Positions 1-51,036 of a stretch of 51,036 nt of DNA are shown piece after piece. The notes under the pieces are model-generated. The model ran no database searches, was not told the origin of the DNA, and saw nothing but the letters and a program-made list of their open reading frames with translations. Position numbers and translations under genes: made by a program. Position 1 is the stretch's first letter; every line of letters starts with the position of its first letter. Source of the DNA: Candidatus Jordarchaeia archaeon (lineage in GTDB: Archaea > Asgardarchaeota > Jordiarchaeia > Jordiarchaeales > Jordiarchaeaceae); NCBI GenBank assembly GCA_029856435.1, contig JAHQXB010000035.1, positions 1-51,036 of the forward strand, in the 5' to 3' direction.

Positions 1-450
1 CCGGGAAGACCCCCAACACCAAACACAGCCACATAGTGCTGACAATTCAAAGATGAGCCAAAGACCACTGTTTGAAGCCAACCACAAGCTCCCGAAAATC
101 CCACGAACTACGCCACCACCCAAGCGATGGAATGAACACCCCCCCGGCGATAGATTCGCAAAATCTCTTGTTTTTGGGCCTTTTTTTGGCTGTTCTCAAA
201 ACTGTTTCTCACCACTTAAAGGGGATGGAAATATTAAAAATTGAGGAAAAACACCGATAAAAACCATAAATTATCAGGGAACATAACGGCAAAAAACATA
301 GCAAAGATCCTGCGAATCTATCGCCAGGTTGTGGGCTCCAAGGTGCTCCAATTGTGGGCAAAGATGGATTTTGTGTACTCATCGGGGTGGGTTGAGCCCC
401 CCGGGGTTTGAAGTCGCGAAGGAACCTGGATTTGGGGAGAGGATAACCGA
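1..450 (+). pseudogene. Possible highly degraded TnpB-like (IS200/IS605) C-terminal remnant, interrupted by MITE-A1
   Basis: Fragments in shifting frames resemble the TnpB C-terminus in the expected order: N-H-K-L before the MITE; PRCSNCGQ, RWILCTHRG and RNL after it. The region has stops and frameshifts and no intact ORF. Confidence 0.25.
148..323. mobile_element. MITE family A, copy 1 (176 bp)
   Basis: TIR CGATAGATTCGCAAAATCT / AGATCCTGCGAATCTATCG; flanks CCCGG (143-147) and CCAGG (324-328); near-identical to 21869-22045; no coding capacity. Confidence 0.85.
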
Positions 451-961
451 TTGGAATCACATCATAAGCAGTTCAATCTATCGATAATTTCCCCGAAAAA
501 GGGTTTTGTTCTGGCGTTTCCCTACCTCTATTCCCTTATTGTGGCTTGGGAGAAATGAAAACAAAAACTTTATGTAACTCTTGTGTATAATTTTTTATAC
601 ACTCCAAATAGTTTACCGTTTCCCATTTAGGTGGGGACGTAGTGTAGTCAGTGTTGTTCAAAACATGTTCGTGGTTTTGAACGCGACTAGGCAGCACGGC
701 AGGCTCCAGAGGCTGTGAATATTGGCTGAGCTGACCAGAAGATGATGAACTTCTGGAGCAGTGAGCCAGAGAGACTTGCTAGTCGTGAGTTCAAAGTAGA
801 GAAACAATGTTTCTCTATGGAAATCTCACCGTCCCCACCAATTCTAATTTTTAAACTCCGTGAATCTTCTATGTGGGGCTGCACAAAAGAAATTTTAGTT
901 TAGCTTGGTACTTAAAGGCTTAATATTTTGTTTTTGGAGCTTTGAGGCTGGGTTGAGTATC

Positions 962-1816
962 ATGGAGATTAGCCTTGTTCTTCCTGGATCCTTAGTGGTT
1001 GATGCTCCCGATTTGAGACTTAAGACTTTGAAGGTGGGGCAGATAGGTCGTTTAGCCGCCATTTATAGAGTATCAGAGGTGCTACTTTATGCTGATTATT
1101 CCTTCGATAAGCAGAGAAAAGATCTAGTTCTTGTTAAGGAGATTTTGGACTATATGGAGACGCCTCAGTATTTGAGGAAGCGTCTTATTCCTTCTTCTCC
1201 TCGTTTGAGGTATGCTGGAATTCTTCCACCTCTAGCATCGCCTCATCATCCCCTTCAAGGTAGGAAGAGCCGGCTGCAGGATGGGGAGTTCCGAGAAGGC
1301 GTGGTTGTTAGGAGTGATCGTCGGGAGTGTTTGGTGGATATTGGAGTAGAGCAGCCTCAGAGGCTTCTTGGGGCAAGCTTGCCTGAGGGTACTCGGGTTA
1401 CTGTGAAAGTAGTTATGAAAGATAATAAACTGTACCTAGAGAGGGTTAACCGTAGTGAGATTAAAACTTATTGGGGTTATGAGGTTAGAATTTTGAAGAG
1501 TTCTTTAGCTTCGATTCTCAAGAATCTTCGCCCCGGGTTGATTGTTTTGACCTCCAAGTATGGGGTTATGTTTAGGAGTGTTTCGGAGCAGATTTTGGAT
1601 GGGTGGAGGCGCGAGGGAAGACTTTTCTTAATTTTTGGGGGCCCCCATCGGGGTTTGAGAGAAATTCTTGAGGATGAGGGGGTAACTCCGGAGGAGGTGG
1701 GGGATTTTATGGTAAACTTCATACCACATCAGGGGACAAGAACTGTTAGGACTGAGGAAGCGGTGGCTGCGGCCCTTGCAGTTTTAAATCTATGCCGAGG
1801 GAATGGTTCAAAATAA
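962..1816 (+). CDS. SPOUT-class RNA methyltransferase, DUF171/MTH1 (SPOUT1/C9orf114-like)
   Basis: YMETPQYLRKRL, YAGILPPL..PHH, REGVV, OB-like insert VDIGV, and C-terminal knot FGGPHRGL...NFIPHQGTRTVRTEEAV. ATG 962 preferred over the ORF-track start at 905. Confidence 0.9.
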   Translation: MEISLVLPGSLVVDAPDLRLKTLKVGQIGRLAAIYRVSEVLLYADYSFDKQRKDLVLVKEILDYMETPQYLRKRLIPSSPRLRYAGILPPLASPHHPLQGRKSRLQDGEFREGVVVRSDRRECLVDIGVEQPQRLLGASLPEGTRVTVKVVMKDNKLYLERVNRSEIKTYWGYEVRILKSSLASILKNLRPGLIVLTSKYGVMFRSVSEQILDGWRREGRLFLIFGGPHRGLREILEDEGVTPEEVGDFMVNFIPHQGTRTVRTEEAVAAALAVLNLCRGNGSK

Positions 1817-2041
1817 AATCCCGCTTAACACATGGATTATTGATGTGGGATTTACTCAAACACTTTGTAATATGTTGGATTTTCTTTGGAAATTGCAAAT
1901 TTGTTTTCTTATGCATTGGGGGCTTTATTTTGATTGTTAGTTTGGGAGGTTCAGTAGTCTTGTGAATTATTTAATAAGAAAATTTAATTAGGGACGGTGT
2001 ATTCCTCTACAAAGCAGTGGATACTATAAGGTGATAGTTAA

Positions 2042-2308
2042 ATGAGTTTCAATCCTTACAAGGTAATAATTAGGCCTGTGACTACAGAATCAGCACTTGA
2101 ATTAATAGAGTCCGAAAACAAGTTGGTTTTCCTTGTAGATCGAAAATTTAATAAGGCGAGCATAAAGAGGGCTGTGGAAGAACTTTATGATGTGAAAGTT
2201 GATAAAGTGACTACTCTAATTCTGCCAAGTGGTAAGAAAAAGGCCTATGTGAAGCTTTCACCTGAATACGATGCCATGGATATTGCAACTAAAATTGGCA
2301 TATTCTAG
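2042..2308 (+). CDS. rpl23: 50S ribosomal protein L23 (uL23)
   Basis: [10 protein letters not shown]...ENKLVFLVD...[19 protein letters not shown]...KKAYVKL; 88 aa archaeal length. Confidence 0.97.
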
Positions 2309-2418
2309 GTAAAACTCTTTTTTAAAATTTTGTGTGGACTTGTTTTTATTATGCCAAGGGGGTATTTGTTTTCCCAACATTTTGGTAGGTTGTGGCTTTG
2401 AATATAAAAGATTTGGTT

Positions 2419-3033
2419 ATGGAAATTAATAAGCTGAAGGCCAGTCCGGTAGCGGAGGAAATCTCTAGAAGAATGAGAGAGTTTGAGGAACTTCACGAGA
2501 AAAGTGATTATGAATGGTTTTCGGAGCTTTGTTTCTGTATTTTGACTTCCTATTCTAGTGCTGAGTTGGGGTTGAAAATTCAGAAAGAACTGGGCTATGA
2601 GAATTTTTTAAGGCTTCCTCTAGAAACACTGTGCGACAAGCTCAGAAAGGGAGGACATAGATTTTGGGAAAAAAGAGCAAACTTTATTGTTTGTGCCAGA
2701 AACTTTCGTAATATAAAAGAAATTGTTACAGGTTTCTCTGATGAACGGAAGGCCAGAGAATGGTTGGTTAGAAATATCAAAGGGCTGGGTTACAAGGAGG
2801 CTAGCCACTTTCTGAGGAATGTGGGTTACCGTAATGTTGCAATACTTGATAGACATGTTATTCGGGTTATGTTTGAATATGGGCTGATCAATGAGGTACC
2901 TAAAACTGTGACTAGAAAAAAATATCTAGAATTCGAACAAAAATTGGAGAAGTTAGCTGAAGAGCTAAATTTATCCCTTGGAGAGTTAGACCTCTACATG
3001 TGGTTTATGAAAACAGGTAAAGTTCTGAAATAA
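2419..3033 (+). CDS. ogg: 8-oxoguanine DNA glycosylase/AP lyase (HhH, MJ0724/Ogg2-type)
   Basis: ELCFCILT, HhH motif IKGLGYKEASHFLRNVG, AILDRH, C-terminal LDLYMWF..TGKVLK. ATG 2419 preferred over 2392. Confidence 0.9.
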   Translation: MEINKLKASPVAEEISRRMREFEELHEKSDYEWFSELCFCILTSYSSAELGLKIQKELGYENFLRLPLETLCDKLRKGGHRFWEKRANFIVCARNFRNIKEIVTGFSDERKAREWLVRNIKGLGYKEASHFLRNVGYRNVAILDRHVIRVMFEYGLINEVPKTVTRKKYLEFEQKLEKLAEELNLSLGELDLYMWFMKTGKVLK

Positions 3034-3045
3034 CATTCTTTTTGG

Positions 3046-3891
3046 CTAAATTAAAGAAGCGTAAACTGCTAGAAAGACTAACATTATTGCATAGGATGAA
3101 ATGAGTGCCACCGCTGTTTTTAGCTGATTAAGCTGCCTAATCCCTAGGGCTATTAGAAAAGCCGCCCATAACCAGCAAGCTATTTCTATACTTGCCACGT
3201 TATTCCAAACTGGGGACATAAAAACTAGAGCTATCAAAATCTGTACTTGGAGAGAACTGGCACTGGCTGGAATGAGTATCGTAGGTGAGTTTGTAAATAG
3301 CAATAGAAGTGACACAGCTCTACCTATGAGTACTGGTATGTATGCATAACCCACTATTGATAAGTTCTTCTTGAACCCGCTCTTTTTACCGACTAATCGG
3401 AATGGGAGCCAATAAGCAAAACCAAGAAACAGAAACTGAATAAAGACCAGCAGCATATTTGAAGCTAGTCTACCTATAATCGCTCCATCACCCAAGACTC
3501 GCAGGATCCAATAATCTCCAAAGGGATAAATATGATTCCAAACCGCAGCGTAAAAGAGTGTGAGTATAAGGACGTTAAGAATGTAAATCATGAAGGGACC
3601 TATGGCGTCTGGCGCGCGTGCAACATCATGAAGGGCGGAACTTGGGGCAACTATGGTCTTTGCCATTCGAATCGGAAAAGGCATAGCACTAATGGGTTCC
3701 CTTTCAGGTCTTTTAAGTAGGGGAAGAATTCTCTCTAGTGTTTCCTCTTCTAACCGATAATTACAATTTGGACAAACTTCCTCATCTGGCGCCACAAGCG
3801 CACCGCATTTTGGGCAACTCACAACAATCACTTCATTGCCTTTGAACAAATCAATTAACTTCTCAAATCTAATATTTTTGAGGGGGAGCAT
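3046..3891 (-). CDS. Zinc-ribbon plus Yip1-domain membrane protein
   Basis: N-terminal CPKCG...CPNC; Yip1-like start (TIVAPSSALHDV); about 5 hydrophobic helices with FKKNLSIVGYAYIP. Confidence 0.7.
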   Translation of the reverse strand: MLPLKNIRFEKLIDLFKGNEVIVVSCPKCGALVAPDEEVCPNCNYRLEEETLERILPLLKRPEREPISAMPFPIRMAKTIVAPSSALHDVARAPDAIGPFMIYILNVLILTLFYAAVWNHIYPFGDYWILRVLGDGAIIGRLASNMLLVFIQFLFLGFAYWLPFRLVGKKSGFKKNLSIVGYAYIPVLIGRAVSLLLLFTNSPTILIPASASSLQVQILIALVFMSPVWNNVASIEIACWLWAAFLIALGIRQLNQLKTAVALISSYAIMLVFLAVYASLI

Positions 3892-4031
3892 AAGTTAGCG
3901 ATGGAAAACTGCTTTCCCAATTAAACATTCACTTTGTAGGATATAAACTATTATGACTTTATCTAAATTAAATATTCCCCATTTTTGAAACTTAATTAAT
4001 TGGTAAAATTACCTACCTTTTTTCTATTTAA

Positions 4032-4245
4032 TGCCAACCGTTCTGACCCCGCGTTAACTTCCGTAGCTTTGGGTCTTCCTCCCCCGGTTTTATGGGGGCT
4101 TTCGCCCGGGGAACGGTTGAAGCTGGCGCATCTCTCCTGCTTTCAGTGAGGGATGTTCCCAGTTGTGGTCCTGCCCTGTTTGGGCTTTTTCGAACTTCCC
4201 GCACTCCGGGTTTTGGCTTGAATCAGCTGTCCGACACATGTGTGT
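4032..4245 (-). ncRNA. Candidate structured non-coding RNA, family unassigned
   Basis: GC-rich island in AT-rich intergenic DNA. Outer stem CAACCGTTC (4035-4043) / GAACGGTTG (4111-4119); GGC-GAAA-GCC GNRA hairpin on the minus strand; BRE/TATA-like GAAAAACC-ATTAAAT at 4282-4268. Confidence 0.3.
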
Positions 4246-4659
4246 GGTTGTTTTTGAAGAATTATGGATTTAATGGTTTTTCTTTAACGTTAACAGTTGG
4301 AAGTTAACAAACTTTCTAAATAGAAGCAGTTTTAACACCCCAAAAATGACCCCAAACTATACTTGCCTAGACCTCTTAGTTAGTCCACTTCCCTTTTATT
4401 TCCCCTTTAAAATATAGGCTCTCGCTAGCATTTCAAAAAGGAGGCAGTTGATAGAAGGCGTCTTGGTTCCGCTTTTAAATCAAGGGCAGTACTTTTCTTA
4501 ACAGTTCTACCTGAACGGATATATTTACTTCTAGTTTAGGACAAAACAAATATGTCAACTAGTATAAAAATTAACAGAATGCTTTTGTATAGGTGCTAAC
4601 ATAGTATATTATTAAGTAGGTTAACATTTGAAACTAATTTGTTTCGGAGAAGATGGGTA

Positions 4660-5604
4660 ATGGAAAGTATGACGCGTTTATACATAGAAGAAACACGTCC
4701 TCCGATTTCCGACTACCTGTATGAGACAATAGCTGCTCATAGAAAGCTTTACAGGAAACTCGCTCTGACCGGTGGAACTGTGAAAAGACTTAGAGACACC
4801 TTGAGTGCTAGTGATATTCATGATATGCTGAGTGGTAAGAAAGGAGAATTGAAACGTCTGGATGTTATGCTTGAAATTTACTGTGATGAGGAGCATGAGA
4901 AAAAAATACTGGACTTTTACAAGGAAACTGTGACCAAACATAAACCGGACAAAGAATTCCTTCAAACTTTAGCCGAAGCTGAACAATTAGGAAGCGCTCC
5001 TTCCCTAAAGATGGGACTCAGTTGGAGCAACATAAATTTTAATGCCCAAAAGTTTACCGAAGAACTCTACGAAATAGCTGACACCACATTTCTAATAAAC
5101 TTTGAATTAGAGCTGGATAAAAATCTTGTCACCGCAACAAAAATGTCCTATCCCATAATCGATGAGAAACAAAACTTCTTCCTAGTTGAGTACATACCCC
5201 CATTCAAAGTAATCTATCCAGATGGGAAAGAAAAAACCTTTATGAAGCTAAGCTCACTAATGGAAGATATCCGCGAAAACCCCCAGTCAACACCCAAACT
5301 ATACGTTATGGGAAACAAAGGCCAATGGAAACCATTAATAACATTTGCTTGGCAATTCGAAGACGGATTAATATATGTAAAAATTCCCTCTGATGACGGA
5401 AAAACTGAAGAAAAAGAATTCATATTAAACCCTTTTACAGGAAACATAGAACTAATCAAAGGAGAATTAAAAATAGAAAAATCTAAAAACCCTCCTCAAT
5501 TCAAACCAGAAAGAATATTCTTCTTTGAGCTAGGAGGAGACGAGCTAGCGAAAGCTAAACCAGAAACGAAACCACCAGCACCCAAAAAGCCATCAAAGAA
5601 ATAA
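4660..5604 (+). CDS. Hypothetical protein with Pro/Lys-rich C-terminal tail
   Basis: 315-aa open frame with protein-like composition; ends KAKPETKPPAPKKPSKK; no family recognised. Confidence 0.75.
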   Translation: MESMTRLYIEETRPPISDYLYETIAAHRKLYRKLALTGGTVKRLRDTLSASDIHDMLSGKKGELKRLDVMLEIYCDEEHEKKILDFYKETVTKHKPDKEFLQTLAEAEQLGSAPSLKMGLSWSNINFNAQKFTEELYEIADTTFLINFELELDKNLVTATKMSYPIIDEKQNFFLVEYIPPFKVIYPDGKEKTFMKLSSLMEDIRENPQSTPKLYVMGNKGQWKPLITFAWQFEDGLIYVKIPSDDGKTEEKEFILNPFTGNIELIKGELKIEKSKNPPQFKPERIFFFELGGDELAKAKPETKPPAPKKPSKK

Positions 5605-5667
5605 AAATGAACATTTACACACGGTGCCTAAAAAGCCAGCTTTCGTGTAACCTTCTATAATCAATGT

Positions 5668-6132
5668 TCACTCTTCAAACCATTGTGAATCCAAATACTC
5701 ATCTATATCTAAACTTACCCACTCATTTTTTTCTCCATAAAGCTGTTTTTCATGTAAAACTCTTACAAAGCTTATTGATCTACAGGTAAAACAATAAACC
5801 TCAAACACAACTCCATCAACTATTTCAAACCATATCTCGCCCCTATCACTAACCGTTCCACTACCAACACTCAATCTTATTATTTCTCCATTAGAAGCCA
5901 GATGCTTATCCAAAATAGACTCCACCATGTCAGCTATGTAAGAAACAAACTCCGAAAGCTGAGATTTATCCTTTAAATAGATATTAGTAGTCCAGATAAT
6001 TGCATTCTCCTTTTTTTTACACTTAAACTTCGCCTCCATCAATAGCCTACTATCCCCCCTCAAAATATTTCCGACTTCACTACTTATCTCGCTACTTAAT
6101 AAATCGTGTTTACCTACCACAAAACCCACCAC
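5668..6132 (-). CDS. Hypothetical protein
   Basis: 154-aa ORF convergent with 4660-5604 and filling the gap; no family recognised. Confidence 0.6.
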   Translation of the reverse strand: MVGFVVGKHDLLSSEISSEVGNILRGDSRLLMEAKFKCKKKENAIIWTTNIYLKDKSQLSEFVSYIADMVESILDKHLASNGEIIRLSVGSGTVSDRGEIWFEIVDGVVFEVYCFTCRSISFVRVLHEKQLYGEKNEWVSLDIDEYLDSQWFEE

Positions 6133-6296
6133 AATTACCTATAAAAAACAGAATCATAAATTATAAATTTCTACGTTTAAAACCATTACCTAAAAACTAC
6201 TATCCAACGCAAATAATGAAATTCAAAAAATTATTAAGCATTCCCTCCACTGTGCTATGAACAAAAGGAGAAACATTCCAAAATGGAGGTAGTTAA

Positions 6297-7094
6297 TTGG
6301 GTTTCAAAATAGCCGTAGCTGGAAAAGGTGGGGTGGGCAAAACCACCGTGGCTGGGAGTTTGGCACGCCTTTTTGCCAAGGAAGGACTAAAGGTATTCGC
6401 AATTGACGCAGACCCCAGTATGAATCTCTACAAAGCTTTGGGCATACCCCGCGAAAACATGAAAAACGTAAAACCCATATCCGAGATGAATGAACTTATA
6501 GAGGAACGTACAGGCGTGAAGCCTGGCTCCTTGGGAGGGGTTTTCATCCTTAACCCCAAAGTAGCAGATATCCCAGATCGCTTCAAAGTTACAGGTCCAG
6601 ACGGAGTCCAACTGCTAATGATGGGAACAGTTACGCAACCAAGTGGAGGTTGCATGTGTCCCAGCAACGCTCTCATAAGAGCATTACTTTCCCACATGGT
6701 ACTTAAACGAGATGAAGTAGTGATTCTAGATATGGAGGCAGGAATAGAGCACCTGGGGCGGGGAACAGCAAAAGGCGTAGACGCAATGATAATAGTTATA
6801 GAGCCCGGAACAAAGTCTCTAGAATTGGCTAAAAGGATTAAAGAGCTCTCACAGGGAATGGGCGTTCGAAAACTCTACATGGTTGCAAATAAAGTTTCAG
6901 ACGATGAAGACGCTAAATTTTTACAGGAGGCAAGTAGAGAATTAGGAATAGAACTTATTGCCCTAATACCCTACGACCGGGAAATAATCAAAGCTGACCT
7001 ACGTGATGTTGCGCCTTTAGACATTGCACCAAATTCTGAAGCCATGAAGCAAATCGCAAAAATAAAAGACAAATTAGAAAAAAATCTAGCTTAA
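6297..7094 (+). CDS. cooC: CooC/AcsF-like nickel-insertion ATPase (MinD/SIMIBI class)
   Basis: KIAVAGKGGVGKTT, IDADP, GGCMCP metal site, LDMEAGIEHLGRGTA, VANKV. Confidence 0.9.
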   Translation: MGFKIAVAGKGGVGKTTVAGSLARLFAKEGLKVFAIDADPSMNLYKALGIPRENMKNVKPISEMNELIEERTGVKPGSLGGVFILNPKVADIPDRFKVTGPDGVQLLMMGTVTQPSGGCMCPSNALIRALLSHMVLKRDEVVILDMEAGIEHLGRGTAKGVDAMIIVIEPGTKSLELAKRIKELSQGMGVRKLYMVANKVSDDEDAKFLQEASRELGIELIALIPYDREIIKADLRDVAPLDIAPNSEAMKQIAKIKDKLEKNLA

Positions 7095-7109
7095 ATAAGT
7101 TTTTAGAAT

Positions 7110-7646
7110 TCATAAAGGTTGGAAATATTTTTCCGCCATTACTCGAATAGCCTTTTTAATCTTCTCAGGAGCGCCCGAAATAATAACCACTTTGTCATTC
7201 TGAAAATCTATGTTAATATTGTGCTCTTCTGCTATACGAAGTAGTTCTATTTTCGGGGCATCCCTGCTAAAAGTGATACGCACAAAGTCTAATTTCCCAT
7301 CTCTAGGAAGCCATTTAACAAGAGTTTTTTTGCGTGGTGGTGGACATTTTAATGGGGCTTCATCAATTTTTTTCCTCCATAAAGCGACATAGTTCTCTCC
7401 CAGTTCCCGAGCTTCTTCAAATAAGGCGGTCTTCACATTGTTTAATGCGACTTCCAAATCCTTAAGATAGTCATAGTGTATGTGCATTTCTATACTGGGA
7501 GTTTCCTTGTAATGCTCTATAATGAAACGCGTATACCTCAAATTTTCGGCTATACTAGAGGAAACTTTTATCCTTTTAGATTTAAGATCTCCAAGCATAT
7601 CGTTAAGCACATACCACTCATTCTCAAAAACTGACAAGTTTTCCAT
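7110..7646 (-). CDS. DUF2096-family archaeal protein
   Basis: N-terminal W.VL.DML.DL...I.V....ENLR pattern; C-terminal ferredoxin-like segment with ISGAPEKIKKAIRVMA. Confidence 0.65.
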   Translation of the reverse strand: MENLSVFENEWYVLNDMLGDLKSKRIKVSSSIAENLRYTRFIIEHYKETPSIEMHIHYDYLKDLEVALNNVKTALFEEARELGENYVALWRKKIDEAPLKCPPPRKKTLVKWLPRDGKLDFVRITFSRDAPKIELLRIAEEHNINIDFQNDKVVIISGAPEKIKKAIRVMAEKYFQPL

Positions 7647-7897
7647 AATTCTTCAAATTAAACAACATATGCTTCAAATAAAAAGTATTTCCTTATGTTT
7701 CTATGGAACTGAAGTTTTTTTCAACTCCTCCTTAAAAAAGGAGCGATTTAATGTCCTCCCCTTTTTGAGGCTTCAAAATAAGTGTTAAAACCAGAATAAT
7801 CCGCATCATCAATTCTCCCCAGGTCTTCCCTCTAAAGAAGTTATGGGCTTGAGGTATCTCCGTTTACTCCAAGAAGCAAAGGTTAGGTATGTTTTTG

Positions 7898-8428
7898 CTA
7901 AAAATCAATGCCTTTTCTGGCTTGTAATCCTTGGGTTACAAAGGGATGCTTTATCATTTTCATCTCGGTGACTAGGTCTGCCATTTCCAGTAGTTTAGGA
8001 TGCATGTACCTGCCTGTGAGAATAACTTCTTGGTGTGGTGGCTTAGCCTTCAATATCTCTATTACATCTTTTACGTTTATTAATTCCATCTCTATAGCCA
8101 CGCCTACCTCGTCAAGTATCAGGATGTCGTACTCTCCCTCCTCAATTGTCTTTTTTGCCAGTGCTAAGGCCTTTTTAGCTTCTTCTATGTCTACTTTTTC
8201 GGGTTCGGCAATTATTTCCGGTCTTCCAAACTGGGTTATTGTGAGATTGGGCCAGTTCTTAGCGGCTTTTATCTCTCCATACTTCACTTCTCCCTTCATA
8301 AATTGAATCATGTGTACTTTGAACCCATGCCCTGTTGCTCTAAAGGCTAATCCCAGTGCAGCTGTAGTCTTACCTTTTCCCGTTCCGTAGTAAACTTGGA
8401 TGAGCCCCCTCGTTAACCTTTGACTCAT
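7898..8428 (-). CDS. cobO: Cob(I)alamin adenosyltransferase, CobO/BtuR type
   Basis: GLIQVYYGTGKGKTTAALGLAFRA.GHG, IQFMKG, ILDEV, EVILTGR, ADLVTEM..IKHP, ARKGIDF. Confidence 0.93.
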   Translation of the reverse strand: MSQRLTRGLIQVYYGTGKGKTTAALGLAFRATGHGFKVHMIQFMKGEVKYGEIKAAKNWPNLTITQFGRPEIIAEPEKVDIEEAKKALALAKKTIEEGEYDILILDEVGVAIEMELINVKDVIEILKAKPPHQEVILTGRYMHPKLLEMADLVTEMKMIKHPFVTQGLQARKGIDF

Positions 8429-8438
8429 TTTTACTCAC

Positions 8439-9413
8439 TTACTCCTCAAATTTTTTGATAAGCGGTTGAATAAGTTTATTTGCGGCAGAGTAGATATTCT
8501 CTTCTTTTGAATAGACCTTTTCTACAAGATTTTTAATTTCTCTATCTTCTTTAAGAAACTTGGAAACGTATTCTTCTACAATCTGCAGCACAATTTCCTT
8601 AATCTTCTTCTCGATGTGGTTTTTCCGTCTCTCCTCAAGTACACCAGTTAGTTCAATATGCTTCCTGTGTTTCTCGATAGACTCCAAAAGTTCTCGGATT
8701 CCCACACCCTCAGTAGCTATAGTGCAGAGAACAGGTGGACGCCAACCAGTTTGCCGAGTGTAAGAATCCAGCGCCAACTCTAATTGAAGTGCCAGTTTGT
8801 CTCCATCCATATCCGCCTTGTTTACTACCAGTATATCCCCAATTTCCATGATTCCCGCCTTCTGAGCTTGTATGGAATCGCCAGCTCCCGGTGTAAATAC
8901 GCAGATTATAGTATCTGCAATTTTCATAATGTCGACTTCGGCTTGCCCCGCCCCCACAGTTTCTATGAGTATATAGTCCTTACCGTAAGCGTCAAATACA
9001 GCAGCAATGTCATAAGTGGCCTTGGAAAGCCCTCCCGAAATCCCCCTAGATGCCACGCTTCGAATGAATATGTCAGGGTCAGAAACAATTTCCCTCATTC
9101 TAACCCTATCCCCTAGGAAGGCTCCTCCTGAGAAGGGGCTGGAGGGATCAATGGAAATTATACCAACGGTCTTTCCCCTATTTCTCATCTCTTGAGCTAA
9201 CTTAGAAATAAGGGTGCTTTTTCCGCTGCCCGGAGACCCAGTTACACCAATGATATAAGCCTTTCCCGTATTTTTATATATGATGTCAAAAATTTCCTTA
9301 GCCTTATCAGGCTCGTTCTCCACGATCGTAATAATTTTTGCAAGCGCGATGCGGTCTTTCTCTATAAACTTTGAGACAAGTACCTGTATACTATCTTCCC
9401 TGCGCATTCTCAA
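8439..9413 (-). CDS. meaB: Methylmalonyl-CoA mutase-associated GTPase MeaB/ArgK
   Basis: IGVTGSPGSGKSTL, IDPSSPFSGGAFLGDRVRM, IETVGAGQAE, GDSIQAQKAGIMEIGD, VNKAD. Confidence 0.93.
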   Translation of the reverse strand: MRMRREDSIQVLVSKFIEKDRIALAKIITIVENEPDKAKEIFDIIYKNTGKAYIIGVTGSPGSGKSTLISKLAQEMRNRGKTVGIISIDPSSPFSGGAFLGDRVRMREIVSDPDIFIRSVASRGISGGLSKATYDIAAVFDAYGKDYILIETVGAGQAEVDIMKIADTIICVFTPGAGDSIQAQKAGIMEIGDILVVNKADMDGDKLALQLELALDSYTRQTGWRPPVLCTIATEGVGIRELLESIEKHRKHIELTGVLEERRKNHIEKKIKEIVLQIVEEYVSKFLKEDREIKNLVEKVYSKEENIYSAANKLIQPLIKKFEE

Positions 9414-9713
9414 TCATCCCGGACTCAATTTTAAAAGTTGGAATTCGAGTAGTGCGATGTTTACCTACCTATATATTATTTACTCAAAGGAATAATAGAT
9501 ATGGCATGACAAGGTATTATTGTGGGGATGTTTGTGTTTATAGGCTGAGAGGAGACGGTGTAATAAGTACTAACCTTACCCATCAGCGCTTTTAGTCAAG
9601 CATCAAATTCCGACGCACAAAATTCATCCCCTCATTCACATAAGAAGCATAATAAATTAAGGATAGCAGTGTGACCGTTAATCTATCAGAAATATATGCT
9701 CTCTTCAGAAATT

Positions 9714-10130
9714 CTAAAAGTAGAAGTGAATATTGAGAGGATACTCTGCACATTTTGGGGTTTTTTTCTCCAGCTCTTTCAGAAGCAAATAGGTTTCAGG
9801 GTAGGCGTTTAGATGTCTAATTTCATCTATCTTGAACCATTTATGTTCCTTGGTGCCTTCGGTTAACCTTTTCACTATTTTGGCTTTAAATACAAAAAAT
9901 AGGTGATAGTCTTCCTCCTTCTTTAATTCGTAAACTCTAGCCAAACTGTCAATCTCTATTAGGTATCCTGTTTCCTCTTTTATTTCTCTCTCCGCAGCTT
10001 CTATCACTCTTTCACCTTTCTCCACCTTTCCGCCAGGAATCGCCCATACTCCGTTATCGTTCACCAGAAGTGTCCTGCCCCTATTGTCCCTGAGAATCAC
10101 AGTAGCAACCACCACAACCATTATTAACAA
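9714..10130 (-). CDS. NUDIX hydrolase
   Basis: Nudix box [23 protein letters not shown]. Confidence 0.9.
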
Positions 10131-10237
10131 CCCTTTTAATGCCTTTATCTCCTTTCAACTTCAATGTCTTATTAGGTTAATCTTTTATTTTCCTTTTCCT
10201 ATTATTTTTTCAAACTTGGAATTTTGGTGAGGTCACT

Positions 10238-11179
10238 TTGCAGTATGATGTGATAATAGTAGGAGCGGGGCCGGCTGGGCTCTCCGCCGCCGCGTTTGCC
10301 GCGAGGCGAAAACTAAAAACTCTGGTCTTGGAGGCAACCAATAAAGTTGGTGGAAAACCAGTAAACGTGTATGGAACTAAAATAGTGGATGACTTTATAG
10401 GTTTCCCAGACGGGGTAAAAGGAAAAGAGGTGGGGGAAGCCCTGCTCAGACAAGCACAAAAATTTGGAGCAGAAATTAAATGCGAATCAAGGGTTTCCAA
10501 GGTTTCAATAGAAAATAATGATAAACTGGTAAGCACAGATGATGGGAGAACCTACAAAGCCAAAGCGGTAATAATAGCCACCGGTTCACACTCCAAAAGT
10601 TTCGTGGGTGGTATCGAAGGGGAGACAGAGTTCAAAAACAAGGGTGTAAGCTACGAACTTCAAAACCCTAACGAAATGAAGGATAAAATAGTATTTGTTG
10701 TGGGCGGAGGAGAAACAGCTGTAGAAACCGCCATCACCTTAAAAGACATAGCGAAACAGGTTTACCTTGTACACAGACGCGACTCATTTAGAGCGGATGA
10801 AATACTGGTGGAACAATTAAAAAAAAGCAAAATAAACATATTGACTAACTCTAGATTGCAAAAAATCCACGGAGACGATAAAGTAACAGGAGTAACCATA
10901 TACAACGATGCAACTAAGAAAGAAATAGAAATGAAGGCTGACCAAGTCATATTTTGCTTCGGAACAGTGCCGGCAAGCGAAATGCTAAAAGACCTAAACG
11001 TGAAAGTCGACGAAAAAGGCTTAATAATGGTCGACTGTGACCAAAAAACTAATGTAGAGGGAATTTTCGCTGCAGGAGATGTAGCAGGCGGAGCTATGAG
11101 AATATCGACCGCCATAGGAGAAGGCGTAAAAGCCGCTCTCAACGCCTATAAATACATAAAACAACCCTACTGGGCCTAG
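10238..11179 (+). CDS. TrxR-fold FAD/NADPH oxidoreductase lacking CxxC (ferredoxin-NADP+ reductase/YumC-like)
   Basis: GAGPAG, IIATG, GGGETA, HRRDSFRA, FAAGD; GVSYELQN where TrxR has GVSYCxxC. Confidence 0.8.
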   Translation: MQYDVIIVGAGPAGLSAAAFAARRKLKTLVLEATNKVGGKPVNVYGTKIVDDFIGFPDGVKGKEVGEALLRQAQKFGAEIKCESRVSKVSIENNDKLVSTDDGRTYKAKAVIIATGSHSKSFVGGIEGETEFKNKGVSYELQNPNEMKDKIVFVVGGGETAVETAITLKDIAKQVYLVHRRDSFRADEILVEQLKKSKINILTNSRLQKIHGDDKVTGVTIYNDATKKEIEMKADQVIFCFGTVPASEMLKDLNVKVDEKGLIMVDCDQKTNVEGIFAAGDVAGGAMRISTAIGEGVKAALNAYKYIKQPYWA

Positions 11180-11357
11180 TTTAAAATTCTCAAAAATAAA
11201 TCATGTCAAATTTTATAGAACTCTAGGTGAAAATACAAATTTACAACTTAATCCCCGCTTAAACTTATTGAGTTTTGCACCGCAACCTACAACTTCTTAT
11301 TTTTGAGAAAGACTAATTTTTAAAAATGGAACCACCTTATTTCAGCAAGTAATCTTT

Positions 11358-12302
11358 TCATTTGGATGTACCATACCAACCGCCTCTAATGTAAAGGTAG
11401 GCGTTTACCGCCGCCCTAGCGCCCTCACCGACAGCAGTGGCGATCTGAAAAATGCCTCCAGTAACGTCTCCCGCCGCAAATATTCCTTCAATATTTGTTT
11501 TCTGTTCCCTATCTACTACTATGTATCCTCCTTCATCCAGTTTGACTCCTGCCTCCTTAGCTAAATCGCTGACTGGCCTGTAGCCCACCGCTATGAAAAC
11601 GGCATCCACATCCAATAAAGTCTCCTCCCCTGTTTTGTTATTAATGAGTCGAATTTTCTTCACTACCTTATTGCCTTCGATACTCTTTACTTCAGTATTC
11701 CAGTGAAACTTAACTCCCCTCTCCGTCAAAGCTCTCTTATAGTAAGCTTCAGCTCGCAAATCATCCCTCCTGTGAACCAAATGTACTTCCCCGGCAACAT
11801 CACTCAAATATAGAGCCTCAGAACAGGCTGTATTGCCACCGCCAACCACAAGCACTCTTCTACCCTTAAACAAGGGTCCATCGCAAGTTGCACAATAACT
11901 GACTCCTCTACCACTAAATTGTTCTTCTCCTGGCACCCCAAGCTTCATATGCTCACGCCCCGTGGCAATTATAACTGCATCGGCTACGTATGTCTCTCTA
12001 TCCGATATAACCCTAACATGCTTTTCCCTCTTCTCTATTTTCCTAACTGGCTCTAAATCATGAATGTCGCATCCACATTCCTCAGCTTGCTTTCTCATAG
12101 CATCCATTAACTCCATTCCCCTAATTTTAACAAAACCAGGATAATTCTCAATAACAGCTGCCTCCGCGGCCTGGCCGCCACTAACTTTAGCTTCCAAAAC
12201 CACTGCATTTAAACCAAACCTAGCCGCATAAATTCCAGCGCTCAATCCCGCAGGCCCAGCGCCAATAATCACCAACTGCTTTTCAACTGGCAAAATAAAC
12301 AC
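11358..12302 (-). CDS. trxB: Thioredoxin-disulfide reductase
   Basis: GAGPAG, GVSYCATCDG, GGGNTA, HRRDDLRA, FAAGD. Confidence 0.93.
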   Translation of the reverse strand: MFILPVEKQLVIIGAGPAGLSAGIYAARFGLNAVVLEAKVSGGQAAEAAVIENYPGFVKIRGMELMDAMRKQAEECGCDIHDLEPVRKIEKREKHVRVISDRETYVADAVIIATGREHMKLGVPGEEQFSGRGVSYCATCDGPLFKGRRVLVVGGGNTACSEALYLSDVAGEVHLVHRRDDLRAEAYYKRALTERGVKFHWNTEVKSIEGNKVVKKIRLINNKTGEETLLDVDAVFIAVGYRPVSDLAKEAGVKLDEGGYIVVDREQKTNIEGIFAAGDVTGGIFQIATAVGEGARAAVNAYLYIRGGWYGTSK

Positions 12303-12403
12303 CCTCGAACATTAGAATTCAAATATAAACTAAACATTCTAAAATCATCAGCAAATAAAAATGTTTCATAAACTGGAATGATTCAGAACCAAACAATTTA
12401 AAC

Positions 12404-12538
12404 TATAGATTTTCTCATTAATTTTTTTTCCTAAACCTCTCCTTAACCCGGCGATTATTTAGGCTTCTTTCCCAAAAAAGGCGGAAAAAATCATGTTCCC
12501 TGAAAACGGAAAGGAAAAAATTAATTGGAAAGTCTATA
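12404..12538. mobile_element. MITE family B, copy 1 (diverged, ~135 bp including flanking TA)
   Basis: Imperfect ~26-bp TIR TATAGATTTTCTCATTAATTTTTT / AAAAAATTAATTGGAAAGTCTATA; homologous to 31984-32117 and 39122-39255. Confidence 0.8.
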
Positions 12539-12687
12539 TTTAACGCTTAAAAAACAAAAAATAACTTTCTATCACAAAAAGCTTAGCAAATAATATATAT
12601 CTAAAAACATAGTAAATTATGTAAAGCCACCAAAAATATGAGGAAAAAGGAGAAAATAGCAAAATTCGCAATAGGGGCAGAGTGGAT

Positions 12688-14415
12688 ATGGCACCCAAGC
12701 ATGAAGAATATGCATTCAAAATTGTCTGTATTGGGGATGGTGGTGTGGGTAAGACCAGCCTAATAGTTAGGCTAACCGAGAATAGGTTCTCAGAAGACTA
12801 CAAAATGACTTTAGGAACTTCATTTGCCGCTCATACCATAAATATCGAGGATAATATTGTGACTTTACAGATCTGGGATCTTGGAGGTCAGCCCTCCTTC
12901 AGTCACTTGAGGTCGTTTTTCTATGCTGGAGCTAAGGGGGCTGTGATTGTTTTTGACTTGACAGATATTAAATCTTTTCAGAATATTACAACATGGTATA
13001 AAGAGTTGCGTAGCGTTTGCGGTGATGTGCCCATTGTTTTGATCGGCAATAAGAATGATTTGGCTAGCAATCGTGTTGTTTCTAGGCAAGAGGCGGAGAT
13101 GCTAGCCAGAAGCTTGGGCGCGCCTTATGTTGAGACCAGTGCTAAAACCGGTGACAAGGTTAATTTGGCTTTTCAGAGCATTTCAAGGCGTTTGTTAGGT
13201 ATCGAAGAAAAGTTACCTATGGTAAAGGGTGTGGTGGTTCCAGAGGTTAAGAGTAAGCTTCTGCAGTTTATTGACAGTAGAAGAGACTATCTCCTAAATT
13301 TGCTGGGAGATCTAATTTCCGCACGCTCTGTTAATCCTCCAGGAAATGAGAAGACTGCTGCGGATGTTGTTCAAGGCGAGTTGTATAGAATTGGGATGCA
13401 AACTGAATCTTACGAGAAGGAGAGTGGGCGGACCAACGTTGTAGGCTACGTGGAGAAGGGTAACTCTCCCACTTTAATGATTATTACCCATCTGGATGTG
13501 GTGCCTGCAGGTGACGGATGGATTTATGATCCGTTTAAAGCTACTCCCACTAATGGTAGGATTGTGGGTAGGGGTGCTGTTGATGATAAGGGACCTATGG
13601 CTTCTGTTCTCCTGGCTATTCAAGCGCTTAAGGAGTTTAATTTCCCCATTCGGGGACGCTTGTTGTTTGTGGCCGTGGCAGATGAGGAAACTGGAAATGA
13701 GCTGGGCATAAAGTATCTTTTAAACGAAAAGGGCTTAACAGCTGATTATGCTCTGGTGGCTGAGCAAACTAGGTGTGAGGCAGTGGAGATTGCAGAAAAG
13801 GGCCGTTTATGGGCTAGGCTGAAGAGTACTGGTGCACAGGGTCACGGTAGCATGCCGGTGAAGGGTGCGAATGCAATTGTAAATCTCTCAAAGGTTTTGG
13901 CCCGCATAGAAAACCTGAAAATGTCTTACACTGAACATCCTCTGCTCGGAGCTCCAACCATAAATGTAGGAACAATAAAGGGTGGGGTGGCTACGAATGT
14001 GATTCCTGCTTCCGCCGAAGCCACAGTGGATATTAGATATCTACCCTCCCAAGATTTGAGGCAGATAATCAACGAGTTACGCGAATTAGTGAGGAGCGTC
14101 CAGAGAGAGAACCCTGGACTAGAGGTGGCTATAGAGCCCATAGCTTCGGATCCCCCTACAGAAGTTTCTCCCGAAGACCCCGTTGTCAGAGCACTGGTGA
14201 GTGTAATAAGGGAGGTGACGGGAAGCCAGCCGAAGCTAATTGGGATAGGAGGCGCCACAGTAGCGAAGCACTGTATTTCCCACGGTATCCCCACCGCCGT
14301 TTTTGGACCGGGAGATCCCAAAGAGGCCCACGCCGCAAATGAGAGTGTGTCCATAGACAGTTTACTTACGGCAGCTAAAATTTACGCTCTAACTATATTA
14401 AACCTGCTCTCTTAA
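12688..14415 (+). CDS. Rab-like small GTPase fused to an M20 (ArgE/DapE-family) metallo-amidohydrolase
   Basis: G1 GDGGVGKTS, G2 TLG, G3 WDLGGQ, G4 NKND, G5 ETSAK; then THLDVV, GRGAVDDKG, DEE, AEQT, GHGS, AHAANE; a single uninterrupted frame. Confidence 0.9.
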   Translation: MAPKHEEYAFKIVCIGDGGVGKTSLIVRLTENRFSEDYKMTLGTSFAAHTINIEDNIVTLQIWDLGGQPSFSHLRSFFYAGAKGAVIVFDLTDIKSFQNITTWYKELRSVCGDVPIVLIGNKNDLASNRVVSRQEAEMLARSLGAPYVETSAKTGDKVNLAFQSISRRLLGIEEKLPMVKGVVVPEVKSKLLQFIDSRRDYLLNLLGDLISARSVNPPGNEKTAADVVQGELYRIGMQTESYEKESGRTNVVGYVEKGNSPTLMIITHLDVVPAGDGWIYDPFKATPTNGRIVGRGAVDDKGPMASVLLAIQALKEFNFPIRGRLLFVAVADEETGNELGIKYLLNEKGLTADYALVAEQTRCEAVEIAEKGRLWARLKSTGAQGHGSMPVKGANAIVNLSKVLARIENLKMSYTEHPLLGAPTINVGTIKGGVATNVIPASAEATVDIRYLPSQDLRQIINELRELVRSVQRENPGLEVAIEPIASDPPTEVSPEDPVVRALVSVIREVTGSQPKLIGIGGATVAKHCISHGIPTAVFGPGDPKEAHAANESVSIDSLLTAAKIYALTILNLLS

Positions 14416-14426
14416 AGTTCTAAGGT

Positions 14427-14870
14427 GTGGTTAAAACTTTGGTTGAATCGGAGAAATTTATTCGTTTTAGTGTTTCTCTCCCAGAAGGCCTACTTAAAGA
14501 ATTTGATAAGGTTACAGAGTCTCTTGGAATACAAGGTAGATCTGATGCGATACGCAAAGCAATGCGTGACTTCATAGTAAACTATACTTGGATGAATAAG
14601 CGTAAAGGTAATATGGTAGGCTCAATAACTATAATCTTGGATCATGACACCCCAGGAATAATGGATGAAATAACTGAGCTACAACACAAACATTTGGAAC
14701 TAATCGCTTCCTCTATGCATGTGCATTTAGACGAACGTGAATGTATGATTGTTCTGGCAGTAAGGGGAAAAGTGGAGGATGTTGAAAAACTCAACAATGA
14801 AATACTTGCCCTCAAGGGAGTCAAACTAGTAAAGTATACTGTGATGACTCCGGGAGCCGAATTGCCATAA
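14427..14870 (+). CDS. nikR: Nickel-responsive transcriptional regulator NikR
   Basis: RHH motif RFSVSLPEGLLKEFD...RSDAIRKAMRDF; metal ligands HKH...HVHLDERECM. Confidence 0.9.
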   Translation: MVKTLVESEKFIRFSVSLPEGLLKEFDKVTESLGIQGRSDAIRKAMRDFIVNYTWMNKRKGNMVGSITIILDHDTPGIMDEITELQHKHLELIASSMHVHLDERECMIVLAVRGKVEDVEKLNNEILALKGVKLVKYTVMTPGAELP

Positions 14871-15045
14871 ATTAAAAACATGGAGGGAAAAACCACCACT
14901 TTCCAAAATGTTTTTATACACCTGCTTTTCAAGTGGGTACACTATAATCACCACCCAAAAAAGGGTTTTTGGAATAAATGTTAAGTCTACGTTTTTTCCA
15001 GAGTGGTAACTTACTAGTCCTCCCTTAACTAAAGAGGTGTAAACG

Positions 15046-16599
15046 TTGCACTTGGAGTTGGATGGTTATCTTGAATTAAGCGGCGTTCTTCCCAAGGAAG
15101 CCCAAAGCGAATTAGAAGCCTTCTTCGAGGAAGCCAACAAAAAAATACTTAAAAAAGGAGCGCCCAAAGGAAAAGAATCTGAAGGGGCTCAAGTAACCAA
15201 GTGGTCCCTCAAAGGCGACAAGATAGAACTGCGGATAAATAGTGGCAGATATGTTAGAGCACACACCGCGCTACTCAGGCTTTCCAATGCGCTATCCAAA
15301 ATCCTAGGATCGAAATATCATACAGGTATCCGCAAGTCTGTCGCCACCACTTACAAGATAGAAACTGAGCTTGAGAAAACGCCCTTGGAACCCATAACCC
15401 TACCCTTCACCAAGGAATTAACCATCAAGGATAAAACTGCCACTGTAATTATGGTGGAAATGGACGAAAGTGAACTCAAAAGAAACTACCCAGACCGCCT
15501 ACTGCGGCGTCTCGAAGAGAAAATTACAGCCCAATATGTCCATGGAAAGGCAGAGTATACACGCACCGTTGAAAGAAGCCACAAGGGTTTAGAAAAATAC
15601 AAGTTGAGAGAAGACCCTACAGAGACCGCGGTTAAATTAGGATGGGTTAAAGAGTTTCCGGGAGCAGGCATATGGCAGATACTGCCCCCCTATGCTGCGC
15701 TCATCAGAGCCATAGAAAACATGATCATTGACGACATCGCAAAGCCCCTAGGATTCCAAGAAGTTATGCTTCCCCGACTAATTCCACTAGACGTTGAGAT
15801 GAAAAAGGGTCACTTTGGAATAGCAAACGAGATAATATGGGTCTGCCCCCCAATATCACGAGACCCCAAAGAATTCGAAGAAATACTAGACTACGTGGAA
15901 ATAACTGGCACTCCGCCCGTAGAATTACTCCAGAAAAAACTTCGCCCCCCCATGTTTGGACTAGCATACGCCCAATGTGAACCCTTCTATGAACTATTCG
16001 CCCAAGAAATAGTAAACATAGAAGATCTTGAGAAAAACCCCATAAAATTCTACGACAAAAATGGGCCCACTTGGAGATGGGAAGGGGGAGGACTGAAAGG
16101 CCTAGAACGCCTAAACGAATTCCACAGAGTAGAATTCGTATACATGGCGCCACCCCAAAAATGCATAGAAATAAGAGACCAAGTACTCGAAAAAGCAAAA
16201 ACCATGGTAGACAAAGACTTAGATTTAGAATACCGAATAGACGCAACCACCGCCGTATACCTTGAACACGCCGGAATCGCCGAAGAACAAAAAGAGGAAG
16301 AATTCGTGAAAACCTACGACCTCACCGTGATACTCCCCTTCGAAACCAAAAGCAGACCTGAAGCAGAACTAGAAATCTCCAGCTTCCACGTACACACTGA
16401 CTTTTACGCCAAAAGATTCCACTTCCGAGACAAAACCCGTAAAACAGTATACACTGGATGCGTAGGAATGGGCCCATCCCGCTATGCATACGTAACCCTA
16501 ATAAGACATGGATTCAACTACGACGACTGGCCCCCGAAAATCAAAAAATACATTGGCAAAAAACTGCCCGAGGTCCCCAAAACAGTAACTTGGCCATAA
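15046..16599 (+). CDS. serS: Serine--tRNA ligase, methanogen-type (SerRS2)
   Basis: N-terminal SGRYVRAHTALLRL; LAYAQCEPFY; motif 2 WRWEGGG..GLERLNEFHRVE; motif 3 TGCVGMGPSRY; C-terminal TWP. Confidence 0.9.
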   Translation: MHLELDGYLELSGVLPKEAQSELEAFFEEANKKILKKGAPKGKESEGAQVTKWSLKGDKIELRINSGRYVRAHTALLRLSNALSKILGSKYHTGIRKSVATTYKIETELEKTPLEPITLPFTKELTIKDKTATVIMVEMDESELKRNYPDRLLRRLEEKITAQYVHGKAEYTRTVERSHKGLEKYKLREDPTETAVKLGWVKEFPGAGIWQILPPYAALIRAIENMIIDDIAKPLGFQEVMLPRLIPLDVEMKKGHFGIANEIIWVCPPISRDPKEFEEILDYVEITGTPPVELLQKKLRPPMFGLAYAQCEPFYELFAQEIVNIEDLEKNPIKFYDKNGPTWRWEGGGLKGLERLNEFHRVEFVYMAPPQKCIEIRDQVLEKAKTMVDKDLDLEYRIDATTAVYLEHAGIAEEQKEEEFVKTYDLTVILPFETKSRPEAELEISSFHVHTDFYAKRFHFRDKTRKTVYTGCVGMGPSRYAYVTLIRHGFNYDDWPPKIKKYIGKKLPEVPKTVTWP

Positions 16600-16676
16600 A
16601 ATCACAAAAACAAAAACCTACATCCTCCCACTTAGACAAAAATAAGTCCACACTCCCCTCCCTAAAACTTATTCAA

Positions 16677-19508
16677 TTAGGTTTCGATGAGAACTCCTGG
16701 TTTTAATGGTTCAGCCACCCTGGCCTTCTCATGTTTCGACTCCTCAGCCCTCAGAACCTCAATCTTAGCTCCAAATTCCTTAGCCAAGAACTCTGCCGCC
16801 TCAGACAAAGTCTTAAACTCTATTTCCTGGGTAAGCATCTCATGGCGAGGATTCTTAAGCAACTTTTGCGCATAGTTTACAGCATCTTTTCCCTGCCTCT
16901 TAACCTCAGCATCAGCCATAACTCTCTTTATCAAATCCTCCCTACTCTTCAAGGACTCCGCTAAAATCTTATACTTCCAACCCTGAGCCACAAAAAGAGT
17001 AATCTTGGAAGGTCTCTCAATCCCGGTGACCTTGAGAATCTCCTTTATATCCTCAATGGTGTCGCCTATGAGCTTCTCCCGAAGCTCCAACTCCTCATCA
17101 AAGTACTTCTCATCATAAGTCGGCCAAGGCTCCTGAACAATGAATTTCTTGTGGCCGATTCTTTCCCAAATCTCCTCACAAATATGAGGAGTCACAGGAG
17201 ACACCAGCAGAATCATAGTCTCCACAGCCTTCCTCAAAACATCCGAATATTCCTCACTACGCCTCATATACCAACGGATATCATTCCATAAATCGAAAAA
17301 TCCCTCCTGAAGAGCAGAGCGATTCCTCATAACCTCATAATACTCAGTCGCCGCCTTAATATGCCTATGAACCCTGCTCAAAAGCCAACGATCAATATCC
17401 CTGTCCAAAGGCTTTGTCTCAGGCAAATTAGTAGCAAAATCATAAAACAACTCCAACCTCCTACGGAGACTCAAAACCTCTTGAGACCGCCAATCTGGAT
17501 CCACCAACCCCTCAGCCGAATAGGCCAACTCAAAACGAGTAGGATCAGCATTGTACTTATCCAAAGCCTCCTTAAGAGTAATAAAAATCCCTCGCGACTT
17601 ACTCATTTTCTGCCCCTCAATCTGAATCATACCATTAGCCCCCACCATCCGCGGCCACTTATCCTCGGGCCAAATAGCCACATGCTGAAACAAGAAAAAC
17701 GTCAAATGATTAAAAATCAACTCCTTGGCTGAATTCCTAAGAGAGACAGGGTACCAATACTCAAACTCATCCCTCATATCCTCCAGTAACTCCTCATCCA
17801 AACCACTCCTCCCAGCAACCTCCTCCACACTTCCTTTCCCCAAAAAAATATAATCAAAAACTTCACGAGTTAACTTCTCCGCCGGAATCCCCAAACCATA
17901 AATGTGCTTTGCAACAGTGTAAAAAGCCATATAAACCGTAGAATCCGACAAAGTCTCCACAATCCATTCCGGATCCCAAGGAAGCCTAGTACCCAAGCCA
18001 CTCCGCCGCACACAAGCCTTATCCTCCAACCAATCCACTGTGTTCTCAAAAGCGCTCCTAGCCTCATCCGGAACAATAACCATACGCCCCAAAAGCTCCC
18101 TAACCCGCGCCTTCCACTCCGGATCACTATACTTCAAAAACCACTGATTCTCCAAAATCTTCACAATAGTACGCGTATTACAACGACAAACCACAGGCGC
18201 CGCAGTCTCCCACAAACTACTCGCCCAACCCTCACCTACAAAATCCGCAATCAACTCCTTCTTAACCTCAGCAACACCCCGCCCCGCATACCTACCGGTA
18301 ATCTTTTTGAGAACACCCTTATGAAACTCCTTCCGATAAACCTCCTTAGTGATATCCTCCAACCGCTCATCCTTCTGGCTCTTAATACCAGCCGCCTCAA
18401 CAAGCTCCACAGCAGGATGTTCACCAAACCCTTCAGTCTCAATCAAAGAAATGGGCTCCAACCCCATAACAATACTTGGATCAACACCGTACTCCCTAAG
18501 AACCTCAGGATTCCTACGCAAATCAGCAATAGCCGCCCAGTCAAAAGGAGCATGACTCGGAACACTCATAACCACACCCGAAGCATTACCCGGATCAACA
18601 AAAGAAGCCGGCAAAATGGGGACCTCACTACCCACTACCACATTCCTACAATACCTACCAATAAGCTTACGCCCCTTAAACTCCTCCAAAACCTCAACCA
18701 CATGCAACTGATCCCTAAGCTTCTGAACCGCCTCCCTACTAACAATCCACACCTCACCATCAACACGAGCCCTAACATAAACCGCATCCGGATTCAACCA
18801 CATATTCGTAACACCAAAAACAGTCTCCGGACGCAAAGTAGCAGCCATAAGAAAAGCACCATCACACTCAAACTTCAACAAAGTATACTCAATAGGAGAA
18901 ACACCCTCACCCACCAGTCGATCATGATCACCAGTAGGCGACAAACAACGAGGACACCAAACCACAGGATGACTACCCAAAACCACATAACCCTTATCAC
19001 GCAAAGTCCAATACTGCCACTCAATAAACTTATTATAAGGAGGATCAACGGTAGTAAACTGACGCCGCCAATCAACACTAAAACCAATCCTATTCACTGT
19101 TTCGATAGCCTCAGCCCGATAATAATCACCAATATATTTAGGATCCGTAAATTTGCTAATCTCATCTCGTGGCACACCACTTCTAACCAAAATATCAATC
19201 TGCTTCTGATCACCTTCAGCAATACGTTTAGCCACACCCACTAGGGGCTCCCCCGTGTAATGAAAAGCAAACGGGAACAGCACATTGTAACCCTGCATAC
19301 GCTTAAAACGAGCATAAATATCCACACGCAAACAAGTTAGGGCATGACCTATATGCAACGGTCCATTCATATAAGCATAGGGAAACGTAAATAATTTTCC
19401 TTTTGAGTGTTTGGACTTTCTTTTATTTTTTGGCGGGGGGTCTGCTTGGAATAGTTTTGTCTGTTTCCATTTTTGTTGCCATTTTTTTTCTATTTGGTTC
19501 CAGTCCAT
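16677..19508 (-). CDS. leuS: Leucine--tRNA ligase, archaeal/eukaryal type
   Basis: FPYAYMNGPLHIGH, ATLRPETVFG, MSVPSHAPFD, KMSKSRG. Confidence 0.96.
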   Translation of the reverse strand: MDWNQIEKKWQQKWKQTKLFQADPPPKNKRKSKHSKGKLFTFPYAYMNGPLHIGHALTCLRVDIYARFKRMQGYNVLFPFAFHYTGEPLVGVAKRIAEGDQKQIDILVRSGVPRDEISKFTDPKYIGDYYRAEAIETVNRIGFSVDWRRQFTTVDPPYNKFIEWQYWTLRDKGYVVLGSHPVVWCPRCLSPTGDHDRLVGEGVSPIEYTLLKFECDGAFLMAATLRPETVFGVTNMWLNPDAVYVRARVDGEVWIVSREAVQKLRDQLHVVEVLEEFKGRKLIGRYCRNVVVGSEVPILPASFVDPGNASGVVMSVPSHAPFDWAAIADLRRNPEVLREYGVDPSIVMGLEPISLIETEGFGEHPAVELVEAAGIKSQKDERLEDITKEVYRKEFHKGVLKKITGRYAGRGVAEVKKELIADFVGEGWASSLWETAAPVVCRCNTRTIVKILENQWFLKYSDPEWKARVRELLGRMVIVPDEARSAFENTVDWLEDKACVRRSGLGTRLPWDPEWIVETLSDSTVYMAFYTVAKHIYGLGIPAEKLTREVFDYIFLGKGSVEEVAGRSGLDEELLEDMRDEFEYWYPVSLRNSAKELIFNHLTFFLFQHVAIWPEDKWPRMVGANGMIQIEGQKMSKSRGIFITLKEALDKYNADPTRFELAYSAEGLVDPDWRSQEVLSLRRRLELFYDFATNLPETKPLDRDIDRWLLSRVHRHIKAATEYYEVMRNRSALQEGFFDLWNDIRWYMRRSEEYSDVLRKAVETMILLVSPVTPHICEEIWERIGHKKFIVQEPWPTYDEKYFDEELELREKLIGDTIEDIKEILKVTGIERPSKITLFVAQGWKYKILAESLKSREDLIKRVMADAEVKRQGKDAVNYAQKLLKNPRHEMLTQEIEFKTLSEAAEFLAKEFGAKIEVLRAEESKHEKARVAEPLKPGVLIET

Positions 19509-19625
19509 TCTTGTCGCCCTTTAGGGTGTTGTGTCGTTAGGTTGGTTATCTACCGAGTTATTATTTAAGAATTGTGTGCAACTTTTGTTGAAACTGAATA
19601 TTTGTGTCTTTAATTGTTTAGTTTT

Positions 19626-20054
19626 TTATCCTTCTGGCCATTGTCCCAGTTCTAGTATGAATCCGCATTTTTCTTGGGTATCTAGGTAGGCCCATTTTAC
19701 TCCGAAGATTTCTCCTCTGTCGAGGATTTTTACTCCTATTTTTTCTAGGTTTTTTAGTTCTTTTTCGATGTCTTTGCAGTGGTAGCTTACGTGGTGGAGT
19801 CCTTCTCCTTTTTGTTTGAGCCATTTAGAGTGTATTGTGTCTCCTTCTAGGGGCTGGATTAGCTCGATTTGTAGGTCTCCCTGCTGGTATATGCCAATTT
19901 TCACTTTGCCGCCTGGCACTTCTGTTTCTATTGTGGGGAATGGCCCTATTCCCAGTTTTTCGAGGAATTTTGCGGTTTTTTCCATGTCTTTTACTACTAT
20001 TCCTAGTTGGCTGATTTTGTAGTCTGTTACTCTCTCGCTTGGTGTGGGTTCCAC
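19626..20054 (-). CDS. VOC-family protein (methylmalonyl-CoA epimerase-like)
   Basis: QLGIVVKD, IELIQP, GEGLHHVSY, GFILEL. Confidence 0.8.
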   Translation of the reverse strand: MEPTPSERVTDYKISQLGIVVKDMEKTAKFLEKLGIGPFPTIETEVPGGKVKIGIYQQGDLQIELIQPLEGDTIHSKWLKQKGEGLHHVSYHCKDIEKELKNLEKIGVKILDRGEIFGVKWAYLDTQEKCGFILELGQWPEG

Positions 20055-20194
20055 TTATTATGCCTCCTTTTTTGAGTTATTGTTTAGAGTGTTTTTGTCC
20101 TTAATTTAATTTTCTATTTTAGATATTTTAAAAAATAGTGTGGGAATTAATTATTAGGTGGTTTAATCTGTCTGGAATTTTTGGGGTATTTGTT

Positions 20195-20649
20195 ATGTTG
20201 GAGGATGTTGAGGAAATTAAAAGGTTGAAGGCGAAATATTGCTATTATGTGGATGGACATTATGAGGATTCGTCATGTCTGGATTTGCTTTTGAGAGAAG
20301 TGTTTGCTGATGATGCGTTTATCGATTTTGGACCTTTTGGTAGTGCTAAGGGTCAGAAAGAGATAAGAAACTTTTATGTAAACATGGCTTTTGGGATGCT
20401 TTCTTTTAGTATGCATATGTTGCTTAACCCTTTGATAGAGATTAAAGGTGAGGATAAGGCTACGGGTAAGTGGTATTTTTTGTTCCAAGTACTATGAGGG
20501 GGAAACAATCTAGCTGGTCGGCTTGCAGGAATATACAACGATGAATATGAGAAAAGGAATGGAAGGTGGTTTATAAAATCGAGTCAAATGGTTCTTTGGC
20601 ACCCCCCTACGATAAGGTCTGGTCTAAAGAGGGCATGATTCCCAAATAG
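20195..20649 (+). pseudogene. Frameshifted SnoaL/NTF2-like (LinA/BaiE-type) protein
   Basis: EEIKRLKAKYCYYVD...MHMLLNPLIEI.GEDKATGKWY; after frameshifts near 20485 and 20520 it continues as AGIYNDEYEKRNGRWFIKS. Confidence 0.75.
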
Positions 20650-20843
20650 TAACAATCTGACTCCTTGACAGCTGGTAACGTTTGTTATTCAAAAATTGGA
20701 TATTGCAGAGGTTTTCCCCTCAGGGGAAAGTGAAAATTTTGGGACCTAGATGATTTTGCGTCAGCCATAACTATTTATGAGTTGTAAAGCAGGCTGTATT
20801 AGTCTCTCATATTTTGTTGGCAATTTGTTTTTGAGGTGGTTTT

Positions 20844-22290
20844 GTGAAGGCTAGGGTTGTTGGGGGCGTTTCTGATATTAGAGAGTCTTTGCTTCGGGTT
20901 TTTGATGCTTTTGGTGGTGTTGAGGAGTTTGTTAAGCCTAATTCTAGGGTTTTAAGTATAATGGTGTCTACTTTGGTAGGGTGATGTATACTGATCCTAG
21001 AGTTATAGTTGAGATGGTTAGTATTGCTAGGAATTTACTGTGGATAAGGTTTATGTGACGAAGAATTCTATTCAGGGCAATTTTACTCGTATGGTTGCTG
21101 AGGTCAGTGGTATTGCTAGGATAGTTGAGGAGAAGGGGGTAGGAATCTATACTTATGGGAGAAGCCGGTTATGATGGAGATAGGTGATAAGCGTATTCCT
21201 ACTAGGTTTCCTAAGATTTTGTACGATAACCTCATTCGTAGAAAGGGTAGCAATGTTCTGATTAATATTCCTAAACCTAAGACGCATTGGGAGACTACTG
21301 TTACGCTGGGAATTAAGTGTTTTCAGGGGCTTCCTTATGATTGCGATAATCTTGTAAATCATAATTATAAGTTGCGTCAGAAGCTTGTGGATACTGTAAA
21401 GTTTATTCGTCCAGATTTTACAATTATTGAGGGTATTACTGCCAAGTTTGGCCATTTTCCCCCCGAGATTTTGCTTTCGGAGTGCATGGTTCCATCGAAT
21501 ATTTTTATTGCTTCAAATGATGTGGTTGCATGGATACGGTGGGCGCAAAAATCCTAGGTTATGATGTTGAAGAAGTGAAACATATTAAGCTTGCCGCGGA
21601 GCAGGGATTAGGGATCGGTGACTTTAAAGATATTGAGATTATCGGTGATATTTCGCGTTTCAGAGAACGTTTCCCATGTACCCCATGTAGGGACTGCCCA
21701 AGTGAGGTACGCTTTGTTAAAGGGAGGGAGATGGTCTTTATGGAGAGCTGTTATGGAAACATGCTATTGGCTCCTCTCTATTTCTGGTAGATTTTAAAGG
21801 TGAGGGCGGCTTTAACATTATTGCAGGTAAGGGTTCAGTGAAAATGATCTGGACAACCTTCTACCCGGCGATAGATTCGCAAAATCTCGTGTTTTTGGGC
21901 CCTTTTTTTGGCGCTTCTTAAAACTGTTTCTCACCACTTAAGTGGGATGGAAATATTAAAAATTGAGGAAAAACACCGATAAAACCATAAATTATCAGGG
22001 AACACAACGGCAAAAAACCATAGCAAAGATCCTGCAAATCTATCGCCCGGGGACATTTTAATCGTTGGGTCTTCACAATTGAAGAGAATTTAGACCGGGT
22101 TCGTGAAAAATATCCTGACCGCAAAATCTATAATATACCCGAATGTAACGATATTGCTAAAATTACTGCGTACCTGTGTGCCATGATGAAAATTGATGTT
22201 CTTAACATGATTCCAATGGATATGAATAAATCGGTTGAAATAATACAACAGGCGTTGCAACATGGATTAGACGCAAATCTTCCCCTCTAA
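20844..22290 (+). pseudogene. DUF362-family Fe-S-associated protein, multiply frameshifted and MITE-interrupted
   Basis: Pieces in shifting frames: TDPRVI, INIPKPKTH, VTLGIK, IIEGI, ASNDVVA/DTVGAKILG, HIKLAAEQGLG. MITE-A2 is inserted; the C-terminal piece ends HGLDANLPL at 22290. Confidence 0.8.
21869..22045. mobile_element. MITE family A, copy 2 (177 bp)
   Basis: Same TIRs as copy 1; perfect 5-bp flanking duplication CCCGG (21864-21868 and 22046-22050). Confidence 0.9.
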
Positions 22291-22479
22291 AAGCTCATTC
22301 TGCTGGGTGACCCATTCCCCTATTTATGTTTTAATCTCATTCTTCCCAGTTTCTCCCTTTTTATAAAGTATGATAAATGCTTAAATATGGAAAATAGATA
22401 TGGTTAATTTAATTTGCACATATATATAGAATTAGTTTTATACCCCTCTGAGATAAAGCTAGTTGAGGGTTGAGTTGGT

Positions 22480-23706
22480 ATGACAAAAATTTTTTTCACC
22501 AAAGAAGAATTACGTTTCAGAGAAGAAGTTCGGGAATTTGCAAGAAGAGTGATAGCTCCCTACGCCGACGATGTTGAAAAAGGAATGTATCCTGGTCCGC
22601 TTCTGAAGAAAATTGCTGAGGCGGGGTATATGAGGCAGCTACATCCAATTGAGTACGGTGGAACTAACAAGGGCTTGGTGTACGAGATGATTGTCGCTGA
22701 GGAGATTGCTGCAGTTAGTGCGCCCACAGATATGTCGCGTACCGCTTCATCCACACTATGTGCGATTCCCATATCTCGATTCGGTACAGACGAACAGAAA
22801 AGAAAGTACCTGACACCCATAATAAGGGGAGAAATGATTGGGGCAATAGGCATTACAGAGCCAGATGTGGGGTCTGATACTGCTGGCATGAAAACTCGAG
22901 CAATAAGAGAAGGAGATGAGTATGTCATCAATGGTGAGAAGAGATTTATAACTAATGGGGCTGATGCGGACATCATTACTCTATTTGCTATTTCGAATCC
23001 AGAAGTGCCAGCGAAGCGGGGCGCTAGTGCTTTTATTTTTCCAACAGACACAGAAGGATTTAAGGTTGAGAAGGTTTACAACCTCCTGGGTATGCACGGT
23101 ATGCGCATTGCACATTTGAAGTTTGAGAATTGCCGCATACCCGCGGAAAATCTTCTTGGTAAGGAAGGTATGGGCTTCAATATCCTTATGGACGAATTAG
23201 ACACCGAGAGGATTTCTATTGCAGCAGAGATGATTGGAATTGCCCGGGCAGCCTTTGAGATAGCCGTAAAATACTCCACAGAGCGTGTGCAGTTCAATAG
23301 GCCAATTAACTGGTTTGAGGGGGTAAGCTTTAAGATTGCTGACATGGCCACCCAGCTAGATGCGGCGGAGCTTTTAACTCTACGTGCAGCCCGGATGGTA
23401 AATCGTGGTGAAAATGCCAGCAAAGAATCAGCTATGGCTAAGGTGTTTGCGGTAGACCACGCATTTGAAATTTGTAATCAGGCACTGCAGATATTGGGTG
23501 GTATAGGTTACACTACAGAATATCCCGTTGAGCGCTATTTGAGAGATGTTAGGATTGGTATGATTGGCGGCGGGACGTCGGAAATAATGAGGTTTCTGAT
23601 TCAGAGAGAAGTCTATAGGGAATTTGAGCAAAAGGCAGGAAAGGAGAAGCAAGCTATACCCGTTGAAGTTTCAAGCACTTCTGGCAGAGAGAGTCCTAAG
23701 GATTAA
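22480..23706 (+). CDS. Acyl-CoA dehydrogenase
   Basis: GAIGITEPDVGSD, INGEKRFITNG, ERVQFNRPI, ALQILGGIGY, GGTSEI. A Gly occupies the position before the GG where SCAD-type enzymes carry the catalytic Glu; E in DTERI may be the LCAD/IVD-type base. Confidence 0.93.
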   Translation: MTKIFFTKEELRFREEVREFARRVIAPYADDVEKGMYPGPLLKKIAEAGYMRQLHPIEYGGTNKGLVYEMIVAEEIAAVSAPTDMSRTASSTLCAIPISRFGTDEQKRKYLTPIIRGEMIGAIGITEPDVGSDTAGMKTRAIREGDEYVINGEKRFITNGADADIITLFAISNPEVPAKRGASAFIFPTDTEGFKVEKVYNLLGMHGMRIAHLKFENCRIPAENLLGKEGMGFNILMDELDTERISIAAEMIGIARAAFEIAVKYSTERVQFNRPINWFEGVSFKIADMATQLDAAELLTLRAARMVNRGENASKESAMAKVFAVDHAFEICNQALQILGGIGYTTEYPVERYLRDVRIGMIGGGTSEIMRFLIQREVYREFEQKAGKEKQAIPVEVSSTSGRESPKD

Positions 23707-24115
23707 TCCTCTAGTTAAACTTTTTTGGCTCCATTCTTGACAATATCCTAGGAGGATTTCTTGTCTACTACGGTACTGGGAGTGGCTTCCACACCACTTT
23801 TCATATATGGAAAGGAGGAATCAAGAAATAGTAACAAGCTTAACACTGGCAAATGGCTCTTTTTTGATTGGCGTTTCTTAGATGTCCGTTTTTAACAGGA
23901 TTTTAACAGTGATATTTTTTACTGGGGTACGTACAAACTTTTAATAAAACATTTAAATTATGGGGGATGACTGAGTAAGCGATATAATTTATGTTTCGCC
24001 TGCGTGAAAAGATATTAGAATTAGGTTTTGAGTAGTGTTTCGAAGTCGATTTGTATAGTTTGGAAAAATGGGTACCCTGAAAGCTGATTTAATGTTCTGC
24101 TGGAGTTGAACATTT

Positions 24116-24625
24116 ATGGTTTTGCGAGAAAGCTTGAATAAATTGACCCCGGATAAGGAGATTGAGTTTCTTCGAGGAGCCTATTTTGGTATAGATGGAG
24201 TTTGGTTTCTGGTATGTGAAGACGAATACGATTTTGATAAGGCTCTATATTTAGATGGTGAGGTTTGGAAACGCTTCGCTAAAATCTTGGCGAAGAGGGT
24301 GAAGAGATTATTTGATGTTGAGGGCGACGATGCGGAAACTGTGGCTAACACCCTTGCTTTACGCTGGACTATGGAAAAATGGGAATTCGAGGTTTTAGAG
24401 TATAGTGCAAAGAGGAGTGTACTACGGGTTACAAGTTGTCCTTGGCTTGAGGGGTTAAAAAAGTCCGATAGGGAAAAATTTATACCTAAAATATGCGACC
24501 CAATTTGCGAGATTGTTTATCACAGCTGGGCAGAAGCCATTAACCCAAAAATCGAGGTAGAGAAACCGAAAACGAGGGGAAAAGGAGACACACATTGCGA
24601 TTTCATATTTACCCTAAAAGAATAG
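24116..24625 (+). CDS. DUF6125 / ATC-hydrolase (V4R-like) family protein
   Basis: YFGIDGVWF, VTSCPW, C..IC, GDTHCDFIF. Confidence 0.7.
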   Translation: MVLRESLNKLTPDKEIEFLRGAYFGIDGVWFLVCEDEYDFDKALYLDGEVWKRFAKILAKRVKRLFDVEGDDAETVANTLALRWTMEKWEFEVLEYSAKRSVLRVTSCPWLEGLKKSDREKFIPKICDPICEIVYHSWAEAINPKIEVEKPKTRGKGDTHCDFIFTLKE

Positions 24626-24701
24626 TTTCAAGTTAGGGCAAAAGTAGGGTAAAGAAGAAATTGATATGGTATGCTACACCTTTCTTATGGTGGTGATGTA
24701 G

Positions 24702-25112
24702 ATGTCGCTTGGCGACAAGATAAGAAATTTTCTGGGTGATGATCCTAAGAAGCTTGTTGATGAAATACTCAAGGGTATGAAAGAAGAGTATGGTGACATT
24801 CCCTTTATAGCAAAATCTATGAGTAGTCAGAGACCAGAAGCATTTATTTTCAATGCCCTACAAACCCTATTTATATTGAAAAGGCCTAAAGCAGTTCCCC
24901 AAAAAACAGCGGAGCTCTTAGCCATCTCAGCAGCTACCGCCATTGGATGCGAACACTGTATAGATTTTCATATAAGGGCCGCAATGCGCCTGGGTGTGTC
25001 CAAGGATGAAATATTTGACGCCATAATGGTTGCCAGTCTAATATCTCAGACATCAAAATTAGCCGTAGGCCTAAGAAAACTGGAAAGGTCTTCCCTATCA
25101 GATTCCCACTAG
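24702..25112 (+). CDS. Carboxymuconolactone decarboxylase/AhpD-like protein
   Basis: KTAELLAISAATAIGCEHCIDFHIRAA..LG. Confidence 0.85.
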   Translation: MSLGDKIRNFLGDDPKKLVDEILKGMKEEYGDIPFIAKSMSSQRPEAFIFNALQTLFILKRPKAVPQKTAELLAISAATAIGCEHCIDFHIRAAMRLGVSKDEIFDAIMVASLISQTSKLAVGLRKLERSSLSDSH

Positions 25113-26233
25113 TGTTCCTTCTGGGAGGTTTCTCCAGCGAATAATTCAGCTATATCCATTATCTTAATTTTGCTCTGGAACTTCAATAAATTTTGTAGGC
25201 ACGACGGACAGGATGTGACTATAGCATAAACTCCCAACTTTTCCGCCTCATCTATTTTGAGTCTCGCCGCATTCCGAGCAGTTTCTTGGTCGTAGGCTCT
25301 CAATAAGCCTCCCCCCCCACAACATATCACTTCGTCTTTGCATTGGTTGTATTCCTCAAGCTTCAATCCTGGAATACTTTTAAGCGCTCTTCGTGGCTCT
25401 TCTATTATCCCACATCCCCGGGCTAGTTCACAAGGATCTTGGTAAACTACACGTAGGTCACCCACAGATTCTGGTTTAATTTTTCCCCCCTCCACGAGTC
25501 TAGATATGAACTGGGTTATGTGTTCCACTTTGAAGGGAACCTCAGTGATTTTGGGGTAAACATCTCTCCACATTCTAAAACAGGCAGGGCATGAGGTTAC
25601 CAGCGTCTTTATTTTGAGATCCTTGAAGGCCTTCACGTTTTCTTCTATGATTTTTTTCGCTTGTCCCAGTCTTCCCGCCATAAGTAGGGGAGCCGCACAG
25701 CAGTTCTCATCGGGGCCTAGAATTGTGAAGTCTACATTTGCCTTTCGGAACACTTTTATGGCCGCCAAAGGTATTTTTGCAGCGGAGGGGCTATATGCAG
25801 AGTTGCAGCCAACAAAATACCCCACCTCAGCTGGGACCTTCACCCGGTCTTCCACCGGCTCGTCTGATTCGTAAGTCCACATCAACCAGTCTTCCCTATC
25901 TGCTCCATGGACATTTCCACTATCCTGAATATTATCTACTATCTGTTTTACATTTGTGGGAAGCTCTTCCTCCCCTAATTGACTTCTAAGGTACTCAACG
26001 ACTAGGGGAACTGGGACACCTCTAGGACAGACCTTCACACAAGCCATACATAGGGTGCAGTTAAAGGAGTTTTTGGCAGAATGTTTCTCTCTCTCCAGGG
26101 TTCTGAAGCCCTCGGAAGCAAAATATCTAGAATTTACTGGTGAACTTGCTCTGGCCACAGGGCAAAAAGCGATACAGGTGCCGCATCTTATACACTTATC
26201 TGTTTTTTTGAGAAGTTCGGCTTTCTCACCCAA
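25109..26233 (-). CDS. glpC: Anaerobic glycerol-3-phosphate dehydrogenase subunit C-like Fe-S/CCG protein
   Basis: Two 4Fe-4S motifs (CIRCGTCIAFCP, CTLCMACVKVCP), CCG domains (NCC, ICCGGGG, TSCPSC); last gene of the glpKAB run. Confidence 0.8.
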   Translation of the reverse strand: MGEKAELLKKTDKCIRCGTCIAFCPVARASSPVNSRYFASEGFRTLEREKHSAKNSFNCTLCMACVKVCPRGVPVPLVVEYLRSQLGEEELPTNVKQIVDNIQDSGNVHGADREDWLMWTYESDEPVEDRVKVPAEVGYFVGCNSAYSPSAAKIPLAAIKVFRKANVDFTILGPDENCCAAPLLMAGRLGQAKKIIEENVKAFKDLKIKTLVTSCPACFRMWRDVYPKITEVPFKVEHITQFISRLVEGGKIKPESVGDLRVVYQDPCELARGCGIIEEPRRALKSIPGLKLEEYNQCKDEVICCGGGGLLRAYDQETARNAARLKIDEAEKLGVYAIVTSCPSCLQNLLKFQSKIKIMDIAELFAGETSQKEH

Positions 26234-26234
26234 T

Positions 26235-27395
26235 TTAATACCCCCTCAAATATTTTATTACTTCAACTGCTGATGAGTATCCTGTACATAGGGATGTTCC
26301 CAATCCTATCATGTAATTTTCTGAAATGCCTGAACAAGCAGCAAAAATATTCTTAAAGCTCTTCCCGTTAAAGATAAGTCTCATCTTCTTATCCGTTTCG
26401 AAATACCGCTCCATCTGGAGATTTAGGGATGCTTGAAAACCATTTTTCCCCCTTATGTTGATTGTGTCTCTCATTAATTGTCCAGTAGCTATTATGACCG
26501 CCTTGGACAGTATTTCCTGTTTACCACCATTTTCTACGATTTTGATTTTGCAGCCTTGTCCTGTGTCCCTTATCTCGGTCGACTGCCACCCCAATTTAAT
26601 TTCAACCCCATTCTCTATGCATGGCCTTTCTAGTAGCTGTTGTAGTCTTAGTCCGGGAACGGATGGTGGAAAGGACATAATTTCAAAAACCTTAGCCCCC
26701 AAACTTTCTTCAAACTCATGTATGATCTCCTCTGTTCGACGCAAACCTAGAACTGGGGGGAACGCCAAATAATCGTAGCTTCCCAAATTATGCTCATCCA
26801 GACTTTTGATTATACCCTCACTGTTAGATTCCAGCAGGAGCGACAGCGGCACTGGTTGAGTTTCGCTCCTATCCAGTTTTACATAGTCTGCGTCCACTCC
26901 CCAAATTTCTCTTAGTGAACGAGCGATTAAAACTGGGGTGTGGTTTATCAGGTTGCGGAAACCAACCACCAAAACCTTGGAGCCTTCAAGGTTCTCTCTT
27001 GTTCCTCTCATTATGCTGGACTGAGCCAATAGAGTGGGTTTAAACAGTCCTAAGGGAGTTAAAAGAGTTTCATTTGTTTCCAAATTTCCCTCATACCTAG
27101 TAAAAGAATCATACTTCTCTCTAAACTCTCGAAAAGCCTCCAAAATCCTTTCTACGCCGACTATAGCGTAGGGGTGGCTGGGATTCCTACTAACAAAATC
27201 CCCCAGCACTTCCAAGGGTTTTTTGACATTCCTATCGTTAAAGTATCCCAGAAAATCTATGGTCCCTGACGAAAGCACTGTGCTGCCTAGACCGGATGCA
27301 ACCACCATAGTGGAGAGCTTCGCCTCGCTGGTTTTTCTGGCAGCCACCAGACCTGCCATACCACCGCCAATCACAGCTACATCAACTTCATGCAT
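26235..27395 (-). CDS. glpB: Anaerobic glycerol-3-phosphate dehydrogenase subunit B
   Basis: IGGGMAG, SSGTIDFLG, PPVLG, PPSVPGLRL. Confidence 0.85.
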   Translation of the reverse strand: MHEVDVAVIGGGMAGLVAARKTSEAKLSTMVVASGLGSTVLSSGTIDFLGYFNDRNVKKPLEVLGDFVSRNPSHPYAIVGVERILEAFREFREKYDSFTRYEGNLETNETLLTPLGLFKPTLLAQSSIMRGTRENLEGSKVLVVGFRNLINHTPVLIARSLREIWGVDADYVKLDRSETQPVPLSLLLESNSEGIIKSLDEHNLGSYDYLAFPPVLGLRRTEEIIHEFEESLGAKVFEIMSFPPSVPGLRLQQLLERPCIENGVEIKLGWQSTEIRDTGQGCKIKIVENGGKQEILSKAVIIATGQLMRDTINIRGKNGFQASLNLQMERYFETDKKMRLIFNGKSFKNIFAACSGISENYMIGLGTSLCTGYSSAVEVIKYLRGY

Positions 27396-28965
27396 CCTCT
27401 TTCCCTCGGTGTCTTATGTTTCCCACCATCTCAAACATGACTTTGGCGAACATGAGTTGCCTAAGTTGGTCTCCCTTGAGTATGTGAACAATCTTCCACT
27501 GTTCATCTAGGAACTCAGCTAGTGAATTCAAAGCTTGTGGCGCCGAAAATTTGAGGTCTTCAACCATGATTTCTGCGGCGCGATGCACGCAGAATTGACC
27601 TTGGCAAGTTCCCATACCTAATCTGGTGCGCCTTTTGATGTCTCTCAGGTTCTTGGCCAATAATGCTTCAAAACTGTGAACTATCTCTGCTCTGGAAACT
27701 AGACTACACTCACATATTAAGCCAGGTTTCTGGGGCATTGTCGATGACATTGTACCATACTTATTGATAATCTCTTTAGCGGTTAGGGAGTTAACTTGAA
27801 AACGCCTTTGAATCTCCTCAATTGATGGTGGCGTTCCCTCACTTCCAAGAATTGGCTCCTCCGCGGTTCTACACTTTGCTCTAACTCCCAGCTTTTCACA
27901 AACTAGGTCCGCTGTCTTTTCCGCCATAAGCCTATAAGTGGTGAGTTTGCCTCCCGTAATGGTTACAAACCCTTCCACTCCTTCTTCCTCATGGTCAACT
28001 AATAACATTCCACGTGTGGCTGTGCGTCCCGAACCCGCCCCAAAAAGAGGGCGGACTCCTGAGAAGGCTCTTATGACCCGAGATTCTGCAACAATGGGGA
28101 TCATCTCCTCCCCCTCCTTCATGATTTTTTCAACCTCCTCATTTTCTGGAAGAATACTATCCGGGTTTTCTACGAAGGTTGAGGTAGTTCCTAAAATCAT
28201 TGTAGAATAGTGGGGTACGATTATGTCTCCATCTGAGGGGTAACGGAGATGATTAATCACATGGTTTATTACTCGATTATTGAGAACTACTAGAGTACCC
28301 TTGTTAGGTCTAATATTCAACTTGATTCCCACTTGCCCCGCAACAATACCTGCCCAGGCTCCAGTAGCGTTAACCACAATTTCAGAAAAATACTTTTTAC
28401 TCTTCCCGTTTCTCAACACTTCAACACCTGTAACTGCTCCATCGCTTAATATGGGTCTGGCGCTGGTGTAGTTTAGAGCTTCTGCTCCATTCTGCAGTGC
28501 AGACAACACGTTGGAGACGACAAGTAAGAAGGGATCTATGGAGCCATCATTAACCCAAACTGCAGCTTTAATATTTTTGGTCAAAAAGGGCTCCTTCTCT
28601 AAGGCTTCTTCAACTGTTATTTCTCTATGCTCAACTTTGGTTTTGCTGCAACCCTTAAGGAAAGACTCTAAATATTCCAAGTCCTCATTTCTGGTTGCTA
28701 CAAATAGTCCCCCAGTATCCTCTACGGTATGCTTGGCTATCCTTCTAAGAATAATATTTTCCATGGCGCATTCTTGCGCTGACTCAGGGTCACTGATTAC
28801 GTAGCGTGCCCCACTATGCAAAAGTCCATGATTTTTACCTGAAGCTTCCGAGGCGAAGTCTCCCCTATCAACAAGTAGGGTGCGCACTCCCCTGAGCGAT
28901 AGATCTCTTAGGACACCACTTCCTACTACTCCTCCGCCTATAACAATTACATCAAATTTTGACAT
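27388..28965 (-). CDS. glpA: Anaerobic glycerol-3-phosphate dehydrogenase subunit A
   Basis: SGKNHGLLHSGARY, VNATGAWA, FSGVRPL, ITGGKLTTYRLMAE; C-terminal BFD-like CEC...GMGTCQGQFC. Confidence 0.92.
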   Translation of the reverse strand: MSKFDVIVIGGGVVGSGVLRDLSLRGVRTLLVDRGDFASEASGKNHGLLHSGARYVISDPESAQECAMENIILRRIAKHTVEDTGGLFVATRNEDLEYLESFLKGCSKTKVEHREITVEEALEKEPFLTKNIKAAVWVNDGSIDPFLLVVSNVLSALQNGAEALNYTSARPILSDGAVTGVEVLRNGKSKKYFSEIVVNATGAWAGIVAGQVGIKLNIRPNKGTLVVLNNRVINHVINHLRYPSDGDIIVPHYSTMILGTTSTFVENPDSILPENEEVEKIMKEGEEMIPIVAESRVIRAFSGVRPLFGAGSGRTATRGMLLVDHEEEGVEGFVTITGGKLTTYRLMAEKTADLVCEKLGVRAKCRTAEEPILGSEGTPPSIEEIQRRFQVNSLTAKEIINKYGTMSSTMPQKPGLICECSLVSRAEIVHSFEALLAKNLRDIKRRTRLGMGTCQGQFCVHRAAEIMVEDLKFSAPQALNSLAEFLDEQWKIVHILKGDQLRQLMFAKVMFEMVGNIRHRGKEDA

Positions 28966-28973
28966 AGTGATCT

Positions 28974-30509
28974 CTACACAGAAAATTCTGAAAGCCTCGC
29001 GTAAATATTCTTATCCTTCAAAGCCATGTAAACATCATTGTGCACCTTATATAACTTATCGTAAACCTCTCGATTCTTTTCGTCAGGCTCCTTTCTCTCC
29101 CCTATCTGCACCATACTTTCCGCTGCATCTGAAACACTTCTGTATATTCCTACACCCACACCAGCTAAAATGGCTGCACCCAGTGAGGTGGCCTCCTCCA
29201 CCTTCCCTCTAGCCACTGTGATATTATAGATATCTGCCTGAATCTGATTCCATAGTGGGCTGCGGGTGGCCCCTCCTGTGATTCTAACTTCCTCAAATTC
29301 TAGTCCTAATTCCTTCATAACCTCAATGTTTTTACGGACCTCGAAACAAGCACCCTCCATTATAGCTCTGATGAGGTGCGCCCTAGTGTGGCCAAGAGCC
29401 AAACCTACTATAACTCCTCTTGCATCTGGATCCCAGTAAGGAGCTCCCGCGCCCACAAAGTGCGGTAGTAAGACTATTCCTCCAGAGCCTGGGGGTGCCT
29501 GTTCTGCCACGCTGCATAGGATGTCGTAAGGATCTTTTCCCAAGATTTCTGCCACATTCCTTTCAGGATGTCCCAACTGGTCTCTAAACCATCTGTACAC
29601 GCTACCAGTGGTAAACATGCTAGCTTCAACAACCCATTTACCGGGGTCGGCGTGGCAACTGAACAGTACACGTTTTTTAGGGTCACGCTTAGGTTTTTCG
29701 GTGTAAGCTAGGAGAAAGGTTCCTGTACCCATAGTTGCCTTAATTCTTCCCGGCTTTATTACTCCCACCCCTAATGCGCCACACTGCTGATCTCCACCTC
29801 CCGTAACCACAGGTGTTCCTTCTGCAAAACCAGTCTCTCTCGCCGCCTTCGCGGTTACCTCTCCAATTTTTTCACCGGAAGCATGTGATTCATTCAATTT
29901 TTCAGGCGGGATTTCCAAGGCGTCGCAAATCTTGTCAGACCATCTAAATTTTTCAACATCAAAAAGCAAAGTTCTTGAGGCATTTGACCAGTCGGTGACA
30001 AACATATTTGACAATTTCATTTCGATGAAGTCATGAACCAGCATGAATTTATAAGTGGAATTGAAAATTTTTGGTTCATTCTCTTTTATCCAGAGAATCT
30101 TGGGAGCCGAAAAATAAGGGTCAACTGTGAGACCAGAGATCCGGTATACTTCATCAACGCCTACTATCCTCTTTATTTCATCACATTGTTTGACCGTCCT
30201 GCGATCCTGCCAAACAATAGCATTCCTCAAAGGATTCCCATCTTCATCGACTGGAACTGTAGTCTCACGCTGATTAGTAACACTTATACCGACAATATCT
30301 TCGGGAGCGAGGCCTGCTTTTTCGATGGCCCTTTTCGAGGTGTTACAGACAGCTCTCCACCAATCCAACGCGTTTTGTTCCACCCAGGCTGGGCGAGGAA
30401 AAATACTCGGGTATTCTTCATAATCTCTAGAAATTTCTACTCCATTTTCATCAAAAATTATGGTGCGGCAACCGATAGTGCCCGCATCCACGGCTGCTAT
30501 TAACTGCAT
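28974..30509 (-). CDS. glpK: FGGY-family kinase, glycerol kinase-like
   Basis: DAGTIGCR, TNQRET, AIVWQDRRT, GGGDQQ, GTGTF, GAPYWDPDARG; directly upstream of glpABC. Confidence 0.8.
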   Translation of the reverse strand: MQLIAAVDAGTIGCRTIIFDENGVEISRDYEEYPSIFPRPAWVEQNALDWWRAVCNTSKRAIEKAGLAPEDIVGISVTNQRETTVPVDEDGNPLRNAIVWQDRRTVKQCDEIKRIVGVDEVYRISGLTVDPYFSAPKILWIKENEPKIFNSTYKFMLVHDFIEMKLSNMFVTDWSNASRTLLFDVEKFRWSDKICDALEIPPEKLNESHASGEKIGEVTAKAARETGFAEGTPVVTGGGDQQCGALGVGVIKPGRIKATMGTGTFLLAYTEKPKRDPKKRVLFSCHADPGKWVVEASMFTTGSVYRWFRDQLGHPERNVAEILGKDPYDILCSVAEQAPPGSGGIVLLPHFVGAGAPYWDPDARGVIVGLALGHTRAHLIRAIMEGACFEVRKNIEVMKELGLEFEEVRITGGATRSPLWNQIQADIYNITVARGKVEEATSLGAAILAGVGVGIYRSVSDAAESMVQIGERKEPDEKNREVYDKLYKVHNDVYMALKDKNIYARLSEFSV

Positions 30510-30549
30510 TCACATCCACCTCTTTTAAACTTCCAAAGGGAGCAAAACA

Positions 30550-30566
30550 ATCAGTAATATACTGAT
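30550..30566. promoter_or_regulatory. Candidate operator upstream of glpK
   Basis: Inverted repeat ATCAGTA-ATA-TACTGAT about 40 bp upstream of the glpK start. Confidence 0.3.
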
Positions 30567-31130
30567 AATCTCTAATAAGAATAGCTCTCAAATATGAACC
30601 ATTTGTTATGAAAAACTTGAGGGTTTCATTCTTTATCTAAAACGCGTAAGCTTATGTACGTTTACAATGAAAAAACTTTAGGTTTCCACCCTTTGTCTAA
30701 AGCGCTTTAGCGTACGAGTGTTTACCTATAAAAATATTTTTTATCTTTCACATAAAGATAGAATAAAATAGATAACCTATTTCTTGTCTTTGGCTGCGAA
30801 GTGCTGTCTTCTAACGTCCCTAAGGCGTTTGCAAATTAGCCAGCACCAATTACTTAAACACATAGAAGACGGTGCTTATGCGCATTGCCTGAGGATAACC
30901 TCACAGTTTTCAGAAATGTGGGACTCAACAGTTGAAAGATTACAAAAAAGGTAATCCCGTTTACAAATGTGCAAAAATTGTCCCTCCCAGTTTGGAACCC
31001 AAGATAGTTTACACGCCCCTTCTTATGCTCTGTTAAGAAGCGCGTTTATCTTCCGCAAAACCTGCATTTTAAGTGCGTCTTTTTCCAAAAAAGAAAATAA
31101 ATGAGGGTCTTTTTGAGAGTTGGGGTGGCG

Positions 31131-31736
31131 CTAGAGACCTAGAATTTTTTTTAGCTTGTCTGGCTCCTCGCCCTCTTCAACAAAGACTTCTTTTTGTACT
31201 CCTACACGCTCCGCGTCGAATTTTCTGGCTATTCTACCGCCTACAACTTTTTCTCGAACGCTACTTTTTTTACCTTGCCAGATATACACTGTATCGTATG
31301 TGTCTATCAAGAAAACATCCTCTGAGTCCAGAGACGCTTTAGATAGTGGCACTTGAACGAATTGGATATCATCAAGGGTTTTAAACTCTTCCCCTGATAT
31401 CCTGTACATGACAATGGGGTGTGTTTTTTTCTCCATTTTTTTGAGTATAGATTTAGCGAGGTCTTGATCCACTATGCGCATTGGACCTACTGTTTTTCTA
31501 AATTCTAGTGGTTCACTACCTTGGTGGATTGTTTCTACGTGGGGTTTGCCTTTCCGTTGCTTATCTATGAGGTCGCTTATGAAGGCGCCAGCGAATTTTT
31601 CATCAACTGTTGTTTTTTCACCCAACCATATCCATATTCGGTCTTCAGCGTCAACAACATAGGTGTCTCCAGTCGAAAAAACAGGTTGCATTATTTCCTC
31701 ATAATCGCCTTCCTTAATTAAGTAAATTTTTGCCAA
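31131..31736 (-). CDS. Two-domain gelsolin/villin-like protein (Asgard 2DGel type)
   Basis: Two repeats: FSTGDTYVVD..RIWIWLGEKTTVDEK and LDSEDVFLID..TVYIWQGKKSSVREK, each followed by QG.EP/EGEEP. Confidence 0.88.
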   Translation of the reverse strand: MAKIYLIKEGDYEEIMQPVFSTGDTYVVDAEDRIWIWLGEKTTVDEKFAGAFISDLIDKQRKGKPHVETIHQGSEPLEFRKTVGPMRIVDQDLAKSILKKMEKKTHPIVMYRISGEEFKTLDDIQFVQVPLSKASLDSEDVFLIDTYDTVYIWQGKKSSVREKVVGGRIARKFDAERVGVQKEVFVEEGEEPDKLKKILGL

Positions 31737-31983
31737 GAGAAAAACCTTCTACAATAATTTGTACAATTTATAATATTAAATTCTTGTTATATTAAATTAC
31801 CCCTATTTAGCGGTTTGGATGAAGCTTCTTTTAACCATTTTTCGCGGATTTGAATTTTTATATCTATTTAATGCTTATTTTACTGGGATTTTTATGAAAC
31901 TACTGAGCGTTAAAAGCAAAGGGCGTGAACCAGCTTGCGCTCATTGTTCCCCAGAAGAACTACAAGGAACTCAGGCTACCGGG

Positions 31984-32117
31984 TATAGAGTTTCTCATTA
32001 ATTTTTTCCTAAACCTATCCTTGACCGGGGTTATTTAAGGCTTCTTTCACCAAAAAAAGGCGGAAAAAACCATACTTTCTGGAAGCAAAAAGGAAAAAAT
32101 TAAATGGAAAGTCTATA
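31984..32117. mobile_element. MITE family B, copy 2 (134 bp including flanking TA)
   Basis: TIR TATAGAGTTTCTCATTAATTTTTTCC / GGAAAAAATTAAATGGAAAGTCTATA; 4 mismatches to the reverse complement of copy 3. Confidence 0.88.
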
Positions 32118-32191
32118 ACTTGAATTTGGTCGCTGCTCTCTAAAGAAAAGTTTTATTATTCCCTGATTGCCATTATTTATTAAAGTGACTA

Positions 32192-33700
32192 GTGGAGCTG
32201 ACCATTGTGTCATTTATTGAAGAGCCTCATCTTACACGAAGTAGGCAAAGATTCAGACTTTTAGTCTCAAATTGTGATAAACTCACTAAATTGGTTCTTG
32301 AAATGGTAAATAGTTACAAAGATGGCGGTTTGAACAGGCAGGAATTTTTCAGGGATATTCGTGATCACAAAAAAATAGATGTTAGTGTCTTAGACAAGCA
32401 ATTTCTAGAAGAATTGGAGAACAGCGCTGGTATTTTGTATATGCGAGGCGAGTACCGCCTCAATATGAACCGCTTATTAATGCTAATAAACATGTTTCTT
32501 AAAGAAATCGAGCATTTCGATAAAGATAGGGCTGATGAATTAAGAAAAAATGTTAATCAAATTAATCTCAAAATTGACACTCTAACCGGCGAGACTACCG
32601 AGGTTGCAAAGGCCGCTAAAACAAAGTTACCAGAATATGAGGAAATCGAAAAGGAGGAAATAATTCAAGAACCCGTAATAGTGTGGGAAAAGGCGGGATT
32701 AGAACCTGTAGATAAAGCTCTCACCACCTATATTAAAGAGTATGACAAACTCAGCCTTGCACAGATATCTTCAGTTTTAGGCATACCTGAAAATGAAGTC
32801 AGGAAGAGATTAAGCTACCTGTTAGACCAAGGAATTTTAGTCGGCAAAATACAAGATGAGTACTTCCTAAGAGAAGCAGTAAGCGTGATACCGACTCCAA
32901 CAGAATTAGTAAAAGCAGAAGCAGCCACAGAGATAACAAAAATCGCGAAGGTTACACCGACAGCGGAAGTAACAGTTAAACCGCCCGCGATAAAAGGTAT
33001 TGAGAAACCTTTAGTTGAAGAAGCCATCTCCATAAAACCGGTTCAAGAGCTCAAGGTTGAGGGTTCAGAGGTGATAAAAACCCCTATCGAGAAGCCCGTG
33101 GTTGAGGAGCCTGCAGTTAAGGAGCCTATGGTTGAGGAACCAGTGGTTGAGGAACCAGTGGTTGAGGAACCAGTGGTTGAGGAACCAGTGGTTGAGGAAC
33201 CAGTGGTTGAGAAGCGAGTGGTTGCTGAGCATATTGAAAGTTCGGTTGCTAGGGAGGCCGCCGTTGAGACACCTGTGATTGAGACTGTAGAGGCGGCGCC
33301 ACCTGAGGAGGTGACTTATACCTCTAAAGAAGTTAAGGAGATTTATAAGAGGGTGAAGTTGTTTATTGAAATGGTTTCCCAAGTTCTTGAAATGGTGGTG
33401 GTACCTGAAAAGCCAGGATTTGATAAGAAGGCTCTATATAAACTGATTTATGACTACTATTTTCTTCCCATCGATGGGTCTTTTGATGTGGAACCGTTTA
33501 AGGAATTAGAGAAAGAGGGGGTAGTCCATGTGGAAGAAAATTGGATTAGATTTGATTTAGACAAATCCCTTTCACTTTTCAAAAACAAGTATATTCCCGG
33601 GATTAGGAAAGTTAAAAAGGGAACCGCGTCCAAGCTGGAAAAGGCTTTAGATGAACACATAGAGCAAATGATAAATAATCTCCTTAAGTCTAGAGCGTAA
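32192..33700 (+). CDS. Multidomain protein with PCI-like winged helix and Glu/Pro/Val/Lys-rich linker
   Basis: YDKLSLAQISSVLGIPENEVRKRLSYLLDQGILVGKI resembles the PCI/PINT WH consensus; low-complexity linker; folded C-terminal domain. Confidence 0.7.
   Translation: MELTIVSFIEEPHLTRSRQRFRLLVSNCDKLTKLVLEMVNSYKDGGLNRQEFFRDIRDHKKIDVSVLDKQFLEELENSAGILYMRGEYRLNMNRLLMLINMFLKEIEHFDKDRADELRKNVNQINLKIDTLTGETTEVAKAAKTKLPEYEEIEKEEIIQEPVIVWEKAGLEPVDKALTTYIKEYDKLSLAQISSVLGIPENEVRKRLSYLLDQGILVGKIQDEYFLREAVSVIPTPTELVKAEAATEITKIAKVTPTAEVTVKPPAIKGIEKPLVEEAISIKPVQELKVEGSEVIKTPIEKPVVEEPAVKEPMVEEPVVEEPVVEEPVVEEPVVEEPVVEKRVVAEHIESSVAREAAVETPVIETVEAAPPEEVTYTSKEVKEIYKRVKLFIEMVSQVLEMVVVPEKPGFDKKALYKLIYDYYFLPIDGSFDVEPFKELEKEGVVHVEENWIRFDLDKSLSLFKNKYIPGIRKVKKGTASKLEKALDEHIEQMINNLLKSRA
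33089..33223 (+). repeat. In-frame 15-bp tandem repeat (EEPVV)
   Basis: Five perfect GAGGAACCAGTGGTT units (33134-33208) plus four degenerate flanking units. Confidence 0.95.
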
Positions 33701-33838
33701 CGGCAATGCAGTTATCCTAATTAATCTATTTCCCTCTACTTTTTAGCTTCCAATAGGTAAAGGATTCTTGCAGTTGCTTCTTCGTGAGTGGAATAAAAAA
33801 TCTAAATTTCCGGTGGCGGGTTTTGCTGCATTTGTAGA

Positions 33839-34120
33839 TTAGATGTTCTTACAGTAACCTATTATTTCAAAGTCTTCTTCGTCGAATTCGTTGGCGGTCC
33901 ATTCCTCTATTTCTTTTATCATTTCTCTTATTTTTTCTGGCGGTCCGTAAATTATATCCTTTGTTACGTTGAGCCTATATTTTGACCTTGCGCAATCCTC
34001 TATGGCTAATTTTAGGAATTTTTCAGCTTTGTCTTCAGATATACGAAACTTTTCAGCTAATCCCGGAATTATCTGCCTCTTTTTTTCTATAAGTTCGGTA
34101 GAAGAAATCTTCTCACTCAT
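33839..34120 (-). CDS. Small hypothetical protein
   Basis: 93-aa ATG-started ORF 80 bp downstream of the TIGR00300 gene on the same strand. Confidence 0.65.
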   Translation of the reverse strand: MSEKISSTELIEKKRQIIPGLAEKFRISEDKAEKFLKLAIEDCARSKYRLNVTKDIIYGPPEKIREMIKEIEEWTANEFDEEDFEIIGYCKNI

Positions 34121-34200
34121 TTCCGTATGGGCTCCGCTATCCTTTTGATATTTTAGGGGGTTTAACTTTTGCTTATTCTCTTTTTTATTTTTCTATTATT

Positions 34201-35424
34201 TTACACTGTGCCTTCTAGTTGCCATAGTTCCTGTACTAATCTAGGCAGGAATGCCCCAATGTCGCTTATTATTCCTATGGCATATGTTCCTCGGTCTGTA
34301 AGTTTTGTCACTACTGCTGGGTTTATGTCTATACAAATTGTTTTTACCGTGGATGGGAGCATATTTCCCACAGCTATGGAGTGCAGTGTAGTTGCGAGCA
34401 TAAGCACCAAGTCGGTTTTTCTCAATGCTTTCCTCATTGCGTCTTGTGCTTCCATCACATCGGTAATGACATCTGGTATAGGGCCATCATCTCTTATGGA
34501 TCCTGCGATTACCAGTTCCACATTGTTTTTTATGCATTCGTACATGATTCCGCTTTTTAGAATCCCCTTCTCAACCGCGTTCCGAATTGAGCCTGCTTTT
34601 CTGATTACATTTATAGCCATCAGGTGGTGACGGTGTCCCCCTTCATAGTTTTCGAGTGTTTTTAAATCCATTCCAAGGCTGGTTCCGAATAATGAGTTCT
34701 CTACATCGTGTACTGCCACAGCATTTCCAGTTAGTAGTGCCTGAACGTAGCCCATTCTTATTAGTTCTGATAGTGCTGCCGCTGCTCCAGCATGGATGAC
34801 TGCGGGACCTGGGACTACCACGATTTTTCCTCCTTTTTTTCTGAGCTCAAACATTTCTTTTGCTATCATGCGTGTGAGGGATAAGGTGGGTTTTTCTGAG
34901 GATATGGCGCTGCTCATAAAGCTGAAAACCTCTTTTTTTCGAGATCTTTCTGGAGGAATAACCTTTATGCCCTTGTTTCCAACGACAACTAGTTCCCCCT
35001 TCTTTACCTTTCTCATTGGTATGCTATGAGGTTTGCCTTCTCTAATCACTATAACCTTATCCATTTCTTGGTTTTCTGTTTTTATCCACTCCCCGTTTAT
35101 CATAACAAATGTGGGATGGTTAGTTGTTGAATAGAAATTGTCAGGTAGTACCCCATCTTCAGGGGCTGGCATTAGTTCGGCGTCCACCGCCTTTTCGGTT
35201 ACCACCGCACCTAACTTCTGAAGTTCCCCAAGAATCATATTGAGATGTTGCTGATCTTTGCCAAAAATGCGTATATGAGCGTGTGAATACTCATTTTTAG
35301 TTTGTCCAATCCTGAACTCCAATACTTCGAATTCTCCGTTTAAATCATAGATTGCTCCAAATATTTTGGGAAGTATCATTGAATCTATTATATGCCCTGT
35401 TAACTCAATTTCAGCTTCAATCAA
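34201..35424 (-). CDS. TIGR00300-family protein (LOR/SDH N-terminal domain; ornithine cyclodeaminase-like, AgrE/ArgZ C-terminal homologue)
   Basis: IELTGHIIDS, FYSTTNHPT, GNAVAVHDVE..LFGTSLG, LIAGSIRDDGP-like, LHSIAVGNMLP, VVTKLTDRG. Confidence 0.85.
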   Translation of the reverse strand: MIEAEIELTGHIIDSMILPKIFGAIYDLNGEFEVLEFRIGQTKNEYSHAHIRIFGKDQQHLNMILGELQKLGAVVTEKAVDAELMPAPEDGVLPDNFYSTTNHPTFVMINGEWIKTENQEMDKVIVIREGKPHSIPMRKVKKGELVVVGNKGIKVIPPERSRKKEVFSFMSSAISSEKPTLSLTRMIAKEMFELRKKGGKIVVVPGPAVIHAGAAAALSELIRMGYVQALLTGNAVAVHDVENSLFGTSLGMDLKTLENYEGGHRHHLMAINVIRKAGSIRNAVEKGILKSGIMYECIKNNVELVIAGSIRDDGPIPDVITDVMEAQDAMRKALRKTDLVLMLATTLHSIAVGNMLPSTVKTICIDINPAVVTKLTDRGTYAIGIISDIGAFLPRLVQELWQLEGTV

Positions 35425-35770
35425 TATGTATTCCCTCTTTAGGGTTGGTGTCGGGCTTTCTAGATAAATTGATGCTGTTTTTGGGTGTTTGTTTTATTAA
35501 CCCTATTTTAGGGTCTTAGGTGTGCAATAAGAATGTTATATTATAATATTTTTGGGTCTATTTCTGGGAATGTTAAACACGAGTTACCTCCTTCTGTGCT
35601 TAATGCGGTTTTTTCTTCTTCGCCTCTTTTTCAGTTTAAACAGGACTCGTCTCCCCCTTTAAAACTTGTTTTCCCTGTTTCTAACACTTCAAAACTTCTA
35701 TTCGTATGCGACAGCTTATGCTGGGTTAACTATGCTTTGCTCTTTTGAAAAATTATTGTTGTAAGTTTTT

Positions 35771-38700
35771 GTGGTTTTTATATACGATTTTGCAATATTT
35801 TATGTTGAAACTTTAGGGGCAATTATGAATATCTTAAAAGTGGATGATGAAATTATGTGGAATGGCTTGGGAAAAATGTTTAAGTCTAACTTTCATCCTT
35901 TCCTATGCCTCATTCTTCTATTACAAATTAAGTTTATCTTATTTAAGGTTGGTCAGCTGACCTTGAGCAGTAGTTTTGTGAATCTTTCTCACTTCATTCA
36001 CTCAGAATCTTTCGTCCTGCCTTTTCTCATATTTTTTGGTGCAGTGTTTTTTGATGGAAAAAAGGTGCCTTTTTCTCGTTATCTCCTAACGCAGGATAAA
36101 ATTAGATTACTTAGGGGGAAAAATGTCTTGTCCGAGGAGACTGTTTTCCAATTATTTCCATCTTCCGAAAAGGATGGATTTAACTCTCCCTTGTGCCAAA
36201 ATTTTTTGGTTTCAGATGTAGAGTTAGATGAACAACTGGAGTACGCATACGAGATAAATGTTAGGGGGGAAACAATCTCTCCTTGCCTTTACATTTTTTC
36301 AAAGCAACCAATCATGGAAGAAGATTTAGATAGAAAAGTTCAATCTGTTCTATCAACCTTTAACCTAGGCGCCGATTATACTAGAATGTATTTCGAGATA
36401 TTGGAAGAAGAGTTTTTGGGTTTGATAGGAGGAGCTTATTTCACTGCGATTCGAAAGGCTAAGGGTGAAAAAAATATTTTAATTCTCGACGCGAATGGAA
36501 ATTCAACTTACGTTGCTGTGCTTATTTTGAAGGGGGCCCCAAATTGTGAATCACTAGACCCGCAGTGCTTAGACCTTTTCTTGAACTCTATTGAAAACTT
36601 GGATACAAATTTAACCCTCGTGATTCCTTTTCGATTTTTGAAAAGAAAGGAATCTGAACAGACTTATAAGAACTTAAAAACACGTGTTCGAGTTAAAAGT
36701 AAAACTCCAATTAAATACTGTGAAGCCTCTCCCTACTTGGTTGTAAGGGGCGCCTCTTTAGAGAGCATTAAAAATCACATGAAGAGAGTGTATGCCGCCG
36801 CTAGTGCTGCTTGGTCCGGAGTTAGGGAAAGAATTAATGTAGAGTTCTTGGACTGTAGCGGAATTAAAAAATTTCTACACAACATAATCTGCAGGCGACT
36901 CCTTCCCGATAAAGATGTCTTTTTCATAAAAAATTTAAGCATTTATTTGAAAGTTCCTACTTCTACTAACAAGAGAAAGTTAAACTCTCCAATTGGGCTT
37001 GCCAATGAAAATCTGAAGGGCAATATTTCTAACAGTGATAGAATCCTATTGGGCAAAACTGTTTTAAGTGGACGCACAGTATCCGTTTGGATGGATTATG
37101 AAAATTTGTTACACTACGTGGTCATTTTTGGCGAATCCCACGAAAAAACTTATTTTATAATGAGCCTCCTCAAAAAAATTAAGAAGCCTTGGATAGTTTT
37201 CGATTTTAAGGGCGATTTCAAGTTGAAGGGTCTATGTAATGATTCAATTTCATTTTTCAGTCTCAATTCTGGGTCTGAGCAACTTAAAATAAACCTCTTT
37301 GATTCTAAAGGAAAATCGCCAGAGGAACACGCCTCATTCCTAATTAGTATTTTCAAAAAATTTTTTGAAAACAAATTGGAAAATATGCAGGAGCCACTTC
37401 ACAGAATTCTGAGTTACTTCAGTAATGCGTTGAGATGTGAACATGGTCTCAGAGAGTTTAACAACGCCTTTAATGAAATATTGAAAATTAATGATTCTAA
37501 AAAGCAGACCATCATAAGAGAACTTACGCTCCTGCTTCACAATCTTCAGCAAGGTGCTCTAAGCAATGTTTTCAGCAGTAGCCACTCTAACGTAGGTCCG
37601 GAAATAGCTGATAAGCGTGTAGTCATTGATTTAAATCCTCTATACTCTGAAGCGGATATTATTGGCATAAAATTTCTCACAACCTATATTCTAGCATTAT
37701 TGTCTAGTGGTTTGTCTGAGGAAATAAATGGCTTAAAGCACGTAACGGTAATAAACTGCCCTGAAAACTGCTCAGAACTGATTAATTTCTTAACACAAGC
37801 GGTTTTAGATAAATCCACTTTACTAAAAAACGGTGAGGGTCTTATTCTATCTGTCCCTCATCCCCAAGACTTTAAAAGCATCTATAGTTTGGACTCGTGT
37901 TATACAATTATTGTTGATGGTCTAAGAGAACCCAGAAGGGGTGCTGAAATAATTGGGGGGATAAATCCAGAAGAAATAGAGAATCTCGGCGGTAAAACTT
38001 TAATGATAATGCCGGGAACGGGAAACAAAATAAAATTTGAAACCGATTGGGACAAAAACTTGGTTAATAAAGAAACAGGTCTCTCGCTTAAAGGTGAACT
38101 TATCAATAACTGTTTCAAAGCACCAGCTACTTTTGAAATGGAAGGAACCAGAGATGAACTTGAACTAAAACATCAGCTCTTCCCTGTAAAGAATACTTTC
38201 GTAACCGCCGATCAATTTCTTAGGGGAGTCAATAACCCGAAAATTTCATTCAATCCCCCATATGATTTAAGTGGTGAGCAGGTCGCAGTACTCGTGGAGC
38301 AGGTTTTAAACATTCTTGACAGTGAAATATACTTAACAGATCTTTTTATATCAAAAATAACAGGATTAACTCCAAAAACTGTAAACAAAATTATGCGTGA
38401 AGTCTTAAAATCGGATTCAGGAATTCAGAGAATCTATGTTCCCGTAGTTGGAAGCAAAACAAATATTCCTCTGTACTACTCTAAATTCGGACCCAAATAC
38501 GAAAATGTGCAGGACAAGTACTTGAAGGATATCCTAGATGAAATATGCTTCAAAAATGGCATCGATTTCTTGCTAAAAAGCGACCCAGAAACCGGAGCAG
38601 ATGGTAAAATTGAATCTTACGCTCTTAAACTGTTTGTTCACCTGCCTAGAGATGATGAGCTAAAAGGCACATTTCAAAAATTATTCCTGAAGTTTAACAG

Positions 38701-38911
38701 AGTTGCAGTTTTATTCCTCCATGAAAAAGATCTTGAAAAGGCCGAGAAGCTGAACAGCCAATGGAAAATACCCCTACTTATGGGCAGCCTAATTAATCTT
38801 AATATGCTTCTCACAGAAATAGTGAAGTCTTCTGGAAAAACATCAAACCTACCCTACAGTCCAGAGAAGGATTTACAAGAGTTAATATCTTGGCTTCGAA
38901 CAGAAACTTAA
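35771..38911 (+). CDS. Large HerA/VirB4-like protein with degenerate Walker motifs and a C-terminal wHTH
   Basis: ILLGKTV...HYVVIFGESHEKT...WIVFDFKGDF...LKINLF follows the HerA/VirB4 order; Walker B position reads VINCPE. The true start may be TTG 36128, which is in frame with a GGGGG RBS upstream. Confidence 0.6.
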   Translation: MVFIYDFAIFYVETLGAIMNILKVDDEIMWNGLGKMFKSNFHPFLCLILLLQIKFILFKVGQLTLSSSFVNLSHFIHSESFVLPFLIFFGAVFFDGKKVPFSRYLLTQDKIRLLRGKNVLSEETVFQLFPSSEKDGFNSPLCQNFLVSDVELDEQLEYAYEINVRGETISPCLYIFSKQPIMEEDLDRKVQSVLSTFNLGADYTRMYFEILEEEFLGLIGGAYFTAIRKAKGEKNILILDANGNSTYVAVLILKGAPNCESLDPQCLDLFLNSIENLDTNLTLVIPFRFLKRKESEQTYKNLKTRVRVKSKTPIKYCEASPYLVVRGASLESIKNHMKRVYAAASAAWSGVRERINVEFLDCSGIKKFLHNIICRRLLPDKDVFFIKNLSIYLKVPTSTNKRKLNSPIGLANENLKGNISNSDRILLGKTVLSGRTVSVWMDYENLLHYVVIFGESHEKTYFIMSLLKKIKKPWIVFDFKGDFKLKGLCNDSISFFSLNSGSEQLKINLFDSKGKSPEEHASFLISIFKKFFENKLENMQEPLHRILSYFSNALRCEHGLREFNNAFNEILKINDSKKQTIIRELTLLLHNLQQGALSNVFSSSHSNVGPEIADKRVVIDLNPLYSEADIIGIKFLTTYILALLSSGLSEEINGLKHVTVINCPENCSELINFLTQAVLDKSTLLKNGEGLILSVPHPQDFKSIYSLDSCYTIIVDGLREPRRGAEIIGGINPEEIENLGGKTLMIMPGTGNKIKFETDWDKNLVNKETGLSLKGELINNCFKAPATFEMEGTRDELELKHQLFPVKNTFVTADQFLRGVNNPKISFNPPYDLSGEQVAVLVEQVLNILDSEIYLTDLFISKITGLTPKTVNKIMREVLKSDSGIQRIYVPVVGSKTNIPLYYSKFGPKYENVQDKYLKDILDEICFKNGIDFLLKSDPETGADGKIESYALKLFVHLPRDDELKGTFQKLFLKFNRVAVLFLHEKDLEKAEKLNSQWKIPLLMGSLINLNMLLTEIVKSSGKTSNLPYSPEKDLQELISWLRTET

Positions 38912-39121
38912 CCCAAAAAGAAAAATCCATGATTTAAAAAGAACTTCTGCATAATAATCAAAAAATACACCTTAAAGAGAACCTTTTTTCACTTCTCAAA
39001 AAGGGTTTACTTTTATGGCTTTGGAACGAAGTATACGCTTCACATCACTTTTATGCAGCGCCAAAAATATGAGAAACTGTATCCGCTTCAGTATCATTGG
39101 AAAATTTTTTATCCTTTATGC

Positions 39122-39255
39122 TATAGACTTTCCATTTAATTTTTTCCTTTTCGCTTCAAGAAAGTATGGCTTTTTCCGCCTTTTTTTGGGGAAAGAAGCC
39201 TTAAATAACCCCGGTCAAGGATAGGTTTAGGAAAAAATTAATGAGAAACTCTATA
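39122..39255. mobile_element. MITE family B, copy 3 (inverted, 134 bp including flanking TA)
   Basis: Reverse complement of copy 2 with 4 mismatches. Confidence 0.88.
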
Positions 39256-39397
39256 AAGAATTATGCGACTATAGCTCTCAAAAGTTATGGTATAAACTCG
39301 TTATGCCTTTAATGAAAGGGCCGCATCATTTTTCAATGAAATTTTCGTTAAATACTTTAACCATTATACGCTATAAGATAAGTGGTCGGATTCTGCG

Positions 39398-40129
39398 ATG
39401 TGTGACAAATTTGATGAAGCAGTTTCGGAGCTAGTTGCAGGGGTAGAGGCTCACGGTGGTAAGGAGTATAAAATTGCCTCACAGCACTTTAAGAAGGCTG
39501 CGGAACTATTTAAAAGGTTAAGGGAGGAGGAAATGGATGAGCAGCTTCAGACCACCGCCGCAGGAAACTTTTATCAGGCCCGCGCCAATTATCATCAGTC
39601 TATTGCGGATTATCTAAACTTTAAGATGCAAGATTATGAATCCGCTGCAAATAGCTACAATAACGCCGTTGCTGACAAAAAAAATGCTATAAAGATTGTA
39701 AAGGATTTACTAAAAGAAGGGTGGATTAAAGACCAAAAACTCCCCTTGGAGTTGGAGTCAGATCTATATGGACTTGAGGCGGCAAGATTTGAGTGTCTGG
39801 CCCAAACTGCGATTATGAATAAAAATCTAGAGAAGGCAGCGGATCATTTCCGAGAGGCTTGCGAAGCATTCAAGAATAAAGAAAAAATTGAAGAAGATCT
39901 AAAGAATCCCCACGAAGAAAAACTCGCTAGAGCTGATAAGACCAAGTGTGAGGGCCTTTACCATGAGTGCTTGGGTATCTACTACCTTGAAAAAGGTAAG
40001 AAAAAGCAAGCTAAAGAACTATTACTCAAGGCTAAAGAAAGATACGAAGAAGCAGTAAACCTAAATCCGGAATTCCAGGTGTTAAGTAAAGCTCTTGAAA
40101 GAGTAAACCACATCCTTCTTAAACTTTAA
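39398..40129 (+). CDS. All-alpha TPR/SNAP-like repeat protein
   Basis: Repeated A..F/Y..A helices (ASQHFKKAAELF, AANSYNNA, AADHFREACEAF, AKERYEEAVNLNP). Confidence 0.7.
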   Translation: MCDKFDEAVSELVAGVEAHGGKEYKIASQHFKKAAELFKRLREEEMDEQLQTTAAGNFYQARANYHQSIADYLNFKMQDYESAANSYNNAVADKKNAIKIVKDLLKEGWIKDQKLPLELESDLYGLEAARFECLAQTAIMNKNLEKAADHFREACEAFKNKEKIEEDLKNPHEEKLARADKTKCEGLYHECLGIYYLEKGKKKQAKELLLKAKERYEEAVNLNPEFQVLSKALERVNHILLKL

Positions 40130-40162
40130 TTTAATTCTCATTCAGCTAAACACTTTCAGTTT

Positions 40163-41491
40163 TCAAATGTCTTTTTGCAGTCTTGTGTAGAAGCGAACAA
40201 GTGCTCCCGTTGCTTTAACCGCTCTCTCCACTTCGGTAAAGACTGGAATCCGAAGTTTATATAGGCCACTAACCACTCGCCCATAACAGTCATTTTCAAT
40301 CTGAATACACGCTGCTACAATTGGCTTTAACCTTTTTTCGGCTGCTTCCTTAAAGGCTTTTTCTATGTCAAACTCTATCTCTTTCATCAGTTCAAGCACA
40401 AGAAGTATGGCGTCCACGTTCTCATCTTCAAGGAGGGCTTCCACTGCGACTTTGTGTTTGTTTCCCACCTCTACACCATCAAGACGGCTTGGAGGCCAGT
40501 AATCTACAGGGTTTACCGTTTTTGCCCGCTCATTTAGCACTTTTTCTTTTAAGATTTTAACTGTATTTGGGCTGAGATCGGCGATTTTTAAACCATTTTT
40601 CTCTAATGATCTTACGGCTAAATCAATGGCGCCAGAGGAGGGGCCCACTATTGCAACTCTATTCCCCTTAGGTTTAGGTGAAAGAATGAAAATTTTAGCC
40701 AGTTCAAATATTTCCGTATAAAGGGACGCACAAATAGCTCCTGCCCTAACTAGTTGCTCTCTTCTTTCCTCAGGACAATGTAAAATTATGGGCTTCTGAT
40801 GGGAGACCTCTCTAATCACATCCACAATCTCATCAGTAACCCTTCTAAAATAAGCTGTAATAACCCTTGTAGAAGGATCTTGTGCAAAAAATCTGAGTAG
40901 CTCCCCTTCACTGACATCACAGGTATTTCCTAAGTGAACTATTTTATTGAATCTTAAATCGTTTGGCTGCCACCATCCCAGTCCACCAGACAGCCCACCA
41001 CTTTGGCCGATAAAGCTTACTTCTCCCGCTTCGAAGTTTCTAACAGGAGTTAGGGTTGTGGCGAAACGATGGGTGTAATCTATTAAACCTATGGTATTGG
41101 GGCCAATTAGCCTCAAATTGTTCTCCTTAGCTATACGAGTGAGTGTTTCCTCTTTCTTTTTTCCCCAACCATCACATTCGGAGAAACCCGAAGATTGCAA
41201 AATAATGTTCTTAACACCGCTTCTAGCTAACTCTTCAACCGCACCCACCACCAGATCTGAAGACAAAGCAACAATTGCGGTCTCTGGAACCTCTGGAATA
41301 TCTTTAACAGTTTTAAAAGCGGGAAAACCAAGAATATTATCCCTATCAGGGTGAACCAAAAAGACTTTGCCAGTGTAGCCAATTTCGATTATATTTTTTA
41401 AAATCTGGTTTCCAAATTTTCCAGGAGAGCCTGAGGCTCCTAGAATGAGGATGCTTTTAGGATTAAAGAAGGATTCAAGACTCATCTTCAA
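40163..41491 (-). CDS. Acyl-CoA synthetase (NDP-forming) alpha-like CoA-binding protein lacking the phospho-His loop
   Basis: GASGSPGKFG, RLIGPNTIG, IGQSGG, LGNTCD and NPVD are present; the K.G...SHTG segment is absent (KPIILHCPEERREQLVRAG). Confidence 0.8.
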   Translation of the reverse strand: MKMSLESFFNPKSILILGASGSPGKFGNQILKNIIEIGYTGKVFLVHPDRDNILGFPAFKTVKDIPEVPETAIVALSSDLVVGAVEELARSGVKNIILQSSGFSECDGWGKKKEETLTRIAKENNLRLIGPNTIGLIDYTHRFATTLTPVRNFEAGEVSFIGQSGGLSGGLGWWQPNDLRFNKIVHLGNTCDVSEGELLRFFAQDPSTRVITAYFRRVTDEIVDVIREVSHQKPIILHCPEERREQLVRAGAICASLYTEIFELAKIFILSPKPKGNRVAIVGPSSGAIDLAVRSLEKNGLKIADLSPNTVKILKEKVLNERAKTVNPVDYWPPSRLDGVEVGNKHKVAVEALLEDENVDAILLVLELMKEIEFDIEKAFKEAAEKRLKPIVAACIQIENDCYGRVVSGLYKLRIPVFTEVERAVKATGALVRFYTRLQKDI

Positions 41492-42630
41492 CCCCTATAC
41501 CTGAATGCCTCTAAGATGCTGGAACACGCCCCACAACGCACACATCCAGCAAGATTCCTAGAAGGATCAAGATTGTATTCAGACAAAATCTCGGCAACCT
41601 TTAGATAAAGATTTATCATTCTCTCAGCACTCGGAGGGTTAAGACTCTCAAACTCAGTCCCCAAAATCGGTCTGAAAGGAACCAAAAAGGGAACAACCCC
41701 TAGCCTAGTAACTGTTTCCACTCCCTGTAATATGCTTACATCATCCTCCCCCAAACCTGCAATAATATAAGTACTAACCTGCGACTCTCCAAATAGTTCC
41801 ACCGCTTTCTTCCAAGAGTTCAAATACTCATCAAAACTTACCTTAGCCTTACCCGGACATACCTTTTCTAGGACTACCCTATCAAAGTTTTCAATGTGTA
41901 TACCTACCGTATCCACTCCCACATCTGCTAACAACTCCAAATACCCGACACTGGGTGGCTCCAGCTGTACATGAATTGGGACATCATAATTTTCCTTTAA
42001 TTCTCTAGCTGTTTCTGCCAGAATTTTTGCCCCCCTGTCGGGCGTGCCTGGAGTACCAGTAGTTAATGTGATGTGACGGCACACGCCTTCTTCAACTGCT
42101 GCTCCAGTAACCTCCACTAAATCCTTGGGATTTTTTCTTGGAACAGTGGAGCCATCCTTTAGTGAATTTTCAATTCCACAAAACTTACAACTTTGACCAG
42201 TAGACCAATATACACATTTCTGAAGAACCGTTGTTGCCAGACAGTCCTTACCGTGGAGGAGTGCTATTTTATACATGGGGTGTCCGCTGGATGTTTTTCG
42301 AGAATAAAATCTGGGAGAATCAATCAATTCTATGTCGGTGATCTTATCTCCATCTTTGTAAAGAGACCAGCTGGAACCGAGCTTTCTTAAAATAATATCC
42401 GAATTTTTTACAAAGTGTGGCCACAGGGGAACATTAACTACAGAGTTATTGGGTAAAATCATGAATCTTCCGCCAGCTGGGCCGGCTCCAGCCTTCCTCC
42501 CCTTTTCGATACTGTCTTCTGTCTTAACCCCTTTGCAAAGAAGCTCTGTCTTTAAATTCATTAGTTTCAAGAAGTTTCCCCGCTTTTTGTTAACGAAATT
42601 TTCGGCAACAAGATAAAGATGTCTAAACAT
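41488..42630 (-). CDS. Radical SAM protein, MSMEG_0568-like
   Basis: RKAGAGP, HGKDCLATTVLQKC, spaced Cys motif CVYWSTGQSCKFC, C-terminal AGCVRCGACS; overlaps the next gene by 4 bp. The true start may be near 42570. Confidence 0.8.
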   Translation of the reverse strand: MFRHLYLVAENFVNKKRGNFLKLMNLKTELLCKGVKTEDSIEKGRKAGAGPAGGRFMILPNNSVVNVPLWPHFVKNSDIILRKLGSSWSLYKDGDKITDIELIDSPRFYSRKTSSGHPMYKIALLHGKDCLATTVLQKCVYWSTGQSCKFCGIENSLKDGSTVPRKNPKDLVEVTGAAVEEGVCRHITLTTGTPGTPDRGAKILAETARELKENYDVPIHVQLEPPSVGYLELLADVGVDTVGIHIENFDRVVLEKVCPGKAKVSFDEYLNSWKKAVELFGESQVSTYIIAGLGEDDVSILQGVETVTRLGVVPFLVPFRPILGTEFESLNPPSAERMINLYLKVAEILSEYNLDPSRNLAGCVRCGACSSILEAFRYRG

Positions 42631-43129
42631 ATATACCTTTTGCCACCAAAAAAGGTACAGTTTCTTCAGCGTCTCCTGTTGCGGGGTGGTGCTGTTTTGA
42701 ACTCTTTTCTAGCTTAAAATTTGACATTTTCCAATCATCAAGCATCGGTTTTAGGCTCAAATAGGTTTTTTTATGCGTTGGATTTCTCCCACAAAAGGTG
42801 ACGCTTGGCTAATAGTGCCTATTTATAAACCAAAAAATAGTTTAATATGCCTGTTTTTTGAAGTTAGCTGCGTGAAGAGCAACGGTAACACCGTATGCCC
42901 CCCAATCCTTCCACAATAGAACCACGCAACGATAAGAATCAAAATTGGATATACACATACCTTTTATGCAAAAACATAAATACTATATAATGTGCCGAAA
43001 AGTTCTAAAAGTGGAATCTAAATCATTCATTTTTTAGTATTCCTCGTTTATCTCTATACAAAAAATAGAAATATCGGGGGATGTTTATAACTATTTGAGA
43101 TTAATAGACTAGAAGGGAAGGTATAAAAA

Positions 43130-43513
43130 GTGGTTACAGAATTAAAGGAAGAAAAATTTAAAGAGTTCGTTTCATCAAATCCCATAGTGTTAATAGATTT
43201 CTCAGCGACTTGGTGCGGTCCCTGTAAAATTCAGGGAAAAATTCTAGATGGTATTGAAGCTAAATTTGGGAATAAAATTGCGATAGCCAAGGTTGATGTC
43301 GACCAAAATCCGAATCTTGCACGAGATTTTAACATTTACGCAGTGCCTTCACTAGTATTTTTCTACAGAGGACAGCCTGTGGTTTTTGATGTAAAATCTG
43401 AAGAATCAACTGAGGAAGAACTGATAGAATCCTCGAAATTAGTGGGGGTTCAAAGCGAAGAAAACCTTGAAAAAATTATAGAAGAGCTTCTCTCGCAAAA
43501 AGACTCCAAATAA
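43130..43513 (+). CDS. trxA: Thioredoxin
   Basis: DFSATWCGPC, cis-Pro AVPS. Confidence 0.92.
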   Translation: MVTELKEEKFKEFVSSNPIVLIDFSATWCGPCKIQGKILDGIEAKFGNKIAIAKVDVDQNPNLARDFNIYAVPSLVFFYRGQPVVFDVKSEESTEEELIESSKLVGVQSEENLEKIIEELLSQKDSK

Positions 43514-43769
43514 CCGAAAATAAATATGAAAAGAATAATACATCCAAAAATGTTTTCCTTGAGTTCACACTTTGCTTCCATCACCGGCCCTTATGCTAAA
43601 ACACCGCTAGTAACTCAATAATTGTTTTTTTTATCCTTCTTTTAAGCTTTAAATTCTTACTTAATAGTTTTCGGCAGATTTTGGGGTATCTCCAAATTAG
43701 CCCGTAAGGTCTTCGGGTCTTCAAAAAGTACTAATAGCTGTTCCCGCTAAGTTCTCAAAGAAATAATTT

Positions 43770-44213
43770 TTGGAGGAAGTTTTACTGCCTATTCCTAAGA
43801 TTCAAAAAATTATTCTCAATAATGAGCACATTGAAATGATGCTTGAAGAAACTCGTAAAACCTATCCCAAAGAAGCATGCGGAGTTATTTTGGGACTTTT
43901 CGAGGGGGAAACAGCCAAAGCCCAAGAAGTGGTTTTTACCAAGAATGTGGCGGAATCATCAGTTAGCTTTGTGATAGATGTTGAGGAGCTTTATAGGATA
44001 CTGGTGCAGGCTGAGGGCGAGGGTAAAGAAATGATTGGGATCTTTCACTCCCACCCCACCATCGCTAAACCTTCAAGTGCCGATAAACCTTTTATGGAGA
44101 TAAATCCAGTAGTTTGGGTCATATTTGGAACCTTAAGTGACAGGATTGATATGGCCGCGTATCAGTGGTTCGAAAATGTTATACATCCCGTAGAAATAGT
44201 AGTGGAACACTAA
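43770..44213 (+). CDS. JAMM/MPN+ metalloprotease (desampylase/Mov34-like)
   Basis: PKEACGVILG and JAMM motif FHSHP....PSSAD. Confidence 0.9.
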   Translation: MEEVLLPIPKIQKIILNNEHIEMMLEETRKTYPKEACGVILGLFEGETAKAQEVVFTKNVAESSVSFVIDVEELYRILVQAEGEGKEMIGIFHSHPTIAKPSSADKPFMEINPVVWVIFGTLSDRIDMAAYQWFENVIHPVEIVVEH

Positions 44214-44282
44214 AGGTAATAAAGGACTGTTTTTAAATAAAGATCTTGGGGATGTTCTTTGAGTAATTCCCTTTTTGGAATT

Positions 44283-44960
44283 CTAAACAAGGTGAATATG
44301 GTCACCGTCCACCCTAACTAATCCCTTTTTCTCAAGTTCAAGTACTATGCGTCTTACTGTTCCCTCTTGTAATCCCAATGCTTTTTTAATATCCTGTATG
44401 TTGCTAGAACCGTATTTTTTCACTATGAAGTAGGGCTTGTAATTAATGTCCTCCATTATCAAGGATTCTATTGAAGCTAGTTTTGAGTCTTTATCTTTGA
44501 TTGTTTTCTCCAAGTCTGAGATTCTTGCGGCTGTCACGTCTAATTGCTGATTTAGTTCATTTATTATCTCATCTTTTTCCCTAGTTTGGTTCTCCAGTTC
44601 AGTAATCCTTTTCTCAAGGCTACGTATTTTAGAAGTTAAATCCTCTTCTCGATACTTGTGATCATCTGATTCATCTTTCATTTTGCTCTCTAGGTTCTTT
44701 ATTTTGTTTATTTGGTCTTCAGACTGGCTCTTAAGCTGGTTTAAAAGGTCGCTGAGTTTCTGGATTTCAAGTTCGTATATCCTTTTGAGATGTGCTAATT
44801 CATTTTCGCGCTGCTTGACCATGTTTTCAAGTTCCTTGATTCTAAGACTCTGCTCTTGTATAACTTCTCCTTGTTCTAAAACTTTTCTTTCAAGTTTGCC
44901 GTAAGCTTCCTTTTGAGCTTCTGTCATGTCTCCCTTTTTTTGGTATACGCTCAATCTCAT
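44283..44960 (-). CDS. Long coiled-coil protein with C-terminal winged HTH
   Basis: About 165 aa of heptad-rich E/K/Q/L sequence, then IQDIKKALGLQEGTVRRIVLELEKKGLVRV. Confidence 0.75.
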   Translation of the reverse strand: MRLSVYQKKGDMTEAQKEAYGKLERKVLEQGEVIQEQSLRIKELENMVKQRENELAHLKRIYELEIQKLSDLLNQLKSQSEDQINKIKNLESKMKDESDDHKYREEDLTSKIRSLEKRITELENQTREKDEIINELNQQLDVTAARISDLEKTIKDKDSKLASIESLIMEDINYKPYFIVKKYGSSNIQDIKKALGLQEGTVRRIVLELEKKGLVRVDGDHIHLV

Positions 44961-45059
44961 TTCTCCAATTGAATAATTAGTAGGGGGTCAGTTTTGTCAC
45001 GGGTTCTTCATATTGGCTCCGTCTGGGACGGTAACATCATCCCCAAATAAAAGTACTTT

Positions 45060-45410
45060 TCAACTCTTATTAAACTTCTCTATTTCTCTATAACTCTTTT
45101 TGAAAAATCTCCGGACACCCCTTATTGTACCCGAGACACCTAGAGCATTTATTATAAGTGGTGATTCGTTTAACTCGGTTACTATTGCTAGTGCTGCCTT
45201 CATCATGTCAACACTCGTATGTGTACAACGTAAAATTCCCTCCCCCTTTTCTGGATTATACTCTATTAACCAGAAATTTGTTCTACTCGCCCCAACCTCC
45301 CCAAAAAGGTTGAGGAGCATTCTCCATATACAATCAACAATTCTCTCTGCCGAGAAGGCCGATTCACTAATAATTTTGAAGGCTATGTAACGGTTTCTAT
45401 ATAATTTCAA
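45060..45410 (-). CDS. rnp2: Ribonuclease P protein component 2 (Pop5/Rpp14)
   Basis: RNRYIAF, LFGEVG, GILRC, VSGTIR; position next to Rpp30. Confidence 0.9.
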   Translation of the reverse strand: MKLYRNRYIAFKIISESAFSAERIVDCIWRMLLNLFGEVGASRTNFWLIEYNPEKGEGILRCTHTSVDMMKAALAIVTELNESPLIINALGVSGTIRGVRRFFKKSYREIEKFNKS

Positions 45411-45443
45411 AGATAACTCTCCCCTGTCTGCTAGTACTTCTTT

Positions 45444-46142
45444 TTATTTTGACTTATTTCTCCGCTCCAAAATCTTTAAAGGATTTTTCGATAAAGCTTC
45501 CATACTCCGCTCGTAAGGCATTCCCAGCAAGCTACCTAATGCAGCCAAGGCTTTTGGAGCCCTTAATTCAAATTTGTTGTGCGCGTCGCTTGTTAAAACT
45601 AGTGAAATCTGCTCCTTCAAAGCAATTTCCAATGCGCTTCTGATTATGCCCAAAACGTTGGCTCTTCTTAAGCCCCTATTTAACAATATGGGTCTGATGG
45701 ATATTTCCAATGCGTTTTCACTACTGTAAATTAGACCTACAAGTGATTTATCGACTTGTTTATACATTTTAACTTCTGGAAAATAAAGTAGGTCTACATC
45801 GGTGTTCCTAGTTGCCCAAACTGCAACCCTCCTATTCAAACACGCAACTGCCACTACATCGACAGAGTCCCTAACCCGGTTCAACATCTTATGATTTTTA
45901 GCTACGTTATCAAAATTTAGATTTACGCGGGAATAAGCTGTTAGAGGAAGTTTGGATAGAGCTTCTTTAAGTTCTTTGTAATTGTCTTTCTGGAAGAAGT
46001 CTGCGAACGCTAACCCAGAGAAACCCAAAATTTTTGATATCCTGGCCATATCTTCAGGGGTTGACTGGCCCTCGCCAAAGTTTGAGCTCACATTAAAATC
46101 TAAATAAGTTGTCATTTTATCATCAGTCCGCGATCCAAACAA
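45444..46142 (-). CDS. rnp3: Ribonuclease P protein component 3 (Rpp30)
   Basis: TIM-barrel PHP-like fold with LVLTSDAHNKFELRAP and ALSKNP; conserved gene context. Confidence 0.85.
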   Translation of the reverse strand: MFGSRTDDKMTTYLDFNVSSNFGEGQSTPEDMARISKILGFSGLAFADFFQKDNYKELKEALSKLPLTAYSRVNLNFDNVAKNHKMLNRVRDSVDVVAVACLNRRVAVWATRNTDVDLLYFPEVKMYKQVDKSLVGLIYSSENALEISIRPILLNRGLRRANVLGIIRSALEIALKEQISLVLTSDAHNKFELRAPKALAALGSLLGMPYERSMEALSKNPLKILERRNKSK

Positions 46143-46579
46143 ATTTCCTCAATAAGTTCTTTGCTAATGGGATGGGCTGCGAACCTAATTCTAACGCGGA
46201 TTACGTCCTCACTCTCGCTAAGCTTGAGTCTACCTAAGAATGCTTCCTGCTTGTCGAAGCGAAGATAAAGTATCCCTGAATTGTCAAACCTCATATCAAA
46301 AAGTTGAGAAAGCCTCTTCTTATCCTCACCGTTCATCCTCTCTGAAAGCATACGCAAAAACCATTCGATAGTCTTCTTATCGGTTAGTTTAGCCTTGTAA
46401 ATAATTATTATGTTACGATAGTGGCCCTGCGCAGTTTCTCTGCTAACTAACTTTTCTCCCCCCTCTGGTAAGAGAAAAGATAGAGCCTTAAAAACCTTTT
46501 CCGGCTCTTCTGTAGCATGGGCAAAGGTTTCCAAATCAATCCAAATTACACGGGCCGAAGACACCAGTAGGCCACCCAA
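46112..46579 (-). CDS. Exosome-superoperon RNA-binding protein (COG1325-like)
   Basis: FAHATEEPEKV, GHYRNII, LYLRFDKQEA; sits between rpl15e and rnp3. Confidence 0.85.
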   Translation of the reverse strand: MGGLLVSSARVIWIDLETFAHATEEPEKVFKALSFLLPEGGEKLVSRETAQGHYRNIIIIYKAKLTDKKTIEWFLRMLSERMNGEDKKRLSQLFDMRFDNSGILYLRFDKQEAFLGRLKLSESEDVIRVRIRFAAHPISKELIEEICLDRGLMIK

Positions 46580-46594
46580 AACCTAGAATTACTT

Positions 46595-47179
46595 TTACCT
46601 TTTCCTTCCCTTTTGTACGCTAGGTCGAATTTTCTCTGCGCCCACTCCCTTGCGACGGAGGCCTCTTGCCTTCTTCCCGCTGGAGGTTAAACCTCGAAAA
46701 ACACGTCTCCGATTAGACTTGTTACAAATCCAGTTTATGCTGGGGTCATTCTTAATGGCGGGATGGTTTGGGTCAACTAGTATAACCTCGTACCACTTCG
46801 AGACGCCATCTGAAGCAACAAAGTACGAGTTTAAAACTTCGAGGTTAGGAAACTTTCTTGCAACTCGCTCCTCCGCGATCCATTTTAGATTCTTCACTGC
46901 GGTTAGCCTCTTGAATCCCATTTTTCTCGGTTTTCTGCCACTTCGGGGGCGGCTCCTACGAAGGGCGCCACGTCTCACATGGACTCGTGCGAGGACATAG
47001 CCCTGCTTAGCTTTATAACCCAAACTTCGCGCACGGTCCAAACGTGTAGGATGTTCTATGCGTACCACTGTTGGTTGTTTGCGCCACTGGGCAAGTCTCT
47101 CTCGCCACAAGGTACGCATCTCGTCAGTATCCGTTTCTCTCCAAGTTTCAGATATATAGCGATACATGCTCTTAACCAT
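46595..47179 (-). CDS. rpl15e: 50S ribosomal protein L15e (eL15)
   Basis: [45 protein letters not shown]. Confidence 0.97.
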
Positions 47180-47282
47180 AATATAGCCTCCCTATTCACG
47201 GTTCAGCCATTTAAGGCAACATTCCAACGGGTAAGCTTTGAAAAACAAACTTCCTGTGTGAGCGATGATGAAGAAGTGGTTA

Positions 47283-48236
47283 CTAATTAACTTTTTGTAT
47301 ATCCCTTTTAAAGAATTCGATGACTTTATCAGCGATTATTTTACTATTCGCTATTAAAGCTTCTTGGGTTGAAGAGCCTATGTGTGGTGTACATAGCACG
47401 TTTGATAGCTTTGCAAACGGAAGACTGGTGGGGGGTTCTTGCTCATAACAGTCAAGTGCTGCTCCCGCTACCTTTCCACTTTTCAAAGCTTCAAATAGTG
47501 CCTTTTCATCTATTATTCCGCCGCGTGCTACATTTAGAATAAATACTCCATCTTTCATTAGCGATATGGTTTTATCATTAATCATATGCGCTGTTTCAGG
47601 TTGGTAAGGCACGTGTAGTGTTATAATGTCAGACTCTCTCAACAATTTCTCTAACGCTTCCCTTGAGGTTCCAACGAAGCATACTCCCATTTTCTCGGCA
47701 TCTTTTCTCCTTTCTTCTAAAACATCGTAAGCTAAGACTCTCATCTGGAAGGCGATGGCTCGTCGTGCAACTTCTTGTCCTATTCTTCCAAAACCGATTA
47801 TGCCCAGCGTTTTTTCCTTAAGCTCACGGCCCTCTAGCTCTTTTTTAAGCCATTTCCCTTCCTTCATTGCTCTATCTGCTGTATGAATATTCCTCATTAG
47901 AGAAATCATGGCCCCTATCGTCAATTCTGCTACAGAAACACTAGACGCTTCTGGTGAATTAATCACCCGAATTCCTTTTTCCTCAGCCGCTTTCAAGTCT
48001 ATGTTGTCCAAACCTACACCACTCCGGCCAATAAGAACCAACTTTTTCCCTGCTTCAATAATTTCGCGGGTGACCTTGGTTCTACTTCGAACAATTAGAG
48101 CATCAAATTCAGATATCTGTGCCTTAAGCTCCTCGGGAGAAATTTTATCATTCACAACTACTTCAAGACCCGCATTCCTCATTCTGCTAATTGCCTCTGA
48201 ATGCATTGTGTCTGCCACCAAGACTCGTCTCTTCAT
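47283..48236 (-). CDS. D-2-hydroxyacid dehydrogenase (short SerA/phosphoglycerate dehydrogenase-like, no ACT domain)
   Basis: RSGVGLDNID, GIIGFGRIG, LHVP, NVARGG, LDCYEQEP, TPHIGSST. ATG 48236 preferred. Confidence 0.88.
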   Translation of the reverse strand: MKRRVLVADTMHSEAISRMRNAGLEVVVNDKISPEELKAQISEFDALIVRSRTKVTREIIEAGKKLVLIGRSGVGLDNIDLKAAEEKGIRVINSPEASSVSVAELTIGAMISLMRNIHTADRAMKEGKWLKKELEGRELKEKTLGIIGFGRIGQEVARRAIAFQMRVLAYDVLEERRKDAEKMGVCFVGTSREALEKLLRESDIITLHVPYQPETAHMINDKTISLMKDGVFILNVARGGIIDEKALFEALKSGKVAGAALDCYEQEPPTSLPFAKLSNVLCTPHIGSSTQEALIANSKIIADKVIEFFKRDIQKVN

Positions 48237-48377
48237 AAGAATTTCCTCGATTAAGACCTTACACACCTTAAAATTAGAAATAAAGGCATAAATTTAAAAT
48301 TTATTACGCTTAAACCCTTCTAGTTTTTCGATTCTGAATCAAATTTGAGTCCTATGCTAAAAACCTTCACTAAGGAT

Positions 48378-49844
48378 TTAAAAGATAATTTGCGTTGGAT
48401 TATAGGATGCAATTTTTTCTTTCCCTTCATAATATTTAATAGTGTTGTGGAGTGCCTTCGCAGCGCTGGCGATGCTTAGAAAAACTGGAAAACCTGCCTT
48501 TATAAAAATCTCCTTCACCTCTTTGTACTTTTCTTCGTAAGAGGTCCTTGGTATGACAATCAAAACAGGTTTATTACTTTTATCACGAACTCTTTTACAG
48601 CCTTCCACCATACCGCCATAAATAATGTTGCTTATAGGTATGTCAACTAGTTTTTCTACTAGACTAGTGTAATGGATTTGTACTTCGAAAATAACTGATC
48701 CAATATTTCTATCCTCACCTAATATTCCTAGAACATTCTCCAATACTCCTGGGTAATTGTAACTTCCGGCCAAATCTAGGGGATTTTTCACACTTGTTCC
48801 CATTTCTTGAATGTATCCCTTCAATTTCTCTTTAGTTTCTCTAGATAGTTCTGGAACTTCAAGTCCCTCCTCTACGCAGAAATCAGTGTTAGAAACACTT
48901 GAACCTCCCGAAATTGATACCAGAGCCAATTTTCTGTTAGTTGTCGGAGGACAAGAAACAAATGCCGAAATGGTATCTAAAAGTTCATCGAATCCCCTAA
49001 CGGACACTACACCCGTTTGTTTGAAAATAGCCTCCCAAATCTTGTTGGAACCAGCGAGGGAGCCTGTGTGGGAGGCCACGGCCCTGGCGCCTGCTTCAGT
49101 TCTTCCGCCCTTCCAAACCACTACTGGTTTAATTTTCGCAGCTTTTTTAAGAGCAGAAATAAGTCTTTCCCCATTTTTTATTCCCTCAATGTACATTCCT
49201 ATAACCTTGGTTTTTTCATCCTCAGCGAGGTACTCTAAAAAGTCGGGGCTATCTAGGTCGCAGGCATTGCCGTAACTAAAAACTTTACTGTATCTAAGTC
49301 CGAGAGTCTTTCCCACTATGGAAAAATTGATTGCATGTCCTCCAGATTGCGAGATAAAGCCAACCGGTCCGGGCTCCATGCAAGTGTCTGGGCGGAAGGA
49401 GATTTTGCTCTCTGGGCAGTAAATCCCCATACAGTTGGGGCCAATTATTCTTGTCCTCGTTCCCCTTATGGTTTGCACCAGTTTCTTCTCAAGCTCAGCC
49501 CCTTCCTCACTATTCTCACTAAACCCCGAAGAAAAAATAACAATACACTTAGCCTTTTTCAAAACGCTTTCCTTCACAACTTCGGGAACCACCTTAGCCG
49601 GAACCCGAATAATCACTAAATCTATCTCTTCTGGAACTTCTAAGAGACTCTTATAAAACTTCAACCCCAAAGCGCTTTCTACACTTGGATTAATAGGGTA
49701 AATGGGGCCTTCAAACCCGCTTTCCACAATACTTTTCAACCAATAAAGTCTACCTTTTGGTGAATCACCAACTACGGCAATAGAGCGAGGGTGCACGATT
49801 TCATCGATTTCATTGAATAGTTCGCTGTGGCTCTCCATCTGCAT
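48378..49844 (-). CDS. Acetate/acyl-CoA ligase (ADP-forming) alpha subunit
   Basis: RIIGPNCMG, FISQSGG, YGNACD, intact KGG...VASHTGSLAG phospho-His loop, NPLD. ATG 49844 follows a GGAGG RBS. Confidence 0.88.
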   Translation of the reverse strand: MQMESHSELFNEIDEIVHPRSIAVVGDSPKGRLYWLKSIVESGFEGPIYPINPSVESALGLKFYKSLLEVPEEIDLVIIRVPAKVVPEVVKESVLKKAKCIVIFSSGFSENSEEGAELEKKLVQTIRGTRTRIIGPNCMGIYCPESKISFRPDTCMEPGPVGFISQSGGHAINFSIVGKTLGLRYSKVFSYGNACDLDSPDFLEYLAEDEKTKVIGMYIEGIKNGERLISALKKAAKIKPVVVWKGGRTEAGARAVASHTGSLAGSNKIWEAIFKQTGVVSVRGFDELLDTISAFVSCPPTTNRKLALVSISGGSSVSNTDFCVEEGLEVPELSRETKEKLKGYIQEMGTSVKNPLDLAGSYNYPGVLENVLGILGEDRNIGSVIFEVQIHYTSLVEKLVDIPISNIIYGGMVEGCKRVRDKSNKPVLIVIPRTSYEEKYKEVKEIFIKAGFPVFLSIASAAKALHNTIKYYEGKEKIASYNPTQIIF

Positions 49845-50226
49845 TGAAAGCACCTCCAAAAGTGTTGGCCGCTTACGAATAGCACGTTACGAGTATAATT
49901 TATATTTTTAACTGGACCTTTAGAAAACCTCCTAATGGAATCATAAATCAGAAAATTCCTACACAAAAAATTAAGCCATAGTTAGCTAAATCCTGGGGGA
50001 ATCAGTAAGCACTATTAATCTCTTTACAAAACGAGTTCAGATACACACCCTACCCATGCCAAAAGATTATCCGTTAGGGTTCATTGTTGCCCGAACTTGT
50101 TAAAAAATAATTGGCATTAGGGGGGATGTTTTGCCTTTTTTTGTGTTCCCGTGCTTATTTGGGGTGTATGTTTCTCTCTCTACTCTACATGTTCCAGTCT
50201 TCTTGTGGTGGGGGCTGTGAGGCGGA

Positions 50227-51036
50227 CTAAATGGGGTGGACTAAGCCTGTTTTTCCACAGATTGTCTGCTCCATGAACTGGGGTAGAGCCACTTCCTCAG
50301 GAGGCGGTTTTCCGAGGAGAACGAAGAAGCGCCTCATCCCAAGGAGGAACAATACACGCCTGATTTTGCGATGAATAGCCCCCAGCTTGAGAACCTTGTC
50401 ATAATTCTCCTGCTCCCCATAGTAGCTTGTTTTGCCCGCTCTGGCCTCCATGTTGGCGAAGTTTCATTCCACCAGCTTTCTCCAGCAGTACAGGTTTTGG
50501 TCAAACACCTCCCTTGCAGCGTCTAAACACCGCTCCCCCGTAGTCTTCTCCCCCCCACTTTTTAGGCCTTATGTGGTAGTGGTGCCCCCTCCCCTCACAA
50601 GCCTCAATGTTACTTTTAGTATAGTAGGCGCGGTCGAGGGATACCGTGCTTCCCTGAGGGATTCCCCCCAGCAGTTTTGTGGCATCGTTCTGCTTTGAAA
50701 GGGCATCCACCCCTATGGTTGGTTTCAGTGTTTGCAGCTATCTGGTAGGGTTGGGGCTTGTGGGTGAGGGTGCTACGCCCGGGCGACTATGGTCTCCTCA
50801 GTGTGGGCTTTTGTTTTTGCGCTTCCGTCCACGGCAAAGACATTTGGTTTCTCCCCCGTTATCTCTTCATATATTCTTGCCCCCACCCTGTAGATGAGGT
50901 GGGTGTTTCGTCGAGGGTTTCCCGCCCACCTTCTTGATGTGATAGTGATACGTGCCACGAGCAGGGTTTTTCTGCTCCCCTCTTTCCCTTTGGCGGTCAT
51001 GTCTAGGTTTAGGTCATTCACGGTTTTGGCGATTTC
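50227..51036 (-). pseudogene. Degraded DDE transposase (IS4/IS5 superfamily), truncated by the window edge
   Basis: FAVDGS (D1), SLDRAYY (D2) and YCWRKLVE (Y-2-R-3-E, 50490-50467) lie in different frames, with internal stops. Confidence 0.7.

Follow-up and report, generated by a model that had tools for sequence, protein, structure and literature searches.

Asgard archaea possess dozens of small GTPases that resemble eukaryotic ones, and to our knowledge almost nothing is known of the targets of these switches. Elsewhere, G domains of the Ras superfamily are joined to further modules: Rag/Gtr GTPases, which are tied to amino-acid status, carry a C-terminal roadblock dimerization domain, and Roco proteins share a Roc-COR arrangement, often with an added kinase. 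Among the M20 metallohydrolases, DapE is said to employ the lid histidine of the partner subunit in catalysis (work on structure 5VO3), and we know of no solved or characterized M20 enzyme with an N-terminal GTPase. The Rab-like proteins described from Asgard archaea are either single-domain or joined to longin or roadblock domains (PMC10933270). A survey of eukaryotic signature proteins (ESPs) reports that most multidomain Asgard ESPs have architectures unseen in eukaryotes and confined to narrow Asgard subsets, and that some include typically prokaryotic domains (Liu et al., bioRxiv 10.1101/2020.10.19.343400). Fusion of small GTPases to dimerizing or effector modules is already known (Rag-roadblock and Roco; Asgard GTPase-longin/roadblock, PMC10933270), and so is lineage-specific domain shuffling of Asgard signature proteins (bioRxiv 10.1101/2020.10.19.343400).

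The protein described here joins a Rab-like GTPase to an M20 hydrolase, which matches the ESP pattern of Liu et al.; the available text of that work gives no example of this combination (bioRxiv 10.1101/2020.10.19.343400). The literature searched contained no description of a GTPase-M20 protein, or of its drift to a constrained pseudoenzyme, and both appear to be new; an earlier note on this DNA likewise knew of no account of the architecture. The per-domain selection estimates for three groups of fusions, their distribution over 400 Asgard genomes and the comparison of nikR-like genes and synteny are also new here.

The gene lies in a 51,036-nucleotide stretch of a Jordarchaeia contig (the window). 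The ORF listing gives one ORF on the + strand, beginning at 12682 (GTG) or 12688 (ATG), ending at 14415 and translating without an internal stop; the ATG at 12688 is supported by the orthologues, which begin M-x-P-K. Identity to full-length orthologues is 50-97%. The earlier note had read a single ORF with five intact G-boxes, an intact ArgE/DapE-type M20 domain with all its metal ligands, no stop between the two and no C-terminal lipidation tail, and this description holds throughout, both on the DNA and in the translation. The features, in order along the sequence, are as follows.

12688-14415, + strand: whole coding sequence of the Rab-like GTPase/M20 fusion, 575 codons plus stop (ORF listing, Pfam, NCBIfam)
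12718-13194, + strand: Rab-like small GTPase domain, residues 11-169 (Pfam Ras PF00071)
12733-12759, + strand: G1, GDGGVGKTS (read on the DNA)
12874-12891, + strand: G3, WDLGGQ, including the catalytic Gln68 (read on the DNA)
13048-13059, + strand: G4, NKND (read on the DNA)
13138-13146, + strand: G5, SAK (read on the DNA)
13195-13245, + strand: short flexible tether, residues 170-186, about 15 residues (AF2 pLDDT, dN/dS)
13246-13788, + strand: M20 catalytic domain, first part, residues 187-367 (Pfam, NCBIfam, structure alignment)
13489-13497, + strand: H268/D270 (aligned to 7UOI and 7RSF)
13582-13584, + strand: D299 (aligned to 7UOI and 7RSF)
13684-13689, + strand: E333/E334 (aligned to 7UOI and 7RSF)
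13762-13764, + strand: E359, the 'GEPT' Glu (aligned to 7UOI and 7RSF)
13789-14109, + strand: M20 lid/dimerization domain, residues 368-474 (Pfam M20_dimer)
13843-13845, + strand: lid His386 (aligns to the DapE/ArgE lid His)
14110-14412, + strand: M20 catalytic domain, second part, residues 475-575, including E552 (Pfam, structure alignment)
14329-14331, + strand: H548 (aligned to 7UOI and 7RSF)
14427-14870, + strand: nikR-like gene, co-directional (Pfam NikR_C 89.6 bits, plus RHH_1)

The N-terminal half matches Pfam Ras (PF00071) over residues 11-169 with 176 bits (cut-off 21.6; E 5.5e-52), with T41 as G2 and with switch I and II conserved. It aligns full length with Asgard Rab-likes (7EZB; Tran et al., 2024, PMC10933270) and with Rab21 and Rab1, and shares with Asgard and eukaryotic Rabs the boxes G1-G5, the 'WDL.GQP' switch II and the catalytic Gln. 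Its best solved relatives are the Thorarchaeota Rab 7EZB (E 2.5e-42) and Rab21 and Rab1 (1e-38 to 1e-39), and it is this best-match similarity on which the label "Rab-like" is based. By contrast with the known Asgard Rab-likes, it is followed by a C-terminal metallohydrolase of 400 residues. Eukaryotic Rabs carry a Cys prenylation motif on a flexible C-terminal tail; here this motif is absent, the M20 domain follows the G domain and the protein ends in ...LNLLS, without Cys. There is no free C-terminal tail, since the M20 body occupies the C-terminus, and the protein sequence shows no lipid anchor or amphipathic N-terminus. Like Rag/Gtr and Roco proteins, the fusion joins a Ras-superfamily G domain covalently to a C-terminal module, which here too would dimerize the protein and/or serve as a regulated output; unlike them, its module is a metabolic enzyme fold and its G domain is neither Rag- nor Roc-type. 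A Pfam scan of the fusion protein found no roadblock, longin, COR, LRR or kinase domain, the Gtr1_RagA model reaches 19.7 bits (below its cut-off of 22), and the Roc model matches solely as an overlap of the Ras match.

The C-terminal half shares with the ArgE/DapE deacylases (DapE 7UOI and 5VO3; Escherichia coli ArgE 7RSF) a complete catalytic and lid fold. Peptidase_M20 (PF01546) matches residues 265-571 with 121.6 bits (cut-off 24.6), M20_dimer (PF07687) residues 368-474 with 89.3 bits (cut-off 21), and the NCBIfam model TIGR01910, 'ArgE/DapE family deacylase', residues 204-565 with 295.9 bits (cut-off 217.6). Judged against DapE 7UOI and ArgE 7RSF, the binuclear site is complete (H268, D299, E334, E359 and H548), as are the general base E333 and the lid H386. 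The half is nevertheless just 25-29% identical to DapE and ArgE, and all equivalog models (DapE, ArgE, PepV, YgeY, Sapep) remain under their curated cut-offs (PRK13983, 247.5 against 333; TIGR01892 ArgE, 192 against 298; TIGR01246 DapE, 148 against 362). An ESM Atlas feature search returned ordinary M20 clusters only, at 0.77, which is under the lead level. Both halves of the protein look functional in the window's genome.

In the AF2 model (63-row alignment) both domains have pLDDT above 90, residues 175-182 fall below 50 and pTM is 0.69; the modelling proposed by the earlier note thus gave confident domains but no confident packing between them. The low-confidence linker and the pTM value indicate that the domains are rigid units joined by a short, flexible connection. 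The tether evolves at dN/dS 0.2-0.35, against about 0.05 in the domains, and near its start lies Gly171, a fusion-specific hinge that is invariant in fusions and absent from stand-alone paralogues. Foldseek matches cover the M20 part only, with DapE and ArgE on top (including the closed DapE 5VO3) and TM up to 0.87 on target; no solved chain spanning both halves was found by Foldseek. A complex prediction of the G domain against the M20 dimer, with separate alignments, scored 0.02 against a mark of 0.32 and weighs neither way on docking.

The fusion is not confined to the window. In a protein index clustered at 90% identity there are about 16 full-length clusters of 575-602 aa, from assemblies labelled Freyrarchaeum, Freyarchaeota, Jordarchaeales or Jordarchaeia, of which the first three names are treated as synonyms of Jordarchaeia (bioRxiv 10.1101/2024.02.28.582541). 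The earlier note had counted many annotated examples as evidence against its reading; such examples do exist in this number, but the point carries little weight, all of them being named just 'ArgE/DapE family deacylase'. In the species-level set, an uninterrupted fusion frame is present in 11/11 genomes of the class, which span two families and three genera and include one single-contig (closed) genome. An exhaustive search of representatives added a single fusion, the more remote P0123 (607 aa, 39% identity); tandem Ras repeats account for the remaining long matches. The housekeeping gene beside P0123 shows 78-88% identity to three genomes from a second Asgard family (f26) outside the window's class, and a direct search found the fusion in all three of these.

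A profile built from every fusion type recovers the protein in 14 of 400 Asgard genomes (f1 6/6, including the window's; f2 5/5; f26 3/3). None was detected in the remaining genomes of that set, where the nearest unfused M20 (47% identity) belongs to a fourth family, and a profile search of a 5.8-billion-protein index gave no further fusion lineage. The single-protein search of the phylum missed the f26 (group C) fusions, since it scored only three candidates per genome, and negative counts obtained in this way are accordingly lower bounds. Ten further species-level genomes of the class, among them a single-contig one, have the frame open, which excludes a missed stop or frameshift, and neither was seen in any of the 11 class and three f26 genomes. 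The ORF is a genuine single gene, two-domain, old and constrained; its orthologue is fixed in every sampled Jordarchaeia genome, and a similar fusion is fixed in the second Asgard family.

The fusions fall into three groups: A, the window's genus; B, the sister family; and C, the second Asgard family. Groups A and B have the same gene order upstream (two thioredoxin-reductase-like genes plus a NUDIX gene) and form a clade in both trees, with support 99 for M20 and 98 for the G domain, and their fusions are on these grounds orthologous. Group C forms a long branch in the M20 tree; in that of the G domain it joins A and B together with one stand-alone paralogue from the window's genome. AU tests do not reject a single clade of all fusions (p 0.46 and 0.17), and the group C fusion may be of independent origin.

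What distinguishes the groups is the M20 site. Group A keeps every catalytic residue. All members of group B have replaced E359, the 'GEPT' Glu ligand, by G, and single members have in addition lost the general base (E333 to G) or the lid His (H386 to Y). Four species-level genomes of group C share the fixed substitutions D299 to C, EE to GL, E359 to S and H548 to N, and the group C protein also has a new Cys/His cluster. Across all three groups neither the catalytic Gln68 nor any of the boxes G1-G5 varies. Identity between A and B is 63% in the G domain and 49% in the M20 half, and between A and C 50% and 33%.

Selection was estimated per domain as dN/dS (Nei-Gojobori). Within the window's genus purifying selection is equally strong on both halves (0.04-0.09 overall; G domain 0.05-0.09, M20 0.04-0.08). 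In group B the evolutionary rate of the M20 half is about double that of the G half (0.08-0.16 against 0.03-0.05), and in group C the two again lie close together (G domain 0.03-0.09, M20 0.03-0.07), with looser linkers. The M20 domain of group C is, judging by its residues, a dead site and yet under strong purifying selection, as its dN/dS shows. Together with the ligand losses and the invariant G boxes, these values argue that selection maintains the M20 fold where normal M20 catalysis is not possible, and that the switch is the constant element of the family.

The surroundings of the gene contain little that points to a partner. The neighbours in the window are the two TrxR-like genes, the NUDIX gene, the nikR-like gene, an unusual archaeal-type serS and leuS; no lysine or arginine operon surrounds the fusion in the window, and no partner or informative operon context was found at the loci inspected. 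Elsewhere in the window lies a true MeaB gene (8439-9413). The nikR-like gene begins 11 nt past the fusion, and the two probably share a transcription unit, which does not imply joint action. It stands directly 3' of the fusion (about 11-20 nt) in 6/6 group A loci and is absent at the loci of groups B and C; being confined to a single lineage, its link with an intact metal site is suggestive only. The window's genome also encodes about nine stand-alone Rab-like paralogues (37-49% identity) and about 10 unfused M20 paralogues, so that housekeeping deacylase roles need not rest on the fusion gene. The nearest unfused M20 relatives (P0019, P0276) are flanked by a beta-lactamase fold, PGA_cap and an ABC transporter, a context too uninformative for a substrate to be read from it.

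The explanation preferred here, to which about even chances are given, is a homodimer through the M20 lid bearing two tethered GTP switches, in which the M20 half acts as a dimerizing and/or ligand-binding partner and catalysis is retained in the window's genus. The protein would pair through the lid as DapE and ArgE do, as suggested by the conserved lid domain, by His386 and by the rank of DapE 5VO3 (TM 0.87) among the best structural matches; each particle would then have two GTP switches on flexible tethers. The GTPase would be the centre of the family's conserved function, a reading drawn from the invariance of G1-G5 and Gln68 in three groups while M20 ligands were lost. The M20 body would be its covalent partner, a dimerization platform and probably also a pocket for an N-acyl-amino acid or small peptide, in an arrangement that may be compared to the roadblock dimerizing Rag GTPases or COR dimerizing Roco proteins. 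Hydrolysis of the ligand by the M20 half has most likely been retained in the window's lineage, and metabolite binding or turnover would thereby be coupled to the nucleotide state of the switch in one molecule. The earlier note had offered two readings, a GTP-switched deacylase and a GTPase that the enzyme keeps in dimeric form; the loss of the 'GEPT' Glu in group B, the replaced site in group C and the invariant G boxes favour the second over the first. Control of catalysis by GTP and the tie to amino-acid status that the note also proposed are speculative.

Somewhat unlikely, though the most serious competitor, is a GTP-gated enzyme, whose main activity would be M20 catalysis (deacylation of N-acyl amino acids or hydrolysis of dipeptides) and of which groups B and C would be later derivatives. 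Here the nucleotide state of the Rab-like domain would allosterically open or block the active site or the movement of the lid. The intact catalytic residues and lid His in the window's genus, under dN/dS of 0.04-0.08, fit this well, as do the very short tether (170-186), which cannot take the G domain far from the catalytic one, and the position of the nikR-like metal regulator, which follows the fusion immediately in just that lineage whose metal site is intact. Against it, groups B and C, with metal ligands missing (B) or a dead site (C), still keep the fusion and a faultless G domain, and AF2 gives no confident packing between the domains. A fusion-specific docking surface on the G domain was also considered and rejected: the only positions invariant in fusions yet rare in stand-alone Rab-like paralogues are L74 and G171, which leaves no obvious dedicated surface. 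In the window's genus the catalytic site is conserved without exception and its constraint equals that of the G domain, so that catalysis may well be the main function there, and the loss of catalysis in B and C could reflect a later shift of function with little bearing on group A.

Rather improbable is a recruitment module, in which the GTPase would be a Rab-style, nucleotide-dependent address tag: once GTP-bound, it would attach to a membrane or partner protein and deliver the M20 body, as enzyme or binding protein, to its site, the two domains having no direct communication. Such a role would suit a typical Asgard Rab-like G domain with conserved switches on a flexible tether, whose closest relatives are stand-alone Rab-like paralogues, one of them within the fusion clade. 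Yet the protein has neither a lipid anchor nor an amphipathic N-terminus, its C-terminus is taken up by the M20 body, no neighbouring candidate partner is common to groups A, B and C, and recruitment leaves unexplained why the M20 fold in particular was retained after catalysis was lost.

There is very little to be said for a metal-delivery GTPase, which would load or exchange the metal of the hydrolase after the manner of G3E metallochaperones and in concert with the nikR-like neighbour. The order of GTPase, metalloenzyme and nikR in group A brings the idea to mind, but the G domain belongs to the Ras superfamily and not to G3E/SIMIBI: Pfam gives no P-loop match of the cobW/MeaB type (G3E: CobW/HypB/UreG/MeaB) for the fusion protein, and the G domain has no metal-binding CxCC motif. 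Moreover, lineages without the metal site still keep the fusion, and adjacency to nikR is limited to one lineage.

That the fusion is an artefact, either of adjacent genes merged by sequencing or assembly error or of a conserved internal start that yields a separate M20 product, is hardly conceivable: an ATG (Met178, nt 13219) does lie exactly at the domain boundary, but the uninterrupted frame recurs in 14 independently assembled genomes, one of them closed, which rules out an assembly artefact, Met178 varies among orthologues, which makes a conserved internal start unlikely and led to its rejection, and the lone 392-aa 'unfused' close match (P0010) is flagged partial and lies on a 2.7-kb contig.

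The name that databases give this protein, 'ArgE/DapE family deacylase', conceals its signalling domain. The partner of the switch is covalently attached and comes from an enzyme family that is well understood in structure and mechanism, meaning that communication between an Asgard switch and its effector could be put to a simple in vitro test. The family also forms a natural series, from a probably active enzyme in the window's genus through the loss of one ligand in the sister family to a fixed, constrained pseudoenzyme in the second family, and this comparison could separate catalytic from scaffolding or sensing roles. A bolder proposal, at present doubtful, is that this archaeal protein senses a metabolite by way of a eukaryote-type switch: its M20 pocket would bind, and in the window's genus also cleave, an N-acyl amino acid or small peptide, and its occupancy or the closure of the lid would set the nucleotide state or the pairing of the two tethered Rab-like domains in the dimer. 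If this were true, the fusion would be a one-polypeptide analogue of Rag-type amino-acid sensing, and its pseudoenzyme versions elsewhere would be pure sensors.

The neighbourhood upstream of the fusion, consisting of two thioredoxin-reductase-like paralogues and a NUDIX gene, is common to group A (the window's genus) and group B (the sister family) in the loci compared (L001, from group B, and L003), and this conservation supports the orthology of the fusions in the two groups. Directly downstream lies a nikR-like gene.

window 9714-10130 (-), NUDIX gene
window 10238-11179 (+), thioredoxin-reductase-like paralogue
window 11358-12302 (-), thioredoxin-reductase-like paralogue
window 14427-14870 (+), nikR-like gene, RHH plus NikR_C nickel-binding domain

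In the window only 11 nt separate the stop of the fusion from the start of the nikR-like gene, and the adjacency is kept in all six group A loci, in which the M20 metal site is intact. The nikR-like neighbour is absent from the loci of groups B and C (the latter a second Asgard family), where this site is degraded. Because the correlation comes from a single lineage, it is not independent evidence.

Further window genes are the following.

window 7898-9413 (-) and 19626-20054 (-), corrinoid adenosyltransferase (CobA/BtuR), MeaB-type GTPase and glyoxalase-fold gene
window 15046-16599 (+), seryl-tRNA synthetase of unusual type, tRNA_bind_4 N-terminal domain

The first three genes suggest a B12-dependent mutase pathway in the vicinity; the glyoxalase-fold gene may encode a methylmalonyl-CoA epimerase-like protein. 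The synthetase is of the form known from methanogens.

Rab-like and Ras-family genes also occur outside the fusion.

G000:C94:1694-2212 (+), locus L015, stand-alone Rab-like paralogue in the window's genome, 48% identity
G298:C10:4162-4689, locus L033, Rab-like paralogue in a group C genome
L001:8958-9494, stand-alone Ras-family gene, group B locus
L006:47-862, stand-alone Ras-family gene, group C locus

The L015 paralogue is placed within the clade of fusion G-domains, next to group C; it may descend from the donor gene or have arisen by secondary fission. The L033 paralogue contains one in-frame TGA: the gene may be a pseudogene or recoded, or the codon may be a sequencing error. Each of the two Ras-family genes is no more than about 1.2 kb away from the fusion in its locus, and no such gene adjoins the fusion in the window.

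In the group C fusions (family f26) the linker has an insert of about 30 residues in which Pro, Ala and Glu are abundant.

L006:1167-2990, group C fusion
L030-L032, further group C fusions

Their dead M20 site has gained three Cys beside the retained H-H-D, two in place of V-D in the V-D-D motif and the third adjoining the former last His. This change is fixed across four genomes, where purifying selection is strong, and the resulting Cys/His cluster may constitute a new metal or redox site.
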